Notes: generated by a model from the letters alone, not told the origin. A DNA stretch of 64,000 bases from Pseudovirgaria hyperparasitica (GCA_010093815.1 ML996571.1); one strand, 5' to 3'. Positions 1 to 64,000 are shown, numbered from the stretch's first letter. Numbers and translations: made by a program.

Positions 1-3000
1 AAGGGAACGACTCAGGCAATGGCACACTGAGCAGACGAAGTCTGATGAGGTGTGGCATCGACACGAGATCTCAACTACTCACTGGCGAGCGAACATTCAT
101 TCGTCGGAACGTCTGAAGCATCAACGAACAGTACAGGACAATCAGGACAACCTCGGCTTTATCGCCTCTAGACTTGAGAAACTCGCACAAACACTGCAGG
201 CCCCGTGCGGTTTATTTGGTACGAAGCCGCAGTCCAAATGGCAGCTTGATGAGACAGAGGGTCGCAACCGTATGAGAATGCGAATCTTGCCAGATACAGG
301 CCAAGTACAAGAGGAATATCAACCCAAACGAAAGACATCTGAGGCTACGCCAAATAGAAACTTGAAAGTAGATGTGACGATTCCACGAGTGTCAACATCA
401 CCCTCAGCCATTGATACAACTCCGTCCGGCACAAAGTCACAAATGAAAGATGTAGACCAAAACTCGAAGGATAGTAGTACACCGGCTGAGAATGCTACCG
501 AAGAGGATGACGACTTCGAAATGGTTGATGACATTAACGAAGGAGAGAACGGATTCGAAGACAAGAACCGCAAGGTGATGCGTAGTCTTCAAATGGGTGA
601 CCAAGTCCAGCATGTGAGCAACGTTTCTCGAATCGTCGGATTAGAAGCTTGCGAAGGACTTCTTATCATCGGAAATGATTGGCTGTATCTCCTGGATAAT
701 TTTTTCCAGCGATCTGACGGAGAAATTGTTCGTGTATGGCAGGCTCCGAAAGAGGAACGCGACAACTATGTGCAGATGATTTCCGGGCGAGAGGCATCAT
801 CTTCGTCCCAAGGATCTCAGTATAACAGTGGTGAGCATGCGACTCGAAATTGGCGCTGGTCCGAACTTATCAGTATCTCAAAACGGCGCTTTCTCTTTCG
901 TGATGTCGGACTCGAGATATTTTTTGGCGATGGAAGAAGCTACCTACTCACAGGAGTTTCTACCTCCGTGAGAAATGATCTTTACAACAAGCTGAGTGCC
1001 CGAGCACCTCATATACACAATCCCAGCTCTATTGCGCAACTAGAGGGCTCCTGGCGTTTAGATGCACTACGGAATCCAGAAGAAGCTCCGCAGACTTTCG
1101 GCTCAAAGTTCGCAAACGTCTTCAACCCCTCTGCCATGTTCCCAGCTACAAAAAGATGGTTGAAAGGAGAAATCTCCAATTTCCACTACCTCATGCTTGT
1201 TAACACTCTAGCTGGCAGGACTTTCAATGACTTGACGCAATACCCAGTATTTCCATGGGTACTAGCAGACTACACGAGCGAAGAATTGGATTTGACGAAC
1301 CCACGTTCGTTCCGCGACCTCTCAAAGCCCATGGGTTGTCAGAGTGCTTCAAGAGAAGCCGAATTCAGGGACAGGTATCAATCTTTCGCTGAAATGGGAG
1401 ATCACAATGCCCCTCCTTTTCACTACGGAACGCACTACTCCTCCGCCATGATTGTCACATCATACCTCATTCGATTGCAGCCCTTTGTTCAGTCTTACTT
1501 ACTCTTACAAGGCGGCAGCTTTGATCACGCCGATAGAATGTTCTATTCGATCGAAAAAGCCTGGCTGTCTGCATCCAAAGACAACATGACAGATGTAAGA
1601 GAACTGACACCCGAGTTCTTCTATCTGCCTGAATTTCTCACGAACATCAACTGCTACAATTTTGGCACCAGGCAAGGCACAGGCGCAAAAATCGACAATG
1701 TGGTACTACCCCCATGGGCAAAAGGAGACCCGCACATATTCATTACCAAGCACCGAGAAGCTCTTGAAAGTCCTTTCGTGAGCAAAAATTTGCACCATTG
1801 GATTGACCTTGTCTTCGGATTCAAGCAACGAGGCGAAGCCGCAATCGAAGCTACTAATGTCTTTCACCATCTCTCTTATCAAGGTGCAAAGGATCTGGAC
1901 AACATTGAGGATCCGCTAGAACGTTTAGCTACGATAGGCATCATTCACAACTTCGGCCAAACACCACATCAGATCTTCTCGCGGTCTCATGTCCCCCGTG
2001 ACGACATCTCGCCAAAGTTCAAGCGTCTAGACAATGCAGCCGAGTCTCTGACCAGACTTCCTTTCCCTTTGCTCGAATCCCATGAACGTGTCGCATCCCT
2101 CTTATTCTCACAGAAGCAAGACCGCCTCCTCTGCTCAGCTGCGTTCCGGATCAACATTCCTCCCCTGTATGAACGATACATGGAGTGGGGCTTCACCGAC
2201 GACAGTGTGCGATTTTACGCCACAGACAATCGCAAGCTCCTTGGGCTCTTTGAGCATCTCCACCAAGGCCAGATCTCCTCTGCCATCTTTCTTGACAGTC
2301 GTATTATGATTACAGCCGGCGCCGACTGCACCTTATCGGCCTGGACCATGACCATGTTTGCCAAAGCCGTAGATTTGCAGCCTAAAGTCACCTTCTTCGG
2401 CCACAAAGCTCCCGTCATCACACTCGCAACGAGCCGTGCCCTGTCCACTTTCCTATCCGCAGACACAGCGGGTCACGTATATCTCTGGGATCTCAATCGC
2501 AGCGAGTTCATCCGTGAAATTGGCGACCCACGCGCAAATGAACGCGATGGGCCAGTGCAGGCTGCGCGAATCAGTAGTATCACAGGGCATATCATCTTGT
2601 GTCGCGGTCCATTGCTACAGCTTTACACGCTGAATGGCCATCTGCTACTCAGTGAGAATGTATGTGAGACAGATGACCCGGAAGATATCATCACGAGCTG
2701 CGCTGTGTACGAGGGCGTTGGCAATGAGTGGGTGAGCCGCGAGCTCATCTTCACAGGGCACAAGAGAGGGCTCGTAAATGTATGTCCCCGGTCGAGATCT
2801 CGTCCCTTTCCTTCTTGACATGAAACCTTCGTACTTATCAAGCCTCACATCACAGATTTTCACCCCCACCCCAACGCCGTTTGACCACCCCGGCACCAAG
2901 CTATGGTCCCTCACCCCTATCAAACGGCTCAACCACACAGACTCGTCCCGTGAGGACAGAACAAACTTCCATGCCGCAATCAGTTGCATCCTGCCTATGG

Positions 3001-3378
3001 CGCAGGTGGTGTATACAGGCGACGAAGACGGACGAGTAGTAAGTTATCCAATTTCAATGTACTCTGGGGGCGATGATGATGGTGATGATGCGGGGTGTTT
3101 CCGGCGTGGCAAAGTGTCGGCGCATGGTAGTAGCGAGGAAGGAGTGAGCAGGGAAAGGAAGGAAAGATGGGGATGGTGGGGTGTAGGAAAGCGGGTCATT
3201 ACCGTTTGATGCGCGCGGTGGAAACGATACTGTATAGCGCTTGGTGTGATTGTTTTGTTTTGTTGCTTTCTCCTAAACTCCATTTTCTCTACCGTCTTCC
3301 TTGTATTGCATGACATATGTACTGACTTCACATCTTTACCAGTTCGAGTGGGACTGCGTTCAGCGCTACGCAGACTGA
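1..3378 (+). CDS. BPH1: BEACH-domain/WD40 protein (beige/LYST/Bph1 family), 5'-truncated; exons <1-2779, 2856-3038, 3343-3378
   Basis: BEACH motifs (GRTFNDLTQYPVFPWVLADY, HYGTHYSS, DVRELTPEFFY, IIHNFGQTP) followed by WD repeats; introns GTATGT(2780)..CAG(2855) and GTAAGT(3039)..CTGAC..CAG(3342) give the C-terminus ...DEDGRVFEWDCVQRYAD*. Confidence 0.93.
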
Positions 3379-4659
3379 CTCGGTCGTTCCTGCTCTCTCT
3401 CTCTCCCACCTAATACCTCGACTCCGAAATTCTACGACTGCGGGAAAGATGATCACTACCTAGGTAGGCATGAGGATGGACGGATCTGGGAAGACACGAT
3501 TGGGTAGTGAGTGAGCATTGTGATATACATATGCTAGGATGATGTCAAACCGGGTTTGGTAAGATTGCCTTAGGTTGGTCATGGCGTTTTATAGAACAAA
3601 TGCAAAGGTGCATATACGGAACTCACTCTTATCTGCCTGTTTTTATCACGGACCTCCGGAACTGTGCATACATGCATCGCGTGCAGGTCCGCCGTGCGTG
3701 CACGTATATGTCGGTACTTGCTTGCATGAGGCCACTAATCTTATTTTCCTCGACTCTCACATTCTCGCCTCACTAGAAGCACTGCACAAACGACGCGCGA
3801 TTGAGAGATCTTATTTTATATTCCCCAAACTTAGCATTGCTTTTGCCCATTCCTATCTTCATTCTCAAACCCACCATAACCAAGGAAGCAAAGTATGTTG
3901 GTGTACACAAAATATCGAACACCACATCATAACCTTATGCGAGATCAAAACTCGACGAGAAACAAGAGAAAAAATTCCCGTACCCAGAAAACAAGTCTTC
4001 TACAAAAGAGACCAGAGATTTCTGCTAGTATTGGGTCCGAGAGACCTAGTGTAGAGGTTTGTAGAGATACAGAGTTGCTGGAGAGCAAGAAGGCGATGAG
4101 TTGAGTGGCGAAGGAAAGGGCGGTGCAGCGACAGGTGTGGGTTGTAGGTTGAAAAAAACAAAGTGTATTCCGTAACGCCGCGCAAGATCGAGTATGGTGA
4201 AAGGGCTGCAGATGCGGATAGACGATGATCGTGTTGTTGGAGCAGCGGGGTTTTGTTACGCGCCATCTCTATACTCTTCGTCGTAGGACGCGTGCTTCCT
4301 ATTGTGGTGATGTGACTCATAAAGTGGGTATATGAGAGTCAAGTAGGTTCGAATCTGCTAGTACTTCATGATATGCAATAGCCGGCACATGTTGATGACT
4401 ATGTTGGGAGCCAATGGCTGAGCCATGCGAATAACCATGAGATATAGACCATGATGGATGTCGAATCCCCAGGCGCTATCCCAGGACGGAAATCCCAGTC
4501 CATAAAGAACCTCGCACGTGAGTCGCTCATATGTTGTTGACGTGCAGCCTGAATTTGAAAATCGAAACCAAAACGCGGCCCAGAAGAACATGAAGGAAGG
4601 AGTCATTAAGCGTCATTACACGTCCCACGATGTCCGCTGGAACATCGAGGGAAGGGCGA

Positions 4660-5776
4660 TTATAAGAGGATCAAGTAATTGCTGGGAGCGATACCAGTCT
4701 CGCCATTTGGCTTCTTAGCTTGCCACCATCTGCCACTGACGTCTGAGACCTCCAGAATGTCATGTTTTTGGAAGCTTATTTCGTTCACATCGTCGGGGTT
4801 GGCTTCATAACTGTATATAGCCTTCGCACGATACGGGTACTCAACGTTGCCACCGGCCTCGTTATTGTCATTGGTACCGTCTGTCGGAGACATGTTCTGC
4901 ATTGGGTTGGTGGTCGTTGGTCCGAAACGGGCTTGCGAGCTGCGATCTTGGCCAGGAGCGCCACCTGGGAAGCCGGAAACAGGAGAGGAGGTCTCGAAAC
5001 CGTTGAGCTGGGCTGAGGTATACATTTGCGGAGGAGGATTTGTGATCGAAGTGTCTGGTCTGGTGCCGAAAGCTTGCGAAGCCGAGCGTGAGGCCCGGGA
5101 TTGTCCAGCCTTGTGAAGGGAGAAGGAATCAACGTAAGCTTTGTGGGCAGCACCAGGTTGAGACCCATAATATAGCATCCAAACGATCTGATGGATCGTC
5201 AGCACTTGTTAGTGACTGTAAAATTGATTAAACATACGTTGACCATTGAAAGCAAAATGAAGCCGGCTGCTGCTGCTTCGATAGCCCCATTTGGGTTATA
5301 GACTAAAGAATTGACTGAAGCCGTCGTCATCACCAATGCAGCTCCGAGAGATCCAACAATCTGTTCAAATTAGCGAAGCTGCGTACGGCGTAACAAGTAA
5401 CCTTCTGTCCAGTGTACTCACAGCAACGTGATAGGTGAAGGCAGTGTCAGTGGCTTCAACAAAGAACACGCCCGAAATGCAGAAGAATTGATAGACTACT
5501 GCCCACCACTGGTAGTTTGGATAATCTGCTTGAATGGCACCGATGATTGAAGATACCAATGCGATCAGCCAGGCAAGCTATGTATGAATCAGTATCAAGT
5601 TGCAATAACATGTGGCCTAAAGTGTCGCTCACCATCGCGATTGACACGGTAGCCAGTGAGAATGGATCCCCAATAATGCGGCCAATACTGAATGATCTCC
5701 TGCCACTTGGGCTTCCGTAACCAGCCTCCATCTTGCGAAGAGAATTATGTGAACCAACAGAGCCGTAAGACGGCAT
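4660..5776 (-). CDS. SHO1: High-osmolarity signalling membrane protein Sho1 (4 TM + SH3); exons 5776-5633, 5577-5422, 5360-5238, 5187-4660
   Basis: [15 protein letters not shown]-terminus, TM exons joined by three canonical introns, C-terminal SH3 ([11 protein letters not shown]...GRWWQA...[11 protein letters not shown]). Confidence 0.96.
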
Positions 5777-7550
5777 GAGTCGCGATCGTACGCTGTATAA
5801 TCTGGACTGGAATGTATCGCTGGTTGCTTTTGCTCTGAGTTACAGTAGACGAAACCTGACTGTTGGCGTGACAAGTGCTGATCCGAGAGAGGAGTCTGTA
5901 AGCGTGATGAAGGAAGTAGTGAAGTCGAGCAAGGTGGAATGGAGTTGAGAAGAGCGGTCTCAGCGCCCGGCCAGAGGTGGGAAGGGTCAGCTCCAAGGAG
6001 ATATGAATCGGTGGGCGCGTGTCTGATGGTCAAATGTCGGGAGGACGGTTTCTCGATTGAGTTGCTGAGAGATGTTCGACGGCGAGTTGGTTGGAGACCA
6101 CAGTAGGACAAAATCGCAGAATCGCTCAGCGGCAGACAACAGAGTGGATGTAAGAGTCTGGAGTGATAGTCGCTGGTTGCAGGTGGAGTGGAGAGGGATG
6201 GGCGGCAGCAGAAGATGGACGCAAGTGGGTCAAACAGGTTGCAGGCAGGTTGCGAAAGGTGATTGGCTGGTGATTTGGGAGAATGGCCCGCTAAGCTTGG
6301 ACTCCCAGGGGCTGCCGCTGCGGCTTAGTCCTTCGTTCTATTGCGGGCTGGCGTGCATTTTACATACATCTATCTCTACACTAATATTATCAATCACCAT
6401 TTGGCATCCCTTCGCTCTCTTAATCATAGCGATGAATGGCACAGCAAAAATCCCTCCATGTTTCTATTGAGACACCTCACAATGCTACTGGTCATCCTCC
6501 ATACCTCTTTCGGTGCGTTCTGGCTAAGCTGGGTCATGCAAAGTCTGCATTGCCACGTAAACGTCTCGAATTGCTCTGGACTGCTGTGTATGATGCTCAT
6601 TTTGTACTGATACTCCTCCGGGATCAGTTTGAGATGGATGGCTGTTCGTGTGGCCCAGGCGGAGCTTCATCTGTTGGTTCGCCATTGATGAGAATGCAAA
6701 TGGAGCCTTTCACCGTGCTTTGTCTGCTGAACCTTGGAATGCCTCTCGTTCCTGGGCCGCACAAAACGGGCAGGGGGGCCGGAACAGGCTAGCAACATCA
6801 ACGTTTTTAAGGCGACATATATAAATAAGACCTGTCTTAAAGTCTCTAAAGTCTAAGATTGTTTCACCGCGGGTTCACGGCGAACGTCTGAGCAATACTG
6901 ACTGATAAAAGGGCCCACCTGCGCCGAACATCGCAGTTGCTGATCTGTACATTCATGCGCTCGCGCTTGTCCATGCACGTGGCTCCCGGCCGATCCGCAT
7001 GCCGTTGCGGCATGTGAGAGGCTCCCTCCTCAAACACCTTTGAAACCGTAGCATAGTTTTTCTGATCATAGCGAATGTTGCTCGCCTCAGGACCTGCCAT
7101 TTCTACAATTGAATGACATCACTCTGCTCATAATTACCCTGACGCCTCTCCATTCGTGCGATTCTCCACACTAGAGCTCTATGGGTCTCGTTCACTAAAG
7201 ACACAAAATGCGCTAGCAACTCTTCAAACCAAGAGCTGTTTACGTAGAACCTAGTGTAACGTTCAAAGCGACGTCAGTGAGGTCGCAATTTTTGTTTTGT
7301 TGACATACTGGTCCAACTTCGCGAAGACAACAAACTTGATACTGAGGCAAGGCGTCTTCGAAGGCCGCATAGATGCAAATGCCGTACTGGTACAACATAG
7401 GGCGATTGAGTGCCTCATCGGCTGAAAGCCTTGTACGTACTTCGGTCTTAAGATGCAATGTGCAGAGCGTCCAAGGGGCACTCCGACTAGGGTATACCGA
7501 CTAGTCATTCTGCAGTTGTCTTGGTGTAATTGATCCAAATCGATGCATGC

Positions 7551-8217
7551 TCAAGCTGATTTCCTGATCTCTTTACGGCGCACAGATCGCTCGGCTTGTC
7601 GCAGTCGCTTGTCATATTCGACCCAACATCGTCCTTGGCTAAGTACAAGTGTTTCGTTCCAGCGGTACACCAGAATGCCACTTCTTTTTTGTAGCTCAGA
7701 TATCTCCCTGGCTTGTTCCAATTGGCGTTGTTCGATTTGTGCAATGCGTGGTTCAAGCGACACCAACGATGCGAAAGACTTCAGCGGCGGGAGAGGCACG
7801 TCAGAAAGCGATGTCAGCTGGGACGCTGTAGCATGAAACTTAGGAGCTTCTAGTTCCACCAGGGCGAGCTTTTGCTGAATGTCCAACTCAGGTGCAAGAT
7901 CTTTCTCTTTGGCATCTTGAAACAACTCTGGGTATCGTGAGTCTGTCAGCACCTTGTTAGCATGGAAACCAGAGCTCGCAGCTAGAGTATGTAGGCTACT
8001 CACAAAGCTTCAAGATCTCATAAACTGGGCCTGACTGCTCCGTGAGCCGGCGAAGAGCGTGCTCGAGCTTCTGCACTCTCTTGAGGATTGGGACATCTTT
8101 CTGCCACCCTGTTGGCAAGCTCAGGTCTCCATCAAGAACAAATTGGACCCTCCGCATACGCCACTCAAGTAGGTCCAATGTATCGAGGATGACATCCTCC
8201 TCTCCCGTAGTCATCAT
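7551..8217 (-). CDS. Nuclear distribution protein RO10-like (dynactin p24-type coiled-coil subunit); exons 8217-8004, 7942-7551
   Basis: LDLLEWRMRRVQFVL...YPELF...TASQLTSLSDVPLPP...WVEYDKRLRQAER pattern resembles fungal RO10; intron GTGAGT..CTGACAG joins the two track ORFs in frame. Confidence 0.75.
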
Positions 8218-8927
8218 GATTAACTGAAGATGACAGAAATGTGTGTGAATGCGAGTGTTGCGTAGAGTGGACCAGTGGAACAGTAATTAGGCTAGGTACT
8301 AAACGATGACAGACCGCCTTGGCGCGTACAAAGGGCCCCCCAAAAGGGAGAGAAGACTCGATATGGACGGGACAGAACTTGGAGAGCAACATGCTATCGG
8401 TCGAACGTCCATGATGCGTTACCCGGAACGCTGCTAAGCCCTTAAAGATACCTTCGTGTATAGTAACTTGCTCGGTGTGTTTATAATTTACAGCTCTTTC
8501 TGCACCATTGACGTGGCCTACGATGATCAAAGGCGCGGAACCACTACAAGTATCAATAATGAAGATGCCCCATTAATCTTTACGACTGACTGGCTCCTGG
8601 TTATTGTTAACAAGAAATTCTAGTCTTAGATACATACCTACACAATGTATTTAATAATAGGTAAACTACCTCGCGGAGTGGCTTGGCGACGTGAGCACGC
8701 TGATTCGTCCTGCGCCTGAGGCATCCTTATGACCTTTCATCGCTATCACTCTTCAAGACCCCAACTTTCGTCATTGCGCAACACCCACCTTACCCTGCCG
8801 ACATCCTTACCACAGCGATACCTCTTCGATTGTTCCACTCGTTTAGCGATCAATTCCCGTGTATTAATTCGTGATCCTGTCCGCCGAGCACCCTTATGAT
8901 TCTGCTACCAAAACACGTCGGGGAAGC

Positions 8928-10738
8928 ATGACGAATTACTCAACAGTGCCAGAACAAGCAGATGAACATGAGAGCAGGCCAGCCAGCGCGGCATCTTCGA
9001 GAGGAAGACGGTCAGTTTGACGATGGCGTACCTTTACGCCCACACAAGAGGTTGCTCACACCTGGGTCTAGGTCCAGAAGAGGAGGGAAGAAGGACGCAG
9101 GTCCCATCGGGCAGGCAACATGGATCAGCAGTGTAATAAACCTGCTCAATACCAGTATGGAAGAATAACATCAAGTTGCAAAAGCAGATGCTAACAAAAG
9201 AATGTAGTCTTAGGAGCTGGTCTACTTGCTATGCCACATGCGCTCGCACAAATGGGCATCTTTCTTGGGATATTCGTGGTCGCGTGGGCAGGTCTCACGG
9301 CCGGATTTGGCCTATATCTGCAATCAAGATGCGCAAGATATGTAGAGCGTGGCGCGTCGTCTTTTGCTGCGCTCGCCAAACTAACATACCCGAATGCGGC
9401 CGTCGTTTTCGACGGCGCCATCGCACTCAAGTGCTTTGGAGTCGGGGTCAGCTACCTTATCATTATCGGTGATCTCATGCCTGGCGTGGTTAAAGGATTC
9501 AGCGAGAAAGCTGCAGAGACTGCATTCTTAGTGGACCGACAATTCTGGATTACTGCATTCATGTAAGCAACTGCGCTTTGCTGTAGCTACAGAGCCCTAA
9601 TGAGCTTTCTCTAGGTTAATCGTCATTCCACTAGCATTCTTACGCCGACTAGACTCCCTAAAGTATACAAGCATCATTGCCCTGATCTCCATCGCTTATC
9701 TCGTCCTACTTATTCTAGTGCATTTTATCAAAGGCGACACTCTGGAAGACCGGGGTGAAGTCCGCGTCTTCAGATGGGCAGGCCCAGTGTCTGCGTTGGC
9801 CGCGTTCCCAGTCATTGTTTTTGCTTATACTTGTCATCAAAATGTAAGGATCATGATGAGAATTCTTTCACTCTTTCTAATCTTCTCTAGATGTTCTCGA
9901 TCTTGAACGAGATTTTCGATAATTCTCAATCCAGGACTACAGCAGTAGTAGTGGCAAGCATTGGATCTGCCTGTATGCTATACATCCTCTGTGGTATCAC
10001 AGGGTACCTATCATACGGTGACAACGTCAGCGGTAACATTGTGCAGATGTGTAAGTCGGGAAACCCCATTAGTCCTGGACAAACTGCTCACACGTAGAAG
10101 ATCCACATTCTCCAGCCTCTACTTTCGGCCGGGCCGCCATCGTTGTCCTCGTCATGTTCTCCTATCCACTTCAAGTACATCCATGTCGCGCTTCCGTTGA
10201 TGCAGTCATCAACTGGCGCCCACAGCGTAACCGCGGCTCTAGCGCTGATCCATCTCCCTCTCGCACCGGCCTCCTTACCCCTAATTCGACGTCCCCTTCA
10301 CCCCCTCAGAGGACGGCCCTTTTTCAACCCAAGCGCGAAATGTCCGACATCCGGTTCGCAATAATCACGACCATCATCATTGTATTATCATACGTCGTAG
10401 CGATGACGGTCACCTCGCTTGAGAAAGTGCTCGCATACGTCGGGAGCACGGGCAGCACAACCATCAGCTTCATCCTGCCGGGACTTTTCTACTATAAAAT
10501 CTCAGACCCAGAGTCGCCACATCATCAGAAGCTGATGAAGGAAGACGACGACGAGGCGGGCTACGACGCGGAAGACTTAGAGAGCAGCGGGTTTCTGCAG
10601 GCTATAACAGATGTGAAGATGCGACGGCATTGGAGAAGAACGTTGCTGCGGAAGGCCAGTCTAGGGCTAGCTATTTATGGGTTCTTTGTTATGGTAGTAT
10701 GTCTGGGAACGAATACCTTCCTGGTCGCTGCGCATTGA
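8928..10738 (+). CDS. Vacuolar amino-acid transporter (AAAP family, Avt5/6/7-like); exons 8928-9010, 9072-9154, 9208-9562, 9615-9843, 9891-10050, 10101-10738
   Basis: SSVINLLNT-ILGAGLLAMP, AIALKCFGVGVSYLIIIGDLMP, FAYTCHQNMFSI, FSYPLQVHPCR, GSTGSTTISFILPG motifs; five GT-AG introns keep the frame. Confidence 0.92.
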
Positions 10739-10852
10739 TTGGGGTATTGCTCATCAATCTTAAATAAATACATTGTCAACGCCTTAATTATCATGTGCTC
10801 TTCCCGTCCCAGCTCTAATATTAGAAATCAACTCCCCTTCTTGCATTCTGAC

Positions 10853-10873
10853 ATTCATCATCATCATCATCAT
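10853..10873. repeat. (TCA)n microsatellite in the short gap between the convergent AVT and NNR1 stop codons
   Basis: tcatcatcatcatcatcatc run. Confidence 0.8.
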
Positions 10874-10888
10874 CTCAGTAGGCCATAC

Positions 10889-12104
10889 TCATAGCTTCCC
10901 CTCTCCGTCCACTGGTACCTCAGCAACTTGTGCCACGCCCTCATACGGCGGCACAACCAATCCATACCTTTCCGCGACCTCCGCTCCCAGAAAACGCCCT
11001 CCTACAAAGTGTCTTCCCCTAAACTTCTCTACCAGCGGCTTCGGCGCCGTCAGACTAATCAGCGCCCCGGGGTGATAATCCTTTCCCGGTCCCTCGCTAG
11101 GCGGGCCATGCTCAATATCCCAGCTTGAGGGTGCATCGACGGCAAGAACAGGAACGGTGGTCGAAGCGAGGGCAGCAATGACTGACGGGAACGGCTCGCG
11201 GATGGAGCCACTGAAGGAAAAACCGAAGATGCAGTCGAGGATGAGGTCGTAGGTTGACGTTGTTAGCGGGTTAGGGAGGGAGGTGACGAAGGGAACTTTG
11301 AGTGCGTGGAGTTGCGTTGTCAGACGCTGAAGGAGATCTCAGCATCGATCGAAGCAAGAAGTTTGGACCAGGTATGATCAAAAGCAATACAGTGAGAGTG
11401 ATGAGCTATGGAAGGGGTTTTCGGAAAGAGCAAGTTCGAGAGAAAACAAAAGTTTCTACGACGGTGGAAATAGTTCAGACCGGCGCTGAGAAGAGTGGAA
11501 GTCGAGACAAGGCCGGTGTTGGTTAATGTTGAAAAGTGCAAATAGACTAGACATCACGCCTCTCTAGCTTGGACATTTGACAGTCTTCATGGTAATAGGA
11601 CTGATGTGGGAGGATCACAAGCCATTGGAAGGGGTCGAAACTTAGACTGACATACCTGGTATAGCTCGTTTTTATTTTGTTTCGGGTAGTAAATAGCTGG
11701 TTGGTAGCCGTAGTGGTGGAGATGTCGTGCTGCTACGAGGCCATCGCCACCTGGATGGAGTCAGGATGTATTCCTTTCCAAACTCGATTGGGTCAGCCAT
11801 TTACCATTATTTCCTGGACCGCAAGCCACGAGGACTCTTGTACCCTTGTTCAGGGGTAGAAGTTTATAAACTGAGTAGCAATTAGCTCGGCACAAGAGGC
11901 ATCACGCTTACGCAGTTTGCAATTATTACCAGCTTGGGATACAGATAGTCCCGCTAGCTCCATCAATTGGTCGAGGGAATAAGCTCCAGTGCTCATCAGC
12001 TCTTTATCCAAGGCTGCAGCATTAGCTGCGGAGAGAGTCTAGACTTTTGGTCAATCATGGATCTAGACGACGCTACTGTTGAATCGGCTTACTCGAAGCG
12101 CCAT
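10889..12104 (-). CDS. NNR1: NAD(P)H-hydrate epimerase (YjeF-N/NAXE family); exons 12104-12093, 12038-11930, 11870-11805, 11750-11656, 11326-10889; not in the ORF track
   Basis: Hand translation: [43 protein letters not shown]...[21 protein letters not shown]...YQ-RLTTQL...DCIFGFSF...[10 protein letters not shown]...LISLTAPKP...HFVGGRF...EGKL*. Confidence 0.93.
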
Positions 12105-12925
12105 GACTGGTGGTAATGGTGTTCCCGTTTAAGGCTGACCAATATATTGCGTCTGAGGTTGTTGCCAATCGGGTCTGAGATAGAGCACAGAATGTAAATG
12201 TTGTTGCTGTGAACGTGTGAACCCCAAGTATAAACGAGGACAACATTACATCATCCTTAAGGTTCGACACGCCAACCAATCAGATTGCTGCACTCTCAGA
12301 CAAGCAACAAGGCCTTTGAGTAGGAATCTTAAAATATATTGGCTTAGCCTAATGAACCATTTACCTCTGGTTCTAACACCGCTCTGTAAATATATAATCT
12401 TCTAGCATGTTAGCAAAGTCCTGTCAGCTCTGATGGGGAGTAAAGAAGCCTGAGGCCAATATTGCAAAAATAAATTATATATCAAAGCCGCTGCCGTAGA
12501 ATTCGCGAGTGGCAGACCGGATGTTAAGTCTACTATTTCGGCTCTGTCAACAATGTCAGTAGCGTAGTATCGGATGGCTCTATCTTGCTCCATTGTTCCC
12601 GTAGGACTGTGTCTTCATGCTAGGTCACGTTGGTAGCGTAGTAGAGTCGCGCCAAGACCTCCGCTCCGCTTGCCTTCACCACTTCCGACGCGCCGCCGAA
12701 ACTTTCATCGTGAGACTTCAATACGACCTGAGCTTCACTTCATCCTGACCTAGACCACCAACTCCAATCTGACTTGGCAACCAATAATCTCACCCCGATA
12801 CCCATCCGCATATACCTCGATCGCATCTATACATTGACATATGGTGCATTGATCCAATCCTCGCGGCGAAACCATCAAGCCTTCCATCCCCCTTCCTCAA
12901 CTCGTCCACACTACCGCTCACCACA

Positions 12926-13410
12926 ATGGTCCTCCGCATTCGTCTCGCACGCTTCGGCAAGCGACACGCCCCCTTCTACAACATCGTCCTTGCACAGGCC
13001 CGGTACCGCTCTCCTCTCACCTCTCACCTCTTCTTCTTCAAACTAACGAAACCAAAAACAGTACCGCCCGCAATTCCCTGCCCATGGAAGTCCTCGGCAC
13101 CTACGACCCAATCCCCAAGCCCCCGGCCCCCGGCTCCCCGCCCACTGCACGTAAGCACAAAGACATCAAACTGGACATCTCGCGCGCGAAATACTGGATC
13201 GGAGTCGGTGCGCAGCCGAGCGACACATGCTGGCGGATACTGGGCATGGCGGGTATCATGCCGCCGAGGCCGAAGGTGCGGCAGCGGGACTCGTTGAGGA
13301 TACAAGAAGAGGAGGCAGCGAGGGCACAGGCGGAGAAATTGGTGCCGCAGGGAGTCGTTGGGGGCAGGATCGTGAAGCCTGCGGGGTTCAAGCAGAGGAA
13401 GGAGGCGTGA
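12926..13410 (+). CDS. MRPS16: Mitochondrial small-subunit ribosomal protein S16; exons 12926-13002, 13062-13410
   Basis: [44 protein letters not shown]...[13 protein letters not shown]; intron GTACCG..CTAAC..CAG. Confidence 0.95.
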
Positions 13411-16400
13411 GAGAGAGGAGGGACTGGGGGCATCATACGGGCGTTTTGTATATTATGCTACTACTAGATGGTCGGTACATCGCGGATCCTTGTACATATA
13501 AGTGTGAATCTTGGTCGAGTGGATAGCGTCTGCTAAAGTGATTCTGCTTATGGACTTTAGGAGGTGATTCACATGCATGCTATATGGCTAAAACTATTAA
13601 TGATGCCTCATTAGCTCCTGAGGACCGGAAACAGTAATCGCAATCCGATTGTCGTCGTTGAGCGTCCCAGGCATCTCTACAGCCCGCTGATCCTACCACA
13701 TGCCATCGGTCATTAAGGAGTAATGCTAAAAGTAATTAGTTATTTCGCGCTGTGTCCCTGGAAGGTCGAGTAGGCATCAGAACAAGACATATCTCGGCAC
13801 AGGCATTAAGTAGCTTTAGGTTGTAGTGCAGGACACGTCATGCATATACGGGAAGGTTTGAGATGAATTCCAATCGATTGACCCCTGATGTTCTGTATCC
13901 GGCAGTATGTTGCTCATCCAATAACTGTGTATCCCTTATCAGTCCTCAAAACACCTCGACAAGATGGAGGATAGATATCGTTAAGGAACTCGTAACTTCA
14001 CGGCAGGGTACCTGGAAAGGCTCACTACCTTGCAAGATTTCGAACTTAAACAGTCCGACACTCGAGCTGGAAAGTCTCATGCCATGCCCTAGCTAAACAA
14101 CAGTCAATGGTGTGTATAACTTATGGCTCTATTCATGTGTCAGGGACCATTGTGTTCAATGTCCTTCCTGGTTAGCCATCACAGGCGGATCTGCAAGTCT
14201 TGGCTTCACTAGAGCGGACCCGGGTATTCTTCATAGGCAGATGTCAAGAGGTCGAGCTGATTAGCCACGGTCACAGATGTTCAAAGTGCGGGAATCCAGG
14301 TATTACGTCTTGCATGTTCTGTCCCATACCGAGGGAGTACGCGGACCATCATCTGAATACGCGTAACGTACAAGATGTCAGCATAGCAAACAAACTTTAG
14401 GCTCACAAACTCCCGCCGAGGATAGACTATAGTATTATGCTCTTGCAAGCCATAAGCAGATCTACAAGTGGAACCAGGTACAGGGTCTAGCTGTAAGATC
14501 CTGACGCGGGGCCACGCCGAAGCTAAAGCATTCGTCGATGTACTCTACACACGCATCGTCCACAAGTGCAGGCGGGCTTATGAGCCAAGAGGCTGGCATG
14601 CAGAAGACCTTGTTTAAGTTATACATGATCGCACTTACTCGAGAGAGTTGAAGCTTGGAGCAAATGAGGAACCCCGGCGATTACGTGTTGTACAGGGTAA
14701 TTGTAACGTGTTTCGCGGGAGAGGTCCGGCGTCTCGATTGACTCTGACGGTGACCGAGAGACATGGCAGCATCTCCTGGTCTGATGGAGGTGGGAAGCTC
14801 GACGCTACCTTATCTCGCTGGTCACTCATGCTGTAGCTGATCCATATACGGGCGGCATGCCACAAGCTATCAAAGAATAACGGTCGCTGGTGCCAAGTAA
14901 GATTGCATATCCAGTTGATGGCCGTCAAAGTCCATAGCATTAGCGAACAATCTCAGCATAGTCGACGTCGATGGCCAATCTATGATGTTCTATAACCGGA
15001 CGCAGGATGTTGTCAAGACTGACTGTCATCGTGACAATGCCACATAAACTCAAAGTCGGTAGGTTATGTCCTTGGTATAGTTTGTGTCTTACCCATCGCC
15101 GTGGCTATGCAGCTTCGCCTCTCTATTGTTACAATCATCTGAGATGTTATCAAAACTCCGTATAAATTCTGAACATCGCGCTTCAGTGGGCCCTTTGATC
15201 ATGCGCATGGAGTGCTTTGTTCTTTGCCCCTTAGAAGTCCGGTTCGCTTCACGTAAAATGCTTGAGACAATCATCGTCACATTGGATGATTCCTGCATCT
15301 TACTTGGCGTACAAAGACCATAGACAAGCCAGACAGTTAGTCGTATAGACATTTTCGTACAGTCCTTGGCTACCAAGAGATCGTGAGACTTCGGAAGCTA
15401 TTGCATGCTTGAAAGAATGGCGTAACGAATGGTGTTAATGGCATCCCGGCTTGGCTCGTAGCGGTGATTAGCGCTCCTGCTTCAAACGTGGCGGTGGTAG
15501 TGAGTTGGTGAAACCGCTCGAGTGGACGGTTTGTCCCATCTCTCCGACCATCTTGCTTGAATGGGAACTTAATGACTCCTCGTGCCAAGATATCCGATGT
15601 CTACATTGTGCTCGAATCAGCGCCTAGTGACAATCTGCAACACATATCAGTTCGAACAAGGAGTATTGGTAGGGTGGTTGGCTGCACAAGCTCGTAAGAC
15701 AAGACAGCAAGCGGAAGCCAAGGTCTTGGAATAATGTAGTCTGCTCAAACAGCGTGTAAGAACGAGCAAATAGTATACTTTTTCCTGCGGCTTGTCGATC
15801 GCAGTGTTTCACGAGGTCGCCTGCTGCTGCTGGCAGGATCTCTCAACAGTGAAGCAGGTCCTTGTGACCACGCTGTTACAAGGCATACCTAGATGGTGGT
15901 AGTACCTTGACCTGGGTGGGTGTCTAACGGACTATATGAATAAACACTTGAAGATGAAGCACAATCAGGCCAAGCCGGGAAGTGGTGGCGCTTGTGCCAA
16001 GTTCTCTGGAGGAAAGCTTGAGCTTGGCCTGCCAAGACCATACATAGGTACATGTCGTATAGTTTATTCATTATGGATCGATCACCTGCATCTTGGAGAG
16101 AATTAAGGGATCAAACAACATCAATCGATCGGGTCCACATCTGCGTACTGTGGTATGCCAGCACAGCTGCCAGCGGAGTAATATAATTGCAAGTACGATT
16201 GAAACGACGAGTACGATCGAGTGCGCTGGCAGTGGGTCGATATTTTTTCACTTTGCACCAGGAATTGCAATATCGTAAAGCTGCAGCAGAAAGCGGTATA
16301 TAATTAATCAGTAGTGTAATTCCGTCCCACACGACATTAGGGCTATAGTCGTTGTCATTTTGCTAAACCAATGAGAAAGCAGCAATCGCATGATTTGGTC

Positions 16401-19284
16401 GCGTGCTCCTCCTGCACAGTACAGAGTGGGAAACGGCCTATGTAATTAGGTATGAGCATACACATACCTATGCATAATGCGTAAGTTCGCTGTCGGTATA
16501 GATCACAAAATATATCAGACGAGCCGCAATCGGAGACTATTCACCTGTATTGTGTGAAGTATGTCGAATTGGAGCTGAACGTTGTTGGTGCCGATCACCC
16601 ATCGGGCCGCGCCACAACAATTCTCAGAGCTTGAATCCTGAACCTAGTTCAATATGAGGGCTAGCAATACGAGGTCCCACGGACCCGTGTATGGACTTAA
16701 ATCCAGCCCCAGGTCGTTAAACTTTCATATAAGTCAAATCAAGCCTGTATTGTTCGTGGTACAATACCACAGACTTGCTGCTGCTATGTTGGGAATTGCA
16801 GTGGAGGTGATTTTTAGGTGGTGAACGAATCCGGGACCGGATACGACCTTCTGCCATGTACTGCTACGACGACATTATGCATAGGTGTGATTAGCGACTT
16901 CGCGCGAGACATTGATGCGGGGCGGACGGGATACATGGATGTGCTGCAGGACAATTAGATTGATGCCGGACGGTTTCGTGGAGAGAGGAAAACCCCACCC
17001 CCACACGCGTTGCTCAACGCATTCCGCATTTCACACAGACTTAGATCATTCCAGCAAGCGAGATCGCACCTTGGTCAACAAAACAGACTTGTGGCTTTAG
17101 TCACAATGCTGTGAGTGAGTTCCTTCGAGACGGAGGGGCTCTGCACGCTGTCACTTCCAGGCTGCCAATCCGAGCCTCCTGGAACTCGAAATGGACATGC
17201 GGTGTGATCTGGAAGGATAGGTCCCTGAAAGAACAAAGAACAAATAACGTCCGATTTAGCGTCGGCCATCAGCCTTTGAGTCCTCCGTTGTATACGAGCT
17301 CGGCTTGAAGATTTCTGAGAGGCCATCGGTGTTTGATGCAGCCCGCTAAAATGCAAGGCTAATGCGAGGTAATGCGAATTGGGGCCATGGCATAACCGGA
17401 GCTGGTTCAATACATGCAAGTCCGCAGATCCAACAGGCAATCGACAACAGTACTCGCTTCGAGAGTGGGAACGATCCTGCAGCAGATCATCACGATGAGA
17501 GAAGCATCAAGGCGAAGGTAAGTCTGGCATACAGTGAGGATTGCGAAAAGTAACAGAACTCCTTCTGAACCGTTTGCGCCAAGAAGTACAAGCAGCGTGG
17601 CCAGAGAAAGGAAGCCCCAACGTCTTTGCATGGGCGACCTAGTAAAAAAGATGCGGCATACTCTCTCTGTTATGGCTCGGATTATGTATGCACACAGCAG
17701 AGTATAATAAAATAGAAGAACAGAGGTACTTCAAGCGGAACTACTGCCTTCTCCGGCGTACATGACCAACAGGCTCGTAGGCTGATGCATTTCATCTATA
17801 TGCAAGCGTTACATACCACACCTCGTTCTTAGTCGAAAAAGCAACCGAGTATCTCATTATTGATGTTAATCGTTCTATTCAGGAATCCTGGGAGATAGGC
17901 GCGGGATACCACTTCAGTATTAGCTCCGAAACAAAGCAGGCTCGAGCACCTGCAGCCGCCAACGTCATGAGAGAGATATCGCCATTGCCGCCCGGGTCGT
18001 TAGCATCAGCGTCCAGAATATGCCCGCAAAGGAAAGCTGCTCGAATTGAGCGCAGCTGTGGCATCATAGTAAAAGACCTGTTCTTCTGTCCTGTGACTTT
18101 TGTTTTTGATATCATTGACCTGATCTGAACGTTGACGGAATGCAATCAGACAAGGATTCTTTGTATGACGTTGTCAAAGGAGCCTTTCTAACACATGCCT
18201 GAATCAGCGTAGATAGTGTCTGATATTTGTACATGTTTGTCCCGTAAACGGTTACCGGTCTGTTCCTTGATTAGACAAGAATGTGACTCGCGATACAATG
18301 TGTCTAAGCGACACGCATCGCGTACACCACATGCCTAACAGGAATCGTGATCCGCATCACTGGTCCGAGAGGAGGGACTATCAGGACTCGATTTGAAATC
18401 TAACATCGTCCTGTCCTTCGAGACACCAGAGTTGGGGACAGTCAGCGTCGCAAGCCATCCTACCATGAAGATGCAGCAACGGGCCACGAGATACTAGTTT
18501 GGTCTTCTAGAAGGCTTCGGACGGTCCGTGGTTGGATTTGGATGGACGACTACGGGTCTATCACGGCCACGGAACATATTTTATAAGCTCCTGAGACAAC
18601 GACAGTGCTGGATGATAAATGTGCCGATCAGTCAGGGCACCGGACATTATTCACAGCTGTCTGCGCTTGTTGGCATGTTTTACATTAGCAATGCAGTAAT
18701 AAACCGTCTAGTGCTGTTCCCGCCTTGCCCTCACTTTTCACTTTACTGCAGAGAGTCCAGACTGGCGACGGGACAAGCCCTATTGATTACTGTAGGTGCC
18801 TCTAACAATTAGCTAGCCCTTAACGTTAGCCCTAATAAGGCCCCCTCATCCTCTCACATTCAATCCCATGGCTCATGCCACTCCAGCTCGCTCTCCCAAC
18901 TGCTGTATCGCCGGCCCAATGCACGCCATCATCGCCCCCTCCCCCCCTCCGCCGGTCGCCGCGGCGCCGCCCATGGATTCTGATGACCCTCTACTCTACT
19001 TAGCGCCGCCCACACACGCCAACCTTCACCTGCTGCACGCCTCCTCCCCCGCCCGCCGCTCGCTGCTCGTGTTCGTTCATTAAGCATTCATTGCTCGCGC
19101 CCACTTGTCCATCGGCCGAGTCTTATCCCACGGTTTGTAACCTAGATAGTGATTAGAGAGCGCTGAATCGAGTGAAGTTCAGTAGTGTTTCAAGGGAGGA
19201 GGCGTCCGCAATCAATCGCAGGTATTAATAACCTTCATCGGCCTGAGCAAAATGGCTGAGATGAGAGAGTGACAGCCGGTCTTA

Positions 19285-19331
19285 TTCCAGTCCCAGTCCC
19301 CAGTCCCCAGTTCCCAGTTCCCAGTTCCCAG
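19285..19331. repeat. Degenerate (TYCCCAG)n heptamer tandem repeat upstream of the HAL kinase
   Basis: ttccagtcccagtccccagtccccagttcccagttcccagttcccagt. Confidence 0.8.
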
Positions 19332-20039
19332 TAATTACCTAGTCTTTTCAGTCTCAGTGCCAGTGCCAGTGCCCCCCAGCAGGAAGCCTTTGCCCACCTA
19401 ATACCGCCGCCCACTCCCAGCTTTGCCTCTCTCTTCAGAAGAGCTTCCATGCTCACCCCTTCACACAAGCCTACCACCACACACAAATACCTCTATCCCG
19501 CCCCATGGTTTGATGGATGAATCCCCACTCGCCTTTTCGCTCTTGCTGTCTTCATCTGCTGCCCACTTCCATCGCTTTCCGACTCTCCACTCTACACAAG
19601 TCTTTTCCTCGACCTTATAACAATAACAACATCCGCAACACCGTCACACCGTCACACATCCTCTTAGCCTTTCACCCTCTACCTCTCCAACCGCCGCCTC
19701 CACAGACGCTCCGTACTTTGGATGGCGGATCTGCTGCGCATCGATCCCAGACCTCCTCCCAGATTTCGTGGTTACACGGGCTCTGATATTCACGTCATCA
19801 GGCATTCTTCCTCGACCGCTCTCGACTCGGAATATCACTCAACCAGCTCACTGCAAAGAGCATAGCACGAGTACTTCCGACTAACAACCCCGTTGACACA
19901 CGCTACACCTGTATTTATCCGTCCGTGTCTGCTCGCCAAGCCTGTGTGGACGTTGTGTCGCCGAGGACCGCTACACCGCTTTCGCTGATCACATTCGCGA
20001 CGCATCCATTCTTACAGGCCAAGACACCAAGACATAGCT

Positions 20040-22154
20040 ATGTCGACTGCACAATTTGAACTGCGCTCCGCCCCTAGCCCGGCACATCTCGCTGATGTGC
20101 CCGGCCTGGCTCATCCCACAAATCATACCTCCTCCGGCCCGCCTGCATACAATCGCAACAAGCCTGTACCTATACCTGAAGAAGAGGAGAACAACGATAC
20201 AAGTAGTGAACCCCTTGAGCCTCTCACTCCTACAGAGTTCCAGTTTGGACATACTTTCAAACCTCAGAGCTCACATCATAACGGTGCAGTACACTCCTCC
20301 GCGAATGCCGTTCCATCACCGAAAGCCTTCTACGACTCAGAGCCTCGTCCACGGCCTACTCCGAGATCAACAAATCTGTCCGAAATGTCGCAGACCTCGG
20401 TCGAATCTGCACCCGTCGCGAAGAATGGCATTGGCAAAGTGTTTGGCTCTGTTCGCAACAAGCTGATCCGCTCGAGATCGAGCAAGGCCGACCTCAGCCA
20501 ACTGCCAACAGTCAATACCAACATACCCCGAACAACGGTTACTCCTGCCAGCGCTGTCATTCCACGTAGACTGGGTGCCTGGCCCGCGAAAGAGTCACCG
20601 CGCACATCAGCCACTAATTCTCCACCTTCTCCTAGCTCACCCGCCAACAATCATGACCATGATCCGATGGGCGATATCCGGAACCAACTAGACTCTCAGA
20701 AGCAAGTCAACAACAAGCCGAGTTCCGATCAGAAATACAAGTCCTCAAACTCTCTTACCCGCCTCCAGTCTGCAACAGACACACGTCCGAATAAGAGTAA
20801 GACTTTCGCGTTTGGGAAGAATAAGAGACCAGAAAGACAACGTTCAGCTAGCACAGAGAGCATTCCAAAGCAGAGCCATGACTCCGATGAGCCTCCCGTT
20901 CCTCTTTTTGGTACTTTTTCGAAACACGCTGCTGAGGGTACTGGAATGAAGGCACGACGCTTGAGTACAAGCTTGCCGGATGAGTTTAACGTGGACTACT
21001 GCGAGCTGGACACTGAGTTCAAGAGAGCGAGCCTACTCCCAGGAAAGCGTGGAAAGCGACTTGGTGTTGGCGCTACTGCAGAAGTCCGGATTATGCAAAA
21101 GAAGGGATACTCGGAGGATCTCGTTGCAGTGAAAGAATACAGACTTCGAGATAGAACCGAGAACGAGGACGAATATTTGAAGAAGATCAAGTCCGAGTTC
21201 AGTATCGCCAAGGCGTTGAATCATCCAAACATCGTCACCACGGTACGCCTTTGTACCCACGGTAAACCAGCTCGTTGGAATCACGTTATGGAATTCTGTA
21301 ACCATGGCGAGTTATATGCCTTGGTTGAGCGTGGCTTGTTCAAGACGCATTATTCGCAAGGAGACCGCCTATGTTTCTTCAAGCAGATTTGCAGAGCTGT
21401 CGACTATCTCCATAGTCATGGCATTGCCCATCGCGATATCAAATTGGAGAACATACTGATGGACAAGAATGGAGGGTTGAAACTCTCCGATTTTGGAGTG
21501 TCGGAAGTTTTCTGCGGTGAGCATCCGGGTCTACGTGCTTCTGGTGGACAGTGTGGAAAGAACATGGGGGAAGTACGGTTGTGTCACCCAGGCCTCTGCG
21601 GTAGCCTCCCCTATGTCTCTCCAGAGGTCTTGAGGAAAGATGTCGAATATGACCCTCGACTCCTGGATGTTTGGTCTACTGCTATTGTCTTTGTCACCAT
21701 GACCTTTGGAGGGTCTCCGTGGCAATCTGCGACAGAAGTAGATCAATATTACGTGCGCTTCGAAGCTGGATGGGAGGCATGGCTCAAAGAACACCCTGAT
21801 GGCATCATCAGAAATGTCTTGGACTCATCTCCTCTGGTTGGTCCGCTTTTCAGGCGAATCGAACCGCCTACTATGCGCAAGACGATCCTCCAGATGCTAC
21901 ATCCAGATCCCTCGAAACGTATCACAATGAAGGAGGTAGTTTCATCGGGCTTTTTCCTGGGACTCGATTGCTGCACACCGGAGAGCTACGAAAATCCCAA
22001 CTGGGGTATGAACGCGGCGGAACGGGGCGCCAGTCGAATGGCACAGCTTGCCACAAGGCAGATTGTAAAGAAGCATCATCACATTCCTCCGAAAGAGGTT
22101 GGTAAATTTTCTAAAGGCATTACACATAGGTTCGACATGGGTGATGGAACTTGA
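20040..22154 (+). CDS. HAL/NPR-family Ser/Thr protein kinase (Ptk2/Hrk1-like), single exon, long low-complexity N-terminus
   Basis: LGVGATAEV, VAVKEY, KKIKSEFSIAKALNHPNIV, HRDIKLEN, DFG, CGSLPYVSPE, YDPRLLDVWS. Confidence 0.9.
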   Translation: MSTAQFELRSAPSPAHLADVPGLAHPTNHTSSGPPAYNRNKPVPIPEEEENNDTSSEPLEPLTPTEFQFGHTFKPQSSHHNGAVHSSANAVPSPKAFYDSEPRPRPTPRSTNLSEMSQTSVESAPVAKNGIGKVFGSVRNKLIRSRSSKADLSQLPTVNTNIPRTTVTPASAVIPRRLGAWPAKESPRTSATNSPPSPSSPANNHDHDPMGDIRNQLDSQKQVNNKPSSDQKYKSSNSLTRLQSATDTRPNKSKTFAFGKNKRPERQRSASTESIPKQSHDSDEPPVPLFGTFSKHAAEGTGMKARRLSTSLPDEFNVDYCELDTEFKRASLLPGKRGKRLGVGATAEVRIMQKKGYSEDLVAVKEYRLRDRTENEDEYLKKIKSEFSIAKALNHPNIVTTVRLCTHGKPARWNHVMEFCNHGELYALVERGLFKTHYSQGDRLCFFKQICRAVDYLHSHGIAHRDIKLENILMDKNGGLKLSDFGVSEVFCGEHPGLRASGGQCGKNMGEVRLCHPGLCGSLPYVSPEVLRKDVEYDPRLLDVWSTAIVFVTMTFGGSPWQSATEVDQYYVRFEAGWEAWLKEHPDGIIRNVLDSSPLVGPLFRRIEPPTMRKTILQMLHPDPSKRITMKEVVSSGFFLGLDCCTPESYENPNWGMNAAERGASRMAQLATRQIVKKHHHIPPKEVGKFSKGITHRFDMGDGT

Positions 22155-25100
22155 TGGGGATTTTGAAGTCTATACCTCGGCGTTTCACGGCTCGGTTGCT
22201 CTACAATACACATTTCCTTCGCACGATCTTACGTTTTCAGCAACATGACCTGTTCGGGTGGAGTTCGAGTACACTAGATTGTATTGGTTTCCCTTTCTTC
22301 CGGGGCGGACTTATTATGTTTGGGGAAAAGGCGCATAAAGGGAAACCTGGGTCGGCGGCTTTTGTGCTACCAAAATTTTGTTCAAACGGGTGATGGTTAG
22401 ATGTCCTCGCAGGAAGATACTCTTGTAACACTGTAACGGTCGATATAATATAATACCCATCACATGTTGCTTCCATATCCACTGGCTCCTGCTTCTGCCC
22501 AGATCCACCCCTTTGATTGGACGTGCCATTATTGATGACTATGACGATCTAGGCTACACGCTTCTTGCCAATCGGGTCCGGCACTTCAGACACATTCACC
22601 TGCATATATACATCACAACTTTAATTACACCAAGGTACATGGTAGCTCAGGCCAGATAAATCAGGCTTTCTTCACGCTTTGGTCATAAATCACGCTACGG
22701 CTTCATTGGGTACGGAGCACCGCGTACAGCGCACACCAGCCCAACAAGGAGAGTCTTGTAGGCGATCCATCCGACGTCCACTGAGTGGGAGACCATGCCG
22801 CCGGCGCGTACCGGTGCTGGGTCAATCGGAGACATCGTAGATGAGATTGGAAGACAATATTATCTTCACAGTCAGAGATTCCAAACATCATAATGTTAGC
22901 TACGTCTTGATGAGACTCGACACGGGCTTTCACCATTCCGCTTATTTAGGCATTATCTGCAGCCAAGCCTTCCGCCAACAGACGCCGAACGTTCTTGGAG
23001 TTCTTGGAACGTCCAGTAATCAATTAGGCTGAGATAATTAGCCTGCGAGTGCTCTTTCAATTCCTTGGAAGGCGTGCACGGCGGGTGATGGTTGGTGGCG
23101 ACACCATCCAGCTTTCCCCTTGTAAAATATCTCTCAAGTCCCTCCATCAACCTCTCAAAACATAGGATGTACGATTCAACGATCTCTGTATCCCGAACCA
23201 CGGCAACTGCAATTCGGCTTGCGCGGATGACGCGGCACTAGATCAGTAGATGACCTAATCTTATCAAGATAAGGATCACGCAGGGCTATTACAGCATCAG
23301 AACGGTCAGCGTGCCGTTCAGCATGCCGAACCCTTTGTACGTTTTGCGATTCACGACGCAGTCACGCAGGGCAGAATCGACATTTCTAAGCCAATCCGTA
23401 GTGCTCTACTAGCTGACAAGCTACAAAGCGGACCTGCCTGATGACACCATAGCTGGACCGCCGTGCAAGCTTGCACGTGCGACGACAAATGTGTGGTCTT
23501 ATGACTCCTGGTCAACATCAAACGTCATTCGTCATTCGTCTCACAGCTCTGATACCTGGAGAGAACTTTGTATTGCATTTGATTTGGCGAGGAGCTTCGA
23601 AAGGATGAATCTGCGGCAGAGTCTTGTTCTTGTCTTACCTGCATTATTGCCGCGCGTCTGGGCATACTTGCATGTAGGCTCTTGTGGGCATCGACTCCCA
23701 ATTAATCACCGCCGTGCATTCGAAGGCATGATGATGCCTCTTGCTGACGTTATTCTTCTCACCAGGCCAGGTAGCAATAGCCGACACCTTCTTTCGAGAA
23801 TGAACGACATGCAGAACACAACTTGACCTACTCGATGGCAATGCTACATGTGCAAAAAATGTCAGATTTTGCGGAAGTTCACACATCCGTCTCATTAGGC
23901 GGAAAAAACAAATGGCTAACAGATGCCCTAATAATATATATCATCTCTGCCAAGACAGCGCCAAGTGACTCTCCGCCTACATACTCGATCGGGCACGTTC
24001 GAAAATTCCCGCTGGACACCGCCGAGGCTCGCAGATTTTCGGTCTTCTTGTCAACTGCAGAAAGTCTCATGAAAAGAGAGTCTAGCAGCCAAGACTTGGG
24101 CTTCTGAGATAGCCAAGAAATAATACATTGTCTTTGCAGGGACAAGCAGGGATGCGGATAAGAAAAAGCGGCCCGAGATCGTGATGATCTTCCCAGTCAG
24201 TCTGTTTCACATGTGGCAATCTGATGCGGATCTGACTTCTTCGTTTTAGCTAGGTCTGGGAAATACCGTATACGCCCGAGGTTTGTGGTAGGGACGACTT
24301 AGCAGCTTCCGGGCCCCTCATATCTTCGTGGAAGCTATTACCGCTTCTAAACGGACAATATCTGCATCGTGAATTGAATGATCAGTGCTTCGTGTGTAGC
24401 ATCTGAAACTGGCTAACTGATATGACGATGATCGAGCCACATAACGGCATCTAGAAGGCCAAGTACGTCCCATTTGGACACGACCGTGTACTCTACCAGA
24501 CTCTGAACCTTCTTCCAGTAAATAACTCACCGTCGTGTGGTGAGGAACAGCATGGCCATTCATAGCCGAAACGAAGCTGGGGGGGGGCACGAACTATACA
24601 ACGATGACAGACCGTAGACTAAGAGAACCTCAACCCTCTATAGGTATATAAGCCGCAATGGTAAGCTCGAAACGTATACTCCGGACCAGTCTATGCACGA
24701 ATCCGGCGTTCCCTCAAATCACACAGAAACTCTTTCGGGCCGCAATTAGAATCCTTCGTCCTAAAACCACCCAAAAATAGTCTACCAGCCTAATCACAAT
24801 CAGAATGATCCATCTACAAGAAGGAAGCAGCTCAACCAAAAAAACGAATAGAGAGCAAGCTAGCTATAAGTAGTACCTCAAATTGCCTCGCGTTGAAACA
24901 ACACCTACATCCATCGCTTTTTCTGCGGTATTTTTTTTTTCTCAAGCGCCCACAACTTGACGCTTTTGCCAAAGACCACAACATTGCTTTAGCTTCCCAA
25001 ACTCCCCGAAAATCCTGAAGGATCAATGTCTGACCTAGGAAAAACCCCTCCCACAGATAGTTCTGGGTATCGTGCACTTCTATGCGGCTTTGAGAAAAAG

Positions 25101-25399
25101 ATCCCAATGTTTTCTTTTTAATTCGCGCAATGAAATCCTACATGTAGAAGAGGTCTTCATCCTTCCTTCCTTCGTTCGTTCAGGAATTTCTGTCACATCA
25201 TTATCATGCTGAACTGCTTTCAGGAGCATAGTCGATGCCAGATCCAGGTTGCTATGATGTGATTGATGTCCAGAACTATTTGAGAGCCTGCGAAATCAAA
25301 CATACTTCTCGTGCGCATGGATCGCAAAAGTTGGCTACTGCCTAACAATGAGTCCTGATTCATTTCATACTGTAAATGCAGCTGAAGCCCGGACATAAG

Positions 25400-25690
25400 A
25401 ATAGGTACTTATTATAGTATATTAAATGTGAAACCCTTAGTAGAAGACTTCTTATAGATAGATGTATGATATATATACTAAGTCGAGTTCTCTAAATAAC
25501 ACTCTAATTGTCTACTATTTAGAGATAGTATAGCTAAGGATAGATTTATATAGAATAAGAGGATCGAAGAATTATTCGTGTATAACAATACTAGTATGAT
25601 CATCTATTAACCACGTTATAGAAATTTCCATAGAGTGTGAAAGAGTAAAGAGAATACCATTAAGAGTGAAACGGAAAAGTAGAGTTGGGA
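25400..25690. repeat. AT/TpA-rich tract, possible RIP-degraded repeat relic
   Basis: Abrupt GC drop with dense TA dinucleotides (tatagtatattaaat, tatagatagatgtatatgatatatatacta). Confidence 0.45.
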
Positions 25691-25718
25691 AGACGCAAGA
25701 ACAAAATGCAAAATGTAA

Positions 25719-25800
25719 TGCATGATCCGGGAGTCGAACCCGAGCCATTTGCTTGCGCCACAAGTGGAAGGCAAATATCCTACCGTTGGACCAATCATGC
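25719..25800 (-). tRNA. tRNA-Gly(TCC) with an 11-nt intron (25754-25764)
   Basis: GCATGATTGGTCCAACGGTAGGATATTTGCCT-TCC-A[CTTGTGGCGCA]AGCAAATGGCTCGGGTTCGACTCCCGGATCATGCA: acceptor stem GCATGAT/ATCATGC, anticodon stem TTTGC/GCAAA, T-loop TTCGACT; short T-tracts downstream. Confidence 0.95.
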
Positions 25801-26234
25801 AATGATTTGATGTAAGCCGAGGACTCATGATCATTATATAATGATTACCATTGATTTAGGAAAAGCGTGTGAGGGTGTAATCAGCATTCCGCCCAGCATT
25901 CTACTAGAAGCTGGTGAAGTCTTATAGATAGTAATTCAAGTACTGCTCCTCTAGGCATGTTTGACTAAGAAACGTAATCCATATCATGGATAACTTGTTC
26001 ATGGCCTTGGAAAAAGCCCAAGCATAGGAAATGTGGATCGAATCATAGGGCCTTAAAGTAAGGTAAGTATCTAGCAAGATCTTCTCTTCGAAGTATCTGA
26101 AACAATCAGCACAAGATTGACATGCTCTCTAGCTGTCTTCCTCTAGTGACACGGACCTCTATAGATGATGTATAGAGAAGAGAAATGGGTTACAGATAGG
26201 AAGTCCATCAATCAATGCGACGTAAAGTATATTG

Positions 26235-26276
26235 ACGTCCATCCCTAGGTTATGGGACGCACCCCGTTATGGGACA
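26235..26276 (+). repeat. Left terminal inverted repeat
   Basis: ACGTCCATCCCTAGGTTATGGGACGCACCCCGTTATGGGACA. Confidence 0.9.
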
Positions 26277-27110
26277 GACTGCAGGTACTTTGAGATTGAG
26301 CGACTCTAACCCTCTGAGCGCATTAGATTAATCTACATCCTTCTATTAATAGTTTCTTTACCTACTATAGACTGCACGTACCCTTAGAGATACAAAAATT
26401 ACAACGTTGTTGACGCCTGCCTACCTGATGCAGTAGAGCCTTCTCTTATGCCGGGATTGAGGCCTACGCTGTACAGCGCTGCATTAGCCTCGAAAACCTC
26501 TTAAATTGACAGACTGGCTTTAACTAGACCTTAGAATGTTACTTTAGGAGCGAGAAGTCACTATTAGCCTTGTGGCCATCGTCGCGCGCTTGTTTATGCG
26601 TGGTTGCCACCCTGGTCAGTACTTAAGACGGAGGCAGCTCGGAGCGCTCTCGACCCCGCACTTGAATAGGATTAGCGTGTAATCTATCCCGGGGTTCGAA
26701 AGCACGTGTTTGTGGCTGTGCGGAATCATGGCTATGCTGACAAATCTTTGCCGGTGCCCACAGTCATGTGACCGATCGACAAGCGTATGTTTAGCTGAAA
26801 ATTGCTTAGAGTGGGTTGATAAAAGAATGCAGCAACTTGATGCTATATAGTGTAAGAATGAAGGGAGCTGGGCCGTATTCTAAAACGCTTAGCTATCATT
26901 GTCATGATCCCAGTTCAAGTCGGCAAGTCATCCCGTGACGGCACATATGTGGCGATTGAGAGAGGTATGGAAACGATAAGCAGCGAGCTAGACCGTGATA
27001 GCCCTGGTACATGCATAGGTGAGCTGCGGGGCAAGCAAGTCTAAGTTACTTAAGCTGAGCTCCTGCTGTCCAACCAAGGCTTTTCTGCCACGCTTCTACG
27101 CCTTTTCACC

Positions 27111-27412
27111 ATGTGTCGGTATACTACAGCCGATATCAACTATTCCCAGTGTCGATTACCAGCTCAACATAAGATCGTGAAACGTCTTCACAAGAGATGT
27201 GAAGCTTCTCCGAAGCCAGGACCAAGATGTGAGAGCTCCACGTATGATCCGGCTCTTGGCACAAACCTACCTTCAAACCGAAACGCTCCATGCAGGTTTT
27301 GTCGAGATTCAGGCATAGTCGTACAGGTGCAATATGAAGATGTCAGTTATATTATATGCATCGTCTACATGAAACCATCTGACTGTACAAATAGCATGAC
27401 CTTCATGGTTGA
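27111..27412 (+). CDS. Small Cys/His-rich putative Zn-binding protein, 82 aa, transposon cargo; exons 27111-27341, 27395-27412
   Basis: CACC-ATG context; MCRY...C...H...C...C...CRFC pattern; intron GTCAGT..CTGAC..TAG (53 nt) gives the ending YEDHDLHG*. Confidence 0.65.
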
Positions 27413-27509
27413 GGAACCAGCCTGGAAGGAGAGTGTCGATGGGATACAATGGATACCATGTCATGCATTGTACTTATAAATATCTCCTAGCCAGCATATC
27501 TCTAAGCAC

Positions 27510-28316
27510 TCAACAAATCCTCAATGACCTTAAAGCATTAAAGAAAACCGCTTTCACCCTCCCGTAGCCAGAGTTTACTTTCCTAGTAGCCAGCAAGCTA
27601 GCTCGGAGTTCTTGAAGAACTTCATCCATAGTATCGAAAGTACCATTCCAACAATCCTGCATCAATTTACCCAACAGTATATTTTCGACTTCTGGAAATT
27701 GATTCTCAGCATATAGCTTTTTGACACGGATCATTCGATCCTCAAAAGGAAAAAGCTCGTCGTATGGTTGTCTGCCCGTTATAACTTCGTATATCGCGCA
27801 GCCAAATGCGAAGATATCGGTCTTCCGGCTAATTCTCGGGGTAGATTCCTTATAACTAAACCACTCATAGCAGGCTCCTGCATCTTCCCCATCAATGCTA
27901 CTGCCTTCGAAGTCTATAATCTTTAGGCGGTCCTGAACTATAATCCAATTATTACATCCAATGTCAGCATGAAGAATGCCATTGTTGTGCATGTATCGCG
28001 TTCCCTCTGCAGCATCGTGTAGCCAGCGAACTTTTGTATGTAACGGGATCAGGTTCGCTCCGCTTCCTTGAATCACTGTCCGAACGGTTCTACCACGTTC
28101 AAGAATAAGGCCGTCGTGCGTTGCACCTAAGTATCTTACAATATTTCCATGTAGTCCCAGACGTTCGAGTGCTCGACGCTCAATGTCGATTCCCTCTCCG
28201 TGGAACTCCTTCAATATTCTTTCCTCATCGATCGCGTATATGACTCCTGATCCACCGGCTGCAAGGAATTTAAGACTTCCATAGTCTATAGCCTGGTCTT
28301 GCATGTGCTCCTCCAT
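27510..28316 (-). CDS. Small stand-alone protein kinase-like protein (TKL-like, non-RD), intronless, transposon cargo
   Basis: LAAGGSGVIY (Gly loop), RILK, helix-C Glu (IERRAL), HGNIVRYLG, HADIGCNN, IIDFEG, TDIFAFGCAIYEVITGRQPY, LMQDCW. Confidence 0.88.
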   Translation of the reverse strand: MEEHMQDQAIDYGSLKFLAAGGSGVIYAIDEERILKEFHGEGIDIERRALERLGLHGNIVRYLGATHDGLILERGRTVRTVIQGSGANLIPLHTKVRWLHDAAEGTRYMHNNGILHADIGCNNWIIVQDRLKIIDFEGSSIDGEDAGACYEWFSYKESTPRISRKTDIFAFGCAIYEVITGRQPYDELFPFEDRMIRVKKLYAENQFPEVENILLGKLMQDCWNGTFDTMDEVLQELRASLLATRKVNSGYGRVKAVFFNALRSLRIC

Positions 28317-28888
28317 GTTCCGAAGGTCGTGATCTCATGCTTCTCGGGCATGAGATAGGAAGCGCGTAGGTTCTATCGTGCGAGGTGCGTTAGGCAAGGA
28401 TTGTGATCGAGGGAGCCGGCTCGTCAACGCTTCGGGGTTTGCGAACTTAGAGCTGTATCGCGTGAAGGGGTAGGATCGCTTCGGACAGTGGGATGCAGGC
28501 GAAACGATAGGAGAGCCGCTTTCGTCTTTCGAGCAATACAATAGGCAGGAGTAATCGTTTTGCGGGTTAAGTGGCCTCGTCTTTGTCGCTGTACGTTGTC
28601 GACATGGATTGCGATGGTTGTTGATCGAGTTATATACTGGTGCGCGACGTGTCGGCAGCGCACTTTTGGAGGCTGACTTAGCCCAAGTTGTCGCGCCATG
28701 GCGTATCGCATTATCTCGGGATTTCTTCGGTGATTTGGGCAGTTTTTGATTGAATATCTGTAGTAGGGATAGCGCCAAACACCTGTTACCAACGAAGCTG
28801 TAAGCAATGGCACCGACACATCTTGAAGTAATTGGTCATCAGTCTAAACAGCATGTTCAGTTCTAAACGCTTAGCAAGACGCATCCTC

Positions 28889-30672
28889 CTAATACATTTT
28901 TGCAACCGGCGCCATCCATAGCACTCCTGCGGCTTCTGCTGCCTGAACATCGCTCACTCTTGCGACTTTTCGCTTTGGCACAGATTGTTTAGCCCCAACA
29001 TCGAGTGAGTTCGCCTCGCCTTCCAGCGCAGTACTCTTGCGCTTCCTACCACGGTTTATCGTACTTGCAGACGTCGTGGCTTCTGCCGCGTCCTGTGTAG
29101 CCTTTTTAGACTTCCGAGAAAGTCTTGCCTTAACCTTAGCCTCATTAGCAGCGTCCTCTTCGGCACGCTTTAACCGTTTTTCTTGGAGATGCTCATAAGT
29201 AAACACCGTCCCAGACCCCTGTTCTAGTATAATTGCCTTAGTCGATCTGCGGGGTTTAGCTTCGTTATTGATCGTCGTCAAAAGTTGAATGCGGTTTTGC
29301 TGAAGAGCATTCTTCGTCAAGGATAATCGGGCAGCTTTGGCGAATTTTAACAGGTGTCGTTCTAGACTCTGCTTGCTTGTTTCGTCAAGAGTATGAGCAT
29401 CCCTCTTCAGAATCAGATCTTGCAGCGACGTGAGGCCCTCTGCTGACACTGGTGTCACAGGCGTTTGCAGTACTGCATCTTGCTGACAAGGTGCTTCGTT
29501 GATTATCGATACAGTCAGTTCAGTCGCTGGTCTCGGCACAGTCCTAAGTACTCGCTCTGGGTTGAATGGAAACAAACCACTTGCAGTATAACCAGCCTTG
29601 ATGTTCTTCGGCGTGAACGCTCGCTCCCTCGCAGGCTTGTATAAAGAGGTAAAATGCTCCTTGCCAGTAGTATTGACACCTCCTCGCTCAATCGTTCCAC
29701 CTGGTCGCGGTACGCCGCCTTTAACGGGGCGAATACAGCAACGTCGCAAGGCTGAAGCTTGTGGGATGTATGGGAGGGGAGACGACATAAGATGATGTTA
29801 TTTGCGAAACAATACTCTAAGATCTCAAGAGTCTCATGCGTCCCAAAGCCGTCAAGAATTAATACGCGGGGTCTCCCGTTAGCACGTTCTTTAGTCTCAG
29901 GATCAAATACTCGCTTAAACCACTGCAAGCTAATGTTGGAGTCGGTATATCCAGATTCATTGCACGCATATTGCCACCCGGGAGTAGGAAAGACTGTCCA
30001 GTTGCTTCGATGGGTGGTAGCCGGCCAAATAATCATAGGGTTCAGATACCTACCGTCAGCGCTAATACACTCGACAGCCGTAACCATTGTTCGCTTCACG
30101 CGCGCGCCTCTATAAGTCCGTGTATCATCCTTACCTACGAGGACTTTTACAGAGCCTAGCATCGATAGCATGACCCCAGTCTCGTCCATGTTATAGAAAT
30201 TCTCTGCTAGGATGGCGGGATCACCTAAAACCCTACCTATCACCTCGAACCAGTGTATCATCTTTCCACCGATATTCCTGTCGTGGCGGTTCCAGTCTAG
30301 CGCCGTGACGCGTCTGGCTGCCGTTTCTGGGTTGCGCTTCTCAAAAGCCTTTGCCCAGTTCTTACTCGGAGGCTTGAGGGGCCTGTCTGCCGGGGGTCGC
30401 GCGCGGGTGGCTACGAAGGCGAGGGAGGGAATGTACTTGATTCGTACAGGCTGTCCGAGATCTGACATCTGTAAGATGAACTTCACGAGGGCACTCTCTT
30501 CCCACGGTGTTAGGTACTGCTGGCTTTGGGCCTTGTCCTGCATCGAGGGTCCATTATGCGCGCGACGATGGAGGGTACTTCGAGCGACTCCGCTGTGGTC
30601 TGCTAGAGCACGGTACGATCTAGGCACACCGGGAGGAACTCCTCGTGCTAATGCTCGCCTTGCCTTATCCAT
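28889..30672 (-). pseudogene. pogo/Fot1-family transposase (HTH + CENP-B-type HTH + DDE_1), split by one frameshift near 29689
   Basis: SYRALADHSGVARSTL HTH, LTPWEESALVKFI, NMDETG, LILDGFGTH, LPSHTSHKLQPCDVAVF; frame moves from RDQVERL to ERGGVNTTGKEHF; restoring one G gives ~594 aa. Confidence 0.9.
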
Positions 30673-31221
30673 GATAAGTTAGTAACAGTCTATAGGGCGA
30701 ATGCTGTCCGCTCGCCTGAAGGCATCGTGAGGCATTGTAGCCACAAAGGACACATTCCAGACCCGAGAGACCCGTGGCATGCGCCACACTTATTTCTGGA
30801 CATTGGAGATAGGCATAGCGCGATAATTTAATACGGATCATGTAAGCAGCTTAATATGGCTAGTGTATTTTGTTGTAGCGGGGGACTATTCTGCGCATTC
30901 TTATCTCTTGAACGGACCTCCCGGCATCAACGCTCCTAGTGTCAAAGTAGCTTCCAGCACCGGGAAATATACCTTTAGTACTTTTACTTCCTTTCAAGAC
31001 CTCCGAATGACTAACAGAGTCACAAATTCGCAAATAGACAGGGGTGAACCAGCGAGGGATCAACTAATAGCCTTCAGAAAAAGATCAACAACATAAGCAC
31101 CGTTGCAGAAATCCTGTTCGGAGTCTAGCTTCTGAAGGAACAATAGCTACAGATTCGTATACGCTAACTACAACTCTATAAACTTATAATGGAGATGTTC
31201 CGGACCTCCGAATTGCAAAAG

Positions 31222-31263
31222 TGTCCCACCTCAGGGTGCGTCCCATGACCTAGGGATTGACGT
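31222..31263 (-). repeat. Right terminal inverted repeat
   Basis: Reverse complement ACGTCAATCCCTAGGTCATGGGACGCACCCTGAGGTGGGACA. Confidence 0.9.
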
Positions 31264-31743
31264 TGGATCGTTGTTGCTTGAAACCGCGCACAGGCCATAA
31301 TGAGCGACGCGTTACCACAAATATTCCTTCGCGAGTATCTCAATTGACCAGTCCAAGGGTGTGAGCTTTACATGTTGAGCGATTCGAGCGATGGAAATTT
31401 ACAAACGGTATGCTGAACATGGCGGGCAAGCACGTCAAGCACCACAGGTTTCGTCAATGTTTCCGCGTTGTATGCGTTCATTGTTATCCTACACATTATG
31501 GTATTACCGCTATCGTGCCATTAAAACTCCAAGGCACCCACGGCCTTTCAATCAAACACCTCTGATGTAAAACCACTAGATCGTAAGTATGGTGATGTGC
31601 ATAGATCATGTATTGTGGTGAAATAGAAGTTGATCCGAGACATCAATCGCACAAACTAGACTCATGAATGGCGTATTCACGCGGTTTGAAGCTGCGTGAT
31701 TCAAACGCTCCGTTACATTCTCCATTAGCTCTGTGGCCCACCG

Positions 31744-32366
31744 CTAGACCTGGCTCATTGACGGAGCCCCACGGCGGATACCTCCAATACCACCACGCAT
31801 ATTAACGTTACCGCCACCACCCATGATGGATAGAACAGTAGTAGCAGCGAACGTGGCAAATCCGAACCAAAGGAAGGCGGTGGATGCCTGCGCCTCACGA
31901 CAACGCTTCATATGTGGGCCACCGTTCGTCACGACGTTGGTGCTTGCGTAGCCCTAGAAACCTGTTAGTGTCACATGCGCCTGAGTGTTGTGAGTTGAGT
32001 ATTACCTCATTGCTGCAGCTGTGGGCGCCGAGGTAGGCAGCCGTAGCAATACCGCCGATAAGCCAGAATAATGTATTGAGGCCATCTAGAGCCATGGTAA
32101 CGATTGGAATGGCCATGCCATCCTTGATGGAGGTTGGTATAAGGTAGATCAGAGACAGCATACCGAAAACGGCAACAAACATGTCGTAGTTGATGATGCT
32201 AGGATTGCCGGCGTACGCATCGTGGATAATGTTACCAATGAGAGATATGAGCAGGAGAGTCCATAGGAACTGTTTGCACAGTGTCAGCTATTTGGCGCTT
32301 TGTTGTGGTTAGCCGCAGTTAGGTAAATACCTGGAGGGCTCGTAGGCCAGTTTGGACGACAGACAT
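31744..32366 (-). CDS. NCE102: Nce102-like MARVEL tetraspan eisosome protein; exons 32366-32331, 32269-32006, 31953-31744
   Basis: MSVVQTGLRALQ-FLWTLLLISLIGNII...GNPSIINYDMFVAVF...LGAHSCSNE-GY...TNGG...RCREAQASTAFLWFGF...PSMSQV. Confidence 0.92.
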
Positions 32367-34475
32367 GATCGGGTTGAGTGAGAGGATAAACGTTTAGCGG
32401 TAGGAGTGATGGTGATGATAGTATAGCGCGACGGTACGTGGAGGTGGTGCGTGCAGGAGGTATGGAGGAGGAAGATTGTTGGTTTATGTAGTGTGGTGAA
32501 AGAAAGAGAGCGAAACAATGATCCATGACGGATGGGCGCGGCGAGTGAGCAGTGACGTCGTGCAGACCAGCTCAAGCTCGGCGGGTGGATGTGGCAGATC
32601 AGGGCCTGTGCAGAAGCTTTTTCGTCTTTGACCCCGGGCAACGCCCTCCCGAGCGCATCAGGCCATTCCCTTTCACACTATAGATTTCACCCATTAACGC
32701 GTAGTGACGCATCATCATCATTATTGCGACCAGAAAGGCAGTCTGATCTCGTAGCGGGCTCGTCATAATGTCTTCTAGACCAACCTTATATACCCATAAT
32801 TTCGCCTGATAGTTCCTATTGCACGTCCGTACCTTCGAGAGACATGAAACCAGCCGACAGACTAGATCGGAGCACGATGCGTGCGGAATGTACTCGGCGG
32901 CATGTACTCGGCGGCAGATCCTACTTTGTCCCTGCTGGTGTATTCCTAGGCACAGGTCGCATTCGCATGCCTCAGACTCCCTGCAGCTGCAGCTGCAACT
33001 TCAACGATGCGCGTTCCTGGAGACGGATTGGAGACAAACCTATTTGCGTATCACGCTCTGTCGGCATTCTTCGGTCAAGCATAAGAAGAACAAGGCACGT
33101 GATACAACCACTCTCGTCGACCGAGTCAGCGACTAAGCGGGGCTTTCGAAAGCTTGGTCAGCTGAAAAGATGAGTCTTGATGAGATGCGCACTTGAGGAA
33201 TCGAAACAAAAACCCCAGCTTTATCCAGTTCTTACCGTAATCGAAATGAGGCACCTCGACAGAACCCATCTGCTCGAGCATAGCTGTCGCTCAGTTTGCC
33301 AAACACGACGGTATCCCAACTTTGCTGTTCTTACTACATGCTGGAGTCCTCTTACGTGCCTGAAGAGGTTTGGCGCCAGTGTCGGTGCTGGTGCCGGTGT
33401 CGTGGTCCGGACTCCGGGGTCTCTTGACATCCTCTTGAAATCCATTTATCTGTGGGGCTGACGACCTGTTATGCGCCTTCTCCTTATGGACACCTGGTTC
33501 TTGTACCTGGCGAATGCTGATAAACTTATAGTGCTCCAAACATATAAGAAGTCGTCGTATGCCCTCAGTGTGTAGGGTTCCTGCAATCTTCGGACGGGAC
33601 TGTAACAAAAATGAGACAGTGCGGCTATCTACAAGGTCTTCCGAGTTCTCTTAGATTTGTCTCCTGGATTTTCCCCGAATCACCTCAAAGCACACTGCTC
33701 AGCGGTTTACATTACTTCTCCTCCTGCCCAGTGTATAGGCCATCTTGCCTGGGACTGGCTTTACAAAGTCGGTGTAGAGCACTCAACGGAAACTACTTCG
33801 GCTTAATTGCATTAACAGTGATAGTGGTAGGGCTGTAGTCTTGTACATAGAATGAACTGTCATCATTGACGATCCGCCTGTGCTCTGGTACTGCTCCTGA
33901 AGTTCTGCTGACTTGCTTTGCTTAGAGCCACCTGCTACCATGGATGATCTAAGGTTCCTTCTACACCCAAGCTAGACCCAATGTAGACACCGCATCCCAG
34001 CTGTGCTCCGCGAGAGGGGCGGTGCAAGATTAAAGTCATCGTCGCATTTATGACTACGGCTTACTTATGACTGGACTTCGTCCGCTGCCTGGACACCTGG
34101 TTATCTTTTCTATTCTACCTCACATTATCGTGCACTTGACCAAAGCTTGGGCTTCAGACTCCTCAAGTCTTGCAATATACCTGGACACTCCTCTTCGAGC
34201 GTCTCATCAGCTTTGAGTAAAAAAAGCCGTACCCAACGTTACCTCTATTGCTCAATCGACGGAGGACGACGTTTCTCATACCAAAAGGTATAGTCCTCCA
34301 GGTTCACTGTACGCTTCAGACTCGTCTTGAAGCTCCAATTACATGAATTGGAATCACTTTTGGTGTTTCCATCGAACCTGTTCTTACGAATCACCAGAAC
34401 GTCCCACACCAACGATACGAAATCTTGCTAGAACTTTGTTCACTCGGTAATCAAATAAAAACAAACAATCACGAC

Positions 34476-36065
34476 ATGTCTTCTATTCAGTCTTTCCGCA
34501 TTTTCCGGGCCACTGGTGCCGACGGCTTCTCCCTTGACGCTCATGCCAAATTCGTCTTCGAGCCCGCTCTCGAGTCCGATGAACTTTTTGATGCTCTACG
34601 ATGCTCCTACCCAGAAGTCAAGACTCACGCCGAGCGAAAGCGCCAAGCTGTTCTTGACTTTCTCGTTCAAGAACGTGAGGCTGATATGAGAGCCTTAGAC
34701 CGGCTCATCAGCGGCGAGTCCACATCCCCAGTCCAGTCCTGGAGTTCGCAAAGTGCTGGACAGACCCCCGCTACAACCTCATTTGGACCCTTCCCTTCTA
34801 CAAACTCAACCCAAGCCTCTCCCGTTGCCATTACACCAAATTTCACGGCTAGCGACTCCACAACTACTGCATCTACGCCTTCAAATCCCGCATTCCACGT
34901 TTGGAATGCCTCTAGCAACAAGCCCGTCAAGCTACATAAGCGTAGATGTATGACTGACGCGGAGAAGGAAGAGTATCGCCAGCGACGCATAATCGGATCT
35001 TGCGAGTCTTGCAAACAGAAGCGGAGAAAGTGCCGCCATTATGAAACCGCTGCAAACCAAGCTGTTGCCAAAGGCAGGTCGAGCAAGCGATCCAGATCCT
35101 CGAAGACTGCTTCAACTTCTCGGACGAGCATGTCGAAGATGGCGAGTACCAGCGGCTCAAGCAGCTCTTCGCCGTCTGAAGCAGCAACACAGTCTTTCAA
35201 TGATTCTCCGGCATATCATACGAACTTTGGAATGGATGGCTCAAATTTTGATTTCGACACTGAACTGTCTGGCCAGCTCTTCCAAGGCGACTTCGCTCTC
35301 TTCAACGAACCCACCGAAGAGGACTTCTTCAGCAATGCTATGCTTCCATTCGACAATACTCAAAACTTCTCTTTCTTTAACAGTTTTGACTCGAACTTTG
35401 ACTCTACAACATATGCAAATAGCACATCTCAAACAACAAACCCGAATGGCACAAGCCAGACTGTAATGTCAGATTGGCTCACAGCGCCGGCACTCCATGG
35501 ATTTGTTGATTCCACAGCGCCATCCTCACAACTACATTTGAATGCGTCACCAAACGAAGTCGATATCATTTGGGGCGACGACAACGCAAATGCGAATCGT
35601 CACCAATTACACGACTTGAACAATACCGTCCTTGCGACCAACCGCCGCGATGGCCAGGAAGAACCCATACCCTCAATTGCACGAACCGAAAGTAATTCGT
35701 CAAGTACAAGCGATAGCGATCCACGCCCTGGCGTAGTACGAGAACCTAGGCGGACAACGTCCGCCCTGGAGTATTACGCGACCCCAATCTCGTCCACGCC
35801 CTGCAGCATCGACAATTGCTCCCCAGGAGCCGAAAATGCACCTTCTTCGTGCCAATCCAGCGAGGAATCAAGTTGCGAACCGACCTGCCGTGCGATATTG
35901 ACGTGTTATCTTGCGTACATGGCGCAGATGATGCAATCCGCGAGTAACTTGAATGCAATCTTTCACGCTGCTGTCAGTGTACTGGGAAGTGTGGAAGGAC
36001 AGAGGATAGTCCGCGGTATGGACCAGACGGTCGTGGGTACTGACAGGATGGTCGCCGTTTCTTAG
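34476..36065 (+). CDS. Putative transcription factor-like protein with a half Zn(II)2Cys6-like motif and Ser/Thr-rich regions
   Basis: ~529-aa open frame from ATG 34476; basic KRR..RQRRIIGSCESCKQKRRKC motif followed by an acidic/Phe-rich segment. Confidence 0.7.
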   Translation: MSSIQSFRIFRATGADGFSLDAHAKFVFEPALESDELFDALRCSYPEVKTHAERKRQAVLDFLVQEREADMRALDRLISGESTSPVQSWSSQSAGQTPATTSFGPFPSTNSTQASPVAITPNFTASDSTTTASTPSNPAFHVWNASSNKPVKLHKRRCMTDAEKEEYRQRRIIGSCESCKQKRRKCRHYETAANQAVAKGRSSKRSRSSKTASTSRTSMSKMASTSGSSSSSPSEAATQSFNDSPAYHTNFGMDGSNFDFDTELSGQLFQGDFALFNEPTEEDFFSNAMLPFDNTQNFSFFNSFDSNFDSTTYANSTSQTTNPNGTSQTVMSDWLTAPALHGFVDSTAPSSQLHLNASPNEVDIIWGDDNANANRHQLHDLNNTVLATNRRDGQEEPIPSIARTESNSSSTSDSDPRPGVVREPRRTTSALEYYATPISSTPCSIDNCSPGAENAPSSCQSSEESSCEPTCRAILTCYLAYMAQMMQSASNLNAIFHAAVSVLGSVEGQRIVRGMDQTVVGTDRMVAVS

Positions 36066-36667
36066 CATGTCCTCTCTTGGATAGATTAATAACGGTATAG
36101 GAAAGAAAAGGACACTAGCTACTAGCTGAAACTGTAGATTCATGGCTTTGTCATGCTTGATATGAGGCCTAAACTCTTCCAAGATTGAAGGCGAAGGAAC
36201 AGAGTAACAGCTAGACAGATCAATTGCCCTTCATATTGGGTTTACACTTCACCGTGCTCCACGTCAGCTTACTTTTGGTGCCTCACTTAGTGGACGGGTC
36301 AAGAAACAACCGTGACCGTATAGTCTTATTGCTACTCCAGCTGGATTGGCGCATCGCAGCGTATGTACTCTAGGACGTTTGGCTGGGGAGAGGGCCCTCA
36401 CTGTTGTGACCATTATTCATGCCACCGTCGGTGATATCGACAACTAAGCTACTTGCTCCCAAAACGGCCGAACCGCAGTCACAATGCCGACTACCTAGCT
36501 ACCAGCGGCTTAGGACCTCCCTCATCGCAAGGAGGGAAAAGTGATGCTTAGGTGCTAAATCTCATAGCCGGCGATGAAACAAAAAGTGACTACTGTGCAG
36601 CCCCTCTAAACGAACCCACTGTTGTGTCTCTTGCTCAGCAGGTCCATGCAACCGGCCCAAGTATCAA

Positions 36668-38917
36668 CTAGCTCATATCTTCCGAATTCTCCTCCCCTGT
36701 ATCCCCCTCACCAGATCCGTTGTTCGATCCGATCATCCTGTGCTGCGAATCCTGCAAAGCGTCTGTGTGTGGCGGTGTTTCGACTCTCGACTCAACCGAT
36801 CTGAGGGAAGCCGTTGCCCTCTGCGCGTCTCGCAACTGTATCATCCTTTCAAGGCGATCTTGTGACGCATTTGTAGCATACAATCGCTGTCTAAGTAACT
36901 CCGCTTGTCGTAGAAGTTCGATCAGTTCCGATTCTTGGTCCGCGTTTCCAGTGTGCTGTGCTGCGAGCTGTTGTAGCTGACGTGTCGGCCTGTTTCCTTG
37001 CTGAGCGGCATTGATACCATCAAGTCTTGCTAGTTCAAGGGTTAATCGCCTGGCGTCTGCTCTATTCTCTGCAGTCATTTGAGCCAACCGTTGTGCGGGA
37101 CTCATTTCGTTGGCATGAGCAATATTTGGCATACCGTTTAATGCAGCTCGTCTTGCCCTGTTCTCACGGGTATCTGTGATTGAGCCTGGCACACCAGCTC
37201 CGATGAAAGTCCTGTTTGATTCTGGGCGTACAGGGAGAAGTATTGCTGCGACCGGAGAGATCGCTGGATGCAAACCAATACACTGCTGAAGACCCACCAC
37301 ATACGTCCAAATATTCAACAACATCGAGTAGCACTGGGTTGCACTGATCGATAAGGTGTTCGATAGGTTGTGAGTGGTTATGAAACGCCGCAGAAGCTGT
37401 TCCCAATACAAGTATTCTTGGTGAGGCGATTCACCGACCTGGAGGCGACCACCGATAGGCTCCTGGTTGTGCATGAGTGCAACCTGATCATCTATAAGCT
37501 CCTCCAGAGTCCTCATAGCTATCAGGGCTGAATGTGCAGCTCTAGAGGCTACTATACCCTCTGATAGACCTCCATTGTCTCGTTCATCGACCACTGCTTC
37601 AAGGCTTCTGATAGCGGCAGTTGCATCCGGACGATATACTCCATTCTGGATCGAAGCTATCATCGCGACCGGCGCCGCAAGGGGATCTGATGAAGAAGTA
37701 GTCGCCTGCGTACCTAGTAGAGGCAGTTGTGCTATCGAATGTTGGATCTCAGTGTTCGGTGCCGAATTCGAATTTCTGTGAGTAACTGGAGCTGGTGTTG
37801 TCACGGAAGCTCGGGCAGAGTTACCGGACCGTCCTGGCTCTACTGCTGGCATATGCGGCATACGAGGGCCCGGCAGCGATATCGCAACATCTCTGACACT
37901 AAGTCTGTTCTCAGAGGCATGATAAGTTCCACCGCTTGGTACGATGGAATCGACAACTGTCTCAGTAGTCCTAGCTGTGCTTCGTGCCTCCTCTTCAATC
38001 TGACGGGCTAATCTGTCAGTAAGTCTATCACACTGGTTTTGTATTCTAGCTGCTTCTCGTTCTGATTGCCTCAGAGCACGCTGGCGCGCTCTTGCAAGCC
38101 GGATCACCTCCCTTTCCGCTTGTCGTGCAGACTGCTCCCTGCCTATCCTGTAGTCGTCTTGGATTCTCTTGTACGTCGCTTGGCATGCCTGTCTGAGTGT
38201 CCATCCGCGCTCCAATATTAAGAATCGTATCTGTGCAATGCGGCCTCTTATAACCATTCCGGGGTTAGAGTGGAAGTCAAGTTCGTCGTCCGAGTAGTCG
38301 AGGTGTGATTCGACTTGTTGCTGGAGCCAAGTCTGTAATATTTCTGTTTGATAGTCCCTATATTCCGCAAAGCTGGAGAAATTAAAGATGCTCATGTCAG
38401 AACTTCGTGCATGAACTCGTCGTGAATAGACGTCGGGCGCGCCATCCCTCTGAGTCTCGATGTCACCGACAGTACTGTCCGTCTCCATGCATTCTTGGAG
38501 ATATTCTTGGAGATATGGAGATATATGTGACACCGACGGCGGACTTCTGGGGGCGGTGGCGAGTTCAATGCTACTAATTGAATGGCTGTACGATTCTTCA
38601 TAGCTGTAGACTCCGGAGCGGAGCGCTGAAATCACCTCTTGCATGACGGCGTCAAGGTGTGGAACGTTTTGTGTACCAGATGCTGCAGTCATTGGAACCA
38701 CAATGATGGGAATTGAGCCAGTTAATGAGAGACCGCGTAGTGAGACAGGATGACCAAGGACTGTAGTCGCCTCTGTTCCTCCTGGACCTACGAAAAGATC
38801 TGTGCGTTGTGCGATTTGCGATGCGAGAGCATTGCGTAAAGCTGTATTCAATGCTACAGGCAAACGTGTAGATCGAAGACTATGGCGACCGTCATTGGAG
38901 GGTTGGTCACTCATCAT
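36668..38917 (-). CDS. Hypothetical intronless protein (~749 aa) with predicted coiled-coil segments
   Basis: 2.3-kb stop-free frame; first ATG 38917; R/E/Q/A-rich heptad stretches; no family recognised. Confidence 0.7.
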   Translation of the reverse strand: MMSDQPSNDGRHSLRSTRLPVALNTALRNALASQIAQRTDLFVGPGGTEATTVLGHPVSLRGLSLTGSIPIIVVPMTAASGTQNVPHLDAVMQEVISALRSGVYSYEESYSHSISSIELATAPRSPPSVSHISPYLQEYLQECMETDSTVGDIETQRDGAPDVYSRRVHARSSDMSIFNFSSFAEYRDYQTEILQTWLQQQVESHLDYSDDELDFHSNPGMVIRGRIAQIRFLILERGWTLRQACQATYKRIQDDYRIGREQSARQAEREVIRLARARQRALRQSEREAARIQNQCDRLTDRLARQIEEEARSTARTTETVVDSIVPSGGTYHASENRLSVRDVAISLPGPRMPHMPAVEPGRSGNSARASVTTPAPVTHRNSNSAPNTEIQHSIAQLPLLGTQATTSSSDPLAAPVAMIASIQNGVYRPDATAAIRSLEAVVDERDNGGLSEGIVASRAAHSALIAMRTLEELIDDQVALMHNQEPIGGRLQVGESPHQEYLYWEQLLRRFITTHNLSNTLSISATQCYSMLLNIWTYVVGLQQCIGLHPAISPVAAILLPVRPESNRTFIGAGVPGSITDTRENRARRAALNGMPNIAHANEMSPAQRLAQMTAENRADARRLTLELARLDGINAAQQGNRPTRQLQQLAAQHTGNADQESELIELLRQAELLRQRLYATNASQDRLERMIQLRDAQRATASLRSVESRVETPPHTDALQDSQHRMIGSNNGSGEGDTGEENSEDMS

Positions 38918-39438
38918 AACAGCACTCACAGTGTTGTCGAATAAGTTGTGGGGATAAGGGTGGAAAGAGAAAGACAAAGACAGTGAGAGGGGGAGAGAGG
39001 ATCTATCAAAGGTGAGCGCGAGATCAGAAATCGTTGTTTTTGTTTGTCACACGCAGACCCCTGCAGTTGCACTGAGCTTTTCACCCTACACTTAAGTAGT
39101 ACTCAAGCCCATCAAAAGTATCCAATAAGAAGAGATGGCTAAGAAGATATGAAATGCGTGAATACACTTTGGATGATATACAATGAAAGATTCGGTATAT
39201 TACTTGGATGCTGTTGACGCCCTCAAGAAAAAGAAGCAATACAAGGGAGACTTCGTCCTGTCTATTCCACATCGCCTTCAAGGGCTCATGATGTTGATTA
39301 CACAAGTAGTAATGACGCTAAAACAGGATTCCTCCAAAAGCTTCAAGAGCGCCTCGCAAAGTGGTACACGATTATTTAAAGCATTACAAGAAAGGAATAC
39401 ACAGTCACATAGAGGGATGAGGGGCGTTGCTCCTACCC

Positions 39439-40552
39439 CTAACGGCGTCCGCTTGGAACTATGGTGACCTTTCCATATTTATCTTGGACCGGGACAGTGC
39501 CCTGTGGACAAAAATAGGACCTTCCGGCAGGTCGAATCGTATCAACGCCTCCAGGGTACTTAGTTTCCATGTATACCCTATCCTTACTCTTCGGCTTCTT
39601 TTCTGCAATACGAATCTTTTCAAAGAGGCAGTACGAAGCGTAGTAAATGCAACTTGTATTCCCCGAATTAGGTCCCTTTTTGCTCCGGAAGTCGGTCAGT
39701 TGTTTTGATTGAATCTTGCGGGTCTCGGTGTGATACTGGGCCATCAGATCTCTGAGGAACTGTGCTTGCGTAATGCCTTCTGATCGGAGGTGCGCGCCGA
39801 TCTTGCGCCGTATTTCATCGCAGGTATCATAAACCGGCACTTTATCCTCCAACTCCCCAGGCAGTTGGACAGCTTTTGCATTCTGGGCCCTTTCTTCGGC
39901 CTTTGACGGGGCTGGTGCAGGTTCCCCTGCAGCTGTGACAACCTTTTGCTTCTTTCTCGGCATCGGAATGCCCCTGAGCTCTCTTAACCTGAAGAATTTC
40001 CATGCTGAGTGGTAGCATTCAGAGTTTGCACCCTTGTATGGTCCATTCTGTCCCATAAAGTTGCGATAGGACGGACCGCTGACGTTGATAGCTTTTTGAA
40101 ACTCCCCAACCTTCATTTCCCCAGAATCAAGGAAGTTATTGATCCTAGCACGGACTTGGTTGCAATTCAGTACCGGACCCATGGTGAAGTCCACATCGTC
40201 GGAATCCGCATCTACTGAAGCAAGGTCTGTAGATGCGGGGCGTTTCCGCTGTAGCCCATTGATATCCTGTATTGAGACTGCATATCCAGGGCGCCCCATG
40301 GCGCCTTGAGGTACCGCGTTTGAATTGGGGTCTGTTCGTGGTTCTGTGTTGAGAATTGTCCCGAGGTAAGATGGGCGGGTCCGTAAAGAGTCTGTCGGCT
40401 TCTTTGCTAATTCGCTAAGAGAGGAAAGAGGAGGTAATTGAACGTTTGAGTCACGTTGACCCAAGGCCTGGCGATTGATCTATGGATTCACGTCAGGTCA
40501 AGGATTCCGGGGGGGGCTTGCACGGAGAATTTACAGGCGGAAGTTTTGACAT
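39439..40552 (-). CDS. Conserved fungal protein with two tandem homologous helical domains (DUF7726-like); exons 40552-40535, 40479-39439
   Basis: Internal repeat CNQVRARI..F...GPYKGANSECYHSAWKFF / CDEIRRKI..F...GPNSGNTSCIYYASYCLF; phase-0 intron GTAAAT..CTGAC..TAG supplies the start MSKLPP. Confidence 0.75.
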
Positions 40553-41088
40553 CTTCAACACGTCCCCTCGGAGTAGATGATGACTGCAAATCAAAAGTGG
40601 AGGTCTATCAGGTGCACACGGTGAGAACTGGTCCAAAAAGTGATATGATTAATCGATCAGAGGGATTGTTGGTGAGGATCGTGGACCGCGTCAGAGACAT
40701 GACAAGATTTTGTTTATGGGTACGCGAGTCCTCCGCGAATGCACGTGCAGATAGACTACGCCAATTCACGCCACCCCTGACCTAAATCAAACATAGCTAG
40801 TCTTCGGACCTCAGAATAGTGCCACAAGAAGCAATAATGATAGCGGCACAGATATATAGCAAGCCACTACAAATAAAAACGTCGCAGGTAGGAGCGGTGT
40901 ACGCTACCAACAGGAGAATGCCTGGCGGACATGTGCCATTATACCTAGATCTGATGCTTAATTGCAGATTGGGGTATGTGTACTGCGGCCGGTCAGGACG
41001 GTGTGATGCATCGTTTGCTTGAGTTGAGCCACAGTGCCATGGACCGCAGACGTCAATATAGTACTCATTTAAGGTCGATACCTATACC

Positions 41089-41793
41089 TTAGTCGAGGAA
41101 CCCCAGCTCCTCATCCATGACACCACTCAGACCTTTCGTAAGTCGATGGGTACCACTGTTGACGGGTGGCCACTCTCTACTTCGCTTTTGCATGCCTTCT
41201 GCTTGCTGCAACGCATTTGGAAGATCTCTAGCGGAAAATCAGAGTAGACCTAACTGGGATATTTTGTGACGGGTACTTACCCAACCCTACCGTATACAAC
41301 ATATCCTTGGTCCTGTAATGCCTTAGCTAGCTCGGTTTGATGGTTGTCCATGAGAGCTTCATTTGGCACTACAATCAGAGTCGCGCCAACACGAAGGGCG
41401 GCGAGGATTGATCCTGATCCTGTCAAGATTAGATGTCTGCAAGAAGAATCATCCGTACAAAACCGTACCAGCATGACTGATTACGAGTCCTGTTTCATCA
41501 TTGAGGCTTCCTCTGGCAGCCCTCATGTCATCATCGATGCCGTCTATTTTGAAATCATATCCCGAGATTTGGAGTCCAAGATTAGACAAGAGAGCTCTAT
41601 TGCCCAAAATACGATCGAAGTGATCCTTGCCATCTTTGCCGTACTGCACTACAAGATGTGTGAAACCCAGGCTAGCGAGGGCTTTGAGAAACGAAGGGTC
41701 AAGGCACTCGACCAACAGCTGATCAAAGGATGCGGTTGCGCCGATAGTGACGAAGCATAGTCTTTTTCTGGACGTTACATCGCTCCCAGGCAT
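41089..41793 (-). CDS. ALG13: UDP-GlcNAc transferase subunit Alg13; exons 41793-41469, 41419-41281, 41227-41089
   Basis: [53 protein letters not shown]...[10 protein letters not shown]. Confidence 0.94.
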
Positions 41794-41989
41794 ACTGCAC
41801 TGTGTCCCAACAAAGTCCAAAAGAGCATACGAGAACTGAAGGATGCTTGCATCGAATATTGACACTAACAAATCATACCTGAGGTAGTACTTGGGTACTG
41901 CCGAAGAATACCCGACCTCCGCTCCTTCCGCAAATTTGAAGCTCCGAATGTAGCTCCTAGAGTTGATCCATCCGTCTACAGTCACGGCG

Positions 41990-43491
41990 ATGGAGCGAGC
42001 ACTTACTCGAGCCTTCAATGGTTCGCGAAAGTCTCCATTTCGGCGGAAGCCTACTGTTACATTCTCCCAATGGCAACGAACACTTACTTCTACGCGACAA
42101 TACCGCGCAAAGGAAGACAAAGACGATAATATTTTCATGGGCGATCAGACGGAAGCCCATACAGAGGAAGGCAATGGAAGCGTTTCGAAGATGGATCAAG
42201 AGAAGAATCCTACGAGACTGAAGGATTCCAAATCAAGAGATGCCTTCCTCAGGAAACGGATGAAATTGATCATGAAAGAGGAGCAATCAGAAGATGGATA
42301 TCGCCTGCCTAGCAAGGCCGAGAAAGCCCGTGAAACATTCAAATCCGAGGAGGCATTCGATGATTTCACTAATGACGGTGTGGAAGGTGGTGATGTAGAA
42401 GAACTTACGGCAACGACATTCAACTTGCCTTCTCGAAGTAAAAAAGGTGGCAATGAGGTCAAAATGATCTTGCCATATCGCAGGACTATTGGGGATGATA
42501 CCCTGAAACAAGGAGAGACAATAGGCCTTCAGCAGGCGCACGAAATGGGCTTGGTCGACAATGTATCGACCATATTGCAAGACTCCGAGGAGCCTTTCGA
42601 TGACACTTTCCCGCCAGAAGAGGCTTATCGGGATGACGATCTAGGGTACTGGGCTGAGGGACAGGATGAAAGCGAAAGACTCCCTGATGATGAATTTTAT
42701 GGCGATGATATCGCTACTCCAGGTCATACAGAACTCGAGACGCACCGTGAAATGAGAGAGTTCGCAAGGCTTATCACCTGGGATCTACCTCTACTTGGAT
42801 GTATGTATTGTTGGTGCAGTCATGTAAGAACAGTAAAGCTAACGACCATACAGCTCTCACGAAAAGCTTCACACCTCCAACCCTAAACCAACCCCTACGA
42901 TTCCGCTATACTACATACCTTGGGGAGGATCATCCTGCCGCCAACAAGGTTACCGTTGAATTCAATCCAAACGACTTGCCAGACTTAACATATGAGCAAA
43001 GGGCCACGCTCATCAAGCTTTGTGGACCACGTTACAACCCGGAGAAAGAGGTGGTGAAAATAAGCTGTGAGATGTTTGATACGCAATTACAAAACAAGCG
43101 GTGGCTATTGGACACGACCAACGCTCTCGTCAAGGAAGCTAGAGAAGGCCAAGATTCGTTCGCGGATATCCCTTTCGACTTTCGCCACCACAAGCCCAAG
43201 CCCGTCTATAAGTTTCCCAACAAATGGATCTTGACCGAAGAGCGCAAAGCAGAATTGACAGCAAAACGCAAACAGTCTGATGAAGCCGAACAAGCCAGGA
43301 GAGAAGGCAACAAGCTCATAGACGGCGCGGCGCTGGTCAGAAAACACCACGCAGCTACACCTGCATTGCCATTGTCAGACAGAAATGGCAATCCACTGAC
43401 AATTGAAGAGCCCGTGGCGGACCTTGTCATGGCAGAGCTGTCACCACTGAACAATTACCGAGGACGACGGCGTTTCAAGCGAAATACGTAA
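41990..43491 (+). CDS. RSM24: Mitochondrial small-subunit ribosomal protein Rsm24/mS35; exons 41990-42800, 42854-43491
   Basis: Arg-rich presequence; DDIATPGHTELETHREMREFARLITWDLPLL; PLRFRYTTYLGEDHPAANKV; LIKLCGPRYNP; DSFADIPFDFRHHK. Confidence 0.9.
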
Positions 43492-44563
43492 TCTTGTTGT
43501 GAGCTGTATCCAACCTGTATAATATATAGCATCATCCAAATCCATGTACAAATTGTGACCAATGAATTAAACATCCGCTTGTCTAATCGGCATTCAACAA
43601 AACTGTTGTGGAAAAGGAGACCTCACTATTTTGCCAGTGCTGCTTGATCATCTCGTCTCCGCAGATCGGCCCTGGAAACAGCGATCCAACCTTGTAGTTG
43701 ACATGGTGATCACATGAGCGTACGGAGTACCGCTTCGCTTACGGGTATACGGGTTGCTCAGAAGACTAATGAGAGGGCGCGTGTGAGACAAACGAGGGTA
43801 GGTCAAGGCTGCATTCTGTCTTGAGTCCGTGTCTCAAGAGGCGGATGCAGGCATATCCGGTAAGACTAACCTAAAAACCTTCATCGTTTCATCAGGTCGA
43901 TACGTGTACGAATGAACCTTTTTTTTTTCTGGAAATGTATCGATCTAGATCCCAGTCCCAGTCCCACAAACCATACCATTTCCCCAGAATCCCCATACAC
44001 AGTATAGCAAAGCCACGAGCCGTGAGGGCTCCACGCAAATTCCCCATTCCCAGCTGAAATCGTCCCGCCCCCCGCGCTTACGGGTCCGTCCCGCTCGCTT
44101 AGCCACGTCGCTCCACCTACGTAACCCGCTCTCGGTGCCCTCTCGACCTTCCGCAAACGGAAACTCGTTGTGCACCATATCTCCAAGGAATTCAGGCGCC
44201 AAACACGGACCGAGTACTCGTTTTCGCTGACGCTCACCACCACGGCCCCGTCTCACCTTACCTTACCGTGCGTAAGACAGGGCAGTATGCTAACAGAGAA
44301 TGTGCTTACGGATGTGATGTAGTGACAAGTATGTCTCCTTGCGTAAATCTGCCGGTCCGGTGGCGGACAACGCGCCAGTCGGGGAGCCAGCGTAGCCAAG
44401 GAAGTCAGTTTGCGTGACGAAGGGAGCTGTTACAAAGTCTATATACCAGAGACGAGCCGGCTGTTTGAGGTGATTCCGTGTCGTTGTCGTTGTATCTTTG
44501 TGCTGTATAAGTCGTTGATGCCCTAATTGCCCCTGCCCCTTTGCTAGATGTCAAGGACTCACG

Positions 44564-45675
44564 ATGCCTCTCACCACCACCATCATCACGTTCGTGATCT
44601 ACGCACTGGGCGTGTACGCTGTGCCATCGCCTAGAAGACTGGAATCTCGAGGTACGCGCAGCAGTATACTCCATCGCGAGAATAACAGCGTTGACGGGGG
44701 TCGACTTTGCTAACCATGGCTCGACCACATACACAGCCGTCGATGCAACCACATTCACCGCGCTCTCGCATATGGAACAGTTTGCCGCCGCCGCCTACTG
44801 CCCAGGCAATAACAACTCTCCCAATACCAAACTCAGCTGCGCACCCGCCGATACATGCCCACTCGTCGAAGCAGCGAATACAAACACACTCTTTGAATTC
44901 GAGAAGTCGGTTTACCTCCCCTACCCCCCTTATATATCACTCGCCTCGAAACGGATACTCCATGTACATCTCTTCCCTGTCCGCGCACATACTGACGGCA
45001 AGCAGCTCCCTCATCACAGACGTCACTGGCTACGTCGCCACCGACACCACCAATTCCCTCGTCGTCGTCTCCTTTCGCGGCAGCCAGTCAGTGCGCAACT
45101 GGATCTCCAACCTCAACTTCCTACTCGTCCCTACCGATCTCTGCGCTACGTGTTTCGCTCATGACGGCTTCTGGACCTCGTGGGCTGAGGCGCGGAGTGG
45201 CGTCCTCGCCGCCATAATGACCGCTGCGAACTCGCATCCTGGGTTCCAGCTCGTTGTCACCGGGCACAGTCTGGGCGGCGCGATTGCGACCCTGGCCGCT
45301 GCGGAGCTGCGGAAGAAGGGCTATACGGCGCAGTTGTACACGTACGGGGCGCCGCGGATTGGGAACAAGGGAATTAGTAATTTCATCACGACGCAAGGTG
45401 GCAACTTTAGAGTCACGCACAAGAACGATCCGGTGCCGAAGCTGCCGCCGAGGTTGGGATATGTGCATATTGCGCCGGAATATTATATAACGAGTGCGAA
45501 TAATGTTACGGTGACGCCAAGTGATATCCAGGTGTTCCAGACAGGAGATAGTAGCTCTGGGAATGCGGGCGATGGGGGTCTGGACACGGACGCCCATGGG
45601 TGGTATTTTAATAGAATTTCGGCGTGCTCTGATGGTGACTTTGAATTGAAGAAGAGGGACGAGGAAAAGCGTTGA
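44564..45675 (+). CDS. Secreted class-3 lipase (mono/diacylglycerol lipase-like); exons 44564-44651, 44737-44905, 45006-45675
   Basis: Signal peptide MPLTTTIITFVIYALGVYA; AAAYC, VVSFRGS, AHDGF, TGHSLGGA, YTYGAPRIGN, RVTHKNDPVPKLPP, AHGWYF. Confidence 0.92.
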
Positions 45676-45861
45676 GGGCTTTCCCGTGGCTGTATAGGAG
45701 TGATGAGATGAAATGAATGGCTACAAGTCTGTATTTGAGGAATCAATTGTATCTTTGTATTGAGCTTCTTACCATGTTAACCATACTACACTTTTGACAC
45801 CTCCATGCACCTACACTGCCCAATCTGCGCCGCCATAATGATATCGCTTAGAGGAAGAGGA

Positions 45862-47005
45862 CTACTGGGGTGGGATATAGGGGTTCACAAGCATATCGCT
45901 GAACCTGCAAGAAACCGTTAGCAGGGTACATGTTTAGCAAAGGGAGACTTACTTTTCTAACTTCTCCTTTCCTCTCACCTCCTCCACTAGCAGTGGCATC
46001 TTGACTACATTGAACTCATCATACAACTCCTCGATTTGGTCCAGATATTTCTTCTGCATCTTCCGACGCGCGTTACACTGTTCACACTCATTGTCTTTCT
46101 TGGGAAATAGTAGCTGATTCACCACAATTGCATGCGTGTCGATCTGATAACTGCTCAACTCCTGAATCATTCTCTCCGTTTCGTACAAACTTAGGAATTC
46201 TGCGATGCATACGCACACAAATGTCGTCATATCAGCGTCCTTGAATTGCGTGTTTACTTCTGATATAGTCTCGCGTAGCGTCTCCATCTTCGATAGAATG
46301 TCGTCGAGGCTCTGGCCGTTGGGCAATCCACCGCGCGCGCCTAGCACGCTGTTCAGCATGGGACCGAATTGAGATGAGAGTTGTGAGAGCTTTGCAAGAG
46401 CCTTTTCCATAACGGTAGGAAACTGGAGAAAGCGAAGCGTGTGGCCTGTCGGCGCGGTATCGAAAATTATGACCTCGTAAGAGAGCGATTTGACTTGCTT
46501 AAGCACTTCTGCAAAAGACATGGCTTCATCGACACCCGGAATCTGCGATACACCACCTTCATCAGCCTCCGAATTCCCATAATTCTTGCCTTTGTATACT
46601 CTTCACACGTACACTGAACGCCAAGTCCTGCATCATGCCTCCCATACCCCCGGCCATGCCGGCGAGCGGATCCTCGTCTTCTCCTCCTCCCGCCAGAAGA
46701 TCTTGTATACTCCCGTTTGGATCGATCTCCATGGCGCTCAGGTTATCAAATCCATTGATGAGTCGCGCATCTTTGCCAAATTTTTGGTTGAATGCGTCCG
46801 AGAGGTTGTGCGCTGGGTCGGTCGAGATGAGGAGGACTGATTTGCGATGCTTCGCGAGTTGGATAGCGAGTGAGCAGGAGGTTGTGGTCTTGCCGACACC
46901 ACCTTTGCCACCTACGAAGATCCAGCGAAGGGTTTTCTGGTCAAGTATGGATTGGAGGGTGGGCTCTAGGATATCGTCGTCGACGAGAGTCATGGCGTCT
47001 GACAT
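45862..47005 (-). CDS. GET3: ATPase Get3/ASNA1 (tail-anchored protein insertion); exons 47005-46613, 46542-45953, 45904-45862
   Basis: [48 protein letters not shown]. Confidence 0.97.
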
Positions 47006-47581
47006 GATGTTTTAGGTGGGGCACAGGTGCCGTCGAGAAGGAAGTTCTGTGTGTGAGAACGAACTCGCGATTCGAGTGAAAATTAGAAGAGAACAGGGTG
47101 GAATACCGAAGAAGACAGCTTAGGTGAATGTTTGGCCGAGATCTGGATCTGAGGGCAATGCGCGTGGGAGGGGCAAGCCGCAACTGTAGAATTATGCGCC
47201 TCACCGTCATGCCGCGCGCAGCATCATTCTGCGCTGTGGCTGTGCACTCAACAGTATATTGCACTTCAATCAGTAGCACTTCAACTATATTGTAACTCGG
47301 AAAATGAAGACGTCTATCTTTCTGCACATGGAGGAAGACACGTCATCTAGTGTCTTATTGCCTGCCGTACGTGTAGTTTCAAACGCCCCCTAAGAAGCGC
47401 TCCGAGCCGAACTGGTCTACTTGAACGCTGCTTACACGCTGCATTCCCACACCAATCCCCATGATTTGAATCAAAATGTCTTTGAAAGGTGGGACGAGAA
47501 TGATACATCGTCCCATGACAGTGTGCGCCAGAACACCGGTGATGCCCATAAACTTCCCACATCAATAGGATGACAACTCAC

Positions 47582-50500
47582 TCACCTGCCCTTCCTGCTC
47601 TTGGTTTTGATCTTGGGTGTAGACCTGCCCTGAGGTGTAGACTTGCCTTGCGGCGTAGCCTTGCCTCTTGCCCCAGCGGATCCTGTTGATGCTACGCTCA
47701 CAGCACGGGAAGTAGCAGCTGACGTGCCTTTGCTGCCCTTTTTGTTGATATCAAGGTGTTTGTTCTGCGGCACAGGTCAGTTTGATATTCAATGTGGCTA
47801 GCTTCAATTTTTCTTACTTGTACGCCATTTTTCGCCCGCTTCTTCGCTGGGACGTCCTCGTCCTCGTCCTCATCTTCTTCGATCGCCCTCTTCTTGCCGA
47901 AGCCATTGAGGAGCTTGCTGTCGTTGCCTGCAAACTCTTTTACAATCGTACTCAGTAGTGTGGTACAACGCCGACTGATTTCTGATGTATTCCTACTGAG
48001 CATGAACCAGTCAAAACGGAATAGAGGCGACTCCCGGATCTCGTTACGGATGTTTTCGTGGATGTGTTCAGTGTCGACGCCGTACTTGTCCAGCATCACA
48101 AGAAGAAAGCGGTCTTCTTCTTCGGTATACACCTTCTTGGTTGTCGCTGGTGTGCCGTACTGGATTCGAAGTTGCTGGAGAGGAGCCCTGTACATGCCTA
48201 TCTTCTTTCGAAGCATCTTACGTTGGAATTCGGTCTTGCGAATATGTTCCTCTCCGGTTTCGATGGTCGCAATGTTTTTCTCGTAACCATCGATCTCTGT
48301 GTATCTCTTCCAGAAAACTTTTGCATACGCCTTGATCTGGTCGGCGTCTTTCCCATCCACCTCATTTGAGATACCAGTATAATTGTCACGACCGTACTTG
48401 GCCGATCCATTGATGAACTGTTGAAAATCACGTCGATTCCATTCCGGGAAACCTTCTTCAACGAGTCTCTCTTTCTCGGCCTTCTCTTCTTCGGTCAGTG
48501 GTTCAGCTTCGTCGATCTCCAGCTGGGCGAGCTGTTGGTTATTCTCCCGCTCTTCCAATGTGTCGTCCTCGCCTTCATCAAGCGGAGCTTTCAGGTTGTT
48601 CTCCTTCCGGTAGAAAGCCGTCTCCTTCTCCTGTAGCTCATTGAGTCTTGGGTCGAAGAATTGATAGTCATGCGTCGTAGTTTGCTTGGGCGCACGAGGT
48701 ATCCTTGGCCTCGTGTCGGCTGTACGCCCACCAGTCATCAAAGCCTGTCTGTAATACTTATCCATGGAATAAGACTGTTCTTTGCGTTCGCGCTTCGCAG
48801 GGTGAATCCATGCAATCACTCCATTGTCCTTCTTTTTCTGAGGTACAAAGCTTTCACCATTCCACTCGTAAGCTGACTCGGATGTAAAGTTTTGTAGGTC
48901 ATCAAGGCCGAGTTTTTCGTATTTGGCGTTCAGTTCGGCGGTACGCTCTTCACCTCGTCTTAGGATAGCCTCCATATCATCATCTGTGAGGTCGCCCTTG
49001 CCACTCAGGGCGCCAGTGGCGCCTTGAGATTCAAAAACTTTCTCGGCACCATGCTGAATCATACTGAGGAGCTCATCCTTGCCCGCAGCTTTGCTTTGCT
49101 TCGCTTCGGCTCGGCCTTGTTGAATGACTAGCTGGTCCAATCGTAGTTTCTGTGCCGCTCGTTCCAAAACCTTTTCTTCGATGGCATTCTCGGTTACAAA
49201 CCTGTAGACGACTACTTGCTTTGTCTGACCAATCCTATGAGCACGATCCATGGCTTGGAGGTCGGCTTGAGGATTCCAATCGCTGTCGAAGAGAACCACG
49301 ATATCAGCCGACGTCAAGTTGATACCCAAGCCACCTGCGCGAGTAGTGAGAAGGAACAAGAACTTCTCAGAGTCTTTTTTGTTGTACTCGTCAATGGCCG
49401 AGATACGGTCTTCATGAGCAGTAGAACCATCGATACGACAGTATTTGAACTCGCGCATGATGGAGTAATCCTCGAGGATGTCTAGCAATCGGCTCATCTG
49501 AGAGAAGATGAGGACACGACTACCCTGTGCCTTCATGCGAACCAGAAGTCTGTCAAGCATAACCATCTTGGCAGCGTTCTGTACAAGATGCTCCCCGGTG
49601 GTGAATGGTGTTGGCTCAGCACCATCGAATAAGTAGGGGTGATTACAACACTTGCGAAGTTGCATGACGATATTCAGAAGGCGAGTTTTCGACTCCTTCT
49701 TCCCACCAGCTCCGTTGACAGCGTCGATGTCTTTTTCCAGTATCTTCTTGTACCACTTGACTTGCATCTCCGACATGCCGATGTAAAGATTGATTTCCTT
49801 CTTCGGGAGAAGGCTTTTTTCTACGTCACTCTTGACCCGACGAAGAAGGAAAGGTCGCAGCACCTTGTGTAGCTGCTGTACTACGGTATCCGAATCTGAG
49901 CCCTGCCCCGAGAACCATTCGTCGAAAGCCTCAGCATCGCCAAAGACATCGGGCAAGAGGAAGTTGAGCAAAGCCCACAACTCGTGCAAGTTATTTTGCA
50001 ATGGAGTACCAGTGATAAGCAGTCTGTTGCGGGAGTTGAATACACGGATGATCTCGGCCAGGGACGATCTTTCGTTCTTAATACGATGCGCCTCATCAAT
50101 AATGATATATTCCCATGCAATCTTTTTAAGGTGAGTCTTCTCTCGGAGAATCATCTCGTAACTCGTGATGCAAACATCGAAATCCTCGGGAGTCAATCGA
50201 TCAGCGATCAGTTGGGCGCGCTCATCTTTCGCTCCCTGGAGAACCAGAACGTGGACTTCGGGAATCCATTTCGCGAATTCGCGAGCCCAATTATCGAGAG
50301 TCGACTTCGGTACTGCAACGAGATGCGGCCCCTTAATGTCGCACATGAAGCGAAGGTATCCTATGAAGGAGATTGTCTGAAGTGTTTTACCCAAACCCAT
50401 TTCGTCTGCAAGAATCCCTGAGATACCATTCTCATGGAGTGAGATCAGCCAGTTCAGACCTGCAACTTGGTAGTCTCGCATCTTGCCACCCTTGATGTAT

Positions 50501-51296
50501 CCAGGCGATTCACGAAATGTCGTGCCTTCACGGGAAATGCCATGCTTTTCGTCGTGTATAAGCTGTGCGTCTTCTTCAGCTTCGGTTTTCCGCTTGGTCC
50601 CCGCGGCTCCTCCCTTGCGGCTAGCAGCCTTCTTGGCCTTTCTCTCCTTCTCTTCGTCTTGTCGATCAATTTCCGCCATAATCTCTTTGATGCGCGGATT
50701 GGGATTCGTGTCAATGAAGTGACGGAATAGATCAGTAAGTCCAAGGAGATAGCGAAAGCGTCGTACCGAGTCATCTTCCTGTTCAGTAGTCAGATAAGAA
50801 TGCTCACTGCGAGAGAGGGATCGCGCGAATTGAACAGCACACTAACCTTGGATTCATTCAAGCGATTGTGCTTTTTTCCAAACATACTCTTTCGCAGCTG
50901 GAAAGCTTCTGAGCGCCTCTTGCGCCCATCGGTATCCCCAGCTATACTACTGGCTGAAGTGTTCGGGTCCATATCTGAGTCCTGAAACACGTATTAGCTC
51001 GCGTTCCCATGCACAACTTTTTTTCGAACTCAGGTCGCGTACCGTGTAGTCCGGTGTGTCTTGAAAATCCTGTACCATATGACTGTCAGCTTTGCGCGCG
51101 ATTTAATTGGCAGGTTTTATGAGAATTCCGTCTGGCGGTCAGGCGCGCGTGAGAAAGTTATAGAAATCGCGTCGAAACCACTTACATTCGCGCCATTGCC
51201 GTTCGCGTTACCATTCACGTCAGAAGCGTCGGCCATGGACGTATCTTCGGTCGAAGGCTCCTCAGAAGGAACATTGCGAGTGCGCGAGGGCGCCAT
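47582..51296 (-). CDS. ISW2: ISWI-family chromatin-remodelling ATPase; exons 51296-51186, 51069-51043, 50981-50847, 50778-47818, 47764-47582
   Basis: [54 protein letters not shown]-terminus; canonical introns. Confidence 0.95.
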
Positions 51297-52737
51297 GCTG
51301 CCGGCCTGAGCCTGCTGGGGCTCTTTGAAGATATAAATTAATGCTGCGGAGGTGCCTCACGACGATATTTGATGTTAGAAGGGACGTGATTGTAGGACGT
51401 GATGATTTGGTGGACGTGTCGTGGTTTGAAGAAGGTGGTCTACGTTTGAAAGAAGTGAGAGAATGAGGGTGGTGGGTTTAGAAGTCAAGGTGTAGAAGGT
51501 AAGGCAAGGAACGCGCTTACGCTTCTTGTCTTGGCGACATTCATTCCCGACTATCTAGCTACAATTATGGACCCAGTCACTTCTACGCAAATCCATAATC
51601 CTTGTCCCTCCAAGTCACGCTCACGCTCTGTGTTTGCAACCTATGAATAGACCTGGTATTCTTGCATTGCTTGTGGGTAACTTGAAGACATGAAAGTCAT
51701 CGCTATTCACTTTAGATGATAGACAAAGTAGACAGACTGAAAATAGAATTCAGAAACCTACGACTACAAAGTATCAAAGACTCCGATTCATGTAACTGTT
51801 GTTTCTTAGTAGTGATAAGCCATCAAAAAATGCTTCTCACAGATATGATGGATATCTGGGGTAAGTCTTGTATACTTCGCCATGTTTATAGAATCGTGCT
51901 ATAGCCCGGCTGAGCTGTATTACGCGTTTCGGTCATCTCCACCGGCCACCTAATCCAGAAAGGATTGAATAGGGGAGCATCAATGGCCGTATCTCACCTG
52001 AGCTGGGTATGTTGTATATTACTAGCCGTATACATGGTTGGCCGTGATAGGGGCTCCTACGATGAACCAGAAGAACAGGATATGGTCGCACGCGCCATGC
52101 ACACCATAGCAAAAGCCATCAGCGATACATCCTGTGAGCTTTTGGAGAACAATGTGTACAGCGTCTAAAACTGGTGTTTGTTATCCAGTTGACTCATATG
52201 CACATGTGAATCAAGCATAGACATGATTCTGAGTGCAAAAGGCCATGCGGTCACCTCAGTGCATCACCATGATTGCCCAGCGTTTCCCCGGGTATGAGAC
52301 TATCTATGGTTAACCAGTTGAGTTGAAGTTAAGGTTGTGCAAACGGGGAATGGGATACAACATGAATTTATCGTAATAAATGCTCTGCCAGCCGATGTAA
52401 ACAATGACATCAGAGGCGTATAGACACCAGAATAGCGCCAAAGCTTCCTCCATGCTTTGCTATTGCCGTTCCGTTGATGCAAAAATACAATGAGTGAACA
52501 GGCGCTGACGAGATTCCAGCCGTTGGTGACAAGAGATTTAGGTATGCAAAAAAGTGGCGGATTGCTGTCTAGGGACGAGGTTGGAGCACCACGTGACTTG
52601 TACTTGCCTCTTTTGGACTCTAGCGCCTTGGCAGACTTATAAGGGTCGCCCTCTCAAATGGCTCGACCATAGCAAGCTTCACAAAATATGAACTGTATTC
52701 AGGATTCGTACAAATGCCTGTTAACTAGACTTACCCT

Positions 52738-54693
52738 CTACCAGCGCTTATACAGCACATCTCCACCATCCGTACTACTCATACCGGCCTTAGAGACGTC
52801 AACAATGCCTGCATCCAAGAGTTCCTCAACCAGGGAGAAGATCATGCCATCGCATCCTTTTGCAGCCATGAAGTCAACCGTCAAGGGCAAATACTCCACG
52901 TGTTTAGTGATTGTGGAATTGTAGGCGGTTTGTCCGACTTCATAATGTTAGCATTGCATGGATTAAGACGATATGCACCTACTGGGAACAACCATGTCTG
53001 GAACCTCCGCCATGACAGATATTCGACTGGTCGCGAAACCCAAAGGAACTCCTGGAAGGTCACGATATTCGTTCCTGTACGTCGTCGACCCGCCAGTCGG
53101 ATATAGCATAAGTGAATTCGAGCATGTCTCTGCGTCTGGTGCTAGAACCCTACTGTTGAACCAGTCCATGAACGTGGTCTTGTTCGCTACGGCTTGCTCG
53201 ATGGTCTCTGCCGATGTGTCTCCATAGCCCCATCGGCTGATGGGTACTGGGTCAACGAAAGGCTCACGACCGCCGTGACCTATTGCATAATCGGCGTAGA
53301 AAGGATCCCGTACAAGACGTGTTTGCTCTTTTGCTATCATCAGAGCATATGTGGTATTCAGAAGCTCCGAGAGTGGAGCAGACGAGGGGTTATCGACTGC
53401 CCAGGATGTGGCAATGTCGAAGGCAGATACTCGAGCGCCTCCTAAGAATCTTGAAAGCTTGCTCAGGAATCGAAGGTACGTGAGACTATAGTCGTCGGTA
53501 CTGTTCGACGGAGGAAAGTCCAATGTCAAGAGATTTGATGGATACAACGATGTGAACGTAACGTTTTCTTTGTACAGGGCCTTGGCGGCAGCCGACCAGA
53601 TCTTCGGATCCCTCGTGAGCAAGCCAGCTGTATCTAGCTGCGGAGCCAAGGGCATAGTGTTATCAAGTTCAACAAGCCCCCAAGTTGGTCTGTTTCCAAA
53701 GAGACCTTGCGCAGCACTTGGGCCTCGCACTGATCCTCCAGTGTCCGATCCCAGCGTAAAGTCAAGCCACTCGTAAGCGCCTTCTCCAGCACCAGGTCCA
53801 GTCGATGAGGATGATCCATCCTGATAGCCATCACCACGAGGGTTGAAGGGTGAATGATAGTCGACCCAGTCCGCAGTCGCCGTCTCGCCATTCGCAAATT
53901 GGCTAGTCTTCATCTTTCCAACAACGACTGCCCCAGCCTCAATCAAATTCTGCACGGGAAGGGCAGTCTTGTTGGCCGCAGGATACAGATGGTACCAGGC
54001 ACGATTTCCATTGCTGGTCTTCAAGCCTGCGATATTATAGATATCCTTCACGCCAAGGCGGAGCCCGGCCAATGGTTTCTCGATAGTTTTGGCAAAGTAT
54101 AGACGGGAAGGAACTGCCACAGCCAGAGACTGGCCAGGGAGATTAGCTGGCAAAACGTAGTGAGATCCATCAAGACCTGTGAAACTTGTTTCGGTGAAAG
54201 CGCCTTGGACATCGGAGTACAGCTTGTACGCTTGATGGAGGGTTCCTGTAGACGTGACAAAATAGGGGCCGCAGGGTATCGTGGTGGTGTTCAATGTCAA
54301 GGAGCGGACTACAATGACCCCTGGTCCATAATCAACACGACTGTGGTTGCGCGCCATATTACCCTGGAGATATAAAGCTCCCAGGAAGCCGCTCTGAAAC
54401 ACATCGTCTTCAGTCTCCCATTTGGCTGCCAATGCTGCAAGTTCCTGTTGAGTAGAAACGTGTGATGCAGGCGGAAGGACAGTGATTGGTGTTAGACCAA
54501 GTGGTAGCGCTCTGCCTAGCCAAGAAAGCTTTCCAACGACATCAGATGGGACATAGTAATGGATATCGTTTAGTATGACGGTCTGTCCAGTGGTCGAAAA
54601 CGATGTAGTGGCCGCAGCGAGTGAAATGAACAATGTGAGCAATGCTACGATCAAGGTCCGAGGCATAATGACTGAACTCAGACTAGATGCCAT
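52738..54693 (-). CDS. Secreted amidase-signature family protein; exons 54693-52983, 52937-52738
   Basis: Signal peptide; [24 protein letters not shown] (Ser-cisSer-Lys triad); 45-nt intron GTAGGT..CTAAC..AAG leads to [11 protein letters not shown]...[10 protein letters not shown]. Confidence 0.9.
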
Positions 54694-55349
54694 AACAAGG
54701 GAAACTGGGATCGAATTGACCGAGAGAAACGCTGGGGCAAGGCAGCCATTATATTACACGATCAAAGCATGAAGCCTTACGAGGTACCTAGACGGCGATC
54801 GCACGCCGTGAGGAGCCTGAGCCCCTACAATTGGTCGTCAGAGCGTCGACAAACAGAGCGAACGGGGTCCTCATTGGAACGACGAGGCCCATACCTGACA
54901 TAGCCGAGTCAGAAATATGTTGGATGACGCGAGTGTTGTTCACCGTGTGGGCATTTCCTAGAAGTTGAACCGCTCTGAGCGTTATACGGCCCGGGCCATA
55001 TAGTCAATATATGATACAAAAAACTCACAAATACGACATAATTGGACTCAAGTAGCATTGATGTTCAATGCGCGACCGATGATTGTGACCATTGGAATTT
55101 GTTGTCATATCAGCGTATCTCGTTTGTAGACGGGCGTTATCTCTGCCTTGCCCACTTGTTTTAGTGGGTATGATTCGGCCGAGATTAATTACAAGGGAAG
55201 AAATCCATGCACTCTTGGCAGCAGTAATCTGCCAATTCAGATACGCGTAACCAGAAACATGGCTAATAGATGTTGACTCTTAGGGTGCCTAATAGCTCAG
55301 CTTATACGTGCGTGAATGCAATTTTCTATATACTTGAAGATGGCTATGT

Positions 55350-56610
55350 CTAACCGGGAACGTTCTCCGCAATTCGTTTGCCGTCCCGCCCTAGAACGCC
55401 TACTGCTCTTTCTGCTACCTTATCTGGCACGGCAAAAAGTTTACTTATAGCTTCGAGTGTCGTATTACCTCCACTGAACACAACACCGATATTCCAGCCC
55501 TCTGGACCAGCCTCCTCCTCGACCAATTTGCGGAAGTCCTCATTATATAGACAGACGGCAATGGCTACAGCAGCGCTGGGCTCGATGAAGACTTTCATAC
55601 GCTCCATCACGAGCTTCATTGCCGCTTTAATCTGCTCCTCAGTGACGCTATACACACCACGCACTTTATTGTTGTCCGAGATGATGGTCCACGGAATCTT
55701 GCCCACCGGTGTCCGCAGCCCGTCTGCGATCGTCAAAGTCTTCACAGAAGTAATTCGTTCGCCCTGTGCGAGTCCTCTTTCTGCATCGTTTCCTCCTTCA
55801 AAGCGTGGCTCTGCACCAAAGACGAGTGTTCCCGTACCTGAAAGTGCAGTTGCGACCCCTGACAGCATTCCTCCTCCTCCACAGGGCGTTATGACGGCGT
55901 CGAGATTCTTGTCTTTACTCCTACCCGTAACACTGAGCTGAGGTTCTTTGTGTATTAAGTCGTCTACCTGGCTTTCAAGTTCCAGAGCCATTGTTCCTTG
56001 TCCAAGCATGATGTTGGGATGGTCGTAAGGAGGGACCATTATGGCACCGGTGCGAGCAATTACGTCATTAGTGACTGCTTCCCGCTCCTGTGAAGTCGAG
56101 CCACTGAAGATGACTTCTGCGCCGTAGCCTTTCGTACCGGAAATCTTAGAAGGTGTTGAGATAGTAGGCATTACGATGTAGGCCTTCACGCCGCGAGTGC
56201 GGGCGGCGAGGGCTAAGGCTTGTGCATGGTTCCCTAGCATCTCGTCAACATGACTGTGAAACAACGACTCTGCATCCAGCAGGTGTCTTACCTGAGCTAT
56301 GCGTAACCACGCCTTTGCTCAGCTCTTCTTCCGTCAGCCTGGACAGCGCATGGAACGCCCCTCTGGCCTTGAAAGCGCCAATCTTCTGATAGTTTTCACA
56401 CTTGAAGAAGAACCGTATCTTCGGCCTCGCAGGTTGCTGGCCTTCCCACTCAGTGCCTTTCAATACATCTTGGGATTGAGGTTCTGAAGCGAACCCCGAA
56501 AGCGTTGTAGAAGTCAGCACGGGTGTTAAATGGATGTATTGCTTGATCCGTTCGTGTGCTTCTTGCACAGATGTGCGCGTCAAGGGCGGCGTTGCGGAGA
56601 TGTCACCCAT
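55350..56610 (-). CDS. SRY1: PLP-dependent serine racemase/threo-3-hydroxyaspartate ammonia-lyase-like enzyme; exons 56610-56292, 56233-55350
   Basis: FKCENYQKIGAFKARGA, THSS-GNHAQALA, PPYDHP, PCGGGGMLSG, TIADGLRT, EPSAAV, FSGGN. Confidence 0.88.
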
Positions 56611-58250
56611 TGCGAATGCGATGAGGGGTCAACGGCAGAATAGAGGACAGCGGGACAGGTTGAATGAAGCCGTTGAACGCTGAGTCATCTCCAACAAAGA
56701 TCATGTTTTCCATACTTATCCTCGACTAGGCCCGAAGCTTCTAGACTAAGGATATTAGTCAAATGGAGTCCGCACTTTCAGAGTTGCTGACATCGGCTTC
56801 GTGAGACAGAGGAGAAGAACAAGAAGACGACGACGACGGCGACGATGACGCTCAGGCCAAACTAAATATTTGACCAGTTCTCCGATTCAAGCCTGCCAAC
56901 GAAGATGGCAAGACGCAAATCCTGCTTGCATGCACCATACGACAGTATTCCTGAAGACAAGCGTCCTGTCATGGGATTTGAGCAATGTGACATGTTGACG
57001 CTGAACTGAGAAAGTTCCTCAGTAAATGTTGAAATAATTGCCGTATTCAGACTAGCGTAAATGCGCGCCCCAACCTCATGATTCGGAGATTCCCATGTCC
57101 AGAGAGATTGACCTCAACTCCTGCAATCATCATCGCTGTTCCCTGCAATATGCTAGGCTACATCGGGCTGAAGACGCTGCCCCGGTATAAGACATTTCAA
57201 TCCCAAGAATTCGGTGAATAGACATCTGGAAATGCTCCAGTGTCCTATCCCTTTCGTCTTCGAGAACACAAGCCACCAACCACAACCACCCAAACCAGCA
57301 GCTCGTCCCCTCCAAATCTCCCCCAGTACAACCTGATCAAACCCATCACCACCCAGATTCCACACAACTACAACAGCAACAACCAAATTCCCCATCTCTC
57401 AATCAATCCGCTGTGCCGGGTCGTGTGTATCCCCATGTGCCACCATGTGCCTTACTTCCCTCCCTTTCTCCCAACCCCCCCTGGCGCCAGCTAGCTAGCT
57501 AGCTACTTCTGGGTTCTGACAGGACGACGACGACAACCATGACGGTAATAAGCGAAAAGAAGTCGGGTATCGTCGCACTCGTCCGTGCCGTCTATGTATT
57601 TGTGTCTCCGCTATCCTTTCCGATCATGGAAAGGGATTGGGGGGTAGGGGACCGGGAACGGTGAAACCCTCAGCCATTTGCACCGTGACGATGGATTGCT
57701 TGTCTCACGAACAAACGGCAGCAGCGGCTGTGGCGGTGGTGCCAAGCTAATGTAACGCACAATCTTACCATCTTCAGGGTTTTAGCAGCTGAATTTGGGG
57801 GGACTGGTGTGTTATTTACCATATGGACTTCCAGATATATGGATGGATGGATACGTAGGGCGTATATAGTGCTCAGGAAAATAGGTCTCTTGGCGATGTC
57901 GCACACACTGGGTGGCTGCTGCTAGGAGTACCGCGAGACTGACAAGCTGTCGTTGTGTACATACGGAAAAAAATTGTAATTTCCAGAGGGGCGAGACAAG
58001 ACTTCGCAGACATACTGATATCACAGCTTTAATGTCCAAAAGAAGGAAAATTAGGGCTGTGGTTTCTCGTCTGCTGCAATGCGATGTCACAAAGTTACCA
58101 TTTGAGTGTATTTATTAACATTCATTGTGTCATTATTAGGAAGTCTAAAGGTTAGGAATAATCCTTAGCAATACAAATGACAAGTCGAGTGAAGCCTCAG
58201 GCTCTTCCAAGCCTAGACTGTCATCTCTCACTGCATCTCGGCACATGACG

Positions 58251-60077
58251 CTACTTGCCACAAGACTTCTCCTTCAGCACATCGAACAGCGGCGTGCCAA
58301 GGCCGGTGACAGGATCCCAGCCCTTGGTAGCATTCCATGAGGCGTATGGTACAAAGGGCGTCGGCAGGCCAGAGTAGATATCTCGGCCGGTACAGCCAGT
58401 TGAGCCGCCGTTGACGATATCAGTAAAGCCCTCTTTACCACCAGAGTAGATCCACGGGTTCAGGAATCCAAGCTTGGGCTTGCCAGCATCGATCCTTGCG
58501 CTGTTGAGATCCGCAATGATACCAGCGACAGCAGGGCAGGAGGCAGATGTTCCACCGACGAGAATGTCGAGACCCTTGTCAATAACGTGGAAACGGTTGG
58601 ACTGTGCCGCAAGGTCCGGGAAACCGCGACCCGTAGGATTATACAGACCCTTCCAACGGTCGCCAAGGATGCTCAGGTAGCCTTTCACGGCCGAATCCTG
58701 GTATGATGGCCGAGGGAATATATCAGAGAAGCCACCGGACGAGAAGCCAATCGCGACTTCGGGCTCAACCTGAGTAGTTCCTCCGACAGCTGTCACGTAG
58801 GGACAAGCAGCTGGAAAGATTGGCAGGAAGCGAGTGGTGTTCTTCCCATCGTTGGTCTGGCAAGCCGAACCGACGCCAGTGTCACCAGAAGAGTGAAGGA
58901 CTGAAACACCTCGAGCGCCGAGATGTCCGTACATGTCACAAACAGTCTTTGCGTACTCTTTGGGCACACTCTGTTCATCCTCACCATATGAAGTTGTGAG
59001 GACTGAAGGGAGATCTTTGTCGGGTAGAGCAGATAGGTACTTCAAGAACTCCATATAAGGTTCATTCTGGTTGTCTTCTGGGTTTGGCTGGTCCAAATCA
59101 GGGACGAGGATACCACGACCGCCGGTTGAGTAGAATTTCTGGGGGATTGGCGCAGATAGACCAACGGTATATTGTATGTCAAGACTGGCCTCAACGCTGT
59201 CTGAAGTGCCAAGTTGATCAGTCGTGCCTCCGTTGATGCTCGTGACAGTGAAGCTTTGATTGATGGCGTTCTGAGCATACAGAGTCTCGAACTGTGCTAA
59301 GTCTGTGAAACGTGCAAGCTGGTCCAGGTATCCTGTCACACCAACAAAGCCGTTCTTAGGGTTTGCTTGGAAGTTGCCAACCTTGTAAAGACTCCTGAGA
59401 CAGGCAGGCGTGATTGTGGTATTGCAAACAGCGGCAGCGACATCGTCGACAAGACTCTGAGCGCTGAGAGCACCCGGAACATCCTCGACCTTCTCTATGC
59501 GGTGAACAGAATTGAATTGAGGGCGGAGCTGGCCAAACCGGGTAGTCGGTTGAATCATACGAACATATTGATGGAGTTTCTCTGGTACAGAGTACTCCAG
59601 TGTGCGAATCTTTGAAACACCTTCGCGGACGGTACTTGCATAGGTCTTGAATTGCGACTTCAGAATTGCCTCAGCCTGGTTAATGGTAGCAATGAAGCTG
59701 ATCCATTCACCATCATCCTCGATCTCGTCAGCTTGGATGCCAGAGGTCGTCAGCCAGTCGATGACGGAATCAGTAGCTTCCTTGGAAGGCCGGATGAGAT
59801 CCTTGAGCTCCTCACGCTTCAAGTGCTGGCCGTACTTTGGAGAGCCTGGAGTGGAGATCTCGTAGAGAGTCTGCTCAAAGAGACCAGGGTTTGGCTCCTT
59901 GATAGCAATGCGGAAAGCCATGCGCGTGTCCGGATCTGGAACGCCAATCGCTTTCCAGCCCTCTGGAACAGCATGAAGACTTTCCATAACGGCCGACCTG
60001 ACACGGCTGATGGTACTCCTGCCATGGACAGCAGCAGTCAGGGACAGAAGCCCTGTGACGAGTGCGAAAGCCCTCAT
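58251..60077 (-). CDS. Secreted tripeptidyl-peptidase/sedolisin (peptidase S53) with prodomain, intronless
   Basis: Signal peptide; EASLDIQY, TSYGEDEQ, SSGDTG, GRGFPDLAA, GGTSASCP, GWDPVTGLGTP. Confidence 0.95.
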   Translation of the reverse strand: MRAFALVTGLLSLTAAVHGRSTISRVRSAVMESLHAVPEGWKAIGVPDPDTRMAFRIAIKEPNPGLFEQTLYEISTPGSPKYGQHLKREELKDLIRPSKEATDSVIDWLTTSGIQADEIEDDGEWISFIATINQAEAILKSQFKTYASTVREGVSKIRTLEYSVPEKLHQYVRMIQPTTRFGQLRPQFNSVHRIEKVEDVPGALSAQSLVDDVAAAVCNTTITPACLRSLYKVGNFQANPKNGFVGVTGYLDQLARFTDLAQFETLYAQNAINQSFTVTSINGGTTDQLGTSDSVEASLDIQYTVGLSAPIPQKFYSTGGRGILVPDLDQPNPEDNQNEPYMEFLKYLSALPDKDLPSVLTTSYGEDEQSVPKEYAKTVCDMYGHLGARGVSVLHSSGDTGVGSACQTNDGKNTTRFLPIFPAACPYVTAVGGTTQVEPEVAIGFSSGGFSDIFPRPSYQDSAVKGYLSILGDRWKGLYNPTGRGFPDLAAQSNRFHVIDKGLDILVGGTSASCPAVAGIIADLNSARIDAGKPKLGFLNPWIYSGGKEGFTDIVNGGSTGCTGRDIYSGLPTPFVPYASWNATKGWDPVTGLGTPLFDVLKEKSCGK

Positions 60078-62204
60078 GGCTGCAGATTAGGAATTTAGGA
60101 TAAAGCAATTGGTGAAAGAGAGTCGGGGCTCAACGGGTATGAGCTTGAGACGTCTGTTGGCAGCGAGGAGAGGAGTCTGCCAGACAGGTGGGCTGAACGG
60201 AGAAAAGGGAGAGCATGTCGGGGAATGGGTAATGATATAGGTGCTATGCACCTAGGTACAGGTCCATTGGAGCGATCTGCACCTGGCCCAAAGAGAGGGA
60301 GGTACCTGCCTGTTCTACAATCCATAGTTCCAGTGTAATGTTGTGTGCAGAGACAGGTGGAGAAGCAGGTGGGAGGGGGTATGGGGGGCATGGGGGGCTT
60401 GGGGGGGAGGTACGGAAGTACAGAAAGGGAGAGAGGAAGCAGAGACCAGACATGTCCCGAGTGGATGAGGCGGCGCCTGTACACAACGAAGCTTGTAACT
60501 CACACTTATCTGCCCTACAATGAATGGTGTATGGGCTATGCTTATGAGGTTGAGCTTCCTCTTTAGGCGGTAGATCGTCTGTAGATTTCTACCATCTCTG
60601 TGGACGCCTCGACATGGAGCTATACCTAGTCCTCTAACCTCGGACAAGAGACAAGAGCTTCTGAGAGTCTTTGGCATCAGTCGATCTGTTTGACAAGTCT
60701 GACAGTAATAGGATACGCGGAGTGTGTCGATTGACGGGCCATTACAGGCACAATTTCATGGAGGACCGTGACAGTGATGATGACGGCGATGGAAGGACAT
60801 TGAGAGTCTCGTGAGAAGCATCACTATCGCTGTTATGACTATACCTTGTCATGATCGTCATGCACGCGACATCGACCTGCCAGTTTCCCATCTGTGGCGC
60901 GGGCGGTTGTCGAACGGCGCAGACCGAGTGGGGAATGACGTCCCAGCTAGGCAATCCACCCTACAGAGCAGATTAAGCTGTGGAGAGCGATAAAGGTAGA
61001 TTAAATCCTTCCAGATATCAATAACAAGTACTGGACCCTCTGCCTGCCCCTATTGTCTCTATCTCGGTCTCGTACCTTTCAGTGTTAGCTAACTATTAAT
61101 TGTTATCCATATTAACCCACGGGCGCAAAGGGTCCAGACGCGGGGCGGGCAGTCGAAGTATTAATCGACAACTGGGTTTTGCCCTGTTCCTGTGAATGCA
61201 TCGTCCACCGAATACTGCCCTCCTAAGTTGACGCTGGCAAGTACCTACCTAGCTAGGCAATCCACTAATTCTCGGCTGCCCAGTCGCCCCGCCATCGCCG
61301 CCATCGCCGCTACCGTTCCCACTAAGCCCTGGCTCTCGGCTTGCGCGATTCAAGCATTCTTGGTCCTGCAGCCAGCATTCTTGGGACTGGGATGAGGCAT
61401 CGTCAGCCCCCAACAGGACGATACGTACGTACTGTACATAATCACTTTGCGGCACATGTGGCGTAATTACCACTTGTCCCTCACCGCTAGTACTAATCCT
61501 ACATCGCCCTTCTCCCTTCGAGAATAGATTGATTCTTGGACGTCTAATCAATGGATCAGCTCTTTTCCGTGTGTCTGCTTTGGTGTGTGGGAGAGAACGT
61601 AAGAAGAATTCTCGTGATGTTGTCAGTATCAATGCATCTTCCCTTCGCCAGCCCAATCGATGGCAGCTTAATTATGCTCTTGTTGTCTGCTTTGAGTGAG
61701 CCCATGCGCAACTGTCCATCCGCATTACCGCCAAAGCTCTTATAGCGCAGCGCCGCTTGATGATTTCGTTCTTTCGACTTCGTTTGAGGCTCGTGCCTAA
61801 AAAAGCAAAATGCTGCTGCCGCTTCTCATATTCCATGCTCTTTCTCTGCCACCGCCATGGACGGCTATTGACTTCCAAAATCTATATTTCCGTTACCTCG
61901 GTAAGGAATAGTGTAGATGAAATCCAATTCGCAAGGCACGCCGGAGAGCGTGATACTGAAGCACAGCTGGCATATTGTCCCTAGTGAGTCATCATTAGTG
62001 GAGTGAGCAGCATTAACTCGCGCCCTTTTACACGACTGCACCACCAGTACTCTGGGCAGCAACATGAAGAAGGCGCTTCCCAATGTCGTTACTCTTCGAA
62101 CCTGATAAAAAGGCTTGGGCAAGAGCATCCAGACATGTCTTAGGCGAGGCTGAAATGAGACAATATGTGGGAAATTCGTGACAGTGGACGATTGCGTGCT
62201 CGAA

Positions 62205-62249
62205 AATCATGAAGGATAGAATCATGAAGGATAGAATCATGAAGGATAG
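62205..62249. repeat. 15-bp perfect tandem repeat x3 (AATCATGAAGGATAG)
   Basis: Three identical consecutive units. Confidence 0.9.
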
Positions 62250-63819
62250 TGGCACTTATATCTGTTCCGCTAGGAGTCGAAAATTTTCCAACACCGATAA
62301 TGCTACTGCCAATGTGGAGAAGAAAAGTCCAGGCTGATGCAACAGCGAACCTACTCTTATCTTCGGACTTGGTGCAACGCGCCTAGTTTCACGGAGAGGC
62401 AGCGTTCTTTCAAGTCTGCGAAATATACTCGGAGCTCCTGGTGACGTGCTATTTCGATCTAGCGGTGCAGAGAAACATGATGGGTATCACTCAAGGTGCT
62501 AAAGACGACCACTTGCGAGCGCGTCGACTCAAAACTCGTACATGATTTCTGTCTACTGCAAAAGATGATATCCGGCAAGAATCTATCCAGAAAGAAGAAG
62601 GGAGCTAGTGTAAATATCCATGAGTGGCGTTTCTAGTTTTTAGGATGAGCATTTGCCTCTTCCGTTTGGCTCCTGAGCAAATTGATGTAGGGCAGTGCCT
62701 AATCTAAGAATGCGAACGATTATCCAGGTTCAGACTAATGGAAGTTTGATGAAGTAAAGGCACTTGCAAAAGTTGATGTTAGTTACATACCTAGGATAGC
62801 CTTTCCATAATGAGGCACATCACGTAAGTGGAGCTTAGAACCGGTGGGGCGCTTGAGTGGTTGGAAAAGCGTCTTAGGCTGTCCCTCCTGAACTTGCAGT
62901 CAGCACACTCCCCCTTAATACCATGAGTTACTCAGAATGATACCTAGGTACTCAAGGACGGGATGCTGATACTGCAGGGTGTATAATCTCGTTTGACACA
63001 TTGGTGATAGTGCGTACGAAATCACAACTATGCTGCAGGGCACAAACTGTGATAGACTGCTGGAGTTGTCAATGATTTGACCGGACAGGGAACGTGCAAG
63101 TTCTCTTCATGCCATGAATCTCAGGGTGAATCCAATTCATATTATTATTCGAGTTCAAGATTTGGATCAGACGAACATGAAGGACTGGTTAATAAACTAT
63201 CTAGTTGTAGTTCATCGTTCTACTGCTTGAGTCGTGCTTATAGTTACTGAAATGGGCTGAGTCGTACTTGGCATGAACTTGAACCTACCAATCATGATGT
63301 ACTGTCAAGTGAATACTTGGCATTTTCATCACGCTTCAAAATCGATCCATATTCCATCAAGAGTCTTTGATTTCCCTGCAGGAACAACAGCAGACCAGAT
63401 CTGGAAACAAGCTCGAGTTGGAAAAGTGGTATGACTGCAAGATAATGAGGGGAGCAGGGATCCATGCGAGTGAAGCTGCAGCAACATGCTGAAACCAATA
63501 ACTCTTTTAATTACAACATGACATGTGAAGTCCCTTCTGCAAGAAAAGAGTTTAGTGCTGAGCCGTCCTGGCCGCATCAGGATATGTATCATTTTGTTCA
63601 TGCGAAGCGATCAGCGTTGCGTAGTCTTAGTGGAAATGGCGGGATTGAGAAGAGTCGTGTCGACATAGCAGCTCTTCAAACGCCTGTGCTACTTGTATAA
63701 GAGACTGAAGTTCATGATTTTCAGAACAAACCAGCCTTCATCTGTAAACAAGCTCTTCGGTCCTCTCTTCTGCTCTCAACGTCGAAAAGAACCCACCTTC
63801 TACTTTTCTTGGCATCAAT

Positions 63820-64000
63820 ATGCGTTTCTCGATCATCACATCCGTCCTCTTCGGCGCAACTGTCATTGCGTCACCTGCAACAAGACGCCAGGAACTATCC
63901 GACACTGGTGCTCTTGCCGACCGGTTCAGTTCGCTTCTCGCCAATGTTGGAGCCCTGGGCTCACAGGGAACGTCTCTTGAAGGTGCCACACAGGGAACGT
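63820..64000 (+). CDS. N-terminus of a putative secreted protein running off the window; not in the ORF track
   Basis: MRFSIITSVLFGATVIASPATRRQELSDTGALADRFSSLLANVGALGSQGTSLEGATQGT: signal peptide, SP start, dibasic RR; TATA-like TATAAG near 63696. Confidence 0.72.
   Translation, partial: MRFSIITSVLFGATVIASPATRRQELSDTGALADRFSSLLANVGALGSQGTSLEGATQGT

Follow-up and report, generated by a model that had tools for sequence, protein, structure and literature searches.

Plant-associated ascomycetes harbor few DNA transposons more common than pogo elements, and the named Fot1/Tan1/Pot2-type members are about 2 kb long. Starships, mobile cargo carriers of Pezizomycotina, are tens to hundreds of kb long and depend on a tyrosine recombinase for movement; hAT elements make 8-nt duplications; the Pack-MULE or Pack-type elements of plants are mostly non-autonomous, with gene fragments and many copies. 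For Pyrenophora tritici-repentis, Manning et al. 2013 (PMC3538342) describe a Tc1/Mariner element in 46 copies, whose terminal inverted repeats (TIRs) enclose a sequestered ORF. The sequence-only reading of the present locus had named Starships and a few hAT elements as the well-described fungal cargo carriers, a list that this Tc1/Mariner case leaves incomplete. Apart from it, a limited literature search for cargo-carrying Fot1/pogo elements returned, in the available parts of the sources, Starships or nothing relevant.

The locus analyzed here lies in a window of 64,000 nt from Pseudovirgaria hyperparasitica, the whole stretch of DNA under study. It resembles the Fot1/Tan1/Pot2 pogo elements of the Tc1/mariner superfamily in its DDE_1 transposase of ~580-590 aa and in its ~40-nt TIRs with an internal repeated motif. 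However, its length is 5029 nt, not about 2-2.5 kb, two further complete genes accompany a frameshifted transposase, and TG flanks it, whereas a related copy (L019) has TA. With the P. tritici-repentis element, likened to it by description, it shares the Pleosporales setting and a transcribed non-transposon ORF together with a transposase inside TIRs; the cargo there is an ORF with osmosensory-transporter coiled-coil domains, whereas it is a kinase plus a Cys-rich gene here, in the one copy seen (accessible part of PMC3538342). Small to mid-sized transposons with whole genes within their TIRs are also represented in the same fungal group by a 5.6-kb hAT transduplication with an H3-like gene (same part of PMC3538342), and ToxhAT is likewise reported as a DNA transposon with whole genes within TIRs. 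The hAT systems, however, belong to another superfamily, and no hAT domain was found by Pfam in this element, whose own ORFs showed DDE_1 and Pkinase only. Unlike Starships, the element is 5 kb long with a DDE transposase, and no tyrosine-recombinase 'captain' was detected by Pfam in the 29 scanned of the 66 window ORF pieces of at least 120 aa. Host DNA between TIRs is also a trait of Pack-type plant elements, in which capture is thought to happen during repair (as cited in the accessible part of PMC3538342), but two whole transcribed genes and the element's own transposase gene are present here. The locus appears to be a transposon with captured genes, a sort already reported in related fungi.

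Element ends and transposase

The element spans 5029 nt from TIR to TIR (26235-31263) and contains three genes (Table 1). In a repeat search, its two inverted arms were 42 nt long, complementary at 36 of 42 positions (86%) and separated by 4945 nt, and no other such inverted pair occurred in the 64-kb window. A 30-nt TIR pattern allowing up to three mismatches matched only at these two places in the 64 kb, and two matches were obtained in 0 of 100 shuffles; the 16-nt TIR core was found at the same two places and nowhere else in the window. By eye, each TIR contains a short motif present twice in direct orientation. The best internal match to the TIR scored 18, below the 19.5 that shuffles reached on average, and neither a second copy nor a further repeat of the element was present within the window. 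One pair of imperfect 42-nt TIRs around transposase, kinase and small gene, as proposed from the sequence alone, was therefore borne out by the repeat search and the shuffles, and no nearer TIR remnant stood above chance inside the element. Both a TIR pair far beyond chance and the lack of an internal TIR remnant or other repeat support gene capture.

The flanks give a mixed picture. No TA target-site duplication was present, and TG stood on both sides of the element. As a direct repeat of 2 nt, this has the length that pogo insertion makes, would arise by chance in 1 of 16 cases, and was counted for capture, while the missing canonical TA duplication was counted against it. Non-TA insertion is documented only as a rare event, and for another Tc1/mariner element, Sleeping Beauty (PMC5801840).

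Table 1 Features of the element and its flanks, with positions in the 64,000-nt window
Feature	Position	Strand	Evidence
Left flanking dinucleotide TG (canonical TA)	26233..26234	.	by eye
Left TIR, distal, 3'-side	26235..26276	+	repeat and pattern searches
Non-coding stretch with minus-strand spliced transcripts; includes the small gene's upstream region	26277..27110	-	transcript contig joints
Six-Cys gene, 82 aa (exon 1 27111-27341, intron 27342-27394, exon 2 27395-27412)	27111..27412	+	transcripts, homologues, profile search
Stand-alone TKL-like protein kinase, 268 aa	27510..28316	-	Pfam, family alignment, transcript-like contigs
Kinase upstream region	28317..28888	-	comparison with relatives and P. 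tritici-repentis fused model
Full-length DDE_1 transposase gene of the Fot1/Tan1 pogo type, one frameshift	28889..30672	-	Pfam, homologue alignment
Transposase 5' region	30673..31221	-	spacing as in L019; MARVEL transcript 3' end reaches in to ~30915
Right TIR, 5'-side	31222..31263	-	repeat and pattern searches, comparison with L019
Right flanking dinucleotide TG	31264..31265	.	by eye; equals left flank

The transposase ORF at 29515-30672 on the minus strand matched DDE_1 (PF03184) with an E value of 1.1e-32 and 113 bits (cut-off 22). The reading continues in another frame to the stop at 28889 after a single frameshift at ~29689-29692, and the whole was colinear with homologues of 581-590 aa from the first to the last residue, with the stop in the same place. 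Because the match is full-length, the N-terminal part is 85-87% identical to the homologues and the frameshift is the sole lesion, decay appears to be only recent; owing to that same frameshift, this copy is unable to move autonomously. The DDE_1 transposase claimed from the sequence alone thus stood, over its full length, with the frameshift near 29690 as a new element of the picture. At E ≤ 0.01, Pfam assigned DDE_1 alone to the window ORF, with no N-terminal CENP-B-type helix-turn-helix DNA-binding domain reported at that threshold, and PF03221 or an HTH CENPB-type naming was found in some homologues; one homologue bears the source name 'transposase tan1', and others are named HTH CENPB-type.

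Of 8000 candidates scored, 1722 were homologous at E ≤ 0.001, so that the transposase family is a very abundant one; its subfamily includes the 88-91% identical proteins P0134 and P0143. Viral contigs scanned with the transposase gave no match, and prokaryote genomes gave five loci (L019-L023), three of which (L021-L023) were disregarded as matches of 17-28 residues. The other two, L019 and L020, evidently represent DNA of fungal origin within bacterial bins, and no kinase was found beside the transposase in either. The 5' TIR of L019 opens with the same five bases as the right TIR of the window, with TA ahead, and lies 620 nt from the ATG, compared with 591 nt in the window. This family-typical distance and the resemblance to the L019 5' end support capture; L019 gives no canonical element length, since its 3' TIR is not recognizable. 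The distance from the right TIR to the transposase stop is 2375 nt in the window, and the longest contigs of ten transposase homologue clusters measured 2415-2538 nt. These contig sizes, which are the source of the family length given here, suggest that the relatives end just past the stop codon and that the family normally measures about 2.4-2.5 kb. Seen against them, about 2.6 kb of additional DNA separates the transposase stop from the distal TIR, and the complete, transcribed kinase pair that it contains also argues for capture.

The kinase pair and its transcription

The intact 268-aa kinase reported between the TIRs by the sequence-only reading was recovered as an ORF with matches to Pkinase (7e-14) and PK_Tyr_Ser-Thr (1.4e-13), and an identical protein is already public (P0260). 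The catalytic Lys, Glu, Asp and Asn and the metal-binding Asp (K36, E46, D118, N123 and D135, respectively) were invariant across 18 aligned family members, and the kinase profile matched the kinase domains of TAK1, ZAK, ASK1 and B-Raf with E values of 1e-15 to 1e-11. The cargo kinase is thus a predicted eukaryotic protein kinase, TKL-like and with its catalytic residues present. In relatives the kinase starts 12 codons farther upstream, at a start that is out of frame here; a 95-aa ORF at 28424-28711 had no Pfam match. The closest kinases were 79-91% identical in Pleosporineae and 68% in Westerdykella, which tracks taxonomy roughly, at a coarse level. The identity matrix formed a star-like cluster at 82-91%, with 82% between the two Pyrenophora kinases vs 86% between those of P. 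seminiperda and P. nodorum; this is at most suggestive of incongruence, in a comparison that is uncalibrated for species and includes a P. tritici-repentis copy with an internal deletion. In Parastagonospora nodorum, the closest kinases lie on short accessory-like contigs of up to 19 kb; a 200-aa kinase form of P. tritici-repentis is on contigs no longer than 14 kb, and kinase loci are also present in Plenodomus, Cucurbitaria and Lizonia.

Small gene and kinase are oriented convergently, their stop codons ~100 nt apart, that of the small gene being at 27410-27412. The intron of the small gene has GT..AG ends and was spliced out in transcript-like contigs of two runs, in agreement with the spliced 82-aa Cys gene that had been called from the sequence. 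The small ORF had no Pfam match. The predicted structure of its product reached a mean pLDDT of 69, no PDB fold matched the model at E ≤ 0.001, and a complex prediction with the kinase scored 0.19 against a mark of 0.34, which speaks neither for nor against binding. A word-based search found one annotated homologue, and a profile search found 46 representative clusters; this six-Cys partner protein is previously unannotated. In a metagenome scan with the kinase profile, 18 kinase loci were obtained, all distant relatives of 46-65% identity, without the 84-91% identical ones. A homologue of the small gene adjoined the kinase in 12 of these 18 fungal loci (tblastn). The neighbors of the kinase relatives were housekeeping genes (Nop14, ORC3, REV3, Slu7 and argininosuccinate synthase), and besides the pair, no window gene was common to any of the 18 loci. 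To judge from these loci, kinase and small gene are a conserved adjacent pair, an ordinary chromosomal module elsewhere in fungi, and such a host-type cargo supports capture. The two-gene module combines a stand-alone kinase with a small six-Cys protein, almost always missed by gene callers.

The element is located in a gene-dense core region, itself a point for capture, where it occupies the intergenic space flanked by two host genes in convergent orientation, one ending near 25382 and the other a MARVEL gene. Transcription of the cargo was demonstrated by the spliced contigs described above and by transcript-like contigs covering the kinase ORF, while parts of the transposase region were left uncovered. 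Kinase-strand transcripts exit through the left TIR and reach ~26171, and MARVEL transcript contigs enter through the right TIR, with their 3' end at ~30915. The element is thus woven into the transcription of both host genes; transcripts crossing both borders, as at a resident locus, were counted against capture. The non-coding stretch next to the left TIR, within the element, has introns at 26314-26365 or 26333-26381, plus 26469-26529, with CT..AC ends, holds no ATG ORF of more than 51 aa, and probably represents either an extended 3' UTR of the kinase or non-coding RNA. Each of two runs, possibly the source of the window itself, supplied a single DNA contig in which 23500-34000 was unbroken, and the two contigs showed 0 differences over the whole stretch. 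Since such contigs break at repeats, the element is probably present once in its genome, and the single copy was likewise counted against capture. Transcript-like contigs of a second sample bridged both borders, again with 0 differences.

Origin of the transposase-kinase composite

A junction of the same kind was found in P. tritici-repentis. There, a 571-aa gene model (P0257), on a contig of 146,870 nt, runs from this transposase through the kinase upstream region into the kinase, as ordered here, aligning with the window at 30303-29845 (transposase, 80%), 28508-28110 (kinase upstream region and N-terminus) and 27932-27567 (kinase, 90%), so that the sequence from ~28508 to the kinase start is common to both. 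The linkage is therefore not private to the genome studied here, and since the same junction occurs there in a decayed state, capture would be older than this copy. P0257 was the only protein matching both transposase and kinase among the 274 compared; it counts for capture in that it joins both genes, and against it in that it is known as a protein model only, which may bridge an unknown distance. Its transposase part was 80.4% identical to that of the window, fourth of 138 by score, and the best family member reached 83.7%; because it is no closer to the window than to other members, the comparison does not establish that the composite arose once. No contig, compared by size, was common to the kinase and the transposase matches among the 120 listed for each. 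A kinase homologue beside a pogo transposase was seen in this one model and at none of the 18 kinase loci. Together with the kinase-free L019 and L020, the loci that lack a transposase were counted against capture, and cargo carriage appears, from the loci compared, to be the exception in both the kinase and the transposase families.

We infer that the locus is one Fot1/Tan1-type pogo copy, a gene-capture ('transduplication') variant of a family normally 2.4-2.5 kb long, and hold this reading and its negation about evenly balanced. Further support comes from the nearly intact transposase with its one recent lesion and from the precedent of Tc1/Mariner transduplication in P. tritici-repentis (accessible part of PMC3538342). 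The pair could have been acquired by gap repair or template switching after excision, or, alternatively, because the proximal TIR was lost and a TIR farther away came into use. The transposase would bind the repeated motif of both TIRs and cut and paste all between them, and the kinase pair would travel along. If the unit moves, ordinary 2-kb pogo elements would be able to carry whole working genes, beyond giant Starships and a few hAT elements, and pogo gene carriage would be an easily overlooked path of gene duplication and transfer.

A quite conceivable, if on balance doubtful, alternative is that the kinase pair is resident, that a pogo element landed beside it and lost its proximal end, and that the left TIR was left behind by a second copy or by a rearrangement, with the unit never having moved whole. 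The wide distribution of the pair as a host module and the absence of transposases from its 18 loci fit this course, as do the apparently unique copy, the missing TA duplication, the transcripts running through both TIRs and the roughly taxonomic identities of the closest kinases. Nevertheless, it requires two insertions and two precise losses, yet left zero internal TIR trace, and the outer TIRs are correctly inverted between identical 2-nt flanks. The transposase frame is nearly intact although the junction also occurs in the 20%-diverged P. tritici-repentis copy, which fits an active lineage better than an old relic. Moreover, no fixed ancestral locus is evident, given that beyond the pair no window gene recurred at the 18 loci.

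It is improbable that pogo elements inserted independently and repeatedly beside this kinase as a preferred target in different fungi, with no shared composite. The abundance of the family and a P0257 transposase part that is not the closest to that of the window would suit such insertions, but both species show the same order and strand and the same non-coding stretch ahead of the kinase, and no such insertion was found at the other kinase loci (0 of 18). A chance inverted repeat or mis-assembly of unrelated pieces, for which nothing was found in favor, is refuted as far as the data go by the shuffles, by the two identical DNA contigs over the whole stretch (maybe source data) and by the second sample's contigs across both borders.

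The bolder extension of gene capture, that a pogo lineage stayed transposition-competent while carrying an expressed kinase plus six-Cys module and spread it among Pleosporales, is rather unlikely. The earlier proposal of a family that spreads a kinase module found no support, given the 18 loci without a transposase, the seemingly unique copy, its frameshifted transposase and the absent TA duplication. Were such spread true, it would be the equivalent, among small DDE transposons, of cargo transfer as known from Starships. Candidate hosts of a spread module are this fungus, P. tritici-repentis and perhaps Parastagonospora nodorum.

Structure and borders of the element

Two imperfect 42-bp arms, complementary at 36 of 42 positions and separated by 4945 nt, enclose a unit of 5029 bp, as the sequence-only reading had proposed, and form the only terminal inverted repeat (TIR) pair in the window. 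A 30-nt TIR pattern (≤3 mismatches) matched two sites in the 64-kb window, both of them the arms, and gave two matches in 0 of 100 shuffles; the 16-nt core likewise occurred only in the arms. Within each arm a short direct repeat occurs twice, a frequent feature of transposase-binding TIRs. No further repeated sequence was found when the rest of the element was compared with the window, and the best TIR-like score inside the element (18) did not exceed the mean of shuffled sequence (19.5). Since internal scores were at chance and the TIR matches unique, a nearer TIR has left no trace. The element is flanked by TG and TG instead of the expected TA, and matching 2-nt flanks arise by chance in 1 of 16 cases. 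Insertion at sites other than TA has been described only as rare, and for a different Tc1/mariner element (PMC5801840).

Directly left of the element lies an AT-rich tract (25000-25999, GC 0.37-0.40; surroundings 0.45-0.54) with no similarity to it. A second, larger protein kinase gene (19989-22151, Pkinase E 2e-48), 5 kb left of the element, did not match the cargo kinase at E ≤ 1e-5 and is an unrelated gene.

Features of the element and regions matched by the Pyrenophora tritici-repentis protein model P0257
Feature	Position (nt)	Strand	Details	Basis
Left TIR arm	26235-26276		42 nt	repeat search
Right TIR arm	31222-31263		42 nt	repeat search
Spliced introns	26314-26365 or 26333-26381, plus 26469-26529	-		transcript-like contigs
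Small gene	27111-27412 (intron 27342-27394, stop 27410-27412)	+	82 aa spliced	splice model
Kinase ORF	27510-28316	-	268 aa	Pkinase match 7e-14
Transposase ORF	29515-30672	-		DDE_1 match E 1.1e-32
P0257 residues 2-154	30303-29845		transposase DDE part, 80% identity	
P0257 residues 161-296	28508-28110		non-coding region upstream of the kinase, plus the kinase N-terminus	
P0257 residues 282-403	27932-27567		kinase, 90% identity	

The DDE_1 transposase reported between the TIRs was recovered, with the addition of a frameshift at 29689-29692 that leaves its two halves in different frames. Three full-length homologues (581-590 aa) aligned from the ATG at 30672 down to the stop at 28889 with one frame change, indicating that this frameshift is the only lesion, and the homologues finish on the same last residues as the window gene. 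The family is very large (1722 matches at E ≤ 0.001 among 8000 candidates scored); the best homologues were 87% identical over the comparable part and 91% over a shorter part. One homologue is named "transposase tan1" at source and others "HTH CENPB-type", and by sequence the element is classified as a Fot1/Tan1-type pogo.

From the right TIR to the transposase stop codon the element measures 2375 nt, and the longest contigs of ten homologue clusters measured 2415-2538 nt. Read indirectly from these contigs, the usual family length would be ~2415-2538 nt, with the 3' TIR right behind the stop. L019, a decayed related copy on a mis-binned contig (76% protein identity to the window transposase), carries a TIR-resembling sequence 620 nt upstream of its ATG, compared with 591 nt in the window; its first five bases are those of the window TIR and TA precedes it. 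This spacing and likeness place the window right TIR at the family's 5' end position. No 3' TIR was found in the L019 locus. The left TIR lies ~2.6 kb farther from the stop than family size predicts. L019 and a similar locus, L020, encode fungal pogo transposases 76-79% identical to that of the window in contigs filed as bacterial (an uncultured actinomycete bin and a Lapillicoccus assembly), evidently eukaryotic DNA within prokaryote bins or assemblies.

The kinase and its small partner gene

The extra ~2.6 kb between transposase stop and left TIR contains the kinase ORF described earlier, whose 268-aa product is identical to a public protein (P0260). Across 18 aligned family members the catalytic Lys, Glu, Asp and Asn and the metal-binding Asp were invariant, and the kinase profile matched the kinase domains of TAK1, ZAK, ASK1 and B-Raf (E 1e-15 to 1e-11), indicating a TKL-like stand-alone kinase domain that is probably active. 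Its relatives begin 12 codons farther upstream; in the window that codon does not lie in frame, and the ORF opens at the following Met. The closest kinases, from Parastagonospora nodorum and P. tritici-repentis (P0003, P0016, P0256), lie on short contigs under several accessions in each species (26 contigs, longest 19 kb, and contigs up to 14 kb, respectively), which could be repeat-associated or accessory DNA.

The spliced small gene convergent with the kinase was also borne out, its + strand intron being confirmed by transcript-like contigs and its splice by the C-terminus of the one annotated homologue returned by a word-based protein search (Plenodomus lingam, 85% identical). Six Cys residues and a Ser-Pro-Lys-Pro stretch are conserved in the protein, along with one His. 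No Pfam family was found for it, and its predicted fold, of middling confidence, had no structural match. A profile search (E ≤ 0.001) gave 46 representative clusters, whose proteins all measure 52-229 aa, so that none is fused to a kinase.

Scanning metagenome contigs with the kinase profile yielded 18 loci with kinases 46-65% identical to that of the window, including mutual near-duplicates (L002/L014/L018 and L015/L016). A small-ORF homologue adjoined the kinase in 11 loci at E ≤ 1e-3 and in 12 at E ≤ 1e-2; one of the 12 carries an in-frame stop, and three of the six remaining loci were too short to judge. The arrangement was convergent, as in the window, in 9 of the 12, with the small gene upstream on the same strand in the other 3. 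Persistence of the linkage in both orientations suggests a joint role for kinase and small protein; our best guess, held with low confidence, is that the putative metal-binding small protein regulates the kinase or serves as its substrate. The window's transposase was found in none of the 18 loci (tblastn, E ≤ 1e-3), and of 920 window ORF pieces of at least 40 aa no other matched there at E ≤ 1e-6. Scanning of 43 ORFs identified housekeeping neighbours (Nop14, ORC3, REV3-type polymerase, Slu7, argininosuccinate synthase) and one retroelement 5 kb away in L008. Judged from these loci, the cargo genes form a host-type pair that is normally transposon-free. The partner loci (L002, L003, L005-L012, L014, L018) each have a stand-alone TKL-like kinase alongside. 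The small gene is a conserved, almost never annotated kinase partner in many ascomycete contigs, and is of interest as a gene overlooked by annotation pipelines.

Linkage in a second species and origin of the composite

P0257, a 571-aa gene model that clusters at 90% with a P. tritici-repentis kinase fragment, was the only one of 274 proteins compared that matched both transposase and kinase. Its kinase part lacks the catalytic-loop region and is followed by an unrelated tail; to its transposase part the window is no closer than other family members. The three-part mapping indicates that the two species have the order, the strand and a portion of the spacer in common. Transposon-kinase linkage thus occurs beyond Pseudovirgaria hyperparasitica, as judged from a protein model in the second species. 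The window transposase frame is almost intact, yet the copies are 20% diverged in the transposase part, so the composite lineage would have been kept active for some time.

The best explanation, with about an even chance of being correct, is that a pogo element captured the kinase pair between its TIRs and that this copy has since been immobilised. Possible, though short of an even chance, is the main rival, in which a resident kinase pair was flanked by pogo-insertion remnants with no capture. It draws on the TG flanks, the apparently unique copy, the broken transposase, the normally transposon-free pair and the seemingly canonical size of the transposase's close relatives, but requires more events and an inner TIR that vanished without trace. 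The cargo-carrier interpretation of the sequence-only reading is therefore partly supported: P0257 adds a second species with the linkage; repeated juxtaposition of kinase homologues and pogo transposases was not seen in the metagenome loci, and a seemingly single, broken copy with TG flanks speaks against mobilisation.

Starships and a few hAT elements, earlier taken as the described fungal cargo carriers, make an incomplete list. Manning et al. (2013, PMC3538342) describe gene capture between DNA-transposon TIRs in fungi as "transduplication", with a Tc1/Mariner element carrying a sequestered ORF (46 copies) and a 5.6-kb hAT element with a histone H3-like gene, both in P. tritici-repentis. 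The Tc1/Mariner cargo there is one ORF, whereas the captured unit proposed here comprises a kinase and a small gene. A limited literature search found no kinase-carrying pogo/Fot1 element and otherwise named Starships alone as fungal cargo carriers. The case is of interest for its cargo, a complete, transcribed two-gene signalling module.

Transcription across the element

Four runs contain element DNA. The DNA runs X1 and X2 each span 23500-34000 in a single contig with no differences, and may be the window's own source; a near-identical second copy is probably absent from that genome. Contigs of X3 and X4, from a second sample, skip short GT..AG or CT..AC stretches at ten places with zero base differences and behave as transcript assemblies. 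Depth values, given as means per contig, did not enter any gene ranking. Contig coverage and ends show that the cargo, including the kinase gene, is transcribed and that transcripts cross both borders. On the left, one transcript contig extends to 26171, outside the TIR; every ORF in the minus-strand intron stretch is 51 aa or shorter. Over the transposase, low-depth contigs were antisense with + strand introns; GT..AG introns at 29391-29460 and ~30612-30695 mark antisense transcripts that cross this pseudogene and are spliced. On the right, minus-strand contigs of the neighbouring MARVEL-domain gene run from beyond 31955 via the right TIR to ~30915, and the insertion seems to have supplied the present 3' end of that gene. 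Its transcripts have introns near 31953-32004 and 32270-32330 and run ~830 nt beyond the stop, ~350 nt of it inside the element.
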